Positions 1-39,690 of a stretch of 39,690 nucleotides of DNA are shown one piece after another; the first letter of the stretch is position 1, and every line of letters starts with the position of its first letter. The notes beneath the pieces were generated by a model. That model searched no databases, had not been told where the DNA came from, and was given only the letters and a program-made list of their open reading frames with translations. The stretch spans positions 1-39,690 of the forward strand of contig JACQNH010000005.1 in assembly GCA_016203175.1 (NCBI GenBank), in the 5' to 3' direction. The stretch comes from Candidatus Woesearchaeota archaeon. Its GTDB lineage: Archaea; Nanobdellota; Nanobdellia; SCGC-AAA011-G17; JACQNH01. The position numbers and the translations under genes are program-made.

Positions 1-25
1 GCTCACGCTAAGTGTGCTTTACAGT

Positions 26-52
26 AGCGTAGCATCAACGCTACGCTTTTTT
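26..52 (+). terminator. Stem-loop plus oligo-T, putative 3' end of an unseen upstream + strand transcript
   Basis: Perfect 8-bp inverted repeat AGCGTAGC (26-33) / GCTACGCT (40-47) with a 6-nt loop. It runs directly into T6 (47-52) and further T-rich sequence. Confidence 0.35.
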
Positions 53-173
53 ATTATTTTTTGAGTAAAAATAGATTTCGTTTGGCCCCTAGTCAAAGAC
101 TAGTGGAAATCTTTGGATTATATTAGGGTTTTTAATCTTCGTCCAGAAAGGGAGTTTATACAAGATTATCGGT

Positions 174-953
174 ATGTTAATTTTATCTTATTTTTACTAT
201 GGAATTGCAATTACAGGAACTCATGAAACAAGACATAATACATTTGTTAAATCAAGATCATTAAATAAAATTTTAGCTTACTTTTTCTCAGATTTTTGGG
301 GGGGTCAAAGTAATGAATGGTGGTATCACAGACACGTAAAAGTACATCATATTCACACAAATATTACAGAAAAAGAAGAAGCAGTTTTCTATTACCCATG
401 GATAAATAAATACGTATATTTTTTTATTCTTCCTTATTTAGTAATGTTTTGGCTATTAATCCATAGCATTTATTTTTTATGGGGAGAGTGGAAAAAATTA
501 TTTTTATTTTTAATGATAAATTTAACAGGCTGGATTTTTCATGTTTATCTTTTTAGCCTAATACTACCATTACAATACGCATTTATTTCAGTTTTCATAA
601 TGCGTAGTTTGTTTGCACCATTATTTATGCAATTAGCAGTCTTTAATCATATTGGACTAGAAGATCCAAAAACAAGACTCCCTTGGTTATCACATCAAAC
701 AAAAACAACTAGGAATTTAAAAAAGCACTGGTTCTTAAATGGAATAGGGGGGAATGCATTTGTTGAGTGTCACATAGAACATCATTTATTCCCTAGTATC
801 TCAAATAGATTACTTTCAAAAATAAAACCACTAATAATTAAACAACTTAAAAAAGAAGGTTATAAGTACATAGAAGAAAGCTACTGGGATGTTTTAACTA
901 AGTGTTTAAAATACTATGATGAAATATTCAAGAATACAAATATAGCTATCTAA
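174..953 (+). CDS. Membrane fatty-acid desaturase/hydroxylase family protein (three His boxes), possibly N-terminally truncated
   Basis: His boxes in canonical order: HETRH (res 17-21), HRHVKVHH (res 52-59), HIEHHLFP (res 200-207), with hydrophobic segments between them. The first box lies unusually close to the Met. The frame stays open upstream to nt 93 but contains no ATG/GTG/TTG. Confidence 0.7.
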   Translation: MLILSYFYYGIAITGTHETRHNTFVKSRSLNKILAYFFSDFWGGQSNEWWYHRHVKVHHIHTNITEKEEAVFYYPWINKYVYFFILPYLVMFWLLIHSIYFLWGEWKKLFLFLMINLTGWIFHVYLFSLILPLQYAFISVFIMRSLFAPLFMQLAVFNHIGLEDPKTRLPWLSHQTKTTRNLKKHWFLNGIGGNAFVECHIEHHLFPSISNRLLSKIKPLIIKQLKKEGYKYIEESYWDVLTKCLKYYDEIFKNTNIAI

Positions 954-994
954 AAAATAACAATATTTTTAAACTTCATATAACCAATAAAACT

Positions 995-1120
995 ATGCTT
1001 TTAGAAGAAAATATAGATTTTGAAGAAGATTTTGAAAACGATTTAGAACCTAATGAAATTATACACCAAAAAATCAAATTAAAATCTAAAAAACAAAAAT
1101 TCCCAGCAGTAGCATCTTAA
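995..1120 (+). CDS. Small acidic ORF (41 aa), hypothetical
   Basis: ATG 995, product MLLEENIDFEEDFENDLEPNEIIHQKIKLKSKKQKFPAVAS. The stop at 1118-1120 is 1 nt before the ATG of the next gene, suggesting translational coupling. Below the ORF-track cutoff; no family recognised. Confidence 0.2.
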   Translation: MLLEENIDFEEDFENDLEPNEIIHQKIKLKSKKQKFPAVAS

Positions 1121-1121
1121 A

Positions 1122-1661
1122 ATGGCAATAATAACCATAAAAGAAATTATTGATTTAATAATTATGACTGTAGCTTTAGGTTATATATTCTCAGGCTTCA
1201 TTCCACAACCAAGAACATTGTATAAAGTTATAAGCCCAACATTTAACCTACAAACATTCAAATATTCCTGTTTAATTGCAGCACCAGCAGTTGTATTGCA
1301 CGAATTAGCACATAAATTTGTAGCTTTAGCCTTTGGAATACCCGCAACATTCAAAATGTTTCCCTTCGGTTTAGTATTAGGAATAATCTTAAAATTAATA
1401 AATTCACCATTTTTAATCATAGCACCTGGTTACGTCCAGCTTCCAGCATTACAAACACCAATAACAAGATTAATAGCTTTAGCAGGACCATTAACAAATT
1501 TATTGATATTTTTAATTGCTTTAATAGTTCTAAAAAAAGTAAAACTTTCAAATAAATATTTTCTTTTATGGAATTTAACAAAACAAATTAATTTAATATT
1601 ATTTATATTTAATCTTTTACCAATTCCACCATTAGATGGTTCAAAAGTATTTTTTGGTTAA
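1122..1661 (+). CDS. Site-2 protease-like M50 family intramembrane metalloprotease
   Basis: HELAH (HExxH) within a hydrophobic segment, plus C-terminal LLPIPPLDGSKV (the PxxxLDG motif of M50/S2P). Polytopic membrane protein. Confidence 0.75.
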   Translation: MAIITIKEIIDLIIMTVALGYIFSGFIPQPRTLYKVISPTFNLQTFKYSCLIAAPAVVLHELAHKFVALAFGIPATFKMFPFGLVLGIILKLINSPFLIIAPGYVQLPALQTPITRLIALAGPLTNLLIFLIALIVLKKVKLSNKYFLLWNLTKQINLILFIFNLLPIPPLDGSKVFFG

Positions 1662-1662
1662 T

Positions 1663-2301
1663 TCACCTTTTATTTTTCTTACCTTTGAAAATTCTTTTAA
1701 TGAACTTTCTTATTTTCTTCTTAACTTTTTTAGGAGCTTTCTTCTTAATCTTTTTAACTTTCTTTTCTAATTCTTTCTGAACTTCTAACCTATATTGCGC
1801 TAATTCTGTTTCAATCTTTTTAATTTCTTCTTTAATTTTAATAATTCTAGAAATATTGCTTTCTTGCATCATTAATTTACCACATTCAGGACATTTATAG
1901 CCACACTCTAAAGCATCATCATTACTTATCCTTTCACATTCATCAGGGCAAACAAAATAAGAAACCTTCTCCTCTAATTTTAATTGGTCTTTTAATTCTT
2001 TAAGTTTTTTGACATTAACAGCTTCTTTTAATTTAAAAGCAGCATTTTCGTCAAGATTCCAAAAATAAACATACCAACCCTTTTTTTTATCTTTTCTTCT
2101 TATACTAGTAACTAAAGCTTGGGCACTTAAGCCATATAACATACTTCTAACTTGATTAACAGTCAATTTCAATTTTTCAGCTATCTTAATCTCACTAACA
2201 TTCTTTTTACCTCTAATTAGATTAACAAGAGGAACAGCATCTTTTCTAACAACTTGAGAAATCAACTCATTTAAAACATCATTAGAAAGCTTATTAACCA
2301 T
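1663..2301 (-). CDS. tfe: Transcription factor E (TFE alpha, TFIIE-alpha homolog)
   Basis: N-terminal winged helix (VSEIKIAEKLKLTVNQVRSMLYGL...GWYVYFWNL) followed by a Zn ribbon (CPDEC...CPECG). The track start at 2310 is TTG; the first ATG is at 2301. The C-terminal tail is extremely Lys-rich. Confidence 0.8.
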   Translation of the reverse strand: MVNKLSNDVLNELISQVVRKDAVPLVNLIRGKKNVSEIKIAEKLKLTVNQVRSMLYGLSAQALVTSIRRKDKKKGWYVYFWNLDENAAFKLKEAVNVKKLKELKDQLKLEEKVSYFVCPDECERISNDDALECGYKCPECGKLMMQESNISRIIKIKEEIKKIETELAQYRLEVQKELEKKVKKIKKKAPKKVKKKIRKFIKRIFKGKKNKR

Positions 2302-2412
2302 TAAAAACAAAGATTACAAAAAGTATAAAAACCTTTCCTATTGAGAATCACAAAAATAATTACTGCTAAATGTATAAAAATATTTAAATAAAGCATTAAT
2401 TCTAAAATTTAT

Positions 2413-3054
2413 ATGTTCCAATTTCTCAAAAAAAAAGAAGTAAAGCCGCAATTCCCCGGATTTCCATCCTTAGAACAAAAAGACGGCCCAAAATTTCCAG
2501 AACAAGAGGCTATAGAATTCCCAAAATTTCCAGAACCTAAAGGTACATTTCTAGAAAAGCACGAAGAAATCCCAACCTATAAACCTACATTTCCTACTAC
2601 AGAACTACCAAAAAGAGAAGAACCATTAAAACTGCAATTCCCAGAGCAAAAACCACCAATTACAGCAAAAGAAGAACTAGAAATCCCTATTAGAAAACCT
2701 ACTTTTAGACCCACATTATCCCCCCAAGCATTAAGAATAGAGCGTTATGAAGAACCTCAAAGAGAACCTATAAGGGAATATAAATTTGAACCAACTAGAA
2801 TACCAGAAGTAAAAGAATATCGAGAACCAATAGTCCATAAAGAAGAATCTATTTTTGTTAAAGTTGAAAAATATGAAGAAGCAAGAAATTTATTATCAAA
2901 AGTAACAGAAAAGCTAAATGAAACCCAAAAATTAATCTCAGAACTAGAAAGAATAAAAGATGAAGAAGAATCGCAGTTAAAATCCTACCAAGAATCAGTT
3001 AATTCAATAAAGCAAAAATTAGTAGATATAGATAAGACCTTATTTTCTGAATAA
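2413..3054 (+). CDS. Pro/Glu-rich repeat protein with C-terminal coiled coil, hypothetical
   Basis: N-terminal roughly 140 aa are built from (K)FPE/PxF-type repeats. At DNA level, cccaaaatttccagaac occurs twice, 32 nt apart, around 2488-2536. The C-terminal roughly 65 aa have heptad-like character (EKYEEARNLLSKVTEKLNETQKLISELERIKDEEE...). Confidence 0.5.
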   Translation: MFQFLKKKEVKPQFPGFPSLEQKDGPKFPEQEAIEFPKFPEPKGTFLEKHEEIPTYKPTFPTTELPKREEPLKLQFPEQKPPITAKEELEIPIRKPTFRPTLSPQALRIERYEEPQREPIREYKFEPTRIPEVKEYREPIVHKEESIFVKVEKYEEARNLLSKVTEKLNETQKLISELERIKDEEESQLKSYQESVNSIKQKLVDIDKTLFSE

Positions 3055-3055
3055 A

Positions 3056-3409
3056 ATGACCCAACAAACTGTTTTTAAAAAAATCAATTATCCAATTTTA
3101 CTAAGAAAAAAAGTTCTATCTTTAGCTTTAGACGCAGCAGAATTAAACTCTAATATAAAAACTATGATTGTGGATAGAGATTTAAAATTAAATTACCTAA
3201 ACAAAATAAAGTCAAATATAAAAGAAGTAAAAGATTTATTAAAAAAGGTAAAATTATCCTATTTAAGTGAAATAGAGCATCTTTCAATAAAAGAATCAAA
3301 ATTAAAAGACAAAGAGGCATTTAAACCATATAAAAAAGAAATTTCAGCCGAAAATTACGATTTATTGAAAGAAATTAGCGAAATTAAAGAAAAATTGGCC
3401 AAAATCTAG
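3056..3409 (+). CDS. Coiled-coil protein, hypothetical
   Basis: The ATG is 1 nt after the stop of the preceding gene. Lys/Glu/Leu-rich heptad-like sequence; no motif recognised. Confidence 0.45.
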   Translation: MTQQTVFKKINYPILLRKKVLSLALDAAELNSNIKTMIVDRDLKLNYLNKIKSNIKEVKDLLKKVKLSYLSEIEHLSIKESKLKDKEAFKPYKKEISAENYDLLKEISEIKEKLAKI

Positions 3410-3462
3410 TTCTTTACCTTGTCAAAAAGTATTTAAATAAGCGCCATATCACTATGTAAATT

Positions 3463-5943
3463 ATGGAAATTTCAAAACCCTTCTTAATAGAGCGTTTTAA
3501 GCAGCAACCTTCAAAATACTGGAAAGTTAATCTCTTTGAAGAAAAGGGTTTCTCAAGAATAGAATGTAAAAAATGCGGAAAACACTTCTGGACTTTAGAT
3601 CAAAATAAACAAATATGCTCAGATTCCTCATGTTCACAATATAGTTTCTTAAATTCCCCAATAACAAAAAGAAAACTAGATTACGTAGAAATGTGGAAAA
3701 CTTTTGAAAACTTTTTTAAAAAAAATGATCACTCCTCAACTCCAAGATACCCTGTTATAGATAGAGTCAGACCAGATTTATATTTTACCATAGCCTCAAT
3801 TCAAGATTTTCAAAGAATTGACAAGTCAGGAAATATGTTCTTTGTTTATCCCTTTAATCCTTTAATTGTTCCACAAATGTGTTTAAGATTTGGTGATACC
3901 CAATTAGTAGGGGTTTCAGGAAGACATCTAACATCATTCTGTATGTCAGGACAGCATGCTTTCAATTTCAAAAACAAAGGTTATTTTAAAGATGAATGTA
4001 TAAGGTTAAATTTTGAATTTTTAACAAAAGAACTAGGAATTCCAGAAGAAGAATTAATGTATATTGAAGATTTATGGCACATGCCAGATTTTTCAGCCTT
4101 CGGTCCTTCATTAGAAACATTCTCAAAAGGATGTGAATTAGTAAACTCAGTCTTTATGCAATTCCAGGCAACTTATGGAACGAATTTCAAAGAGCTCCCA
4201 ATTAAAGTTATAGACGTTGGTTGGGGGCATGAAAGATTAACATGGTTCTCAAATGGTACCCCAACAATATATGAATCAACATTCGGCCCGATAGCTAATG
4301 AATTAAAGAAAAAAGCAGGAATAAAAGTAAATCCAGATTTATTAGCAGAAATCTCTTCAGCGGTTTCATCCTTGGATTTTGATAAAGAAGGAAGAAATAT
4401 AGAAAAGATTTACAAAAAATTAAATATCTCCGATAAGATACTTTCAACACAATTATATCCACTACAAGCGATATACGCAATCTGTGACCACTTAAGAACA
4501 ATTTTATTTGCAGTAACAGATGGGGGCATTCCATCAAATGTAGGTGGAGGTTATAATCTAAGAGTCTTATTAAGAAGGGTTTTTAGTTTTGAAGATAAAT
4601 ATAAGTTTAATTTTGATTTTATGCACATAATAGAGTCTCATGCAAAATATTTAAAGAGAATATATCCTGAGTTAAAAGAGTCTCTAAAAACAATTCAAAA
4701 AGTTTTAGACGTAGAAAGAGCAAAATACAATGCAACAAAAGAAGCAGCTAAAAGTTTAATTGAAAGAATGATCTCAAGAAAAGAAGGCTTCTCAACAGAA
4801 AAGTTAATCACTTTATACGAATCCCAAGGTATCCAACCAGAATATGTCCAGCAATTTAAAGATATAAAAATTCCTGAAGATTTCTATGAAAAATTAACAG
4901 CCAAGCATGTAAAAGCAGAAAACCCAATTAAAGAACAAAAACAAGAATTTTATTTTAAACTGCAACCAACAAAAGCAGGATATTATGAAACACCTTTAGA
5001 ATTTGAATTTGATGCAAATATTGTAAAAGTTGTAAATAAATACGTAGTTCTAGATAAAACATTATTCTACCCAGGCGGTGGCGGTCAAGAACACGATCTA
5101 GGAAAGATTGGCAATTCAAATGTCTTATCGGTAGAAAAAATTGGCAGCGTAATAATGCACTTAGTTGATACTCCAACATTCCACGAAGGTGCAAAAGTTC
5201 ATTGCATTGTAGACAAGGATAGACGCTTGCAATTAATGCAACATCATACAGCCACACATATAGTTAACGCTTCAGCCCAGCATGTTCTCGGTAATCATGT
5301 AAATCAAGCTGGAACGCATAAATCAGTTGAAAAAGCTCATTTAGACATTACACATTTTCAAAACATTACCCCAGAAGAACTAGTTCAAATAGGAGATTTT
5401 GCAAATACAATTGTAAAAAAAGGAATTAAATTGAGAATCAACACATATACAAGAGAAATTGCTGAAAAAAGATTTGGTTTAAAAATCTATCAGGGCGGCG
5501 CAATAGAAGGTAAAAAAATTAGAATTGTAGAGATCCCAAGAACAGATGTAGAAGCGTGTGCAGGTACTCATTTATCAACAACTAAAGATGTAAAAGCAAT
5601 AAAAATATTAAAAACATCTAAAATTCAAGATGGAATAGTAAGAATAGAATTTGTAGCAGGTAATAAAGCTTTAGAAGAAACTGAAAAAGAAAAAGAATTA
5701 TTAAAAAGATTATCTGAAAAATTAAAAGTCTCAGTTCAAGAAATACCAGAAAGAGCCAAAGAATTATTTGAAAAATGGAAGGAAGTAAAAAAAGGTAAAC
5801 AACTAACACCATTTAAAATAAAAAAATCAACACAAGGTTCAAATAAAGTTCTAATAGATTTAACTGTTTCTTATCTTAAAACGCAACCAGAGCATTTAGA
5901 AAAAACAATAGATAGATTCCTAAAGGATATAGGGTCAGTTTAA
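3463..5943 (+). CDS. alaS: Alanine--tRNA ligase, archaeal type
   Basis: N-terminal CKKCGKHFWT element typical of archaeal AlaRS. Editing-domain metal motifs HHTATH (HxxxH) and CAGTH (CxxxH). Length 826 aa. Confidence 0.9.
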   Translation: MEISKPFLIERFKQQPSKYWKVNLFEEKGFSRIECKKCGKHFWTLDQNKQICSDSSCSQYSFLNSPITKRKLDYVEMWKTFENFFKKNDHSSTPRYPVIDRVRPDLYFTIASIQDFQRIDKSGNMFFVYPFNPLIVPQMCLRFGDTQLVGVSGRHLTSFCMSGQHAFNFKNKGYFKDECIRLNFEFLTKELGIPEEELMYIEDLWHMPDFSAFGPSLETFSKGCELVNSVFMQFQATYGTNFKELPIKVIDVGWGHERLTWFSNGTPTIYESTFGPIANELKKKAGIKVNPDLLAEISSAVSSLDFDKEGRNIEKIYKKLNISDKILSTQLYPLQAIYAICDHLRTILFAVTDGGIPSNVGGGYNLRVLLRRVFSFEDKYKFNFDFMHIIESHAKYLKRIYPELKESLKTIQKVLDVERAKYNATKEAAKSLIERMISRKEGFSTEKLITLYESQGIQPEYVQQFKDIKIPEDFYEKLTAKHVKAENPIKEQKQEFYFKLQPTKAGYYETPLEFEFDANIVKVVNKYVVLDKTLFYPGGGGQEHDLGKIGNSNVLSVEKIGSVIMHLVDTPTFHEGAKVHCIVDKDRRLQLMQHHTATHIVNASAQHVLGNHVNQAGTHKSVEKAHLDITHFQNITPEELVQIGDFANTIVKKGIKLRINTYTREIAEKRFGLKIYQGGAIEGKKIRIVEIPRTDVEACAGTHLSTTKDVKAIKILKTSKIQDGIVRIEFVAGNKALEETEKEKELLKRLSEKLKVSVQEIPERAKELFEKWKEVKKGKQLTPFKIKKSTQGSNKVLIDLTVSYLKTQPEHLEKTIDRFLKDIGSV

Positions 5944-6052
5944 TCCCTTATATATTTAGTTTTAAATTTGATTCCTCAGATTTTGGATAACTTTAAAAAC
6001 AATTTTTACATTCTTTTATTAGGAGATGATAAGAACGCTAGGTTCTTATTAT

Positions 6053-6139
6053 GGATCCGTAGCTCAGCCTGGATAGAGCACCGGCCTTCTATTTTAAGGA
6101 GAAAGTCGGGGGTCGGGGGTTCAAATCCCCTCGGATCCG
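6053..6139 (+). tRNA. tRNA-Arg(TCT) with 12-nt intron at 37/38
   Basis: Acceptor stem GGATCCG/CGGATCC, D stem GCTC/GAGC, anticodon stem CCGGC/GTCGG (one G-U), T arm GGGGG-TTCAAAT-CCCCT. There are 19 nt between the anticodon stem halves: a 7-nt loop CTTCTA..A plus 12 extra nt. Confidence 0.85.
6092..6103 (+). other. tRNA-Arg intron (about 12 nt, relaxed bulge-helix-bulge)
   Basis: Loop nt CTTC (6086-6089) can pair with GGAG (6098-6101). This leaves 3-nt bulges TAT (6090-6092) and AAA (6102-6104) and only a 5-nt terminal loop. The exact splice points are inferred. Confidence 0.6.
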
Positions 6140-6147
6140 CTTTTAAA

Positions 6148-6528
6148 ATGGAAAAGAAACCCGAGGAAATCTTATTGGACTTAAGCGAAACAGAAGAAGC
6201 GAGAATCCAAGCAGCTTTTAAATTAGAAAATAGATTCGATAAAGTAGCTATTGAAGCATTTAAAAAAGCCATTAAAACAGAACCATCCCCAATAGTAAGA
6301 CACGAAATAGCATTTTCAATGGGAGAAACAGGTTCAAAAGAATTAGTTAATCCCTTAATAGAAGCAATGGAAAATGATCCGCATATTTTCGTTAGACATG
6401 AAGCAACCTTAGCGTTAGGAACATTAGGAAAAAAAGAAGCAGTTCCTCATCTTAAAAAAATACTTAAATGTGGTATTCCAGAAATAGAAGAATCTGCTAA
6501 AATCGCTTTACAAAGGATAAATAGTTAA
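6148..6528 (+). CDS. Half-size deoxyhypusine hydroxylase (DOHH)-like HEAT-repeat protein
   Basis: 126 aa with two His-Glu motifs in HEAT helices: IVRHEIAFSMGETG and FVRHEATLALGTLG, followed by IEESAKIALQRI. The 186-aa track ORF (5968..) reads through tRNA-Arg; the ATG at 6148 is the first start downstream of the tRNA. Confidence 0.65.
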   Translation: MEKKPEEILLDLSETEEARIQAAFKLENRFDKVAIEAFKKAIKTEPSPIVRHEIAFSMGETGSKELVNPLIEAMENDPHIFVRHEATLALGTLGKKEAVPHLKKILKCGIPEIEESAKIALQRINS

Positions 6529-6565
6529 TCTTTTTAACTAGAATTCCATCAAAAAATTTATAACT

Positions 6566-6637
6566 GCGCCGTTAGCCAAGCGGTAAGGCAATTGCCTGCA
6601 GAGCAATCATACGGGGGTTCGAATCCCTCACGGCGCT
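6566..6637 (+). tRNA. tRNA-Cys(GCA)
   Basis: Perfect acceptor stem GCGCCGT/ACGGCGC, anticodon arm ATTGC-CTGCAGA-GCAAT, T arm GGGGG-TTCGAAT-CCCTC. 72 nt, no intron. Confidence 0.9.
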
Positions 6638-6649
6638 TTAATACTAAAA

Positions 6650-7273
6650 ATGCTAAACAAAGAAAAATTAGAAATGGCACAAAAATGTAGTAAATGTGGC
6701 AAACCTCTTCTAAATAAAACACAATTAAACTTAACCTCTTTAGTTTCTTCTTTTAATCTAAAAAAAGAAAATCATGAAATAAAAGACTTAAATTATAAAG
6801 ATAAATCACTAATTGAAATTTATATAGAAAAAAGTGAAATTAATATTATAATTGCCAATGAAGAATTGTGCAATGAATGCAAAAACAAAAAAGAAAATCC
6901 TTTAGAAGAAATTGTTTTAGAAGATAAAAAAGAAAATATTATCAATCCCTATAGACCTCAAATTAGTTATCTCAAAGATCTTTATGAACAAAAACAAATT
7001 TATAGTAAACAAGGTTCAAACATAGATCCTATAAGTGGCGCAACAGTTCATTATGTTTCTCCCTCTCAGTTACCCTCTGGTTATGGATGGAAAGCCTTAG
7101 GAATGTATGATCCTTCAACGCATACAATTTATATTGCAGATAACTTACCATATAACATAGAAAGATTTGTTTATCATCATGAAGTTGGTCATGCATTGGG
7201 TATTAGAAATGAACAACAAGCAGATAACTATGCAGCTTCCAAAGTAGGCTATAATATAAGAAATGCAGCTTAA
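6650..7273 (+). CDS. Putative zinc metallopeptidase with N-terminal Cys-pair (zinc-ribbon-like) region
   Basis: CSKCG ... CNEC Cys pairs in the N-terminal half; C-terminal HHEVGHALG (HExxH) followed by EQQAD. No signal peptide is evident. Confidence 0.5.
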   Translation: MLNKEKLEMAQKCSKCGKPLLNKTQLNLTSLVSSFNLKKENHEIKDLNYKDKSLIEIYIEKSEINIIIANEELCNECKNKKENPLEEIVLEDKKENIINPYRPQISYLKDLYEQKQIYSKQGSNIDPISGATVHYVSPSQLPSGYGWKALGMYDPSTHTIYIADNLPYNIERFVYHHEVGHALGIRNEQQADNYAASKVGYNIRNAA

Positions 7274-7321
7274 ACATTTTATTTACACAATTAAAAAAAG
7301 AAAAAATAAAACCTAGAAAAA

Positions 7322-9016
7322 CTAAAATGTTCTAGGTGGGCTCTTTCTAAAGAACAATACCTTTACTAGACCTATAGCAATTAGTATCAAAACTATATCG
7401 GCTATAATCCATATTGCAGTATTATTCTCTTTGAAGAAGCTACTTGCATCAGAAACTTCTTTTGCTTCAACCTTGCTAGATTCAACGCTAACATCTACAG
7501 CTTGGCTTGTTACTACAGAATTACCAGCTTTAATCTCGACTACTGCTGAATTCTGTCCAAGTTTAGCATCATCTTTAGCAACTAAATTGAACACAACAGA
7601 CGAAGTAGCACCTGAAGTTAATGTTACACTCTTGCTTCCAACACTGTTTGCCCAGTCAGCATCAACATTAACAGTAAATGTTGCTTCCTGGTTTCCAGTA
7701 TTAACTACATTAACACCTAAACTTGTACTTCCGCCTTGTTTTACATCTATTTTACTAGATGCAAGAGACAATGTTGCAGATTGCTTTGAAGTTCCTGTAG
7801 TTCCAGTTATAGTTTTTACCCCAGGTTTATCACAATTTACATTCAAAACAACTGCCTGGTTATCACTTAATTTACTCTGGTCATAGAATGTTCTTACTTC
7901 TATAGTATAAGCTCCAGATTCTAAAGCAGCAAGTATGGGAATATTAAACAAAGAACTATCCCCATCATCCTCATCCAATTCTATATCTATTATCTTTTTA
8001 TTAAAGTTTAATTTTGGAGCATCTATTTCTATAGCAACTTCATCTTCATCAGATTTACCAATATTTACATAGCTAACTAATAATCTTGCATTACTAGCCT
8101 CACACCCAACTTTATCTGGACTTAATGTTGTCGACTTAATTGCAATTTCATGGCTTTCTCTTTCAACTTTAAATCTTATTTTAACTTTTTGACCATGCTT
8201 TGCATTAAAATCATCCTTACCTGATAAAGTCAATTCAACGTTGTAAGTTCCATCATCAGTATCTTCATCAACATCAAATTCAAAAGATCCTGTTTGAGTA
8301 TCATCAGAGCTAATATCAAAGTCATCATCTTCATCTAAATCTAATTTACTTTCTAAGCTCTTAACCTTAAATTCAACATCATCAATATCGACATTAGCAC
8401 TATCACTATACTCATTCTCAAGTTCAAATTCAATTCTTACATTATCACCAGGTTTAACATCTTCAACTTCATCATTTTCCTCATCAGCAGTTTGAGATTT
8501 ACCTCTAACCTTCCATTTAACACTTTTAATTGTCAACTGATTCTTTCTCTGCATATTAATATCAACAGAGCTGCTTGTTATTTTAGTTCCATTCTCAGTA
8601 GCATTAACAACTAAACTTCCAACCTTAAATGCAACAGCAGCTAAATTAGAATCAACAGCAGCTAAATTTTTAGGAGCTTTAACTCTAAATGTAATTGTAC
8701 CACTTGCACCTGCAGCCAAACTTGTTGGAGCACTATCAATTCCAACTGTACTTAATAAAATATCAGAACCAAAAGTAGAAACTGCAGTTACAGAATCAAT
8801 ACCCAAATTTGTAACAGTAAATGTTCCATTATTTGTAACCGTTAAAGTTCCAGTTAAATTAATTACCTGTGAACTAGTACTATCATGATTTGGATTACTA
8901 ACATCACTTGTACTACTACCAACAGTTAAAGTTCCAACTTGTAAAGCAGCACTTACGCTTGTAGCTAGTAAAACTAAAACAAATAAACTCAATAATATTA
9001 TTCTATTCATCTTCAT
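7322..9016 (-). CDS. Surface (S-layer-like) protein: Sec signal peptide, beta-rich repeats, C-terminal TM plus basic tail
   Basis: Start moved to ATG 9016 (MKMNRIILLSLFVLVLLATSVSA) because GGAGGTGGTGGGAG lies 8 nt upstream. Thr/Ser/Val-rich and acidic beta-type modules. Ends ...IWIIADIVLILIAIGLVKVLFFRKSPPRTF. Confidence 0.7.
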   Translation of the reverse strand: MKMNRIILLSLFVLVLLATSVSAALQVGTLTVGSSTSDVSNPNHDSTSSQVINLTGTLTVTNNGTFTVTNLGIDSVTAVSTFGSDILLSTVGIDSAPTSLAAGASGTITFRVKAPKNLAAVDSNLAAVAFKVGSLVVNATENGTKITSSSVDINMQRKNQLTIKSVKWKVRGKSQTADEENDEVEDVKPGDNVRIEFELENEYSDSANVDIDDVEFKVKSLESKLDLDEDDDFDISSDDTQTGSFEFDVDEDTDDGTYNVELTLSGKDDFNAKHGQKVKIRFKVERESHEIAIKSTTLSPDKVGCEASNARLLVSYVNIGKSDEDEVAIEIDAPKLNFNKKIIDIELDEDDGDSSLFNIPILAALESGAYTIEVRTFYDQSKLSDNQAVVLNVNCDKPGVKTITGTTGTSKQSATLSLASSKIDVKQGGSTSLGVNVVNTGNQEATFTVNVDADWANSVGSKSVTLTSGATSSVVFNLVAKDDAKLGQNSAVVEIKAGNSVVTSQAVDVSVESSKVEAKEVSDASSFFKENNTAIWIIADIVLILIAIGLVKVLFFRKSPPRTF

Positions 9017-9066
9017 TTTCTTAACTCCCACCACCTCCGATACTATTGCGTAGTTGTAACCCATAT

Positions 9067-10626
9067 TTAAATCTTACGGTTTAATCCTGATAATAATAAC
9101 AAGATTACTATTAATACTATTACAGTGCTAATTACAACATTAAAATTAATTTCTTCTTTTTCAACGCTCTCAACATCAACATTAAATAAAACACTATCTA
9201 TTATATTCCCATCAATAATTAAGTTAACAACACCGCTAAAACTACCTTGAACAACATCTTTAGCTTTAATAAAAAAATAATTAGTTTTACTTTCACCAGG
9301 ATTTAATTGAATTAAACTATCACCAGATATTAAATCTCCAAATTTAGCTATATTTTGAACATCCAAGTTAATTATTTTACTAATCTTTAAATCATTCTTA
9401 ACATTTATTGCTAAACTAAAGCTATCCCCAGATTTAACATCTATATTCTTTTGAATTAAACTTCCTTTAATACCTGAAACTTTAATTAACTCTGTAGGCT
9501 TTTCCTTATCGCAATTTACAATAAAAGTTTTACTTTTCTTATTGCTAGAACCATCAAAAACAACCTCCCCTTCTAAAACATAATTTCCAGGCTTAGCATT
9601 TTGAGGTATTTTAACATCAAAGTTTATAACCTCCTCATTTTTAGGGTCTTTATCATTACTATCTGCATCCTTCAATCTAATTTGATTAGAAACTTGACTA
9701 ATCCCTAATAATTCATTTAAAATTTTAACACTTACATCTTGATCCTTTTTACCAATATTTTCTATATCAAATTTAACACCTAAAATATCCCCGCATTCCA
9801 CAGTACTCGGAGTTAAACTCATTCCTTCAATAACAACATCGCTTGATTTTCTATCCAAATCCACATTAACGAATTCCTCATAACAATTTAATGTTTCCCT
9901 ATCAGGATCTTCTACCGCTTTTAAAAATAAAATATACTTGTCATTTTCATCAATCTCAGTTGTAGGAACAGTAATAAAAAATTCAAAATCTACATCAGCA
10001 CCATCTCTTATTTCTTTAACCTCACTTTTAGCCCTTACAATACTATCCCTTTCATCTATATTAAATAAATCAGCCTCAACTTGAACATCTAAATCATCAG
10101 TTCCAATATTCTCAACCTCTGCTTTAATCTTAATCTGATCTCCAGGATTAAAATTATCATTATTATCAGGGTCTTTAATTTTAACAATTAAATTTCCTTT
10201 TATCCCGTTACTACATCTATCCAAACCACTAGTAAGCAATGTCCTATCATCAACTTTTAATGTATATTGATTAATTATATTATCACTATTATTTACGCTA
10301 TTAGTAAAAGTAAAGCTTCCCTTATAATCCCCTAAATCAACATTAGTGGGGATATTAAACTTAAAACTAACTGCTTTAGTCTCAGAAGCAGCCAATATTA
10401 TATCACTAAAACTTCCAGGTGTTATTATTGTATTATTATTTTTTAAGTCACTTGCTGCAACTTTTAATGTTATACTAGAATTGCCATTAACAATAGTTGC
10501 ATTGATCTGTACGTCTTCACCCCTAAAACCAGAACCAACTACAAAATTATTAATAGAAAAACTAGCAGCGCTAACTAAACCACTAAATAAAACAACTAAA
10601 ATCAAAGTTATCGTTATTAATCTCAT
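9067..10626 (-). CDS. Surface protein, paralog of the downstream gene (signal peptide, C-terminal TM plus basic tail)
   Basis: Signal MRLITITLILVVLFSGLVSA (ATG 10626 preceded by a GGGGGG run; alternative ATG at 10644). Shares module style with 7322-9016 (PGDQIKIKAEVENIG vs PGDNVRIEFELENEY; FIVNCDKEKP vs VLNVNCDKPG). Ends ...VVISTVIVLIVILLLLSGLNRKI. Confidence 0.7.
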   Translation of the reverse strand: MRLITITLILVVLFSGLVSAASFSINNFVVGSGFRGEDVQINATIVNGNSSITLKVAASDLKNNNTIITPGSFSDIILAASETKAVSFKFNIPTNVDLGDYKGSFTFTNSVNNSDNIINQYTLKVDDRTLLTSGLDRCSNGIKGNLIVKIKDPDNNDNFNPGDQIKIKAEVENIGTDDLDVQVEADLFNIDERDSIVRAKSEVKEIRDGADVDFEFFITVPTTEIDENDKYILFLKAVEDPDRETLNCYEEFVNVDLDRKSSDVVIEGMSLTPSTVECGDILGVKFDIENIGKKDQDVSVKILNELLGISQVSNQIRLKDADSNDKDPKNEEVINFDVKIPQNAKPGNYVLEGEVVFDGSSNKKSKTFIVNCDKEKPTELIKVSGIKGSLIQKNIDVKSGDSFSLAINVKNDLKISKIINLDVQNIAKFGDLISGDSLIQLNPGESKTNYFFIKAKDVVQGSFSGVVNLIIDGNIIDSVLFNVDVESVEKEEINFNVVISTVIVLIVILLLLSGLNRKI

Positions 10627-10727
10627 TTTCCCCCCAAAGTACAACTGCAGAGTGGTATAACTATATTTAAACCTTTCGAAAAAAGTTTTGAGAAAATATT
10701 ATAAATTAAAAAGTCAAAGCATTCTTT

Positions 10728-11765
10728 ATGAAAAAATTTTATCTCCTACTATTATTAACAACTTTACTAATTTCTTGTTCACAAACAGATCAAAATAAAA
10801 TTAAAATTGGAGCAATATTACCATTAACTGGACCATATGCAGTAGCAGGTATAGATGCTAAGAACGCTATAGATCTTGCTTTAGAAGAGATTGGTAATAA
10901 AATTCAAGTAATTTATGAGGACAGTGGTGGAGAAAATTCAAAAGCAGTTTCATCTTTTAATAAATTAGTTAACTTAGATAATTCAAAAATAGTTATTACT
11001 TCAACAAGTTGGATTAGTAATACGCTATATTCTCAGGCAATTGATTCTAATGTTTTACAAGCAGTCATAGCAAGCGCAGGATTCACAAGGGCCAAAGAAA
11101 AAGATAAAGCAATCAGATTTACTGTGGCTGTTAAAGAAGAAGCTCAATATCTAAAAGATTATTTAAAAAAATTTAACAGAATAGCTGTTTTTTATCTTAA
11201 CAATGATTTTGGTAAGTTTTGGGCAGACGAAATAAAGAATGAATTTCAAGATAAAGTAGTAGCTTTAGAAAGTAGATCTCCAACAGATATAGATATGAAA
11301 GCGCAATTTGCTAAAATCAAAGATTCAAATCCAGATATATTATTTTTAGGTAATGGTGGAGGCCCAGCTGCTTTAGATGTAAGAAAAGCAAAAGAGCTTG
11401 GAATAAATGCTCAAATTGTTGGTTCAAGACCAATAGAATCTCAAGAAGTAATTCAAGAAAAAGCTACAGAGGGTTTAATATTTTCCTCTCCAGATTACAA
11501 TCAAGATCATCCAATAATTTCAAAATACAAATCAAAATATAATAAAGAACCTACTATATTTGCAGTAGAGGCCTATGATACAATAATGACATTAGCAAAA
11601 GCAACAGAAAATTGTAAAGAAGATACAACATGCATATACAATTGGCATTTAAACAAAGAATACGAAGGTATTTTAGGAAAAATAAATTTTGATGAAAAAG
11701 CAAATGCTCATTATCCATTTATCTTAAAACAAGTCAAAGATGGAAAATTTATTCTTTATGAATAG
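10728..11765 (+). CDS. Type-1 periplasmic-binding-protein-fold solute-binding lipoprotein (LivJ/branched-chain amino acid-like)
   Basis: Signal peptide with lipobox-like LLISC. IGAILPLTGPYAVAG start and alternating alpha/beta pattern typical of Leu/Ile/Val-binding SBPs. No permease or ATPase genes are adjacent. Confidence 0.65.
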   Translation: MKKFYLLLLLTTLLISCSQTDQNKIKIGAILPLTGPYAVAGIDAKNAIDLALEEIGNKIQVIYEDSGGENSKAVSSFNKLVNLDNSKIVITSTSWISNTLYSQAIDSNVLQAVIASAGFTRAKEKDKAIRFTVAVKEEAQYLKDYLKKFNRIAVFYLNNDFGKFWADEIKNEFQDKVVALESRSPTDIDMKAQFAKIKDSNPDILFLGNGGGPAALDVRKAKELGINAQIVGSRPIESQEVIQEKATEGLIFSSPDYNQDHPIISKYKSKYNKEPTIFAVEAYDTIMTLAKATENCKEDTTCIYNWHLNKEYEGILGKINFDEKANAHYPFILKQVKDGKFILYE

Positions 11766-11825
11766 AAAAGTGTATAAATTCAGAAAATTCATAATAATCT
11801 GATTAATATAAGAGGAGATAAGATA

Positions 11826-11945
11826 ATGCTTATTGAAAAAGGTTTGGTAATAAAATCATTTGCAAAGCTTGATGATAAAACCTTTGATGATTTAATTAAA
11901 GAAATAATGAATCTTATCAAAAGAAATAACATTAATAACCTTTAA
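11826..11945 (+). CDS. Small ORF (39 aa), hypothetical
   Basis: AGGAGA lies 8 nt upstream of the ATG. Product MLIEKGLVIKSFAKLDDKTFDDLIKEIMNLIKRNNINNL. Below the track cutoff. Confidence 0.25.
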   Translation: MLIEKGLVIKSFAKLDDKTFDDLIKEIMNLIKRNNINNL

Positions 11946-11969
11946 AAGCAATTTCTCAATTCTAAAACT

Positions 11970-13265
11970 ATGAAATCCTGGTCCAGAAGAAAGAATATAT
12001 TGGCATTAGCGTATCCTAATACCGAATACTGTGGTGTTTATTCATTAGGTCTAAGAATAATCTCCAATCAAGTAAATTCAAAAGAAAATTGGTTTACAAC
12101 CCTACATTACACAGATAAAAATAACTTAAAAGCTGAAAACTTTATTGGTTTTTCATTTCAATACGAACCAGATTACCTAAATTTCTTTAATATGCTAAAA
12201 GAAAACAACATCCCATTAGAAAAAGAGAAAAGGCAACAAATAATATTCGCAGGAGGTCCTTGTATTAATCAGAATCCTTTCACTTTAAAAAAATATCTAG
12301 ACTTTATGGTTTTAGGAGACTCAGAAGTGGTTATACCTAAAATCCTAGAAGTATATGAAAGAACAGAATCCAAAGAAGAATTCCTAAATGAAATCTCTAA
12401 AATAATTGGCGTTTTTATCCCAGATTTAAATGAACCAACATATGCTGTTTTAAATAATTTAGATGAAGTTCCTTATCCAATAAAACAGGAATATCCAGAA
12501 AATTTAGATAAAAATTTTGTTTTCGGAAAAGCTTTACTATTAGAAATAGAAAGAGGCTGTCCATATAGATGTAAATTCTGCGTTATTCCAACAACATATC
12601 CTAAAATTCGTTATAGATCCTATGAAAAATTAATACGAATTATAGATGAAGGGATTAAATTAAATAAAGCAGATAAAGTTGCTATTTACGCAGCTTCATT
12701 CACACACCCAAAAAGAGCAGATTTCTTGAATTACATGCTTAAAAAAGGAATTAAGTTTATTGTTCCATCCACAAAAGTCGAATTCTTAAATGAAGAAATA
12801 ATGAAACTAATAAAAGAAAACGGTCAGACATCTTTAACAATAGCCCCAGAAGCGGACGAAATAACAAGAAGAGCGGTTAATAAATTCACTTCTGATAATA
12901 GATTCTTTGAATTTGCAAAATTAGCTAAAAAATTAAATTTCAAAAAAATAAAAATGTATTTATTATATGGAATCCCAAATCAAGAAATTAATGATTTAGG
13001 AAAAACCATAGACTTTATTAAAAAAATGAAAGAAATTTTCCCAAATATCTATCCATCAATTAATCCAGTAGTCCCAAAGCCAAAAACACAATTTGACGGC
13101 CTACCATTTAATAAAAAAATTCTAAAGCAGCAAGCTAAATTCCTAAAAAAAGAACTAAATAAATTAAATATAGATTATAAAATAGAATCAATCCGCACTG
13201 CTTATAATGAATATTTATTAGCAAATACAAAAGATTTAACGCCTGACTTCTTCAGAAGCTTTTAA
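11970..13265 (+). CDS. Radical SAM protein with N-terminal B12-binding-like domain
   Basis: CPYRCKFCVIP (CxxxCxxC) after a Rossmann-like N-terminal domain (IIFAGGPC...VLGDSE). Confidence 0.7.
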   Translation: MKSWSRRKNILALAYPNTEYCGVYSLGLRIISNQVNSKENWFTTLHYTDKNNLKAENFIGFSFQYEPDYLNFFNMLKENNIPLEKEKRQQIIFAGGPCINQNPFTLKKYLDFMVLGDSEVVIPKILEVYERTESKEEFLNEISKIIGVFIPDLNEPTYAVLNNLDEVPYPIKQEYPENLDKNFVFGKALLLEIERGCPYRCKFCVIPTTYPKIRYRSYEKLIRIIDEGIKLNKADKVAIYAASFTHPKRADFLNYMLKKGIKFIVPSTKVEFLNEEIMKLIKENGQTSLTIAPEADEITRRAVNKFTSDNRFFEFAKLAKKLNFKKIKMYLLYGIPNQEINDLGKTIDFIKKMKEIFPNIYPSINPVVPKPKTQFDGLPFNKKILKQQAKFLKKELNKLNIDYKIESIRTAYNEYLLANTKDLTPDFFRSF

Positions 13266-13381
13266 GAAATCTTTTTAGAACCTTTCACATATTTAGGAAC
13301 ATAAGGACAATTCTTGCATCTATTTCCACAACATTCTCCTTGCTTAATTAAGTCCTCCCTACTCATAGCTTCAAATTCCAT
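13262..13381 (-). CDS. Small Cys-rich protein (CCGxxCxxCPY motif, DUF5522-like)
   Basis: 39-aa ORF MEFEAMSREDLIKQGECCGNRCKNCPYVPKYVKGSKKIS. Its stop overlaps the stop of the convergent radical SAM gene. Assignment to the small CxxCPY families is from memory. Confidence 0.4.
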   Translation of the reverse strand: MEFEAMSREDLIKQGECCGNRCKNCPYVPKYVKGSKKIS

Positions 13382-13413
13382 AGAAAAAGTCTAAAATTTA
13401 AATTATATAAATA

Positions 13414-13992
13414 TTATTGAAAATAACTTAAAAGATAATTTAAAACAATTTTAAAATATTTCAAAAATAAATAACCGATTACATATCCAATTAAACCTCC
13501 GAATAAAACATCACTCAAATAATGAAATCCAGCATATACCCTTACACTAGCAATTAAAATACAAACTAAAATCCAAAAATAACCCAATCTTTTATCAACA
13601 CTAAAAATAAATGGAAGCATGGAAAAAGCTGCAGCAGTATGCCAACTTGGAAAACTTTTATTAAAAGACATAAACCCATAATCGAAGCCATTTAATTTAG
13701 CATTCTCTAAAACTTCAAAAGGTCTTGTACGATTAATAAAGTATTTTAAAACAAGTATAACAAACCCAGTAGTTAAAAATGCAAAAATAGCACTTAAAAT
13801 CTTCTTCTTATCGCTAAAATACAAAAGTAAAGAAGTAAAAATCAATAATAAATAGTCTTTTAAAATCAAATAAGCATATTTAAAAAATATATTCAAAGCA
13901 TCAAATCTAAAACCAAATATAAAGGTGCTAAAGCTTTTATCTATAAAAAAACTTAAAGCAATCAACACAAGTACTAATATAATATAAATCAT
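13414..13992 (-). CDS. PAP2-family lipid phosphate phosphatase
   Basis: All three PAP2 motifs are present: KYFINRTRP (KxxxxxxRP), PSWH (PSGH-like), SRVYAGFHYLSD (SRxxxxxHxxxD). The track start at 14049 is TTG, only 4 nt from the divergent ATG at 14054; the first ATG is 13992. Confidence 0.8.
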   Translation of the reverse strand: MIYIILVLVLIALSFFIDKSFSTFIFGFRFDALNIFFKYAYLILKDYLLLIFTSLLLYFSDKKKILSAIFAFLTTGFVILVLKYFINRTRPFEVLENAKLNGFDYGFMSFNKSFPSWHTAAAFSMLPFIFSVDKRLGYFWILVCILIASVRVYAGFHYLSDVLFGGLIGYVIGYLFLKYFKIVLNYLLSYFQ

Positions 13993-14053
13993 CAAATACA
14001 ACTTAAAAAATGGATATAAAAATGTTTTTATACCTAATTTAATCCCCAATAAA

Positions 14054-15109
14054 ATGATAATTAACTTACTAACCTCATTAAGATTAATATTAATACCTTT
14101 TATATTCTATCTTTTAATAAAATCTGATTTTAAGATAGCTTTAACCTTAATAATTATAGCAGCTATAACAGATATAATTGATGGATTTTTAGCAAGAAAA
14201 TTCAAAAAAACAACGAAATTAGGAAAATTTTTAGATCCTTTAGCAGATAAATTATTAATATTTTTTATTTTAATTGCATTATTACTAAACAAAAATTTAT
14301 CTTTAGTAGAATTATTTCTTGTTCTAATAAGAGACGTTGCTGTTGCTCTATTTGTTCTTATAATGGCTATAGAAAAAAGAATTAAAAAAATAGATTTGCC
14401 TTTAACAAAAACAGGAAAATTTACAACATTCTCGCAGTTTTTATTTATTTTAAGCATTTTATTAAACATAGTTTATTTAAGAGAACTATTCCTGATTACA
14501 ACAATAATCTTATCTATAACCGCAACAATAGAATATGGTAAGAAAGTTAAAAAATATATTTTCTCTTTAAAACAAACATCAATAGAAATTTTAAAATTCT
14601 TTTTAGCTTTATTACTAGCAATTTTCTATAAAGTTTTTTACATAATTTTTACACCTTTAACAATATACCCAACATATATAATCTCAAATATTTTTTTCAA
14701 CGCAAGTTTAGTAAATAAATTTTTAATTATAGATTCCATAAAATTTGAATTCATTCCAGCTTGTATTGCAGCCTCAGCATATTTCCTTTTAACAATACTA
14801 ATATTAACTACAAAAGGAATAGATTTTAAAAAATGCCTTAAATTATTCATCATAGGTTCATTACTAATACTAATTGCAAATATAATAAGATTAGAATTCT
14901 TAATATATTTATTCAAAAATTATTCAATAGAAGTATTTAACACCATACATTTGATTATCTGGAAAGTCTTAGCTAGCATCTATGTTGTTCTAGTTTGGAT
15001 ATTCTTAACAAAATACTACAAAATAAAAGAAATCCCAGTTATTTCAACTTTAAAACAATTTTATAAACTATCTTTATTTAAAAAAAAGCTACCTAAGTAC
15101 AAATCTTAA
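14054..15109 (+). CDS. Fusion protein: CDP-alcohol phosphatidyltransferase (N) plus exosortase/archaeosortase-like domain (C)
   Basis: Res 40-65, DIIDGFLARKFKKTTKLGKFLDPLAD, is an exact D-x2-DG-x2-AR-x8-G-x3-D-x3-D match. From about res 175 a second polytopic module carries C237 (IPACIAAS), R279 (IANIIRLEF) and H299 (NTIHLIIW) in the order and spacing expected for exosortase-family transpeptidases. Confidence 0.6.
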   Translation: MIINLLTSLRLILIPFIFYLLIKSDFKIALTLIIIAAITDIIDGFLARKFKKTTKLGKFLDPLADKLLIFFILIALLLNKNLSLVELFLVLIRDVAVALFVLIMAIEKRIKKIDLPLTKTGKFTTFSQFLFILSILLNIVYLRELFLITTIILSITATIEYGKKVKKYIFSLKQTSIEILKFFLALLLAIFYKVFYIIFTPLTIYPTYIISNIFFNASLVNKFLIIDSIKFEFIPACIAASAYFLLTILILTTKGIDFKKCLKLFIIGSLLILIANIIRLEFLIYLFKNYSIEVFNTIHLIIWKVLASIYVVLVWIFLTKYYKIKEIPVISTLKQFYKLSLFKKKLPKYKS

Positions 15110-15679
15110 AAGAAGATGACTAACCAGACTTTTAAAAGCCTTAAAATATTGTCCTTCCTCTTTAAACACTTCAGCCAAAAACAAATCTGAAAATTTTAAA
15201 GTATTCTCAACAAATATTTTTTTGGGAGTACAAATAGACTTATAATTTGGCATTCTTATCAAATCCCGAGCATGCTTTTTTGCTTCTTGAAAATCCTTAA
15301 CAGCATTTTCAAGTAGATTATTATCCTTATTAATTAAACCAGTTGCATAATAACATCTACCCAGACCAAACCAAGCAGGAGGATTTACACAATAATCTTT
15401 AACCTCATGATCAAGTATTCCACTAGCATTATCATAAACTTCCAACTCTAAAAAGGACAATCCTAAAATAGTCCTATCATCATGATGAGTCCACCCTGTC
15501 ATAGAGGTATTATCCAATTTTTCCTCATCATGTAATAATATTACCTTAAAATTCCTAAGTGCATTAAAATATTCTCTGCCTACAAAATAATTTATACCCA
15601 ACAACCTTCTAGCAACTATATTCCCTGGTTCTTTTCTTAATAAATCCCTTAAATAATCTATTTCCTTTTCCCTTAGCAT
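15089..15679 (-). CDS. Hypothetical protein, possibly TPR-like helical repeats
   Basis: Helical-repeat-like segments (ARRLLGINYFVGREYFNALRNF; WFGLGRCYYATGL...AVKDFQEAKK). The 3' end overlaps the convergent gene by 21 nt. Confidence 0.4.
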   Translation of the reverse strand: MLREKEIDYLRDLLRKEPGNIVARRLLGINYFVGREYFNALRNFKVILLHDEEKLDNTSMTGWTHHDDRTILGLSFLELEVYDNASGILDHEVKDYCVNPPAWFGLGRCYYATGLINKDNNLLENAVKDFQEAKKHARDLIRMPNYKSICTPKKIFVENTLKFSDLFLAEVFKEEGQYFKAFKSLVSHLLLRFVLR

Positions 15680-15703
15680 AAACTTAAAATAGTTAGGTAA
15701 TAT

Positions 15704-16300
15704 TTAAACTTTTTGAGAATTTTTTCTTTTGTACACCCTATAAATAAACCAAATAACAAAAATTAAAACAACTAATACTATACTCAATACATCAAACTTC
15801 CCATCTAAATAATCCAAGAAACCTTGACCCAAATACATTACAGATACCCCAACTAGAAAAAATCTTAATCCACGGCTTAAAAAAGACATTAAAACAAATT
15901 TCCAAAAATTTATATAAAATACACCACCAGCAATTGTAAAAACCTTATAGGGAATTGGAGTAAAACCAGCAATAAAAATCGCCCAGCTTTCATATTTATT
16001 AAACAAATTATGAACTTTCATAATTTTCTCTTCCTTAACAAATCTTCTCAATAAAGTCTCTTCCCCTACAAAACCAATTAAATAACCAAACATCCCGCCT
16101 AAAACACTCCCTATAGTACAAACTAAAGAAAAAAATAAAGCCTTTTCAGGCTCAGCTAATGCTAAAATAGCCAACAATAAATCAGGAGGTATAGGAAAAA
16201 AAGAACTCTCAATAAAAGCTAGAATAAATAAGCCAACCCATCCTAAGGGCTGAAAAACATCTTGAGTCCATTGAACTAAACCATTAAGCAAACCCATCAT
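15704..16300 (-). CDS. DedA/SNARE-associated family membrane protein
   Basis: N-terminal GLFILAFIESSFFPIPPDLLL plus later GxxPIPYKVFTI, typical of the DedA (YqaA-type) family. The track start at 16306 is GTG; ATGs occur at 16300 and 16297. Confidence 0.7.
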   Translation of the reverse strand: MMGLLNGLVQWTQDVFQPLGWVGLFILAFIESSFFPIPPDLLLAILALAEPEKALFFSLVCTIGSVLGGMFGYLIGFVGEETLLRRFVKEEKIMKVHNLFNKYESWAIFIAGFTPIPYKVFTIAGGVFYINFWKFVLMSFLSRGLRFFLVGVSVMYLGQGFLDYLDGKFDVLSIVLVVLIFVIWFIYRVYKRKNSQKV

Positions 16301-17171
16301 CAGCACCTTGCAAAATTAATAAATCTTCATTAGTCAATTTCATTCCTTTCTTCATTTTTTCCTGTACTAATTCTGCTTTTTTAGCAATTAAATTTTTCTC
16401 CCTCACCAATCTCATCTCTTTTTTTCTAGCTTTACTACTCTCAATAGAATTAACAATTTTATCTAACTCCCTTTTCTTGTTATTAAACAAACCAACATTA
16501 GCAGTAAAATTTATTTTATGCTTTTTATAGTTATTAAAAATATTTCTGTCTTCTTTTCTTAATTCATTAATTTTTTTAATTATTGTAAAAAACTTTTCAT
16601 ACTCAGCCTTATTTTTCTCTTTTAACTCAATAAATTTTTCATGATATTCATCGGCTTTTTGTCCAAATTCATCAATTTGCTTACTTAAAGAATTAATTTC
16701 AGATAAAATTTCAAATGCATCCTTATTTTCTTCATATTCTTTTTTAAGTTTTTTAATTTGCTCCATTACTTTCTGTTCTTTCTCAAAATTATAACCTTCA
16801 GTTTCTATTTTCAATTCTAAATCCTCAATTAAGTTTATAATTTGTTCAGGATTCTTCAAATTTTTCCTACCAACAGATTTATACTTATTTCTTAATTCTT
16901 TTACTTGATTCACTAATCCCTTAACTTGATCATTATATTTATTTCTTTCATCCCTTAACTCAAAAAAATTCAAATTGCTTTTATCGTTCTCTGATCTTAA
17001 ATTTCTACTCTCATTGATTAATTCTTTAATTTTAGCCTGAACTTCCTTTAATTTTTTAAATTCATGCTCTTTTAACTTTCCAGAAGTCTCTATATGGCCT
17101 CTAAGCTCATTTAATTCCCCCCTAATACCGGACTCTTCTCTAAATAATAAATTACCTTTTTTATTCATCAT
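16284..17171 (-). CDS. Archaeal coiled-coil protein (COG1340-like)
   Basis: 295 aa, almost entirely heptad-like Lys/Glu/Leu/Asn sequence. The size and style match the conserved archaeal coiled-coil family (recollection). Confidence 0.4.
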   Translation of the reverse strand: MMNKKGNLLFREESGIRGELNELRGHIETSGKLKEHEFKKLKEVQAKIKELINESRNLRSENDKSNLNFFELRDERNKYNDQVKGLVNQVKELRNKYKSVGRKNLKNPEQIINLIEDLELKIETEGYNFEKEQKVMEQIKKLKKEYEENKDAFEILSEINSLSKQIDEFGQKADEYHEKFIELKEKNKAEYEKFFTIIKKINELRKEDRNIFNNYKKHKINFTANVGLFNNKKRELDKIVNSIESSKARKKEMRLVREKNLIAKKAELVQEKMKKGMKLTNEDLLILQGADDGFA

Positions 17172-17202
17172 TTAAAATAGTGAAATCCTAATTTTTAAAT
17201 CT

Positions 17203-17598
17203 TTACTTTAATAGTTTCTTCATCCTTTTCCAATAAATATTATTCCAACCCTTTTTACAACTACTATACCAGCCTTTAGGTAGTTTAGAATGAGTTAAAA
17301 TCAATTTTGTTCCATTTTTAACTTTTTTAAAAACAAAACTAACCCTAGAATAATGATCTTTAGGCCAGTCTTTATGATTTCCCTTCCACAGCTGAACAAT
17401 TTTTTTGTCTTTTACCAATTCTAAATTTTTTCCAGTAATCCACCCTTTACAAGCACTAAACTTCCCACCAACCTTACGACTTATTTTAGCTTTATAACTA
17501 GTAAACTTAGAATGCTTTTTAGAATCTAACAATATTTCGTATAATTCATGAGGACTTGTTTTAAAAGCCACAGTTTGTTTTAAAGTTTTAAATTTCAT
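17203..17598 (-). CDS. SRPBCC/AHSA1 (Aha1-like) domain protein
   Basis: 131 aa with the beta-rich, Trp-rich pattern (GGKFSA..GWITGKNLELVKDKKIVQLW...SRVSFVFKKVKNGTKLILTH) typical of the Activator-of-Hsp90-ATPase-like SRPBCC fold. Confidence 0.5.
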   Translation of the reverse strand: MKFKTLKQTVAFKTSPHELYEILLDSKKHSKFTSYKAKISRKVGGKFSACKGWITGKNLELVKDKKIVQLWKGNHKDWPKDHYSRVSFVFKKVKNGTKLILTHSKLPKGWYSSCKKGWNNIYWKRMKKLLK

Positions 17599-17649
17599 TA
17601 AAAAAACAAAAGTAAAATTAGTATAAAAAGTTAATTAAAAAAAGAAAAT

Positions 17650-17961
17650 TTATCCAAACAAAGAAGCCAATCCCGCACTTGCTTTTTCTTCTTCTTTCTT
17701 CTTCTCTTCTTCACTTGGCCCTTCTTTAGCTTTAGGCGCAGCAGCACCTTGAGCAGCAGGAACAGCTTGTACAGCAACAGGAGCAACAGAAGCTTGTTTT
17801 ATAACCTCTTCAATATTAACACCCTGTAAAGCACTAACTAAAGCCTTAATTCTTCCATCATCTGCTTTAACACCAGCAGATTCTACTACCTTTTTCAAAT
17901 TTCCTTCATTAATTTCTTTTCCAGCCTTGTGAAGCAATAATGCACCATATAAGTATATCAT
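17650..17961 (-). CDS. rpl12: Ribosomal stalk protein P1 (aL12)
   Basis: [19 protein letters not shown]... N-terminal dimerisation domain, an Ala/Pro hinge, and an acidic [10 protein letters not shown]...GLASLFG tail. Confidence 0.9.
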
Positions 17962-17980
17962 CTTCTTTCACCCTCCATAA

Positions 17981-19288
17981 TCATAATTTACCTCTAATCT
18001 TCATATCAGTAACCTTTCTTAAAAAATCTTCAGCAGCCTTAGCATCCCTCTCAAAATTGGATATAGCCTGATTGCTCTTCTTTAGATTTTCAGAAGGTTT
18101 ATCATTTTCAAAAGCCTTAGGATTAGTATTTAAACCTTTCCCCCCTAAAATGCTCAAAACAGTCTTATTTACAAGATTTACATCAGCATTGCCCATAAGA
18201 TTAACAGAATTTCTTGCTTCTTCCTGAATAACATTTTCTACATCTGCACTAATATCTACAGCCTTGATTTCTTTTCTCTCTACTTTTACATCCACTTTAG
18301 GCTTTTCAACTGTCTCAATTTTAATTTCTTGTTTTCTCTCTACTTTTACATCCACTTTAGGCTTTTCAACATTTTCTTTTACTTCAGGTTTTGATTCTTG
18401 AGTTTTTTGGACAGTTTCTAAAGAAGTTTGTGGCTCATAATCTAATTTTTCTTTTAAAGCTAAAGCTTCTTTCTCAACACTTTTAACAACATCACCTACA
18501 TTCTCACTAGTAGTAATCTTCAATTCTTTAGCCATTCCACTTGCAACTCTATAAGCCTTAGAAACCAACAAATTAATAGTTTCCTCAGTCGCATAACCAA
18601 TCTCAACAGCAAGCAATATAGCTTCTCTAGATAAGTTTGCCAATGAATTCAAAATAGCCTCTTCATCAATATTCAAAACATCTCTAGTTAAAATTTCACC
18701 ATCTGCATAAGTTAAATTTAGTCTTAATCCTACTTCTATAGGCTCAATCCCAAACTTAGTCATTAAATCAGCCTTATCACTTGTAATAGTTTCTCCTTGC
18801 TTAACCAATAATTTATCTTCTTTAATAACAATCTTTCCACCCTCAACACCAGTTTTTAGCCCCACTCTTCCCAATTCCCCTATCATTGGACCTGCCATAA
18901 AATTAGTTGGTCCTGCAGGGATTGTAATCTCTTTAGGCGCTATTTGTCCAGCCTTAGCTTTAGTATAAGCAATATTCTTTTTCAAGATCTTAAAAATTTT
19001 AAAAGCATCTTCATTTGTAAACAATAAAGCAGTTTTACCTTTGATATTCCCTATAACTTTATCAATATTAGTTTTATTTAACCCTTTAAGCGCTCTTTCA
19101 ATTACACTATTCCTGGCCATCTTTAACTCAGCAATGCCAAATAATCCTGCCTTAATCTTTAATAACTGAGAAGCAGGCAAACCGCTTAAATCCACAACCC
19201 CAATCAACTTGTATTTAGAAGCTAAATTTTTAATTATCTCAATTTCATCCTTCTTCCATTGTGCAACTTTAGCTTGATAATTATTCAT
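17981..19288 (-). CDS. rpl10: Ribosomal stalk protein uL10 (P0) with non-canonical C-terminal extension
   Basis: The L10 core and archaeal/eukaryal insertion domain (GPMIGELGRVGLKTGVEGGKIVI) are present. At 435 aa it is longer than I remember for archaeal P0. The last roughly 150 aa contain a 20-aa tandem repeat, and the protein ends ...DMKIRGKL rather than in a P1-like acidic/LFG tail. The start overlaps the rpl1 stop by 8 nt. Confidence 0.85.
   Translation of the reverse strand: MNNYQAKVAQWKKDEIEIIKNLASKYKLIGVVDLSGLPASQLLKIKAGLFGIAELKMARNSVIERALKGLNKTNIDKVIGNIKGKTALLFTNEDAFKIFKILKKNIAYTKAKAGQIAPKEITIPAGPTNFMAGPMIGELGRVGLKTGVEGGKIVIKEDKLLVKQGETITSDKADLMTKFGIEPIEVGLRLNLTYADGEILTRDVLNIDEEAILNSLANLSREAILLAVEIGYATEETINLLVSKAYRVASGMAKELKITTSENVGDVVKSVEKEALALKEKLDYEPQTSLETVQKTQESKPEVKENVEKPKVDVKVERKQEIKIETVEKPKVDVKVERKEIKAVDISADVENVIQEEARNSVNLMGNADVNLVNKTVLSILGGKGLNTNPKAFENDKPSENLKKSNQAISNFERDAKAAEDFLRKVTDMKIRGKL
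18272..18370 (-). repeat. Intragenic tandem repeat, period 60 nt (39 nt identical)
   Basis: ttttctctctacttttacatccactttaggcttttcaac occurs at 18272-18310 and 18332-18370. It encodes VEKPKVDVKVERK twice (P0 res 307-319 and 327-339). Confidence 0.95.
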
Positions 19289-20048
19289 CCTTTGCCTCTT
19301 TACTCTTCTTCTCTTTAGGTTCTTTTTTCACTTTCTTTTCAGTTTTTATTTTCAAGGACTCTTTTTTTACAGCCTTCTCTTTAGGAACTTCTAAATTAAA
19401 ACCAACACCAAATTTATATATCGGCCCCATAGTTAATTTCAAAAGAACATTTCTAACATTATTCTTAGCCTCAGGTAATAAAGTTAAAACATAATCATAA
19501 ATATCCTTTATATTTTCCACAACCATCTCATCATTCATATTTTCTTTACCAACTCTTATTTTAATTGCAGTCTCACTTTTCGTTTGTAGTCTTTTCAATT
19601 TTTGTAATTTATTTTTCAGATCTTCAAAATTAGTATTGGGAGTAAAAACACAACCAGCGGCAGGATTTGGCATCTTACCTCTAGTTCCTAAAAATTTACC
19701 CAACTTGCTAGCAATTAATGGCATCATTTCAGCTTGAGCAATAAAATAATCATATTCTCTAGCTAACTTTTTCAATTCTTTTTTATTTTCACCCATCAAA
19801 GCTAATTGACTTTTTGTAATCACTTTATCAAATATTTTTTCAACTTTAGTTTTAACAGCCTCATCAGAAAAACAGCAAATCTTTACTTTCTCGATCTCAT
19901 GCCTCAAAGGATGAAAACTAGAGATTGGCGTCTTTTTAACATCTAAATTCTTAAGATTAATTATTAAATCAATACTCTGGTTAAAATTCCTTTTAGGACC
20001 TTTAGCCTTTATTTCCTGTATTACCTTTTTAATATCATCAATTTCCAT
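19281..20048 (-). CDS. rpl1: Ribosomal protein uL1
   Basis: Typical L1 sequence (FNQSIDLIINLK...; GKFLGTRGKMPNP). It precedes P0-P1 as in archaeal stalk operons. Carries an extra C-terminal Lys/Glu tail of about 40 aa. Confidence 0.9.
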   Translation of the reverse strand: MEIDDIKKVIQEIKAKGPKRNFNQSIDLIINLKNLDVKKTPISSFHPLRHEIEKVKICCFSDEAVKTKVEKIFDKVITKSQLALMGENKKELKKLAREYDYFIAQAEMMPLIASKLGKFLGTRGKMPNPAAGCVFTPNTNFEDLKNKLQKLKRLQTKSETAIKIRVGKENMNDEMVVENIKDIYDYVLTLLPEAKNNVRNVLLKLTMGPIYKFGVGFNLEVPKEKAVKKESLKIKTEKKVKKEPKEKKSKEAKDE

Positions 20049-20156
20049 TTAAAACCCTCCTACAATTAAAGTAGTTTAACGGGTAAAACTAAGCTAAATT
20101 AACCATTTAAATACCTTTCGAAAAAATTTAATAAAGAACTAAAATTGAATAAAAAT

Positions 20157-20792
20157 ATGGAAAAAATTATTGCTACTACCTTACCCGGTTTATTTGCTAA
20201 ATCTACCCCATGGAGAAATGCTCATACATTCTTCTTTCAAAAAGTATACAAAGAACTAAATGACAAATCAATGTTAATGTGGGCAGAAAGAGGAGAAGAT
20301 TATATTCATGGTGTAAAAGCAGCAATGCAGAAATTAATGCCAAAAGCTTCAGATCAAGAAAGAGCAGAAGAAGCAAAAAAAAGATTTCTAGAAGCGATTT
20401 TAAGTGGGATAAAAACTACATCCCAACTAATAAATAAAGAGGTTTTAGATTATTTTAAAACATTAAAAAAAGAATATAAAATAGCCTTAATAACAACAAG
20501 CAGAAAAGAAGCCATAGACATTATACTAAAAGAACTGAAATTAGCAGACTTCTTTGATATTATTACTGCACAAAAAAATGAAGAAAATCAAAATCAATTA
20601 ATGGAATCATTTATTAAAAAATATAAACCAGTCTTATTTATAGGGGGAGATAGAAATGATGCATTTTACATTTGTAAGCAATATGAAGTTAAATGTTTAT
20701 ATGCTAATCTAGAGAATAGAGAGGGAAACAAAGATATTCCATCAGCTAAAAATTTAAAAGAATTAAAAAGTTTTATTGAAAAGTTGATTTAA
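20157..20792 (+). CDS. HAD-superfamily-like protein lacking the motif I Asp nucleophile
   Basis: Motifs II-IV are recognisable (IALITTS; KKYKP; FIGGDRND). The motif I position reads IIATTLPGLF instead of hhhDxDGTL. The track start at 20145 is TTG; the first ATG is 20157. Confidence 0.45.
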   Translation: MEKIIATTLPGLFAKSTPWRNAHTFFFQKVYKELNDKSMLMWAERGEDYIHGVKAAMQKLMPKASDQERAEEAKKRFLEAILSGIKTTSQLINKEVLDYFKTLKKEYKIALITTSRKEAIDIILKELKLADFFDIITAQKNEENQNQLMESFIKKYKPVLFIGGDRNDAFYICKQYEVKCLYANLENREGNKDIPSAKNLKELKSFIEKLI

Positions 20793-20856
20793 TCCTACTT
20801 ATAAGCATTAAAGTCCCGTAATAACCTTTTTAAATTAAATTATCTTAATGTAATTC

Positions 20857-22011
20857 ATGATCAAAAGAGGCATTCTACTTACTTTAATCTTAATTAATAT
20901 AGCCATAATAGCCTTAAATTCAAATGCACAATTATTTTTTACAGGAGTAGTCTTAAATCCAAAAATTGTTACAGTAAATGAAAAAATAAACCTAACAATA
21001 GATGCAGATAAATCCTTTAAATTCTTTGAAAAAGCATTTTTATGTGGAGCAACAGGTAAAACAGAGATTCCCTTAAATGGAAAAAGATTCTCTAGAGCAG
21101 TAATAGAAAATAATATTTGTATCAGAAATTGCCAGCAAGAACAATGGTTTGAAGGCTCTGTAAATGCAACATTCTCATTTCCCCAAGATACTTTAGATGG
21201 AACTTATGCAGTTAATGTTTATGGCTGCAGAATACTTACTGAAAAATGGAATTGCACATGGGCTTCCGGAATTGTACAATATGCAAGTGATGTTACCCCA
21301 CCAAAAATAATCTCAATAACTCCAGAAAATAATGCAGTAATCACAGATAGAAGAAATTTAGTCTTATCAGTAACATTTGAAGATCTAAGCATAGATCCAG
21401 AAAAAGTTTCATTTGTTTTAACCGGAAAAGAAACAGTTCAAGAAGAAAGCATTAAGGCAACTTCCATAACTATAACAACAGCATCAGCAACATTAACAGA
21501 AACTTTACTTAAAGGACATTATTCATTAACCGCGATTGTTGTTGATAAATCTGGAAATAGAGCAACTAAAACCATAGTTTTTGATGTTGGTCTACCAAAT
21601 GAAACTCCATTAATAATTAAAGATCTTATCAGCGCAACATCAACAACAGAAAGAAGCGTCTGGTCAATAAAAACATTTGTTGACAATGTTCAAGAAGTTG
21701 AAATTGGTCGATTAACAAATAATGTTTTCACAGATAAAGCAGTTGGAGAAGGACCAGTCTTAATAGAAAGCTTATTCAGTCCATGGACAGCTCAACAAAT
21801 ACAACTTACTTCAGAAAGAGGAACCTTTAATGCTTTTTTACCTGCTGGTTCAGAAGTTCCATGTGGTCAAGGTTTAGTTGGCAAAGTAAAATACTATATA
21901 GCAATTGATGGAACAAGTTACTTCGCAGATTCCTTAAATAATGGCTGTGGAACTTTCTTACAACCAGAACAAGCCATTACACAACAACATTTAGCAAGGA
22001 GACCCCAATGA
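20857..22011 (+). CDS. Secreted/anchored protein with Ig-like (Big_5-type) domain
   Basis: N-terminal MIKRGILLTLILINIAIIAL hydrophobic anchor or signal. Central DVTPPKIISITPENNAVI...VTFEDL...VVDKSGNRATKTIVFDV matches the bacterial Ig-like domain pattern. Several Cys are present. Confidence 0.5.
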   Translation: MIKRGILLTLILINIAIIALNSNAQLFFTGVVLNPKIVTVNEKINLTIDADKSFKFFEKAFLCGATGKTEIPLNGKRFSRAVIENNICIRNCQQEQWFEGSVNATFSFPQDTLDGTYAVNVYGCRILTEKWNCTWASGIVQYASDVTPPKIISITPENNAVITDRRNLVLSVTFEDLSIDPEKVSFVLTGKETVQEESIKATSITITTASATLTETLLKGHYSLTAIVVDKSGNRATKTIVFDVGLPNETPLIIKDLISATSTTERSVWSIKTFVDNVQEVEIGRLTNNVFTDKAVGEGPVLIESLFSPWTAQQIQLTSERGTFNAFLPAGSEVPCGQGLVGKVKYYIAIDGTSYFADSLNNGCGTFLQPEQAITQQHLARRPQ

Positions 22012-22598
22012 AATATCTCTTACTCATTTTTATAATCTTATTTTCAACATTTGTAAATGCAATCCCAATAGAATATACAATTTATGGTTTTGGACCCTCT
22101 GAAATAATTAAAATTGGAGGCGATAAAATAGATAAAAGAATTTCCGCTCCTGGAGATTCAGTAATCACAGGTGTTGGAGTTGGTTATACAGAAGCAGGAG
22201 AAGGAAGTTCAATTGACAATGCTGCAATATGGTACAAACCAATAGGCTCGGGAGGTTTAGGCACAGAAATCTTTTCAAAGACTAATGATAAAGATATAGA
22301 TCTATTTGTTGCAAGTCAAGATTCATTCATAAATGATGTCTCAAACACAGATAATAATCTTAATAATTTTAAAATTCCTGAGTCAAAATATATTTTATCA
22401 AGATTATCGTTTATGGCATGTAAAGTTTTAGAATTTTTTTATCAGCCAATAGATGAACAAAATAATTTCAAAGAAGAGATTTCAGGTTCTATTCAAGGTT
22501 CAGATGCAAAAGGAGATTGTGCACAAAATGAAAAAGCAACAAAATTTCCACAAGGAAAAGTAATAAGAGGTGTTGGATTTGGTCTCGAAATTAGGTAA
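22008..22598 (+). CDS. Secreted hypothetical protein
   Basis: Sec signal MKYLLLIFIILFSTFVNA. ATGA start/stop overlap with the upstream gene implies operon coupling. Confidence 0.45.
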   Translation: MKYLLLIFIILFSTFVNAIPIEYTIYGFGPSEIIKIGGDKIDKRISAPGDSVITGVGVGYTEAGEGSSIDNAAIWYKPIGSGGLGTEIFSKTNDKDIDLFVASQDSFINDVSNTDNNLNNFKIPESKYILSRLSFMACKVLEFFYQPIDEQNNFKEEISGSIQGSDAKGDCAQNEKATKFPQGKVIRGVGFGLEIR

Positions 22599-24402
22599 AC
22601 ATAATATTAAGGCTTTAATTTTTATAATAGCTTTAACTATTTTAATTTCTTGTGGAGGTAAAGGTAATGGAGAACAAAAAGGTCATATTGTCACAGAATT
22701 AAATATGTCGCAATTCTCATTTAAAACCGCAAACATTACAGTTGGATTAAAAGACTCACTAAAAACAATAGATGAACAATTAAATCTTCCATCAGGATCA
22801 AAAGTAAATATGTTTTTAAAAGGTAGAGTTAAAGGATTTTTTACAAAAACAAATCAATTAATCTCTATATGGCCCGATACTTTCAAAATTTGTACAGACT
22901 TAAATCAAAATGGAATCTGCGATTTTTTAGAAAACTTTGATTTCAATGAGCAAAGATGTAAAGATGCAGGGTTTTTATGGACAAATGCAGACAACATCTT
23001 TGAAACTTATTATGATAATTGTTGTGGAGACGATGCAGAGGAATTTGGTAATTTAGGATCAGATGCTTCAGTAGCCTGTTGCGACTCAAAAAATTCTTGT
23101 GTAACAAATAAAGAATGCTTTACAAGTACACAATGTAATACAAAAGGAGAATATTGCAATTCTGGAAAGTTTGAAAAAATAGATGGAAATTTTGATAATG
23201 TAGATGACCGATGCGTAAATTTTGTTGCTTGTAATTTAGATTTAAACATAGCAGAACCTTGTAGAGATCAATGGCAATGCACCCAATGGTCAAACTGCAC
23301 TAGTATAAAAGGAACAAGAACGAGAAAATGCACGGATATAAACAATTGTGGAACATCATATAACAAACCTGATCCATTTGAAAGTCAAAGTTGTTTACAA
23401 TTATTAGAGTGTATAGATAAAGATAAAGATGGATTCGGAAAAAATTGTTTTGTTCAGGTAGGAACTTCAATAACTTATAAAGAAAACGATTGCAATGATA
23501 ATGATCCAAACATAAATCCAACTATAAATGAAACTTGTGATGGTCAAGATAATAATTGCAATGGGGTAACAGATGAAAACTGTCCATGTATACAAGGTCA
23601 AACAAGATTTTGTGGCTCACAAGTTGGGGACTGCAGTAAAGGAGTTCAAATATGTATTAAGGGTTTATGGAGTTTATGCTTCGCAGGAAATAACATAGCA
23701 ACAGAAAATTGTGACGATGGTCTAGACAACGATTGTGATGGATTTACAGATGAAGGATGCCCATGTCAAGAAGGGCAAGTAAAAGAATGTGGAAAAAATG
23801 TAGGAATATGTAAAAAAGGAACTCAAAAATGTGTTTCAGGTGTTTTAACAGTCTGTGAAGGTTCAACAGAAGGATCTCCAGAAATTTGTGAGGATGGATT
23901 AGATAATGATTGTGATAATAAAGTAGACTTCTTTGATGAAAACTGCAATCAAGATTTATTAAAAGGTAAAGAAGAAAAAAACACTTGCAATGATAAAATC
24001 TGTAACAATGAAGAAAGTTGTACAATAAACAGAAATTTACCTCCTGACTGTGGCGGTCCTTGTCCAAAATGTGAAAAAGAAATAGAAATACCAGTTGCAA
24101 AACCATTGCCACCAGTCAAAATAGAAGTAGAAGAAGAAAAACCAATAGAGGAAATAGAAAAACCAACATCATTCATAAAAATAGTCGCAATAATAATTAT
24201 AGTAATATTGGTTCTATTGGGAATTCTAGTCGCCATTCATAAAAAAGTAAAAAAGAAAATAGAAGTAAAAGAAGAAGTAACAAAGAAAAAATTAGAACCA
24301 GAAGCAAAACTTTTCAAACCTTTACCACAAGTAATTAAAAAAAGAAGAACTAAAGCTGAAGAAGAATTAGAAAAAAGCTTTGAAGAAGCTAAAAAACTCT
24401 AA
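22570..24402 (+). CDS. Cys-rich surface lipoprotein candidate with MopE-type 'putative metal-binding motif' repeats, C-terminal TM and Lys-rich cytoplasmic tail
   Basis: GTG start, signal with lipobox-like TILISCGG. Repeats: DCNDNDPNINPTINETCDGQDNNCNGVTDENC, ENCDDGLDNDCDGFTDEGC and EICEDGLDNDCDNKVDFFDENC (about nt 23497-23946). TM segment IVAIIIIVILVLLGILVAI is followed by a KK-rich tail. Confidence 0.6.
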   Translation: MLDLVSKLGKHNIKALIFIIALTILISCGGKGNGEQKGHIVTELNMSQFSFKTANITVGLKDSLKTIDEQLNLPSGSKVNMFLKGRVKGFFTKTNQLISIWPDTFKICTDLNQNGICDFLENFDFNEQRCKDAGFLWTNADNIFETYYDNCCGDDAEEFGNLGSDASVACCDSKNSCVTNKECFTSTQCNTKGEYCNSGKFEKIDGNFDNVDDRCVNFVACNLDLNIAEPCRDQWQCTQWSNCTSIKGTRTRKCTDINNCGTSYNKPDPFESQSCLQLLECIDKDKDGFGKNCFVQVGTSITYKENDCNDNDPNINPTINETCDGQDNNCNGVTDENCPCIQGQTRFCGSQVGDCSKGVQICIKGLWSLCFAGNNIATENCDDGLDNDCDGFTDEGCPCQEGQVKECGKNVGICKKGTQKCVSGVLTVCEGSTEGSPEICEDGLDNDCDNKVDFFDENCNQDLLKGKEEKNTCNDKICNNEESCTINRNLPPDCGGPCPKCEKEIEIPVAKPLPPVKIEVEEEKPIEEIEKPTSFIKIVAIIIIVILVLLGILVAIHKKVKKKIEVKEEVTKKKLEPEAKLFKPLPQVIKKRRTKAEEELEKSFEEAKKL

Positions 24403-24405
24403 AAG

Positions 24406-24798
24406 TTAAATTTTAGAAAAATCAATTCTTTTTAATCCTTTAACTTTATCAAAAGAAGCATCACTACTTACAATCCCATCAAATGCTAAAGCAAGTATAG
24501 CATGAATAGAATCAGCAGGACTTAAATTAAATTGTGAAGATAAAAAGATAGAAGCTTCTAAATCTTCAAAAGTATAATCAACGATATGTGCAATTGTCAT
24601 TATAGCCCTTATAGAACTTAATACTTTGACATTCAGATTATTTCTATAGAGATAAAACCATATTTCTAAACAAGTAAGACTAGAAGTAACAAATTTATAA
24701 TTTTTATTTGAATTCAAAAACTTTTTAGCATTATCTTTAAGCCTATCCTCTTTTTTTATAAGCGCCAAAAATATATCAGCATCTAAATAGATATTCAT
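24406..24798 (-). CDS. vapC: PIN-domain toxin (VapC-like)
   Basis: 130 aa with N-terminal IYLDADIF (acidic PIN residue), mid TCLEI and later SPADSIH acidic positions. Lies 1 nt downstream of an AbrB-type gene. Confidence 0.7.
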   Translation of the reverse strand: MNIYLDADIFLALIKKEDRLKDNAKKFLNSNKNYKFVTSSLTCLEIWFYLYRNNLNVKVLSSIRAIMTIAHIVDYTFEDLEASIFLSSQFNLSPADSIHAILALAFDGIVSSDASFDKVKGLKRIDFSKI

Positions 24799-24799
24799 G

Positions 24800-25045
24800 T
24801 TAAGAAAATACTAATTCAGCCTCCCGCTTCATTTCGACAGGTGTTTTTTTAGTCTTCACATTTAAAGAAGATAAAAATTCTACTGGATTCTCTATCCTTT
24901 CTAAAGGTCTCAAAATAATAGCCTTTTTCTCAATTTCGGCTAAAACCTGATTACCCAACCCTATATTCTTTCTTAATTTAATAGGTATATGTATCCTTCC
25001 TTTATTATCAATTTCCAACAAAGAATATTTAATCCCACTTTTCAT
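24800..25045 (-). CDS. vapB: AbrB/SpoVT-type antitoxin (VapB-like)
   Basis: GRIHIPIKLRKNIGLGNQVLAEIEKKAIILRP is a swapped-hairpin AbrB motif. The track start at 25063 is GTG and overlaps the TATA motif. The ATG at 25045 lies about 24 nt downstream of the TATA centre, which would give a leaderless mRNA. Confidence 0.7.
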   Translation of the reverse strand: MKSGIKYSLLEIDNKGRIHIPIKLRKNIGLGNQVLAEIEKKAIILRPLERIENPVEFLSSLNVKTKKTPVEMKREAELVFS

Positions 25046-25061
25046 AAAATTTAAAATTCCC

Positions 25062-25074
25062 ACTTATATATAAA
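25062..25074 (-). promoter_or_regulatory. TATA-box/promoter motif TTTATATATAAGT
   Basis: The reverse complement of acttatatataaa is tttatatataagt. The same 13-mer occurs at 31277, 31745 and 38201(-). Confidence 0.55.
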
Positions 25075-25087
25075 TCTTTCTATCCCA

Positions 25088-27580
25088 CTAAGTTCTAAAA
25101 AATATCAACAAATCTTCAGAAGCTATATTATTCAAATCAATACAATGCAAAATATAAAAATAATATTTATTAGGTTCCAATTTAATATTTACATCACATT
25201 CAGATTTATCAGCAGCCTTAATATAAATACAACTTCCAGGATGAATATTAGCAGGTGGTGGAACAGCAATCAAAGCGTTTATCTTACCAGGATCCTTTAT
25301 TAAATCCTTAGAAATATCTATAAAATTGCAGCCCAAAACAGCCTTATCAATCTTAACATTCAATTTATTTTCATTAACATCAACTTTCTTATTTTGATTC
25401 ACATCTTCAATCAAAGGCAATGCGCTATCAGGCTTTTTTTCAATAGCAATAGTTAAAAATTCAGTTTTTATAGTACTTTTTTCACCCAAACAAACAATAT
25501 TAACTTTTAATAATCTGTCCTTTGGACTATAAGGTATCAATAAATTTCCATTATGCTCCAAACTAAAATCATCAGAAATTCTTAACATTTGATTAAATTT
25601 ATCTTCGGCATTGTAACTGTATCTGCAAATTGCATTCTTAGAAGTTGTTAAAGATATTGGAATTGAAATTGAATTCCATGAAACTAATTGATTTTGTTGA
25701 GGTTCATTTATAATAATATTTAATTCATCTTCTTCGCTTCTAACACAGCTGGCATTTCCATTAAATACAAATTTACAAACAGGATTTAAAGCTATACAAG
25801 AATCTTCTGTACACCTTTCAAATTCATTTTTCTTAATAATACAATCCTCGCATTCTTTTAAAGCAAATAATTCTTTCTTACATTCATAAGTATCTGATTT
25901 TGAGAACATTTTAAATAAATCTTCATTATTTACATTACAGTTATCCTTAAAAAAATTAATAGCATTTGGATTCAAAATAGAAGTATAAATTAAACTTGCG
26001 CATAAAGAAGGTTGTTTTAAATTAGTTAATATTAAGGGTTTCTTAGCAGCAGAACAAGAGCCTAAAGATTCACATTCTTCTTTATTGCACGCATTTGCTT
26101 TTTCATCTTCACCTTTTCCACATTCATTGCACAATTGTGGATTGTTTGGGGGGTACAATGGCAAACAATCAATATTACTATCTATACTTGAATCAGAAGG
26201 AACAACCTTGCATAAACCCTTATTTAAACATTCATTAACACCACATTGAGAGCTTGTAACTTTTCTATTGTTTGGTTCTAAATACAATAATAAATCTGTT
26301 TCAACCTTAGGCTCACCGCATTTAATACAGCTTTGATAGTCATTTAATACCTTTTTATTATTATGGCAAACTCTTAACCTATCAATCCCCAAAGCCTCCG
26401 ATTTTACTTCACCATTTTGACAAGACAACAAATAATGCTCGCCATCAGGACTAGATCTAAAAGAACATGCATTTGTATAAGGCACCATATTTAAATTTCT
26501 AACCCCTAAATCATCATTAATATTTACATTACAATTATTATTGGAAATTTCAACATTACACTGCCTTAAATTATCATCATTTAAATTAGAATACAAATCA
26601 ACATTAAAAGAAGAAAAACTATTCCCCAATTCAGTGCTCAAAACAGTTAAACAATTATCTTTGCTAACAATTTTTAATTCAGATCCTTGAGCTATAGAAC
26701 AACAACCTAATTTGCAATCTTCAACTTGATTGCAATCTTGTTGAGTTTTTTGACCATCACAATTTTCAAAATTTTGCCTGCATAATCCATCTTTTGAGAT
26801 ACAACAGCCATTTTTTAATTTATTCACAGAAAAAACAGGATCGTAAACAGCAAAATAAAAAGTCCCATTATTTTTAGATTCCAATTGAAAAATCTCATAA
26901 TCGCTATTAATCCTATCAAATTTAGTATAAAACCCGCTTCCCTTAATGTTTTTAAAATTTCTCAAAGTTAAACTTAAATCAAAATCTTCAGAGTTAATCA
27001 ATGAATTTACTCTATCACTTGCGATCTTTAAAAAATTATTTAATTCGCTTGAAATTGTAATCCTAAAATTCTTAACTTCATTTACAGTTCCCTTAAATAA
27101 AATCAAATCCTGTGAAAAATCAAAATCCACACTTTTATCATTAATTTTTACATCAACAGTGTAGCTTGTAAAATTAACTTTAAAACCAGCACTTATAAAA
27201 CCTTTAATATCTTCATAGCACTTTCTAACAGTTTGGTTATTTTCAATTTCACTTTTTAAAGAGTTTTCAATAAAACTAATTTGAGGAACATAATTTTTAT
27301 AATCTGAATCTAAAAATAAACTTATATCTCTAAAACCATAAATTATTTTGTTATTAATATTTACATAACCTCCATTATTATTCAACCCATTAAAAATATC
27401 TTTAACCCTGCTTTCCAAACATTTTATTAAAAAAGTTTCAACCTGCTCTATTGTAGTTGTAGTAATTATTTTAGAAGGAGCCTCTTCCCCACCTCTTCTT
27501 ATAGTAAATAAAAAAGCAAATATAATTAAAACAATTACCCCTAAAGCTATAAATATCGTTGCCTGTCCTCTTTTTTGCAT
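25088..27580 (-). CDS. Large Cys-rich extracellular protein with class III (type IV pilin-like) signal peptide
   Basis: The N-terminus MQKRGQ/ATIFIALGVIVLIIFAFLF fits the archaeal prepilin pattern (basic residue, Gly, small residue, then a hydrophobic helix). The central roughly 350 aa are packed with Cys (CCISKDGLCRQNFENCDGQKTQQDCNQVEDCKLGCC...). No C-terminal anchor. Confidence 0.6.
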   Translation of the reverse strand: MQKRGQATIFIALGVIVLIIFAFLFTIRRGGEEAPSKIITTTTIEQVETFLIKCLESRVKDIFNGLNNNGGYVNINNKIIYGFRDISLFLDSDYKNYVPQISFIENSLKSEIENNQTVRKCYEDIKGFISAGFKVNFTSYTVDVKINDKSVDFDFSQDLILFKGTVNEVKNFRITISSELNNFLKIASDRVNSLINSEDFDLSLTLRNFKNIKGSGFYTKFDRINSDYEIFQLESKNNGTFYFAVYDPVFSVNKLKNGCCISKDGLCRQNFENCDGQKTQQDCNQVEDCKLGCCSIAQGSELKIVSKDNCLTVLSTELGNSFSSFNVDLYSNLNDDNLRQCNVEISNNNCNVNINDDLGVRNLNMVPYTNACSFRSSPDGEHYLLSCQNGEVKSEALGIDRLRVCHNNKKVLNDYQSCIKCGEPKVETDLLLYLEPNNRKVTSSQCGVNECLNKGLCKVVPSDSSIDSNIDCLPLYPPNNPQLCNECGKGEDEKANACNKEECESLGSCSAAKKPLILTNLKQPSLCASLIYTSILNPNAINFFKDNCNVNNEDLFKMFSKSDTYECKKELFALKECEDCIIKKNEFERCTEDSCIALNPVCKFVFNGNASCVRSEEDELNIIINEPQQNQLVSWNSISIPISLTTSKNAICRYSYNAEDKFNQMLRISDDFSLEHNGNLLIPYSPKDRLLKVNIVCLGEKSTIKTEFLTIAIEKKPDSALPLIEDVNQNKKVDVNENKLNVKIDKAVLGCNFIDISKDLIKDPGKINALIAVPPPANIHPGSCIYIKAADKSECDVNIKLEPNKYYFYILHCIDLNNIASEDLLIFFRT

Positions 27581-27655
27581 ATTATTCCTATATTTAGTTT
27601 ATTTAAATAAATTACTAAAGAAAGGATTTAAAAATCTAGTTTAATCCAATAAATT

Positions 27656-28726
27656 ATGGCAAATATAAAATTTCAAAATACAATACAAGTCCTAAAACAG
27701 GAACCTTTAGCCTCATGCTCAGGCGAATTTCCAAAAGACTGGAGGGTTAAAAATTATCTAGAAAACAATCAAGAAGTTGACATTACTTTAGATGCAAGAA
27801 AAAAAGAATTAATCCAACAAGGTTATAGGTTAATTGGCAATCATTCTGCAATTAAAGTCTGCCATTATTGCAAAGAAGCTATTAGAGGTAAAAATGTCTG
27901 CTATAAAAATACATTCTATGGGATTAAAAGTTGGCAGTGCATTCAAGCCTCAGTTACATTAGATTTCTGCAATTTAAGATGCGAATGGTGTTGGAGAAAT
28001 ATAGAATATAACTTTCCAAAAAATACAGAATTTAAAGATCCTCCAGATTTTATTGTAGACGGATTCATTAAAGCGCATACACAAATCCTAAAAGGTTTCC
28101 AAGGCAATGAAAACGCAGATCAAATAAGAGTAAAAGAATCTCAAAAACCAAGGCATATTGCATTAAGCTTAACAAGAGATGCCTGCATGTATCCTCGCTT
28201 GCCAGAATTAATAGAAGAGATTCATGCTAAAAATATGACTTCTTTCTTAGTTACAAATGGTACATTTCCGAATATGGTTGAAAAATTAATTTCCCATCAA
28301 CCAACACAGATTTACATTACCCTACCAGCTCCAAATGAAGGATTATATAACAAAGCCTGTAGACCATTCGCAGAAGGAGACTGGCAAAAAATTCTAAAAT
28401 CACTAAAACTTTTACATAACTTCCAAAGAAGTGTTATCAGAATGACACTAGCAAAGGGGATGAATATGTTTTACCCAGAACAATATGCAGAGATTATAAA
28501 AGATATAGATTTCGATTTTTTAGAATTAAAATCAGCAATGCCAGTAGGCCCTGCCCAATACAGAATGACTTTAGACAATATGCCATTTCATGAGGAAATA
28601 GTTCAATTTGCAAAAGAAGTTGGTAAAATAGCAGGTTTAGAAATCAGAGATGAAAAGAAAGATTCGAGAGTAGTTTTAATGACTCACAAAGGAAAAGAAA
28701 GGAAAAGATTTTTAGATTTGGGTTAG
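27656..28726 (+). CDS. taw1: tRNA 4-demethylwyosine synthase (Taw1/TYW1), radical SAM
   Basis: The pattern GNHSAIKVCHYCKEAIRGKNVCYKNTFYGIKSWQCIQ...CNLRCEWCWRN matches the TYW1 auxiliary-cluster Cys plus the CxxxCxxC radical SAM motif. Confidence 0.8.
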   Translation: MANIKFQNTIQVLKQEPLASCSGEFPKDWRVKNYLENNQEVDITLDARKKELIQQGYRLIGNHSAIKVCHYCKEAIRGKNVCYKNTFYGIKSWQCIQASVTLDFCNLRCEWCWRNIEYNFPKNTEFKDPPDFIVDGFIKAHTQILKGFQGNENADQIRVKESQKPRHIALSLTRDACMYPRLPELIEEIHAKNMTSFLVTNGTFPNMVEKLISHQPTQIYITLPAPNEGLYNKACRPFAEGDWQKILKSLKLLHNFQRSVIRMTLAKGMNMFYPEQYAEIIKDIDFDFLELKSAMPVGPAQYRMTLDNMPFHEEIVQFAKEVGKIAGLEIRDEKKDSRVVLMTHKGKERKRFLDLG

Positions 28727-28882
28727 CTTCTTAATTATATTTTCCACAAAATCATCATACTTTACTTCAGCAGCTAACAATCTCAAATCTTCAGTTAATT
28801 TCTCATTTCTATGGATTTCCTCTAAATGCTTCTTCAAAACCTTTCTTATCAACTCTTTTTCTTCTTTTTTTAGTTCTGTCAT
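28712..28882 (-). CDS. Small helical ORF (56 aa), hypothetical
   Basis: MTELKKEEKELIRKVLKKHLEEIHRNEKLTEDLRLLAAEVKYDDFVENIIKKLTQI. Convergent with and overlapping the taw1 end by 15 nt. Below the track cutoff; no motif recognised. Confidence 0.2.
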   Translation of the reverse strand: MTELKKEEKELIRKVLKKHLEEIHRNEKLTEDLRLLAAEVKYDDFVENIIKKLTQI

Positions 28883-28912
28883 ATTTAACTTAAAATTTAT
28901 AAATATTTAAAT

Positions 28913-29512
28913 CTATTCTTTCTGTTTCAAAACAACAAATCTTCCAACTCTACCTGGATTTAAAATTAATGTATTTTTGTACAATTGTTTTTTCCCACCA
29001 GTTTCGTGTAAATGACCGCAAACATGTAACAAAGGTTCATATTTTTCAATAAATTTAGAAAAAGATCTACATCCCCTATGCCCAGAGTTTATTTTATCAA
29101 CTTCAGTACCATAAGGGGGAGCATGAGTAACTAAAATTATTTTTTTATTCTCTAACTCATCTTTAACATCTTCAACAAAATCCTCAAATTCTTTTTCTCT
29201 TTCAGTAAACCCCCCACCCCCATAACCAATAACTAAAAAATCTCCGATCTTCAATAATCTTTTATGCGCATAATGAATATTTTTAAATTCCTTGCAAAAA
29301 CTTTTTAATTCAGCATCACTCTCATGATTACCAGGAATTAAAATAAAAGGTTTTTTAAAAGCATTAAACTGCCTTAAAATAGCTTCTTGAGCATTACCCC
29401 AAACTGAAAAGTCCCCAGCACATATAATCAAATCAGCATTTTCAGCCTTTTCCTTAATAATCTTAAAAGCCTTGGCACTTGCATGCATATCCACAAAACA
29501 TAAAATTCTCAT
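28913..29512 (-). CDS. Calcineurin-like metallophosphoesterase (YfcE/MJ0936-type)
   Basis: Motifs DMH (VDMHAS), GDFSVWG (GDxxxxG), GNHE, THAPP, GHLH in canonical order. Confidence 0.8.
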   Translation of the reverse strand: MRILCFVDMHASAKAFKIIKEKAENADLIICAGDFSVWGNAQEAILRQFNAFKKPFILIPGNHESDAELKSFCKEFKNIHYAHKRLLKIGDFLVIGYGGGGFTEREKEFEDFVEDVKDELENKKIILVTHAPPYGTEVDKINSGHRGCRSFSKFIEKYEPLLHVCGHLHETGGKKQLYKNTLILNPGRVGRFVVLKQKE

Positions 29513-29598
29513 AGAAATTCAATTAAAACTCTAATTTTTATTACTTTTGGTTTATCAAAAAACACAATCTTTAATAATCCAATAATTATATAAAAATC

Positions 29599-29868
29599 AT
29601 GAAAAAAGAGCAGATTAGTGTCAAAAAAACAGCACTTACATTCGGGTTAACACTAGCAATAATTCATGTTATTTGGGTAATTCTAGTTGCAATTGGTCTA
29701 GCTAAACCCTTAGTCGATCTAAAATTCAGACTTCATTTTATCTCAATGCCCTTTGGTTTAGAACCTTTTAATATTGTAACAGCCATAGGACTAATTATAT
29801 TCGTATTTATAGTAGGCTATATAATTGGTGCAATATTCGGATTTGTCTGGAATAAATTACAAGATTAA
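29599..29868 (+). CDS. Small membrane protein (about 3 hydrophobic helices), hypothetical
   Basis: 89 aa with hydrophobic segments LTFGLTLAIIHVIWVILVAIGL, FNIVTAIGLIIFVFIV and GYIIGAIFGFVW. Confidence 0.45.
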   Translation: MKKEQISVKKTALTFGLTLAIIHVIWVILVAIGLAKPLVDLKFRLHFISMPFGLEPFNIVTAIGLIIFVFIVGYIIGAIFGFVWNKLQD

Positions 29869-29907
29869 ACGTAAAATTTATTAACTTCAATGTTTCTACT
29901 TTAAACA

Positions 29908-30141
29908 ATGAAAAAATTATTTTTAATATTATTAGTTGTAATATTAATTTCTATTATCTCTCAAACTACTTTAGCTTACAGATATTCGTCTTATTACAAT
30001 TATAACGATCCACATAAATATTCCAAATTCAGATCACCATTTTATGGATCTTATCACTCACATTTCCACATGCCACAATATTACCCATACCAATACTACC
30101 CACAACCAATTTTCGTTTATCATTACTCAAAATATTATTAA
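29908..30141 (+). CDS. Secreted Tyr/His/Pro-rich low-complexity peptide
   Basis: Sec signal MKKLFLILLVVILISIISQTTLA. The 54-aa mature part has 17 Tyr and 5 His, including PQYYPYQYYPQP. The stop is 2 nt before the next ATG. Confidence 0.5.
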   Translation: MKKLFLILLVVILISIISQTTLAYRYSSYYNYNDPHKYSKFRSPFYGSYHSHFHMPQYYPYQYYPQPIFVYHYSKYY

Positions 30142-30143
30142 AA

Positions 30144-31271
30144 ATGCGAGACTTACTAATAGTAGGAGTTGACCCAGGAACTACAACAGCTTATGCTATT
30201 CTAGACCTAGATGGAAATTTACTAAAATTAAAAAGTTCAAAGCAATTAAGCTTAAGCACATTAATAACAGAAGTTACAAATGAAGGTAAAGTTCTAGCAG
30301 TTGGCTGTGACGTATCAAACATTCCAAGTTTTGTTTATAAATTTGCTACAAAATTAAATGCAATTATTGTCAAACCAGATTTTGATTATAAAGTCGGATT
30401 AAAACAAAGAATGACAAAAGAGTTCAAAGTAAGAGACGACCATCAAAGAGATGCTTTAGCAGCAGCCTTAAATGCTTTTAAAGAATTTAAAGAAACATTT
30501 GATAAAATAGACAAAGAATTAAAAGATCTAGGAAAAGAGCATTTAAATTCCCAAGTAAAAGAGATTTGTATTAAAAATAAATTAAATGTTACAGATGCAA
30601 TTAATCTTTTAGAAACACCAGAAATTAAACAAGAAAAAAAGAAAATAAAAAAACAAGTTTTAAATTACAATAAAGCAAATGATTTGATTAGAATTATCAA
30701 AAAACAAAACAAAGAATTACAAAGAAAATTAAGTTTTATGCAGTTTAAATACCAAAATACATTAAAATTAATAGATAAGAAGGTAGAGGAAAGAATTAAA
30801 AAATCTCAAATAATTTCAGAATTAAATTCAAAATCATTTAGAGAAGAATTATTAAAAAAAGAAATAGAAATAAAAAATTTAAAAGAAAAGATAAACAAAT
30901 TAAATAACACTTTATTAAATTCAAATGAAAAGATAATAGCACAAAAATTTAAAAATCTTAACTTTGGAAATTACTCTGAAAAAGTTATTTATGTAGAAAA
31001 TCCTAATGTTTACTCTGAAAAGTGTTTAAACTCTTGTAAAGGGAAAGTTCTAATTTATAAAGAAAAACCTTTAAATTACTTAACAAAAAAGAATATCTCA
31101 TTTATTAATAAAGAAGATTGTTTAGTAGAAGAATTTGAAGAATTTATACTCGTAGATAAAAACAAGCTTAATAACCTAATTAATAGTTCAAATTTAATTG
31201 AAAATCTAATTGAAGACTATAAGCAAGAAAGGCAAAATAAAGCCTTTAAAGAGCTTTTAAAGAACGAATAG
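30144..31271 (+). CDS. DUF460/COG2433-like protein (RNase H-fold, RuvC/YqgF-like N-domain plus coiled coil)
   Basis: N-terminal LIVGVDPGTTTAYAILDLDGNLL and later DDHQRDALAAAL fit the archaeal DUF460 putative nuclease family. The C-terminal part is Lys/Glu coiled coil. Confidence 0.55.
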   Translation: MRDLLIVGVDPGTTTAYAILDLDGNLLKLKSSKQLSLSTLITEVTNEGKVLAVGCDVSNIPSFVYKFATKLNAIIVKPDFDYKVGLKQRMTKEFKVRDDHQRDALAAALNAFKEFKETFDKIDKELKDLGKEHLNSQVKEICIKNKLNVTDAINLLETPEIKQEKKKIKKQVLNYNKANDLIRIIKKQNKELQRKLSFMQFKYQNTLKLIDKKVEERIKKSQIISELNSKSFREELLKKEIEIKNLKEKINKLNNTLLNSNEKIIAQKFKNLNFGNYSEKVIYVENPNVYSEKCLNSCKGKVLIYKEKPLNYLTKKNISFINKEDCLVEEFEEFILVDKNKLNNLINSSNLIENLIEDYKQERQNKAFKELLKNE

Positions 31272-31276
31272 TCATC

Positions 31277-31289
31277 TTTATATATAAGT
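31277..31289 (+). promoter_or_regulatory. TATA-box/promoter motif TTTATATATAAGT
   Basis: Exact 13-mer, 31 nt upstream of the GTG at 31321. In fact the 16-mer tttatatataagttta is identical to that at 31745. Confidence 0.55.
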
Positions 31290-31320
31290 TTAAATCCTTT
31301 CTAAAAAGAGGAAGAAAAAA

Positions 31321-31569
31321 GTGGCAATAGGTGACTGGTTTTTAGCAAGAAGCGAAGCATTTAGGTATCTTTTATCAAAATTTTCAGAACATAAATCAGA
31401 GACTATGAAATCTTTTAACAAAGTAAAAAATGAAAATAAGATTATAATTAAAAAGATAAAAGATCATGACGATGCAATTAATAATTTTGGAAGAATAATA
31501 AAAGAATTAAGATCAAAAGGCATCGTTTTAGAAGAGTCTACATCTAGAATTATAAAAAGAAAGAGATAA
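31321..31569 (+). CDS. Hypothetical small protein
   Basis: GTG start preceded by a purine-rich agaggaag. 82 aa, helical, Lys-rich. No motif recognised. Confidence 0.35.
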   Translation: MAIGDWFLARSEAFRYLLSKFSEHKSETMKSFNKVKNENKIIIKKIKDHDDAINNFGRIIKELRSKGIVLEESTSRIIKRKR

Positions 31570-31744
31570 TTAACCTACAAAATTTCTGAAAAACCTTCAA
31601 AACAGTATTTAAAGAAGTAAAAATTTTAACAAAAAAGTTGTAGAAACTTTCAGTTTATTTAGTAGTATTTCCAACTTTTTGACAGCAGATTATATTAAAC
31701 ACATCAACTATAACATATTAGGCTGAAAAATTTAAGGCGAAACA

Positions 31745-31757
31745 TTTATATATAAGT
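31745..31757 (+). promoter_or_regulatory. TATA-box/promoter motif TTTATATATAAGT
   Basis: Exact 13-mer, 30 nt upstream of the ATG at 31788. AGGTG lies between the motif and the ATG. Confidence 0.55.
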
Positions 31758-31787
31758 TTATATAAAAATTAATATAGGTGTATATAA

Positions 31788-32042
31788 ATGAAAATAATAC
31801 ATTATCCAAGCCTTAAAACAGTGTTAATGGTAGAAAAAGTACTAAAGAATGCAGAAACAATAATTTCAAGAGAAGAACTAAAACATAGGCTACCTAAAAA
31901 AATCATGCACCAAACATTAAACCTAATATTAAGATATCTTGAGGAAAAAGGAATGATTCTAGATAGTCACAAAGGCATTCTATGGACATATAATCCCAGC
32001 CCTAAATTAAAAAAAGCAATAAAACAAGGGCTGGAGATTTAG
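31788..32042 (+). CDS. Small winged-helix-like protein, putative antitoxin partner
   Basis: 84 aa. ISREELKHRLPKKIMHQTLNLILRYLEEKGMIL is wHTH-like. The stop is 1 nt before the ATG of a RelE/ParE-like gene. Confidence 0.45.
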   Translation: MKIIHYPSLKTVLMVEKVLKNAETIISREELKHRLPKKIMHQTLNLILRYLEEKGMILDSHKGILWTYNPSPKLKKAIKQGLEI

Positions 32043-32043
32043 A

Positions 32044-32418
32044 ATGTATAGAGGGAAGGAAGTAAAGGTTATATTATCTGAAGAAACAAAAGGAGTTTAT
32101 AATGAACTAAAACAAATCGTTGAAAAAGAATTAAAAAAGAAAATTAGCAGTTCTTTCCACCAAACTTTATTAAGGTCAATAGAAAGAGTTAAAGACTTAT
32201 TAAAAGAAAATCCTTTTGCAGGGGATCAAATTAAGAAAAGACAAATTCCTTTAAAATATATAATTAAATATGGGGCCAATAATCTATGGAGAATAGAATT
32301 AGCAGACAGATGGAGATTAATTTATACAATAACTGGAAATCAAATAGAAATAATTAATTTTATTGTGGATATTTTTAATCATAAAGACTACGATAAAGTT
32401 TTTGGGTATAAACATTAA
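32044..32418 (+). CDS. RelE/ParE-superfamily toxin-like protein
   Basis: LLKENPFAGDQIKK...NLWRIELADRWRLIYTITGNQIEIINFIVDIFNHKDYDKVF matches the nP..G...lwR.rvgdyRliY.i....i.i..i..H..Y pattern of RelE/ParE toxins. Confidence 0.6.
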   Translation: MYRGKEVKVILSEETKGVYNELKQIVEKELKKKISSSFHQTLLRSIERVKDLLKENPFAGDQIKKRQIPLKYIIKYGANNLWRIELADRWRLIYTITGNQIEIINFIVDIFNHKDYDKVFGYKH

Positions 32419-32545
32419 AGAAATATTACAGAATCTAGAATTTCTCTATGCGGTTAGTATACAAGAAGTATCTAATTGGTCAGACACTGTCTGGTCAATT
32501 GTCATGGAGCCATATGTTGAACTATTAAACATCAAAGAAAATTAA

Positions 32546-32989
32546 TTACTTTAAAGCACCAAAATATTCTCTAACCCTTTCAACTATATTAGGAATTAAA
32601 TACTTCTCCAATCTTTCCTTAAATATCTCCTCTAAATTCATTCCTTCAAACAACCTATAACCTTCTTGATTCTTCTCAATTAACCCCAAATCCTTCAATC
32701 TTTTTAACTGCCTTCTAATATTGCTTTCAGCCGCTCCCAATAAAGATAATTTATGTTCTTTTCTTAAATCTTCAACTTTTAATTTAATGTCCTCACTTCT
32801 CACAGCTTCCTTAGAATTAATTAATAATAGTAATATATCAACAATTATATCCCTACTATCCCCGGGCTGTAATAAACCAACACTTAAACATAATTTCTTA
32901 ACAAAATTCCTTTTATTGCTTAAATCAGGCTTTTCATATTTTCTTAAAGTCACCTCTGCCAATGGAATATCTTTTGAAACCTTACTCAT
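32546..32989 (-). CDS. Winged-helix DNA-binding protein (putative transcriptional regulator)
   Basis: ESNIRRQLKRLKDLGLIEKNQEGYRL is a recognition-helix-plus-wing signature. 147 aa. Confidence 0.5.
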   Translation of the reverse strand: MSKVSKDIPLAEVTLRKYEKPDLSNKRNFVKKLCLSVGLLQPGDSRDIIVDILLLLINSKEAVRSEDIKLKVEDLRKEHKLSLLGAAESNIRRQLKRLKDLGLIEKNQEGYRLFEGMNLEEIFKERLEKYLIPNIVERVREYFGALK

Positions 32990-33043
32990 CTATTAAACTA
33001 TTTAAAGTTAAATATTTAAACCTTTTCTAATAGCTATTTTAAA

Positions 33044-34135
33044 ATGGTAACTAAAAAATTAGATCAAAAACCAATAATAGTTCATACAGCAAGGTCTAAA
33101 CACACAAGATTATTAGCAGCTTTATCAATAATCTTGTTATTAATTATAGCAATATTAACATTAGTTTTTCTAAATGTAAATAAAAAAATAGATTCAATAA
33201 ATATAAATGGTGAAACAGAATATATAGATATAGTAAAAAACGTTCGTGATTCTGTAGTCTCAATAAGAACAGAAAAATCAGCAGCCTCAGGGGTTATAAT
33301 AAATAAAAACGGTCTTGTCTTAACTAATTATCATGTAATCTCAGAATTAAAAAAAGATGAAAAAATTCAAGTATTGTTAACAGATAAAAGAATCTACACC
33401 GCACAAATAATTGGAGCAGATGATAAAGCAGACGTCGCAATATTAAAAATTAACACAACAGACCTACCATCTATAAAATTAGGAGACAGCGATAATGTAA
33501 AAGTAGGAGAAAAAGTTATTGCTATAGGAAATCCATTTGGCTTTGATTCAACTGTAACAACAGGAATAGTAAGTGCATTGCATAGAGACAGAGGTCCAAC
33601 AGAATACAAAGATTTTATCCAAACAGATGCCTCAATTAATCCAGGAAATTCAGGTGGCCCTTTAATAAACCTAAAAGGCGAATTAATTGGAATTAACACA
33701 TTTATTATTGGTGGTGAAAAATTCTCAGGTTTAGGATTTGCAATTCCAATAAATTTAGTTAAAAGAATTACAGATCAAATATTAACAAAAGGAAAAGTGA
33801 TAAGGGCTTTTATAGGTATAATAGTCCAGGATATTTTAGAATTAGACAAAGAGGGTGATGGAAGAATTTTAGAAGGTGCAAAAGTAATTTTAGTAAGCAA
33901 CAATACCCCAGCAGCAAAAGCAGGATTAAAAACAGGAGACATAATAAAAGAGATTAACAGTATTAAAGTAAAATCTTCAAATCAATTGAGAAATTACGTT
34001 GCCTGGATCCCAATAGGTGAAGAAATTAAATTAAAAATACTAAGAGAGAATGAAACATTAAGCATCCCTTTAATTGTAGAAGAAAAATCAGAAGAAGAAA
34101 TTTCAATAACAATTACCAATGAAACCACCAAATAA
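33044..34135 (+). CDS. htrA: HtrA/DegP-family serine protease with PDZ domain, membrane-anchored
   Basis: Triad contexts TNYHV (His), DVAILK (Asp), GNSGGPL (Ser). C-terminal PDZ (AAKAGLKTGDIIKEINS). N-terminal TM LLAALSIILLLIIAILTLVFL. Confidence 0.9.
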   Translation: MVTKKLDQKPIIVHTARSKHTRLLAALSIILLLIIAILTLVFLNVNKKIDSININGETEYIDIVKNVRDSVVSIRTEKSAASGVIINKNGLVLTNYHVISELKKDEKIQVLLTDKRIYTAQIIGADDKADVAILKINTTDLPSIKLGDSDNVKVGEKVIAIGNPFGFDSTVTTGIVSALHRDRGPTEYKDFIQTDASINPGNSGGPLINLKGELIGINTFIIGGEKFSGLGFAIPINLVKRITDQILTKGKVIRAFIGIIVQDILELDKEGDGRILEGAKVILVSNNTPAAKAGLKTGDIIKEINSIKVKSSNQLRNYVAWIPIGEEIKLKILRENETLSIPLIVEEKSEEEISITITNETTK

Positions 34136-34183
34136 TTACCCTACTTCATAAATGCTTAAATACTGCTTTAAAATCTTAACCTT

Positions 34184-34540
34184 ATGGCAGTTTTAATCAC
34201 TTCAATATCAACAGGAAAAGGAACATGGACAGAAGTCTCCAAGCTTATAGAAATAGAAAAATGGAGTAAAGTTATTTTAATTGGAAATTCTTTCGCAAAA
34301 GACAATTTCAGAATGAATCAAAATTCAGAATTTGTAGAAATAGACCCTAATAAACTAATAAAAGAAATTAAAAATACAATAATAGAAAAACTAAAAGGCA
34401 AAATTGAAGACCCAGAAGTTGTTTTAAATATTGTTTCAGGAACAGGCAAAGAACATATGGCGACTATTTCAGCATTATTATCATTAGGCCTAGGGATAAG
34501 GTTCGTTAATGTTAGTCCTGAAGGCATAGAAGAATTATAA
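34184..34540 (+). CDS. Small alpha/beta (Rossmann-like) protein, hypothetical
   Basis: 118 aa. Beta-strand start VLITSISTGKGTW and late NIVSGTGKEHMATISALL Gly-rich loop. Confidence 0.4.
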   Translation: MAVLITSISTGKGTWTEVSKLIEIEKWSKVILIGNSFAKDNFRMNQNSEFVEIDPNKLIKEIKNTIIEKLKGKIEDPEVVLNIVSGTGKEHMATISALLSLGLGIRFVNVSPEGIEEL

Positions 34541-34589
34541 TCTCTCTACAATAGAAATTTATTAAAACTCATTAATTCTTTATAAAATA

Positions 34590-35633
34590 ATGCCAAACCT
34601 ATTTGATAACATAAACAATAAAAGTATCTTCATAGATCCAATAATATTAGATTTTGAATATCTACCTAAACTATTGCCTTTTAGAGAATCAGAACAGCAC
34701 CATATAGCAGACTGCATTAAACCTTTATTCAATAACTCATTAGGGAAAAATATTTTAGTAATAGGAAAACCAGGAATAGGAAAATCAGCAGCTTGTAAAT
34801 TTGTCTTAAGAGAACTAGAAGAAAAAGGTTTAGATGAAAAAATAATCCCATTATACATTAATTGCTGGAAAAATAATACAGAACATCAATTTTTATTAGA
34901 AATCTGTAACCAAATAGATTACAAATTCACTCATAACAAAACCTCTTTGGACTTATTAAAAACAATCTCAAAAATATTAAATAAAAAAGCAGTTGTAATT
35001 TGTTTAGACGAAGTTGATAAGTTAGCAGATTACTCAATAATTTATAATTTAATAGAGGACATCTTCAAAAAAACTTTAATATTTATAACAAATAAAACAT
35101 CTTTCCTGGCAGAATTAGATAAAAGAATCCATTCAAGACTAATCCCAGAAGTAATAAACTTTAAGCATTATAATTACGAAGAAACAAAAGAAATCTTAAA
35201 ACAAAGAATGGATCTTGCATTTAATAAAAATACATTTGAACAGGAAGCATTTGAAGAAATAGCAGCAAAAAGTGCTTATGAAAAAGATATTAGGCTAGGT
35301 TTAACATTGCTAAAAGAATCTGCAACTACAGCTGAACTTAAAAACAATTCTGTGGTAAAAAAAGAGCATGTTGTAGAAGCTATTAATAAATTGTTTCCAG
35401 AAAAGGAAAATTTGAAAGAAATAGAAAATAAAATAATATCCATGTTAAAAGAAAAAAAAGAATTAACAACTAAAGAAATATTAAACGAACTTAATGATAA
35501 AAAAATTAATTATCGGCAATTAACTGCTATAATCTCTAAAATGAAAGATAAAAAATTAATAACTACAAATATCATAACCAAAGGCAAATTTGGCAACATA
35601 CCTGTCCATTCCTTTGTTTCCACTGTTCTATAA
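34590..35633 (+). CDS. cdc6: Orc1/Cdc6 replication initiator (AAA+ plus C-terminal winged helix)
   Basis: Walker A GKPGIGKS, Walker B VICLDEVD, and a C-terminal wH (TTKEILNELNDKKINYRQLTAIISKMKDKKLI). Confidence 0.85.
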   Translation: MPNLFDNINNKSIFIDPIILDFEYLPKLLPFRESEQHHIADCIKPLFNNSLGKNILVIGKPGIGKSAACKFVLRELEEKGLDEKIIPLYINCWKNNTEHQFLLEICNQIDYKFTHNKTSLDLLKTISKILNKKAVVICLDEVDKLADYSIIYNLIEDIFKKTLIFITNKTSFLAELDKRIHSRLIPEVINFKHYNYEETKEILKQRMDLAFNKNTFEQEAFEEIAAKSAYEKDIRLGLTLLKESATTAELKNNSVVKKEHVVEAINKLFPEKENLKEIENKIISMLKEKKELTTKEILNELNDKKINYRQLTAIISKMKDKKLITTNIITKGKFGNIPVHSFVSTVL

Positions 35634-35772
35634 AGGCCTTGACAATGTAATATTCATTTATACAGCTTGTAACACTAAAATTTAAAGGAATTTTTTGCAC
35701 TGTTGCACCGTTTTCTAAGACTCGCGTCAGGTATATATACTAAACTTCTTTTTTAACATAGGAGGTGTTAAA

Positions 35773-35904
35773 ATGAAATTATTGAAATTTTTATTTGAGG
35801 AAGAATACTTGGAGTGGAACGAATATCTAGATACAGTAAAGGAAAGATGCTTTTTTGCTGACAAGCATCTAATAAAACAAAGGGGGTGGGACTATGTACT
35901 ATGA
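35773..35904 (+). CDS. Micro-ORF (43 aa), hypothetical
   Basis: GGAGGTG lies 5 nt upstream of the ATG. Product MKLLKFLFEEEYLEWNEYLDTVKERCFFADKHLIKQRGWDYVL. Overlaps the next micro-ORF by 11 nt. Confidence 0.35.
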   Translation: MKLLKFLFEEEYLEWNEYLDTVKERCFFADKHLIKQRGWDYVL

Positions 35905-36007
35905 TATCTATAATTTAAAGGCAAGAAAACAAATGCTAGAAGATGATGAAATTGATGCAGCAGAAGAAGGCTTTATGCAGGGATATATGTCTTGTGATGA
36001 AAAATAA
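35894..36007 (+). CDS. Micro-ORF (37 aa), hypothetical
   Basis: GGGGGTGGG lies just upstream of the ATG. Product MYYDIYNLKARKQMLEDDEIDAAEEGFMQGYMSCDEK. Confidence 0.35.
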   Translation: MYYDIYNLKARKQMLEDDEIDAAEEGFMQGYMSCDEK

Positions 36008-36026
36008 CTAAACTCCTTCCGACGAA

Positions 36027-36320
36027 ATGACAAACTTGTTAGAGGTAATAGATAAAAGTAAAAGAATAATATTTCTTACTAGAGAAAGATACAAGCATAT
36101 CCTAAAACATCCAGAAATGCAAAATAAAATTCAAGAGATAATCGACACATTAGAAAACCCACTAAAGATTACTGACTATTGTTTAGAAAAAGAAATTAAA
36201 TACTATTATAGATATCACAAAGAAAGAAAATCAAAGGCAAAATATATGATAGTCATAGTTAAATATTTAAATGGAAAAGGGTTCATAATAACAGCGTATT
36301 TCACCGAGGCAATAAAATGA
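36027..36320 (+). CDS. Putative BECR/RelE-fold toxin-like protein (HxxxxHPE motif)
   Basis: RERYKHILKHPEMQNKIQEIIDTLENPLKI, then beta-strand-like KYMIVIVKYLNGKGFIITAYF. ATGA overlap with a DUF2283-type gene. The family call is from recollection only. Confidence 0.4.
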   Translation: MTNLLEVIDKSKRIIFLTRERYKHILKHPEMQNKIQEIIDTLENPLKITDYCLEKEIKYYYRYHKERKSKAKYMIVIVKYLNGKGFIITAYFTEAIK

Positions 36321-36547
36321 AAGGAAACATGAATATCTATTACGACAAAGAGGCAGATTTTCTAGAGATAAATATAGGAGATTATACAGAAGGCTATTTT
36401 AGGGATTTAGGCGAAGGTATTTCAGAAAGAATAGATGAGAAAACTGGTAAGGTCACTGGTATAGCTATTATGAGCTTCAAAAAAAGAACAGAAAAATTAA
36501 AGGATTTAAAAATAGCATTGCCAATAAAGATCGAAATATTATCTTAA
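36317..36547 (+). CDS. DUF2283-family small protein (putative antitoxin partner)
   Basis: MNIYYDKEADFLEINIG...GEGISERIDEKTGKVTGIAIMSFKKR fits the YDxEADxLxI...G.ivGiei signature of DUF2283. Confidence 0.6.
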   Translation: MKGNMNIYYDKEADFLEINIGDYTEGYFRDLGEGISERIDEKTGKVTGIAIMSFKKRTEKLKDLKIALPIKIEILS

Positions 36548-36555
36548 AACTGCTT

Positions 36556-38115
36556 TTACTTCCCAGTCTTTTTCTTTAATTTATCTTTTAAATTTAATTT
36601 CTTCAATAATTCCTTATATCTATTTCTAATTGTTACTTCAGTAATTCCAGCTACATCAGCAACTTCCCTTTGAGTCCTTTTTTCATTGTTCATTAAAGCA
36701 GCAACATATAAACTTGCAGCAGCAATCCCTGTAGGACCTCTTCCACTAGTTAATTCTGCATCTTGAGCCTTTTCTAAAATCTCAACAGCAGTGCTTTGAG
36801 TTTCAGGACTTAATCTTAAATTAGAAGCAAATCTAGGTATAAAATCAACAGGGTTTGAAGGTAATATTCTCATTCCTAATTCTCTTGTTACAAATCTATA
36901 AGTCCTTCCAATTTCTTTCTTATCAATTCCAGAAGCTTCACTTAATTCATCTAATGTTCTTGGAACCTCATGTCTTCTGCAAGCAGCATATAAAGCACCA
37001 GCAACAACACTCTCCATACTTCTGCCTCTTACTAAACCCCTTTGAACTGCCATAGTATAAACCCTAGCAGATTCTTCCTCAACGCTCTTAGGTAATTTTA
37101 AAAAAGAAGCAACTCTTTTTAATTCAGCCAAAGCTAATTTTAAATTCCTTTCAATTGCAGTACTTATTCTATATTGCCATTTCCTTAATCTAAAAAATTT
37201 ATTTCTCTCTTTACTTCCTAATTGGTATATATCTGCCTTTTGACCAATATCAGTTCCTAAACCACGATCAAACTTAGTATTATGCAAGAAGATATTTCCT
37301 CTCCCACCTACAAAATTCTCATAGCCTGGAACTGTTAAATCATAAGCATAACCAGAAACAGACTTAACTTTTCTAATGCCCCTAACTCTTAAATACAAAA
37401 ATGGAGCTTTAGCTAATTTCAATAATTTGTTGTCATGGTACTTATTAGCAATTTTTACTGCAAGACCTCTTTTAATTCTAACCCTTTTTCCAAATTTCCA
37501 GTTTTTCTTATCCAAAATGTTAATTTCCCTTACATTTTCTATTAATGGAATCTCTTTAGGGGCTACTAAAAATTGTCCTTCTTTCAATTTATCTACTCTA
37601 ACACCAACTACCTGATTATCTTTAACAGTAAAAACACTGTGACTCCCTGTAACCCTAACCTTTTTTCCGCTTTCCAATAGTATCTCATAAACCTCATCAG
37701 CAGGATGTCTTGAAACCTCACTAATTTTCCTAAAATCTATATTATAATCTCCATCAAAAGACACACACTCAAAACCTTCAACAGGTACATATTCTATAAT
37801 TCCATCTTTCTTCAAATAGCTATTTTTTTCAGCCATTAACTCATCAACAAATTTACCAATTTTAACAATCTGTATTTTATTTTCACTTTTTATCACAACT
37901 GGCTCATCATAGTCTACAGAATAACTCATAGGAGCTCCAGTTCTTCTTCTTTTAGCAGCTTGATCAGAATCAAATTCAGTCCATTCTTGACCTAAATCAA
38001 CCATTCTTTCTTCAACTACTAAACCACAATCTCTACAGATCATTTCTCCACGATCCTTATTAAGAATTAAGTTTATGCTCCCGCATTCCGGACACTTTTT
38101 AATATAGCCTGCCAT
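36556..38115 (-). CDS. tfb: Transcription initiation factor B (TFB/TFIIB) interrupted by a mini-intein
   Basis: Zn ribbon CPECG...CRDCG, B-reader GQEWTEFDSDQAAKRRRTGAPMSY, and two cyclin repeats at the C-terminus. A 214-aa insertion sits between ...PMSY and TKFDRGLGTDIG. Confidence 0.9.
   Translation of the reverse strand: MAGYIKKCPECGSINLILNKDRGEMICRDCGLVVEERMVDLGQEWTEFDSDQAAKRRRTGAPMSYSVDYDEPVVIKSENKIQIVKIGKFVDELMAEKNSYLKKDGIIEYVPVEGFECVSFDGDYNIDFRKISEVSRHPADEVYEILLESGKKVRVTGSHSVFTVKDNQVVGVRVDKLKEGQFLVAPKEIPLIENVREINILDKKNWKFGKRVRIKRGLAVKIANKYHDNKLLKLAKAPFLYLRVRGIRKVKSVSGYAYDLTVPGYENFVGGRGNIFLHNTKFDRGLGTDIGQKADIYQLGSKERNKFFRLRKWQYRISTAIERNLKLALAELKRVASFLKLPKSVEEESARVYTMAVQRGLVRGRSMESVVAGALYAACRRHEVPRTLDELSEASGIDKKEIGRTYRFVTRELGMRILPSNPVDFIPRFASNLRLSPETQSTAVEILEKAQDAELTSGRGPTGIAAASLYVAALMNNEKRTQREVADVAGITEVTIRNRYKELLKKLNLKDKLKKKTGK
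37279..37920 (-). mobile_element. Mini-intein in TFB (Ser1 ... His-Asn / Thr+1)
   Basis: Block A-like SVDYDEPVVI, block B VRVTGSHSVFTV (TxxH), block F YAYDLTVPGYENFV, block G GNIFLHN followed by Thr. No LAGLIDADG or HNH motifs. Removal restores RTGAPMSY-TKFDRGLGT, collinear with canonical TFB. Confidence 0.8.
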
Positions 38116-38200
38116 TTTAGTATAGCCTCCAAATAAAAGAACCTCATTTTTCTAAAAACCACCTTTTAACAACAACAATCTTTATATATTAAATGCTATT

Positions 38201-38213
38201 ACTTATATATAAA
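38201..38213 (-). promoter_or_regulatory. TATA-box/promoter motif TTTATATATAAGT upstream of tfb
   Basis: The reverse complement of acttatatataaa. Lies about 85 nt upstream of the tfb ATG. A partly symmetrical tttatatatt occurs on the + strand at 38181-38190. Confidence 0.4.
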
Positions 38214-38271
38214 GCTTTCTATTGATAAAATTCGATAGTTTTAACCTTTTTTTCGACAAATTAAGAAGATT

Positions 38272-38658
38272 TTACTTACTTTCTATTAAAATAGCATTTA
38301 TAGCGCCTTCTTGACCCGGTCTGTTAGTAATTCTAGCTAAACCCATCTCAGTCTCTATAGTTGCCCCTTTTGTCATTATATTACGCCTAATATAGTTTTT
38401 ATTTGCGCTATTGTCTTTAACAGTTTTAATCTGTAATTTATGGAACTTTTTAGTCTTAGGATCATAAATATTAGCAGAATTATTGCTTAACAAATAAGCC
38501 TTGCTTCCAGCATTTCTAGTTCTAATCTTTACAATCTTTTTTTCTCCTAAAATTGTCAAAGCAGGATTTCTATGTACCTCTCTTTTTCTCTTTTCTCTAA
38601 ACCGATTATATTTCCCACCTGAAACTTTTCTTTTAGACCTAAATTTCCAAATTGCCAT
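38272..38658 (-). CDS. rps8e: Ribosomal protein eS8 (S8e)
   Basis: MAIWKFRSKRKVSGGKY... and the C-terminal ARITNRPGQEGAINAILI are typical S8e. Start moved to ATG 38658 (the track start adds MFIPF). Confidence 0.85.
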   Translation of the reverse strand: MAIWKFRSKRKVSGGKYNRFREKRKREVHRNPALTILGEKKIVKIRTRNAGSKAYLLSNNSANIYDPKTKKFHKLQIKTVKDNSANKNYIRRNIMTKGATIETEMGLARITNRPGQEGAINAILIESK

Positions 38659-38756
38659 AAAAGGAATAAACAAAATATTTATTTAAAAACCTTCCTATAC
38701 CATTTTAAAAACAAAAAATACAAAACTTTAAAAACAAAGAAATAGTCTTTAAAACC

Positions 38757-38984
38757 ATGACAGAATTAGAACGTCCATTAGACGCATTAAACAGCTCAAG
38801 AAACAAAAGGGTTATCTTAGAGCTTAAAAATAATAAGCAGATTATAGGAACTCTAAAAGCCTTTGATGTACATATTAATACAGTTCTAACAGATGCAGAA
38901 GAGCATGAAAATGGACAATTAAAAAGAAAATTAGGCAATGTGTTTATACGTGGGGATACAATAATTCTAATTACATCACAATAA
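38757..38984 (+). CDS. Sm-like archaeal protein (SmAP/LSm)
   Basis: Sm1 (RVILELKNNKQIIGTLKAFDVHINTVL) and Sm2 (NVFIRGDTIILI) motifs. Immediately upstream of rpl37e, as in many archaea. Confidence 0.85.
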   Translation: MTELERPLDALNSSRNKRVILELKNNKQIIGTLKAFDVHINTVLTDAEEHENGQLKRKLGNVFIRGDTIILITSQ

Positions 38985-38995
38985 GGAGTTGAAAT

Positions 38996-39178
38996 ATGAC
39001 TAAAGGTGGTCCTTCAATGGGTAGAAAAGCTTCTGCTAGACTACACTATAGATGCAGAAGATGTGGTAATTCTTCCTTTCATAAAAAAAGAGGAATTTGT
39101 TCATATTGTGGTTTTGGTGCTTCTTCTAAAATAAGAGAATATAGTTGGCAGAAAAAGAACTTCTTAAAAACAAAATAA
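38996..39178 (+). CDS. rpl37e: Ribosomal protein eL37 (L37e)
   Basis: AAGGAG Shine-Dalgarno sequence. GGPSMGRK...H..CRRCG...H..K..CSYCG four-Cys zinc ribbon and ...REYSWQ. Confidence 0.9.
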   Translation: MTKGGPSMGRKASARLHYRCRRCGNSSFHKKRGICSYCGFGASSKIREYSWQKKNFLKTK

Positions 39179-39216
39179 ATACTTTTAAATAAATATAATT
39201 CTTTAAAACATTTCAT

Positions 39217-39312
39217 GCGGGAGTGCCGGAGCGGCCAAACGGATCTGGCTTAGGTTCAATGAAGAAACCAGATGGCTTAGTGCCTACTAAGGTTCAAATC
39301 CTTACTCCCGCA
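39217..39312 (+). tRNA. tRNA-Leu(TAG) with 12-nt intron at 37/38
   Basis: Acceptor stem GCGGGAG/CTCCCGC, anticodon stem TCTGG/CCAGA separated by 19 nt (loop CTTAGG..A plus 12 nt), a long variable arm (TGGCTTAGTGCCTAC), and T arm TAAGG-TTCAAAT-CCTTA. Confidence 0.85.
39255..39266 (+). other. tRNA-Leu intron (about 12 nt)
   Basis: ttcaatgaagaa lies between G37 and A38. As in the tRNA-Arg intron it is followed by an AAA bulge before the 3' anticodon stem. The central helix CTT/AAG is weak. Confidence 0.55.
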
Positions 39313-39364
39313 AAATTTTCTATCGCTTCAATAAGTTTAAATAATATAAAATCAAATTCATTTT

Positions 39365-39592
39365 ATGCTTAAAAGAGATTTATTGATCATTATAATTCTC
39401 TTAATTAATATTTTTGTTAATGCACAACAAGAAATAACGATAGGCTTTGACGCAAATAAAAAACCAAAATTTGAAGGAGAAATCAGTGGGATAGAAATAA
39501 AGCAACAGGATCTAGACTATATTGTAGAAGCAGAAGGGGGAAAAATCGCTGTACTAGACTATAATACACTAGAGAGAACTTTGCAAAACTAA
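39365..39592 (+). CDS. Small secreted protein, hypothetical
   Basis: Signal peptide LLIIIILLINIFVNA, then a 55-aa hydrophilic part. No motif recognised. Confidence 0.4.
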   Translation: MLKRDLLIIIILLINIFVNAQQEITIGFDANKKPKFEGEISGIEIKQQDLDYIVEAEGGKIAVLDYNTLERTLQN

Positions 39593-39667
39593 CCCAAAAT
39601 CTTGATTTTAATTCATAAAATTTATATTTATAACCTCATTCTTAAAATAAAAAATGAGGTGATCTTT

Positions 39668-39690
39668 ATGGAAAATAAATTTTCTTTAAA
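39668..39690 (+). CDS. 5' end of a CDS running off the window (partial)
   Basis: ATG 39668 is preceded by GAGGTGA at a 5-nt spacing. Only 7 codons are visible (MENKFSL). Confidence 0.25.

Follow-up and report, generated by a model that had tools for sequence, protein, structure and literature searches.

Background

Eukaryotes cannot do without hypusine on IF5A, and some archaea have it as well: it is reported in Sulfolobus, Acidianus, Thermoproteus tenax and Pyrodictium occultum, and deoxyhypusine only in Haloferax. The eukaryotic deoxyhypusine hydroxylase (DOHH/Lia1/nero; EC 1.14.99.29; PDB 4d4z) is a single chain of about 300 amino acids with two lobes, packed face to face around the active site, and four His-Glu (HE) pairs, which lie on hairpins 2 and 3 of each four-hairpin lobe. 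The di-iron centre of the human enzyme is held by H56, H89, E90, H207, H240 and E241, while the deoxyhypusine side chain is bound by E57, E90, E208 and E241 together with two glycines (review, PMC9117371). The other described proteins close to the one considered here are the generic PBS-lyase-type HEAT proteins (HEAT_PBS/HEAT_2; CpcE/F, NblB, YibA, alphaRep). They share its 31-residue repeat scaffold (VR..AA.ALG, with conserved Gly, Leu and Val), but have neither the HE pairs at the key columns nor the DOHH-type signature positions, and they form continuous solenoids with no two-lobed dyad. The designed alphaRep proteins were built from the PBS-lyase-type HEAT consensus.

Deoxyhypusine synthase (DHS) occurs in all sequenced archaea (PMC5178350). 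Papers of 2012, 2016 and 2021 stated that archaea have no DOHH orthologue, and a DOHH from archaea, be it Asgard, DPANN or any other group, was described nowhere in the literature searched. The preliminary description of the present locus held that no archaeal DOHH is known. The literature from 2012 to 2021 agrees, but archaeal proteins with four HE pairs are already in the databases, where some half-size and full-length members carry the automatic IMG label "deoxyhypusine monooxygenase" and are named "HEAT repeat domain-containing protein" by NCBI. A hint of an archaeal DOHH exists in automatic annotation and goes without mention in the literature searched. What is new here is a stand-alone half of DOHH, presumably homodimeric, whose gene product is a candidate for the archaeal hydroxylase that completes hypusine.

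Results

The gene and its position in the window

The window, the whole stretch of 39,690 nucleotides that was analysed, has a G+C content of 28.9%, and its proteins found their best matches, at 33-55% identity, in loci of Woese-, Pace- and Nanoarchaeota MAGs; on these two grounds its source is likely a DPANN archaeon. The gene content is archaeal, with TFB (containing an intein), TFE-alpha and Cdc6/Orc1, and the window also encodes the ribosomal proteins L1, P0, P1 and S8e, a Tyw1-like radical SAM enzyme and AlaRS. The features of the locus are as follows.

6148..6528, + strand: half-size DOHH-like gene, 126 aa, stop codon counted in; ATG-started ORF with translation
6160..6225, + strand: HEAT hairpin 1, residues 5-26; AlphaFold2 helices H5-10 and H16-26
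6241..6330, + strand: HEAT hairpin 2, residues 32-61, carrying PSPIVRHEIAFSMGE; AlphaFold2 helices H32-44 and H48-61
6301..6306, + strand: His52-Glu53, aligned to human H56-E57 and H207-E208
6337..6426, + strand: HEAT hairpin 3, residues 64-93, carrying FVRHEATLALGTLG; AlphaFold2 helices H64-76 and H80-93
6397..6402, + strand: His84-Glu85, aligned to human H89-E90 and H240-E241
6433..6522, + strand: HEAT hairpin 4, residues 96-125, with EIEESAKIALQRI aligned to DOHH E[ST]C.[LV]AL; AlphaFold2 helices H96-105 and H111-125

Translation of the ORF at 6148..6528 gave the 126-residue protein quoted in the preliminary description. The product contains IVRHEIAFSMGETG, in which the HE pair is residues 52-53 (nt 6301-6306), the second motif with its HE pair at residues 84-85 (nt 6397-6402), and a C-terminal helix formed by the segment listed under hairpin 4. 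The ATG at 6148 is the start that agrees with the N-termini of the aligned homologs. The longest mechanical ORF opens at TTG 5968, a start that was rejected because it runs over a tRNA gene. An intron-containing tRNA ends 7-8 nt upstream of the ATG, and tRNA-Cys begins 38 nt downstream of the stop codon of the ORF.

Predicted fold

An AlphaFold2 model of the monomer, built from a 47-sequence alignment, showed eight helices arranged as four HEAT hairpins (pLDDT 97.5, pTM 0.90), with the HE pairs at the opening of the second helix in hairpins 2 and 3. Together with the translation, this bears out the original picture of a 126-residue protein of HEAT-like hairpins with two His-Glu motifs. The model superposed on human DOHH with a best TM of 0.89 and an rmsd of 1.4 Å over 122 columns, and human DOHH was the sole natural protein among its top 37 structural matches.

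Hairpin 1 opens with a cap, ILLDL...ARIQAAFKLE, that aligns to LLD...RYRAMFALR of DOHH and was included in the profile-profile match to the eukaryotic enzyme described below; its F24 is aromatic in all HE-type units, as against 11% of generic units. The positions invariant in the family are the P46-R51 block, E53, A55, F56, G59 and E60 in hairpin 2, and F81, V82, H84, E85, A89 and T92 in hairpin 3. In hairpin 4, E115, S116 and I119 are common to both eukaryotic halves and rare in generic units.

Comparison with DOHH and with generic HEAT repeats

The protein aligned along its full length, HE to HE, with both lobes of human DOHH. The query sequence used for the human enzyme was identical to 4d4z over residues 1-289, and the human motifs quoted in the preliminary description proved right. 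Repeat type and HE placement are shared with the eukaryotic protein, as are the N-terminal cap 'LLD...R.[RQ]A.F.L' and the last-helix motif 'E[ST].x[ILV]AL'. The identity is only 27-33%, however, and neither the C-terminal tail of DOHH nor its long linker between the lobes is present. The single chain, one lobe of 126 aa with four repeats and two HE pairs, lacks the full repeat and HE set of DOHH, which only a dimer could supply.

The two HE columns set the protein apart from generic repeats. Among 648 four-repeat units taken out of long HEAT proteins, histidine was found at these columns in about 3-4% and glutamate in 9-13% (H 3% and E 9% at the H52-E53 columns; H 3% and E 12% at the H84-E85 columns). 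The joint chance expectation of HE at both places is about 2e-5, and both pairs exceed chance. Seven of the 648 units had HE at both, six of them from three DOHH fusion proteins. Besides HE, approximately 8-13 signature positions that generic units seldom carry are common to both eukaryotic halves. F24, S47 and E115 are among those found in both eukaryotic lobes; I49, the aromatic residue at F56, S116 and I119 are kept in every HE-type group and occur in 10-22% of generic units.

A profile of the half-size family gave 180-237 bits per domain for its own members, 111-134 for the lobes of full-length Heimdallarchaeota proteins and 63-77 for eukaryotic DOHH lobes, compared with 52 for the best of 947 generic HEAT domains. 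Against the PDB, the same profile scored 104.9 bits with human DOHH, 24.5 with the PBS lyase CpcE and 23.5 with YibA; comparable scores came only from designed consensus alphaRep proteins, which human DOHH itself matches at 127 bits. Alignment of the family with eukaryotic DOHH by hhalign extended over 127 columns with a probability of 99.7 and an E-value of 5e-27.

DOHH and generic HEAT repeats were not separated by whole-profile scores, either in hhalign or with reciprocal HMMs. The generic-HEAT alignment scored 160 and the eukaryotic lobes 155-157 in hhalign, and the protein reached 95.6 bits on the generic HMM and 79.6 on the eukaryotic DOHH-half HMM, the generic set behind the values of 160 and 95.6 being biased because only those retrieved generic domains that most resembled the family went into it. 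Raw identity was 0.34 to generic units and 0.30-0.32 to eukaryotic lobes. The proposal that the likeness to DOHH goes beyond generic PBS-lyase HEAT repeats stood at the HE columns and the 8-13 signature positions, but generic profiles scored as high, which is in part the outcome that the preliminary description had named as refuting it. The profile-score comparison it called for was itself divided, with the family profile favouring DOHH (63-77 against at most 52 bits) and the reciprocal HMMs and hhalign favouring the generic set. Our reading of the sequences is that the family is a short-branch, consensus-like HEAT protein, and that the DOHH-type mark lies in these 8-13 positions and above all in the four metal-ligand residues, not in overall similarity.

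The Pfam matches were HEAT_2 (61 bits) and HEAT_PBS (44 bits), with no other family matched, and neither Pfam nor NCBIfam contains a DOHH-specific model. The NCBIfam scores were 28.5 bits for CpcE, with a cut-off of 330, and 25.5 for NblB, with a cut-off of 300, which places the protein outside the CpcE/CpcF/NblB type; phycobilisome genes were not seen in the window.

Equivalents of the iron ligands and substrate residues

In the alignment, the human iron ligands H56, H89 and E90 correspond to H52, H84 and E85, and the human substrate residues E57, E90 and G63 to E53, E85 and G59, which are invariant in the family. The glycine at H+7 (G59) carries little weight, as it is also found in 85% of generic HEAT units. 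The suggestion of a half-size DOHH-type protein was borne out to this extent: four HEAT repeats, two HE pairs and the iron-ligand and substrate-residue equivalents are all kept.

The half-size family

The protein belongs to a widespread and coherent archaeal family of half-size proteins. The protein database contained 52 homologs with 50-61% identity, nearly all of 125-145 aa. When genomes were scanned by pattern, one for each species, complete ORFs of 124-147 aa turned up at approximately 40 loci, the contigs reaching 633 kb, mostly in Woese-, Pace- and Nanoarchaeota, with four in MAGs labelled Heimdallarchaeota. Among the short database entries, some are fragments from very small contigs; P0181, for instance, comes from a contig of 550 bp. 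H52 was present in 46 of the 47 aligned members and E53, H84 and E85 in all 47, so the conservation of the HE residues among orthologs, on which the preliminary description had staked its proposal, held.

A more distant half-size clade was found in Bathyarchaeia, Marsarchaeota and Thermoprotei. Its members are 162-207 aa long, with an N-terminal extension, and have the motifs VRHEAAFxLGQ and IVRHES. At E<1e-8, a profile built from this clade matched over 3,000 proteins, and at least two HE were present in all 120 matches listed.

Two-lobed archaeal relatives

The closest relatives outside the half-size family are full-length proteins of 244-300 aa in which the whole unit occurs twice, with four HE pairs in all. 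They occur in Heimdallarchaeota/Kariarchaeaceae (P0053 and P0054, for example) and in Nanoarchaeota (P0092 and P0271). The C-lobe of the Heimdallarchaeota form is about 44% identical to the half-size protein and the nanoarchaeal lobes about 37%, with the same HE-flanking motifs. These proteins are tandem two-lobe fusions with a predicted DOHH-like fold, whereas the protein encoded in the window is a stand-alone lobe. The model of the Kariarchaeaceae protein P0054 (pLDDT 95.9, pTM 0.93) matched human DOHH (4d4z) with TM values of 0.82/0.76 over 283 columns, compared with 0.37-0.45 and an rmsd of 12-15 Å for the eight-repeat solenoids alphaRep-7 and YibA. Since natural tandem fusions have the architecture of DOHH, two stand-alone lobes can plausibly pair as in these "Rosetta stone" fusions.

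Trees of single lobes

Neighbour-joining trees of single lobes, a crude method applied to 110-114 columns, placed the eukaryotic N- and C-lobes nearest each other (193/200 and 95/100 bootstraps) and also paired the N- and C-lobes of the Nanoarchaeota (132/200 and 76/100). The half-size sequences were central, on short branches. Only the eukaryotic pairing and, less strongly, the nanoarchaeal one were supported in these trees, the deep nodes, including the one that would give the sister group of eukaryotic DOHH, being without support. Monophyly of the HE-type units was found in 122 of 200 replicates and was lost once TACK-archaea sequences were added; being so weak, it leaves room for a convergent gain of HE.

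Hypusine pathway and gene neighbourhood

In DPANN relatives, the S-K-[TP]-G-K-H-G loop is present in aIF5A and the active-site lysine of SWGK in DHS; neither gene lies within the 39.7-kb window. Of dhs and aIF5A, which the preliminary description proposed to look for in the genome, both thus occur in related genomes with their motifs intact, and neither within the 39,690 nt at hand. The gene for aIF5A or DHS was found within 10 kb of the half-size gene in 6 of 46 loci, against approximately 1.3 expected, a weak enrichment whose Poisson P of about 0.002 presumes independence and assumed genome sizes. In the Bathyarchaeia-type loci, the spermidine synthase gene lies either directly beside the half-size gene or at a distance of 4.5-6 kb. 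All-against-all clustering of ORFs indicated no operon, every neighbour being confined to 10 or fewer of 43 sequences (42 loci and the window), and neither DHS nor aIF5A was present within 10 kb on four of the five long contigs that carry full-length homologs. Gene context supports a DOHH role weakly.

Oxygen

Thermoproteus tenax and Pyrodictium occultum are strict anaerobes. Hypusine has been reported in both, so an O2-dependent DOHH cannot explain all archaeal hypusine, and the half-size family cannot be the whole answer. The window carries a gene of the fatty-acid-desaturase family, of O2-dependent type, and COX1 lies 3 kb from the Thermoprotei-labelled member P0357. Some carriers of the gene look anaerobic. 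In all five Bathyarchaeia-type loci examined, the gene is divergently paired with the anaerobic ribonucleotide reductase nrdD, a neighbourhood that fits poorly with an O2-dependent enzyme, as the nrdD reductase is oxygen-sensitive.

Discussion

The ligand positions, the signature residues and the alignment to both DOHH lobes make it probable that the protein is a DOHH-type metalloprotein lobe. That it hydroxylates aIF5A as a homodimer is a further step, to which we give about an even chance. We infer that two copies would pair as a symmetric dimer and reproduce the two-lobed dyad of eukaryotic DOHH. Each subunit would bind one iron via His52, His84 and Glu85, and at the interface the irons of both subunits would come together as a di-iron centre able to activate O2. 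Contacts to the deoxyhypusine side chain of aIF5A would be made by Glu53, Glu85 and G59, and hydroxylation of deoxyhypusine at C2 would yield hypusine.

An O2-related role other than aIF5A hydroxylation is a serious rival: the same fold and metal site, in a dimer or with a partner protein, may oxidise another substrate, or sense or scavenge O2 or iron. The HE ligands are kept in this family, yet the gene shares no operon with DHS or aIF5A, the identity to eukaryotic DOHH lobes is only about 30% and the deep nodes of the trees are poorly supported. The divergent nrdD pairing in five Bathyarchaeia-type loci hints in the same direction, towards an oxygen-related role in anaerobes, but these loci come from related genomes that share synteny and amount to one observation. 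Such a role also has to accommodate the retention of the equivalents of human E57, E90 and the Gly at H+7, all of which bind deoxyhypusine, the full-length archaeal fusions that reproduce the DOHH architecture, and the modest enrichment of polyamine and hypusine genes nearby; moreover, DOHH is the only characterised HEAT protein with such a motif pattern. A different job for the same metal site is, in our estimate, a possibility to be taken seriously but not the expected outcome.

A non-catalytic scaffold or adaptor similar to the PBS lyases, in which the His-Glu pairs serve protein binding or stability, would account for the Pfam matches being limited to HEAT_2 and HEAT_PBS, for the weak NCBIfam matches to CpcE and NblB and for generic-HEAT profiles scoring the protein as high as DOHH profiles do. 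The NCBIfam matches are, however, far under the cut-off (28 against 330 bits), and natural PBS lyase structures scored 24 bits against 105 for DOHH. Generic HEAT units vary widely at the HE columns, which is compatible with a scaffold, but in about 47 family members, and in all HE-type clades (DPANN, Asgard, TACK and eukaryotes), H and E are fixed at these positions, and we consider a scaffold unlikely. The existence of full-length relatives, and of short database entries that are fragments, such as the P0181 entry mentioned above, raises the question of whether the ORF is a truncated remnant or mis-called piece of an eight-repeat DOHH-like gene. This is very improbable: the tRNA 7-8 nt upstream and the stop codon followed by a tRNA downstream leave no space for a second half, complete ORFs that share its ends and are 124-147 aa long recur at about 40 loci, on contigs as long as 633 kb, and the monomer model is complete and confident. 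A pseudogene or fragment was rejected in view of the flanking tRNAs and the roughly 40 complete ORFs elsewhere.

The DOHH-type assignment bears on how the eukaryotic enzyme arose. The tree picture fits independent tandem duplications of a half-size ancestor, and the term "ancestral-like" used in the preliminary description for the half-size form is suggested by it, the basis being a crude tree. Concerted evolution, compositional effects or the crude method could produce the same picture. A more explicit scenario, which we hold to be tentative and rather doubtful, is that a homodimeric half-DOHH was the ancestral enzyme, widespread in DPANN, Asgard and TACK archaea, and that independent tandem duplications produced the single-chain form on at least three occasions. 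These duplications, as doubtful as the scenario to which they belong, would have taken place on the stem of the eukaryotes, within Heimdallarchaeota and within Nanoarchaeota. If this were true, O2-dependent completion of hypusine would predate eukaryotes, and the 'missing' archaeal DOHH would already be in the databases, filed as a generic HEAT-repeat protein.

The half-size proteins are small, conserved and easily expressed, which makes the family a testable candidate. If active, they would represent a symmetric homodimeric enzyme that was later fused into a pseudo-symmetric single chain, and would show a binding scaffold turned di-iron oxygenase. Taken with the full-length Heimdallarchaeota homologs, such activity would mean that the archaeal relatives of eukaryotes have the hypusine pathway in full, and thousands of proteins now labelled "HEAT repeat" would, if the assignment is true, need new labels.

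Full-length deoxyhypusine hydroxylase (DOHH)-like proteins in archaea

The database proteins P0053, P0054, P0057 and P0061, from Heimdallarchaeota/Kariarchaeaceae, are DOHH-like and full-length; each carries four His-Glu (HE) motifs in a chain of 244-265 aa, and the predicted model of P0054 matched human DOHH over its full length with a TM of 0.82. No report of the Heimdallarchaeota proteins was found in the literature that could be searched. A second full-length DOHH-like clade (P0067, P0092, P0271, P0306 and P0309; 265-300 aa, four HE motifs) was found in Nanoarchaeota. At one locus of this clade, L045, deoxyhypusine synthase was located 2.6 kb from the full-length gene, while no such link was seen on three further contigs examined.

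Genome loci carrying full-length DOHH-like genes
L035, 3713-4477: Heimdallarchaeota full-length DOHH-like gene
L043, 10001-10756: Heimdallarchaeota full-length DOHH-like gene
L045, 10001-10837 and 13453-14586 (1.09-Mb contig): Nanoarchaeota full-length DOHH-like gene and deoxyhypusine synthase

Both lobes of a eukaryote-type DOHH, with LLKHELAYCLGQ-type motifs, also formed the N-terminal part of three longer proteins, P0104 (626 aa), P0136 (671 aa) and P0146 (756 aa), in which several hundred more residues were fused after the DOHH. DOHH fusion proteins aside, only one of the 648 generic four-repeat HEAT units had His-Glu at both key columns, residues 720-813 of the 1029-aa multi-HEAT protein P0133.

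Bathyarchaeia-type loci

The half-size gene of the Bathyarchaeia-type clade, at 8001-85xx in each of the loci L049-L052 and L055-L058, was divergently paired with the anaerobic ribonucleotide reductase gene nrdD in five different loci, an odd pairing for a putative O2-dependent enzyme. Spermidine synthase adjoined the half-size gene in L049-L052 and was 4.5-6 kb away from it in L055 and L058.

Other genes in the window

Protein-coding genes
174-953 (+): fatty-acid-desaturase-family protein (PF00487, E 4e-20)
6650-7273 (+): 207-aa protein, its N-terminus rich in Cys and resembling a zinc ribbon (CSKCGK...CNEC)
17981-19288 (-): ribosomal stalk protein P0/L10, 435 aa, recognised domains confined to residues 9-181
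36556-38115 (-): transcription factor B with an intein (domain matches to TFIIB repeats, Zn ribbon and Intein_splicing, the last at 75 bits)

The fatty-acid-desaturase family is known for membrane di-iron, O2-dependent proteins; the archaeon's genome is DPANN-like, and a member of this family was unexpected in it because archaeal lipids are isoprenoid. The 207-aa protein, for which a weak match to DUF3810 was the sole database signal, carries an HHEVGHALG (HExxH) motif close to its C-terminus and may be a small metalloprotease. The P0/L10 protein has a C-terminal extension of about 250 residues without annotation.

tRNA genes and possible co-transcription of the half-DOHH gene

Two tRNA genes in the window contain an intron, each of 12 nt, and one of them, together with a tRNA-Cys gene, brackets the half-DOHH gene.

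tRNA genes
6053-6140 (+): tRNA with a 12-nt intron, 3' end 7-8 nt 5' of the half-DOHH ATG
6566-6637 (+): tRNA-Cys, beginning 38 nt past the half-DOHH stop codon
39216-39313 (+): tRNA-Leu(TAA) with a 12-nt intron, from the scan allowing introns

In the default scan the last of these came out with a four-base anticodon and no assigned isotype. The isotype of the tRNA at 6053-6140 was ambiguous, Ser(AGA) according to ARAGORN -i but with the anticodon UCU when read by eye. Homologs of the half-DOHH gene also lay near tRNA genes; in L015 a tRNA-Leu (8051-8136) was situated 6 nt before the homolog on the same strand, and in L007, L009 and L017 a divergent tRNA-Leu(CAA) was located 74-264 nt upstream. 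The adjacency in the window and at these four loci suggests that the half-DOHH gene is co-transcribed with a tRNA and that its mRNA is almost leaderless.

Follow-up and report, generated by a model that had tools for sequence, protein, structure and literature searches.

A single gene encoding a CDP-alcohol phosphatidyltransferase joined in frame to a pacearchaeosortase was found in the 39,690-nucleotide stretch of archaeal DNA analysed here (the window). The sortase family is already catalogued; its fusion to a transferase is a new domain architecture. We consider, with moderate confidence, that this Woesearchaeota-type DPANN archaeon makes a truly bifunctional polytopic membrane protein, in which a lipid synthase and a sortase are combined. 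The first-pass annotation, whose proposal of such a two-domain polypeptide is supported here, knew of no characterised example, and no description of a transferase-pacearchaeosortase fusion was found in the literature. The word "pacearchaeosortase" was found in no paper, the papers returned on archaeosortases and DPANN archaea did not contain the term "archaeosortase", and this term occurred together with "CDP-alcohol phosphatidyltransferase" only in a review of lipid biosynthesis. The gene and its relevant neighbours are as follows.

14054..15109 (stop codon included), + strand: fusion gene, CDP-alcohol phosphatidyltransferase plus pacearchaeosortase, assigned from domain matches and fused homologues
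14054..14575, + strand: PgsA-like CDP-alcohol phosphatidyltransferase domain, residues 1-174, six TM helices, assigned from PF01066 and Foldseek
14576..15106, + strand: pacearchaeosortase domain, residues 175-351, assigned from NF033505, TIGR04178 and invariant columns
13414..14049, - strand: PAP2-family lipid phosphate phosphatase, divergent (PF01569, 82.8 bits)
15089..15679, - strand: TPR-like protein, convergent, overlapping the 3' end of the fusion gene (weak TPR matches)
15704..16306, - strand: DedA/VTT-family membrane protein, candidate lipid flippase (PF09335, 60.4 bits)
7322..9064, - strand: putative S-layer protein, predicted sortase substrate (NF033506, 125.2 bits)
9067..10644, - strand: second S-layer-like paralogue (NF033506, 111.2 bits)

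The fusion gene is one 351-residue frame with an ATG start, in which both PF01066 and NF033505 are matched. The contig is a metagenome assembly, and a chimera or frameshift joining two genes had been raised as a concern. No support for this was found: the frame contains no stop codon across the domain junction (nt 14550-14600), and seven other intact fused genes, 62-91% identical (P0001-P0005, L002 and L003), are present as uninterrupted ORFs in assemblies made from different samples (JGI, ENA, NCBI and Logan). We therefore reject an assembly artefact, which is now extremely improbable. The single-chain AF2 model of the whole protein is a confident one, with a pLDDT of 89.8 and a pTM of 0.75.

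The N-terminal half matches PF01066 almost from end to end, residues 4-155 aligning with positions 5-151 of the 152 in the model (105.9 bits against a cutoff of 22, E 3.4e-30). All eight residues of the catalytic motif, D40-x2-D43G44-x2-A47R48-x8-G57-x3-D61-x3-D65 (nt 14171-14248), are present where they had been annotated, and these columns are invariant across 113 homologues. The closest relative in the PDB is PgsA from Staphylococcus aureus, a phosphatidylglycerol-phosphate synthase (7drj, E 2e-10 by sequence; also 7drk), with which the domain shares the six-TM fold. In a Foldseek comparison 7drj, superposing with a target-normalised TM-score of 0.73 and an rmsd of 2.8 at 29% identity, came clearly ahead of PSS, PIPS and AF2299. 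Judged by profile and fold, the domain is PgsA-like and not PssA-like, though its score with TIGR00560 (pgsA) of 77.6 bits is under the equivalog cutoff of 109.1. The phosphate of glycerol-3-phosphate is liganded in SaPgsA by K83, R110, R118, K137 and Y181 (PMC8640168). Three of these five are retained, as K66, R93 and Y161 (equivalent to K83, R110 and Y181), as are the equivalents of K135 and T138 of the S. aureus enzyme, whereas Arg118 is replaced by V101 and Lys137 by T124; this mapping comes from a profile alignment with GK aligned on GK, such that K137 corresponds to T124. Replacement of this type is common to only 8 of 113 PgsA-like homologues. The two proteins also differ in that the domain described here is joined to a second enzyme. 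Its nearest stand-alone relative (P0008) is 39% identical and lies in a bacterial gene context.

The C-terminal half had been suggested to be of the exosortase/archaeosortase type, and this assignment held up against curated profiles. Residues 179-339 match positions 5-165 of the 167 in NF033505 ("pacearchaeosortase") with 122-125 bits against a cutoff of 80, and residues 233-318 match the TIGR04178 exosortase/archaeosortase signature with 36.5-38.6 bits against a cutoff of 23. These matches identify the C-terminal 177 residues as a pacearchaeosortase, whose subfamily is a short one within the exosortase/archaeosortase superfamily. C237 (nt 14762-14764), R279 (14888-14890) and H299 (14948-14950), the residues highlighted in the first-pass annotation, are each invariant, together with N276 (14879-14881), in 52 aligned sequences, some with identity down to 30%. 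As in the catalogued members, the genes for target proteins lie nearby and the host is of the Woese-/Pacearchaeota MAG lineage; the catalogued sortases, however, stand alone at ~160-240 residues, while here 174 residues of transferase are added at the N-terminus. No solved structure of the exosortase family was found in the PDB by either profile or Foldseek search.

The obvious comparison is with ArtA of Haloferax volcanii, whose critical residues are Cys173, Arg214 and Arg253 (PMC9263693); in place of the third, the pacearchaeosortase fusion has an invariant His. Processing and lipidation of ArtA substrates require the CDP-alcohol-family PssA together with PssD, cleavage is coupled to lipidation, and in Methanosarcina artA, pssA and pssD are juxtaposed (PMC7157517). 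Both systems tie an archaeosortase-family enzyme to a CDP-alcohol-family phospholipid synthase, by juxtaposed genes (Methanosarcina) or a genetic link in the one case and by fusion in the other. The earlier parallel with PssA is right as to family but not as to type, since the PgsA-like domain scores just 33.8 bits with NF038086 (anchor_synt_A) against a cutoff of 200. Pfam scans of the long, non-nested ORFs of the window found no PS-decarboxylase domain of the kind that PssD would have, and nothing of the amine-bearing head-group pathway (PssA type, PssD) that has been proposed for ArtA was found.

The S-layer substrate of ArtA carries a three-part C-terminal signal, in which a motif is followed by a TM helix and a basic tail (PMC7157517; PMC9263693). 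A predicted target of the same kind is encoded here. Two proteins matching NF033506 (PACE-CTERM-PROT), which we take to be the putative S-layer substrate family of pacearchaeosortase, are encoded 3.4-5 kb upstream of the fusion gene, the second only just over the cutoff of 110 bits. Candidate substrates had been placed at 7322-10626, and the end is corrected here to 10644. The C-terminal signal was recognised only in the protein at 7322..9064, where it spans T549-F580 (nt 7325-7420) and contains the motif WIIADIVL starting at W552 (nt 7388-7411), while the motif in ArtA substrates is PGF. The corresponding pattern, W-x-x-[GA]..[DN]-x-x-L, is found at the C-terminus of 41 of 81 members of the NF033506 family and in none of 3477 other ORFs. 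The paralogue at 9067..10644 ends in a TM helix and a basic tail, and the W..[DN]..L motif was looked for in its C-terminus and is absent. At 38 of 40 evaluable loci the 8 kb upstream of the sortase contain an S-layer-like gene.

The genes flanking the fusion suggest a link to lipids. The PAP2 protein has the K-x6-RP, PSWH and SR-x5-H-x3-D motifs, the three catalytic motifs of phosphatases of the E. coli PgpB/YbjG and BcrC type, and the DedA protein shares the VTT domain with the UptA type of its family. In bacteria the substrates of PAP2 enzymes are PGP or polyprenyl-PP on the outer side of the membrane, and DedA proteins translocate lipids. The start codons of the PAP2 and fusion genes are 4 nt apart if the TTG at 14049 is used and 61 nt apart from the ATG at 13992, as had been annotated; at two further fused loci, L002 and L003, the gap is 59-62 nt, like the longer version, and ATG 13992 is likely to be the real start. 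A divergent PAP2 gene adjoins the sortase at 25 of 75 evaluable loci, the 800 bp downstream of it include a DedA gene at 32 of 77, and one or the other adjoins it at 44 of 71 (Pfam spot-check). Because both recur beside stand-alone sortases, they belong to the sortase module and not to the fusion. The divergent PAP2 gene had been annotated correctly; its recurrence ties it to the sortase rather than to the fused transferase. A pairing of PAP2 with the fused transferase by the logic of PgsA and PgpB is weakened, as PAP2 is found equally beside stand-alone sortases, and weakened further by the two phosphate ligands missing from the N-terminal domain. No description of recurrent PAP2 or DedA adjacency to an archaeosortase was found in the literature. 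Homologues of the TPR-like protein were found only in the window and at L002 and L003, and its position is also occupied in the P0002 contig; conservation of this gene does not extend beyond the fusion clade.

Undecaprenyl-diphosphate phosphatases and the UptA transporter are the best NCBIfam matches of the PAP2 and DedA proteins, respectively, and S-layer genes form the core of the cluster. It could be imagined from this that PAP2, DedA and perhaps the transferase recycle a polyprenyl-phosphate carrier for N-glycosylation of the S-layer, the sortase being a signal-removing protease only. These matches are weak, however, the equivalog scores of both proteins being far under the curated cutoffs, and the N-terminal domain has the phosphatidyl-transfer motif and PgsA fold rather than the fold of a polyprenyl-phosphate sugar transferase. 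Given in addition the coupling of cleavage to lipidation in the ArtA precedent (PMC7157517), carrier recycling seems quite improbable.

A more serious alternative to a functionally coupled enzyme is an incidental fusion, in which a housekeeping PgsA-like synthase that came to lie next to a sortase would have lost its stop codon, leaving two independent domains with nothing gained except co-expression. The distribution of the fusion bears on this. Among the best 150 of 316 representative sortase clusters (50% identity) just one is fused, the other 149 having lengths of 81-242 residues with no room for a second domain. When a 114-sequence HMM of the transferase was run over 81 loci it matched the three fused genes only, and no CDP-alcohol transferase was found within 10 kb of the 78 stand-alone sortase loci, so the support that a Rosetta-stone case, with a separate transferase accompanying the stand-alone sortases, would have given is absent. 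The fusion is thus restricted to a single narrow clade, the transferase link is not general to the sortase family, and a fusion of neighbours could be incidental.

The predicted topology bears on both readings. Lys and Arg number 29 in the predicted cytoplasmic loops of the fusion protein against 6 in the outer loops, as would suit a transferase of N-in/C-in orientation leading into an N-in sortase. Two such proteins can be joined with their topology unaltered. As the active site of PgsA is at the membrane-cytosol interface (PMC8640168), that of the transferase should be cytoplasmic and, on the modelled topology, that of the sortase should be outside. With active sites on opposite faces, the product of the N-terminal domain would need to be flipped to get to the sortase, and this predicted sidedness argues against simple direct channelling. 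On the other hand the fusion is intact, with its interdomain linker retained, even where members are just 62% identical, and the insertion falls exactly within the conserved, lipid-related PAP2-sortase-DedA module. A different archaeosortase is also linked to a CDP-alcohol-family enzyme, independently, by genetics and synteny (PMC7157517). Taken together we regard an incidental fusion as possible but rather unlikely.

Under the favoured explanation of a bifunctional sortase and lipid synthase, the fusion clade would go back to a synthase gene that entered the locus between the PAP2 and sortase genes and was joined in frame to the latter, an event that would put lipid head-group synthesis and S-layer anchoring in one polypeptide. 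The transferase half would make an anionic glycerophospholipid from a CDP-activated lipid at the cytoplasmic face. Cys237, Arg279 and His299 would sit at the outer face of the membrane, where the sortase half is most likely to bind the signal that ends the S-layer protein encoded at 7322..9064, with the W-I-I-A-D-I-V-L motif at the start of the TM helix and the basic tail after it. By analogy with Haloferax ArtA, the sortase may then cut the signal off and join the C-terminus so exposed to a lipid of the membrane. PAP2, as an outer-face phosphatase, and DedA, as a candidate flippase, probably prepare or recycle the outer-face lipid. Functional coupling of lipid synthesis to S-layer anchoring is plausible, and we infer it, as we do the sortase's use of the N-terminal domain's product, from gene architecture and the ArtA precedent.

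A bolder version of this, which we offer only as a speculation and think is on balance unlikely, is that the protein is a self-contained lipidation machine. The lipid joined to the S-layer protein by the sortase half would be the very product of the transferase with its altered pocket. It could bear a glycerol- or cardiolipin-type head group (in a non-amide linkage) or, conceivably, a phosphatidyl group could be left on a hydroxyl of the protein; flipping of the lipid would fall to DedA and its trimming, at the outer face, to PAP2. If this were true the lipid partner of an archaeosortase would be named directly from gene architecture, and that partner would not always be archaetidylethanolamine.

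It is still unsettled by what chemistry exosortases and archaeosortases join proteins to the envelope. To our knowledge the sole experimental link to lipid synthesis is that of ArtA with PssA and PssD in Haloferax. The fusion provides a second, independent link, in another archaeosortase subfamily and with a different class of head-group enzyme, and supports the idea that such sortases work with dedicated phospholipid synthases. The locus leads to predictions that can be tested, on the class of lipid involved, on one defined substrate with its signal motif and on two recurrent accessory proteins, PAP2 and DedA, and it bears on how the cell surface is built in DPANN archaea, which have a reduced lipid metabolism.

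The divergent gene pair and its neighbours lie on the contig as follows.

7322..9064 (-), S-layer-like protein
9067..10644 (-), S-layer-like protein, paralogue of the preceding
11970-13265 (+), B12-binding-type radical SAM protein
13414..14049 (-), PAP2 phosphatase
14054..15109 (+), fusion of a CDP-alcohol transferase (N-domain) and a sortase half

The fusion is an uninterrupted ORF of 351 aa. Residues 4-155 match PF01066 (Pfam, 105.9 bits), and the CDP-alcohol motif that had been claimed for it, D40-x2-DG-x2-AR-x8-G-x3-D-x3-D, is an exact match. The first-pass annotation had also taken the C-terminal half to be exosortase/archaeosortase-like, with C237, R279 and H299 as its key residues. Two NCBIfam models recognise this half above cutoff, NF033505 "pacearchaeosortase" (residues 179-339, 122 bits against 80, model positions 5-165 of 167) and the TIGR04178 exosortase/archaeosortase signature (residues 233-318, 36.5 bits against 23). 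The three residues lie where they had been placed and, together with N276, are invariant in alignments of 31, 27 and 52 sequences with identity down to 25%. In H. volcanii ArtA, by comparison, Cys173, Arg214 and Arg253 are critical (PMC9263693). We regard the domain identities as practically certain. The pacearchaeosortase family, which had been recognised from the raw sequence alone, is already curated by NCBI; a literature search found no paper using the name, and the word "archaeosortase" was absent from all 15 papers listed by a search combining it with Woesearchaeota, Pacearchaeota or DPANN.

The same fused architecture occurs in five other protein clusters (P0001-P0005, 333-346 aa, 62-91% identical) from JGI, ENA, NCBI and Logan assemblies. 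It is also present at L002 and L003, two more genomic loci, of which one belongs to a TPA Woesearchaeota MAG and the other to a MAG bearing the label nzgw36. The ORF, over which a chimera or frameshift had been a concern, is therefore genuine, and an assembly or frameshift artefact is excluded for practical purposes, its residual probability being very slight. The fusion is rare. An exhaustive HMMER search in which the sortase half was run against 1.84 billion representatives yielded 316 matches; among the best 150 of these only P0004 is fused (matched over residues 176-344), the remaining 149 being 81-242 aa long. An HMM from 114 CDP-alcohol-transferase sequences, searched against 80 genome loci from Woesearchaeota, Pacearchaeota and Nanoarchaeota MAGs, matched the fused genes only, with no CDP-alcohol transferase within 10 kb of the stand-alone sortases.

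By sequence the N-domain most resembles S. aureus PgsA (SaPgsA; E 2e-10), which Foldseek also matches (TM-score 0.73 normalised by target, rmsd 2.8 Å) far better than phosphatidylserine synthase, PIP synthases or AF2299. It scores 77.6 bits with NCBIfam pgsA, under the cutoff of 109.1, and only 33.8 bits with the NCBIfam "protein sorting system archaetidylserine synthase" model. These comparisons point to a PgsA-like domain. When the SaPgsA ligands (PMC8640168) were mapped through a profile alignment, the catalytic octet and the equivalents of K83, R110, K135, T138 and Y181 were found to be kept, whereas two residues that bind the phosphate of glycerol-3-phosphate differ, V101 taking the place of Arg118 and T124 that of Lys137. 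Loss of both is common to only eight of the 113 PgsA-like homologues (P0008, P0026, P0027, P0033, P0048, P0050, P0061 and P0106), which carry I/L and T/S at these positions and score about 92-111 bits on TIGR00560, seven below the cutoff of 109.1 and one just above. P0008, the nearest stand-alone relative of the N-domain, has a bacterial gene context, and two of the eight are labelled cardiolipin synthase by JGI. The acceptor of this subfamily may not be glycerol-3-phosphate. In contrast to the ArtA-PssA system, the fusion partner is PgsA-like rather than PssA-like, and neither a PssA-type enzyme nor PssD was found in the window. A fatty-acid desaturase is encoded on this archaeal contig (174-953, +; PF00487, 73 bits). 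Its presence may point to acyl-lipid metabolism of the bacterial type in this DPANN lineage, and by extension to CDP-DAG, not CDP-archaeol, as substrate of the transferase.

Both large upstream proteins, proposed earlier as sortase substrates, exceed the cutoff (110 bits) of NF033506 "PACE-CTERM-PROT, putative S-layer protein", scoring 125.2 and 111.2 bits. Across loci the C-termini of this family run from a Gly/Ser-rich spacer into a TM helix and a basic tail, the helix starting with W-x-x-[GA]-(0-2)-[DN]-[IVL]-[IVL]-L. This motif was found in 41 of the 81 family ORFs but not in any of the 3477 others. In the window only 7322..9064 carries it (…AIWIIADIVLILIAIGLVKVLFFRKSPPRTF); the motif is absent from its paralogue 9067..10644.

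Gene neighbourhoods were counted over 81 non-duplicate pacearchaeosortase loci, with a spot check by Pfam.

Table. Neighbours of the sortase (evaluable loci).
S-layer-like gene within 8 kb upstream: 38/40
PAP2 directly upstream and divergent: 25/75
DedA within 800 bp downstream: 32/77
PAP2 or DedA adjoining: 44/71

The S-layer-like gene is often on the same strand, immediately upstream of the sortase, and the DedA gene overlaps the 3' end of the sortase gene or directly adjoins it at 28/77 loci. On CP066683.1, a 736-kb Woesearchaeota chromosome, two S-layer genes, PAP2 and a stand-alone sortase are followed by a ribosomal P0/P1/L1 cluster like that of the window. These counts and this gene order identify PAP2 and DedA as partners of the sortase. 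A minor alternative, which we consider improbable, is that PAP2 and DedA serve S-layer glycosylation by recycling its polyprenyl carrier, with the sortase a protease only. The transferase domain was inserted between PAP2 and sortase in one clade only, in which the P0002 contig is syntenic with the window. The main rival to a functional link, that a housekeeping lipid synthase became fused incidentally with the neighbouring sortase in this clade, is a serious one but rather unlikely.

The S-layer/PAP2/DedA module recurs with stand-alone pacearchaeosortases of Woesearchaeota and Pacearchaeota (e.g. L011, 9365-10513; L018, L025, L046, L061), for which we found no description. At the CP066683.1 locus (L001, 8505-8972, -) a 155-aa Sm_multidrug_ex protein (PF06695), not DedA, overlaps the sortase 3' end and may serve analogously as a small membrane partner. 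The radical SAM gene adjoining PAP2 (TIGR03960-like, 150 bits, below cutoff) has the same place in the P0002 contig, of the fused clade, and homologues at only 5/82 loci. Three loci with a pacearchaeosortase and S-layer gene bear bacterial MAG names (L031, L057 and L078; uncultured Vicingus sp., Patescibacteria group bacterium and 'bacterium') and are probably DPANN contigs that entered these bins as contaminants.

The PAP2 gene lies head-to-head with the fusion, as had been noted, and encodes all three catalytic motifs. Its more likely start is ATG 13992, because the resulting 61-nt spacing fits the 59-62 nt of the other two fused loci. The AF2 model of the fusion is confident (pLDDT 89.8, pTM 0.75), with six transferase helices, a basic linker and then the sortase helices, a small beta element preceding C237. 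Predicted cytoplasmic loops hold 29 Lys and Arg against 6 in the outer loops. This would fit an N-in/C-in transferase with its active site, like that of SaPgsA, at the cytosolic interface, and C237, N276, R279 and H299 of the sortase in the outer leaflet; the PAP2 motifs presumably face outward. With sidedness predicted to be opposite, the sortase could use a lipid produced by the N-domain only once this had been flipped, and DedA is a candidate flippase.

Elsewhere the 39.7-kb archaeal contig encodes TFIIE-alpha, TFB, ribosomal P0/P1/L1, S8e, Cdc6/Orc1 and Tyw1. The TFB (TFIIB) gene (36556-38115, -) is split by an intein between the zinc ribbon and cyclin repeats (PF14890, 75 bits). An 87-nt tRNA (6053-6139, +), called by Rfam and missed by ARAGORN, falls within the 5' part of ORF 5968..6528, which makes a later start of this HEAT-repeat gene probable. 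An unusual tRNA of 98 nt, with a 4-base anticodon (39216-39313, +; ARAGORN only), may be an intron-containing archaeal tRNA. At 24406-25063 (-) a PIN-domain toxin is paired with a MraZ/MazE-like antitoxin.

ArtA has been proposed to remove a C-terminal signal and transfer its substrate to a membrane lipid (PMC7157517). On this model the sortase half would cut the C-terminal signal off the S-layer protein and pass the protein to a membrane lipid, which the fused transferase would supply or locally enrich and which PAP2 and DedA would process or translocate. Overall it would seem the probable reading, close to the single-locus lipidation module first suggested; the coupling of lipid synthesis to anchoring is held more tentatively, as a possibility. 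The system is of a known kind, since both the sortase family and its target have been catalogued before. In the literature searched, the fusion architecture appears undescribed, as do the PgsA-like partner, the explicit C-terminal signal and the conserved PAP2/DedA context. The fusion is restricted to one small clade and its function is predicted; it echoes the ArtA-PssA link independently, at the level of comparative genomics.
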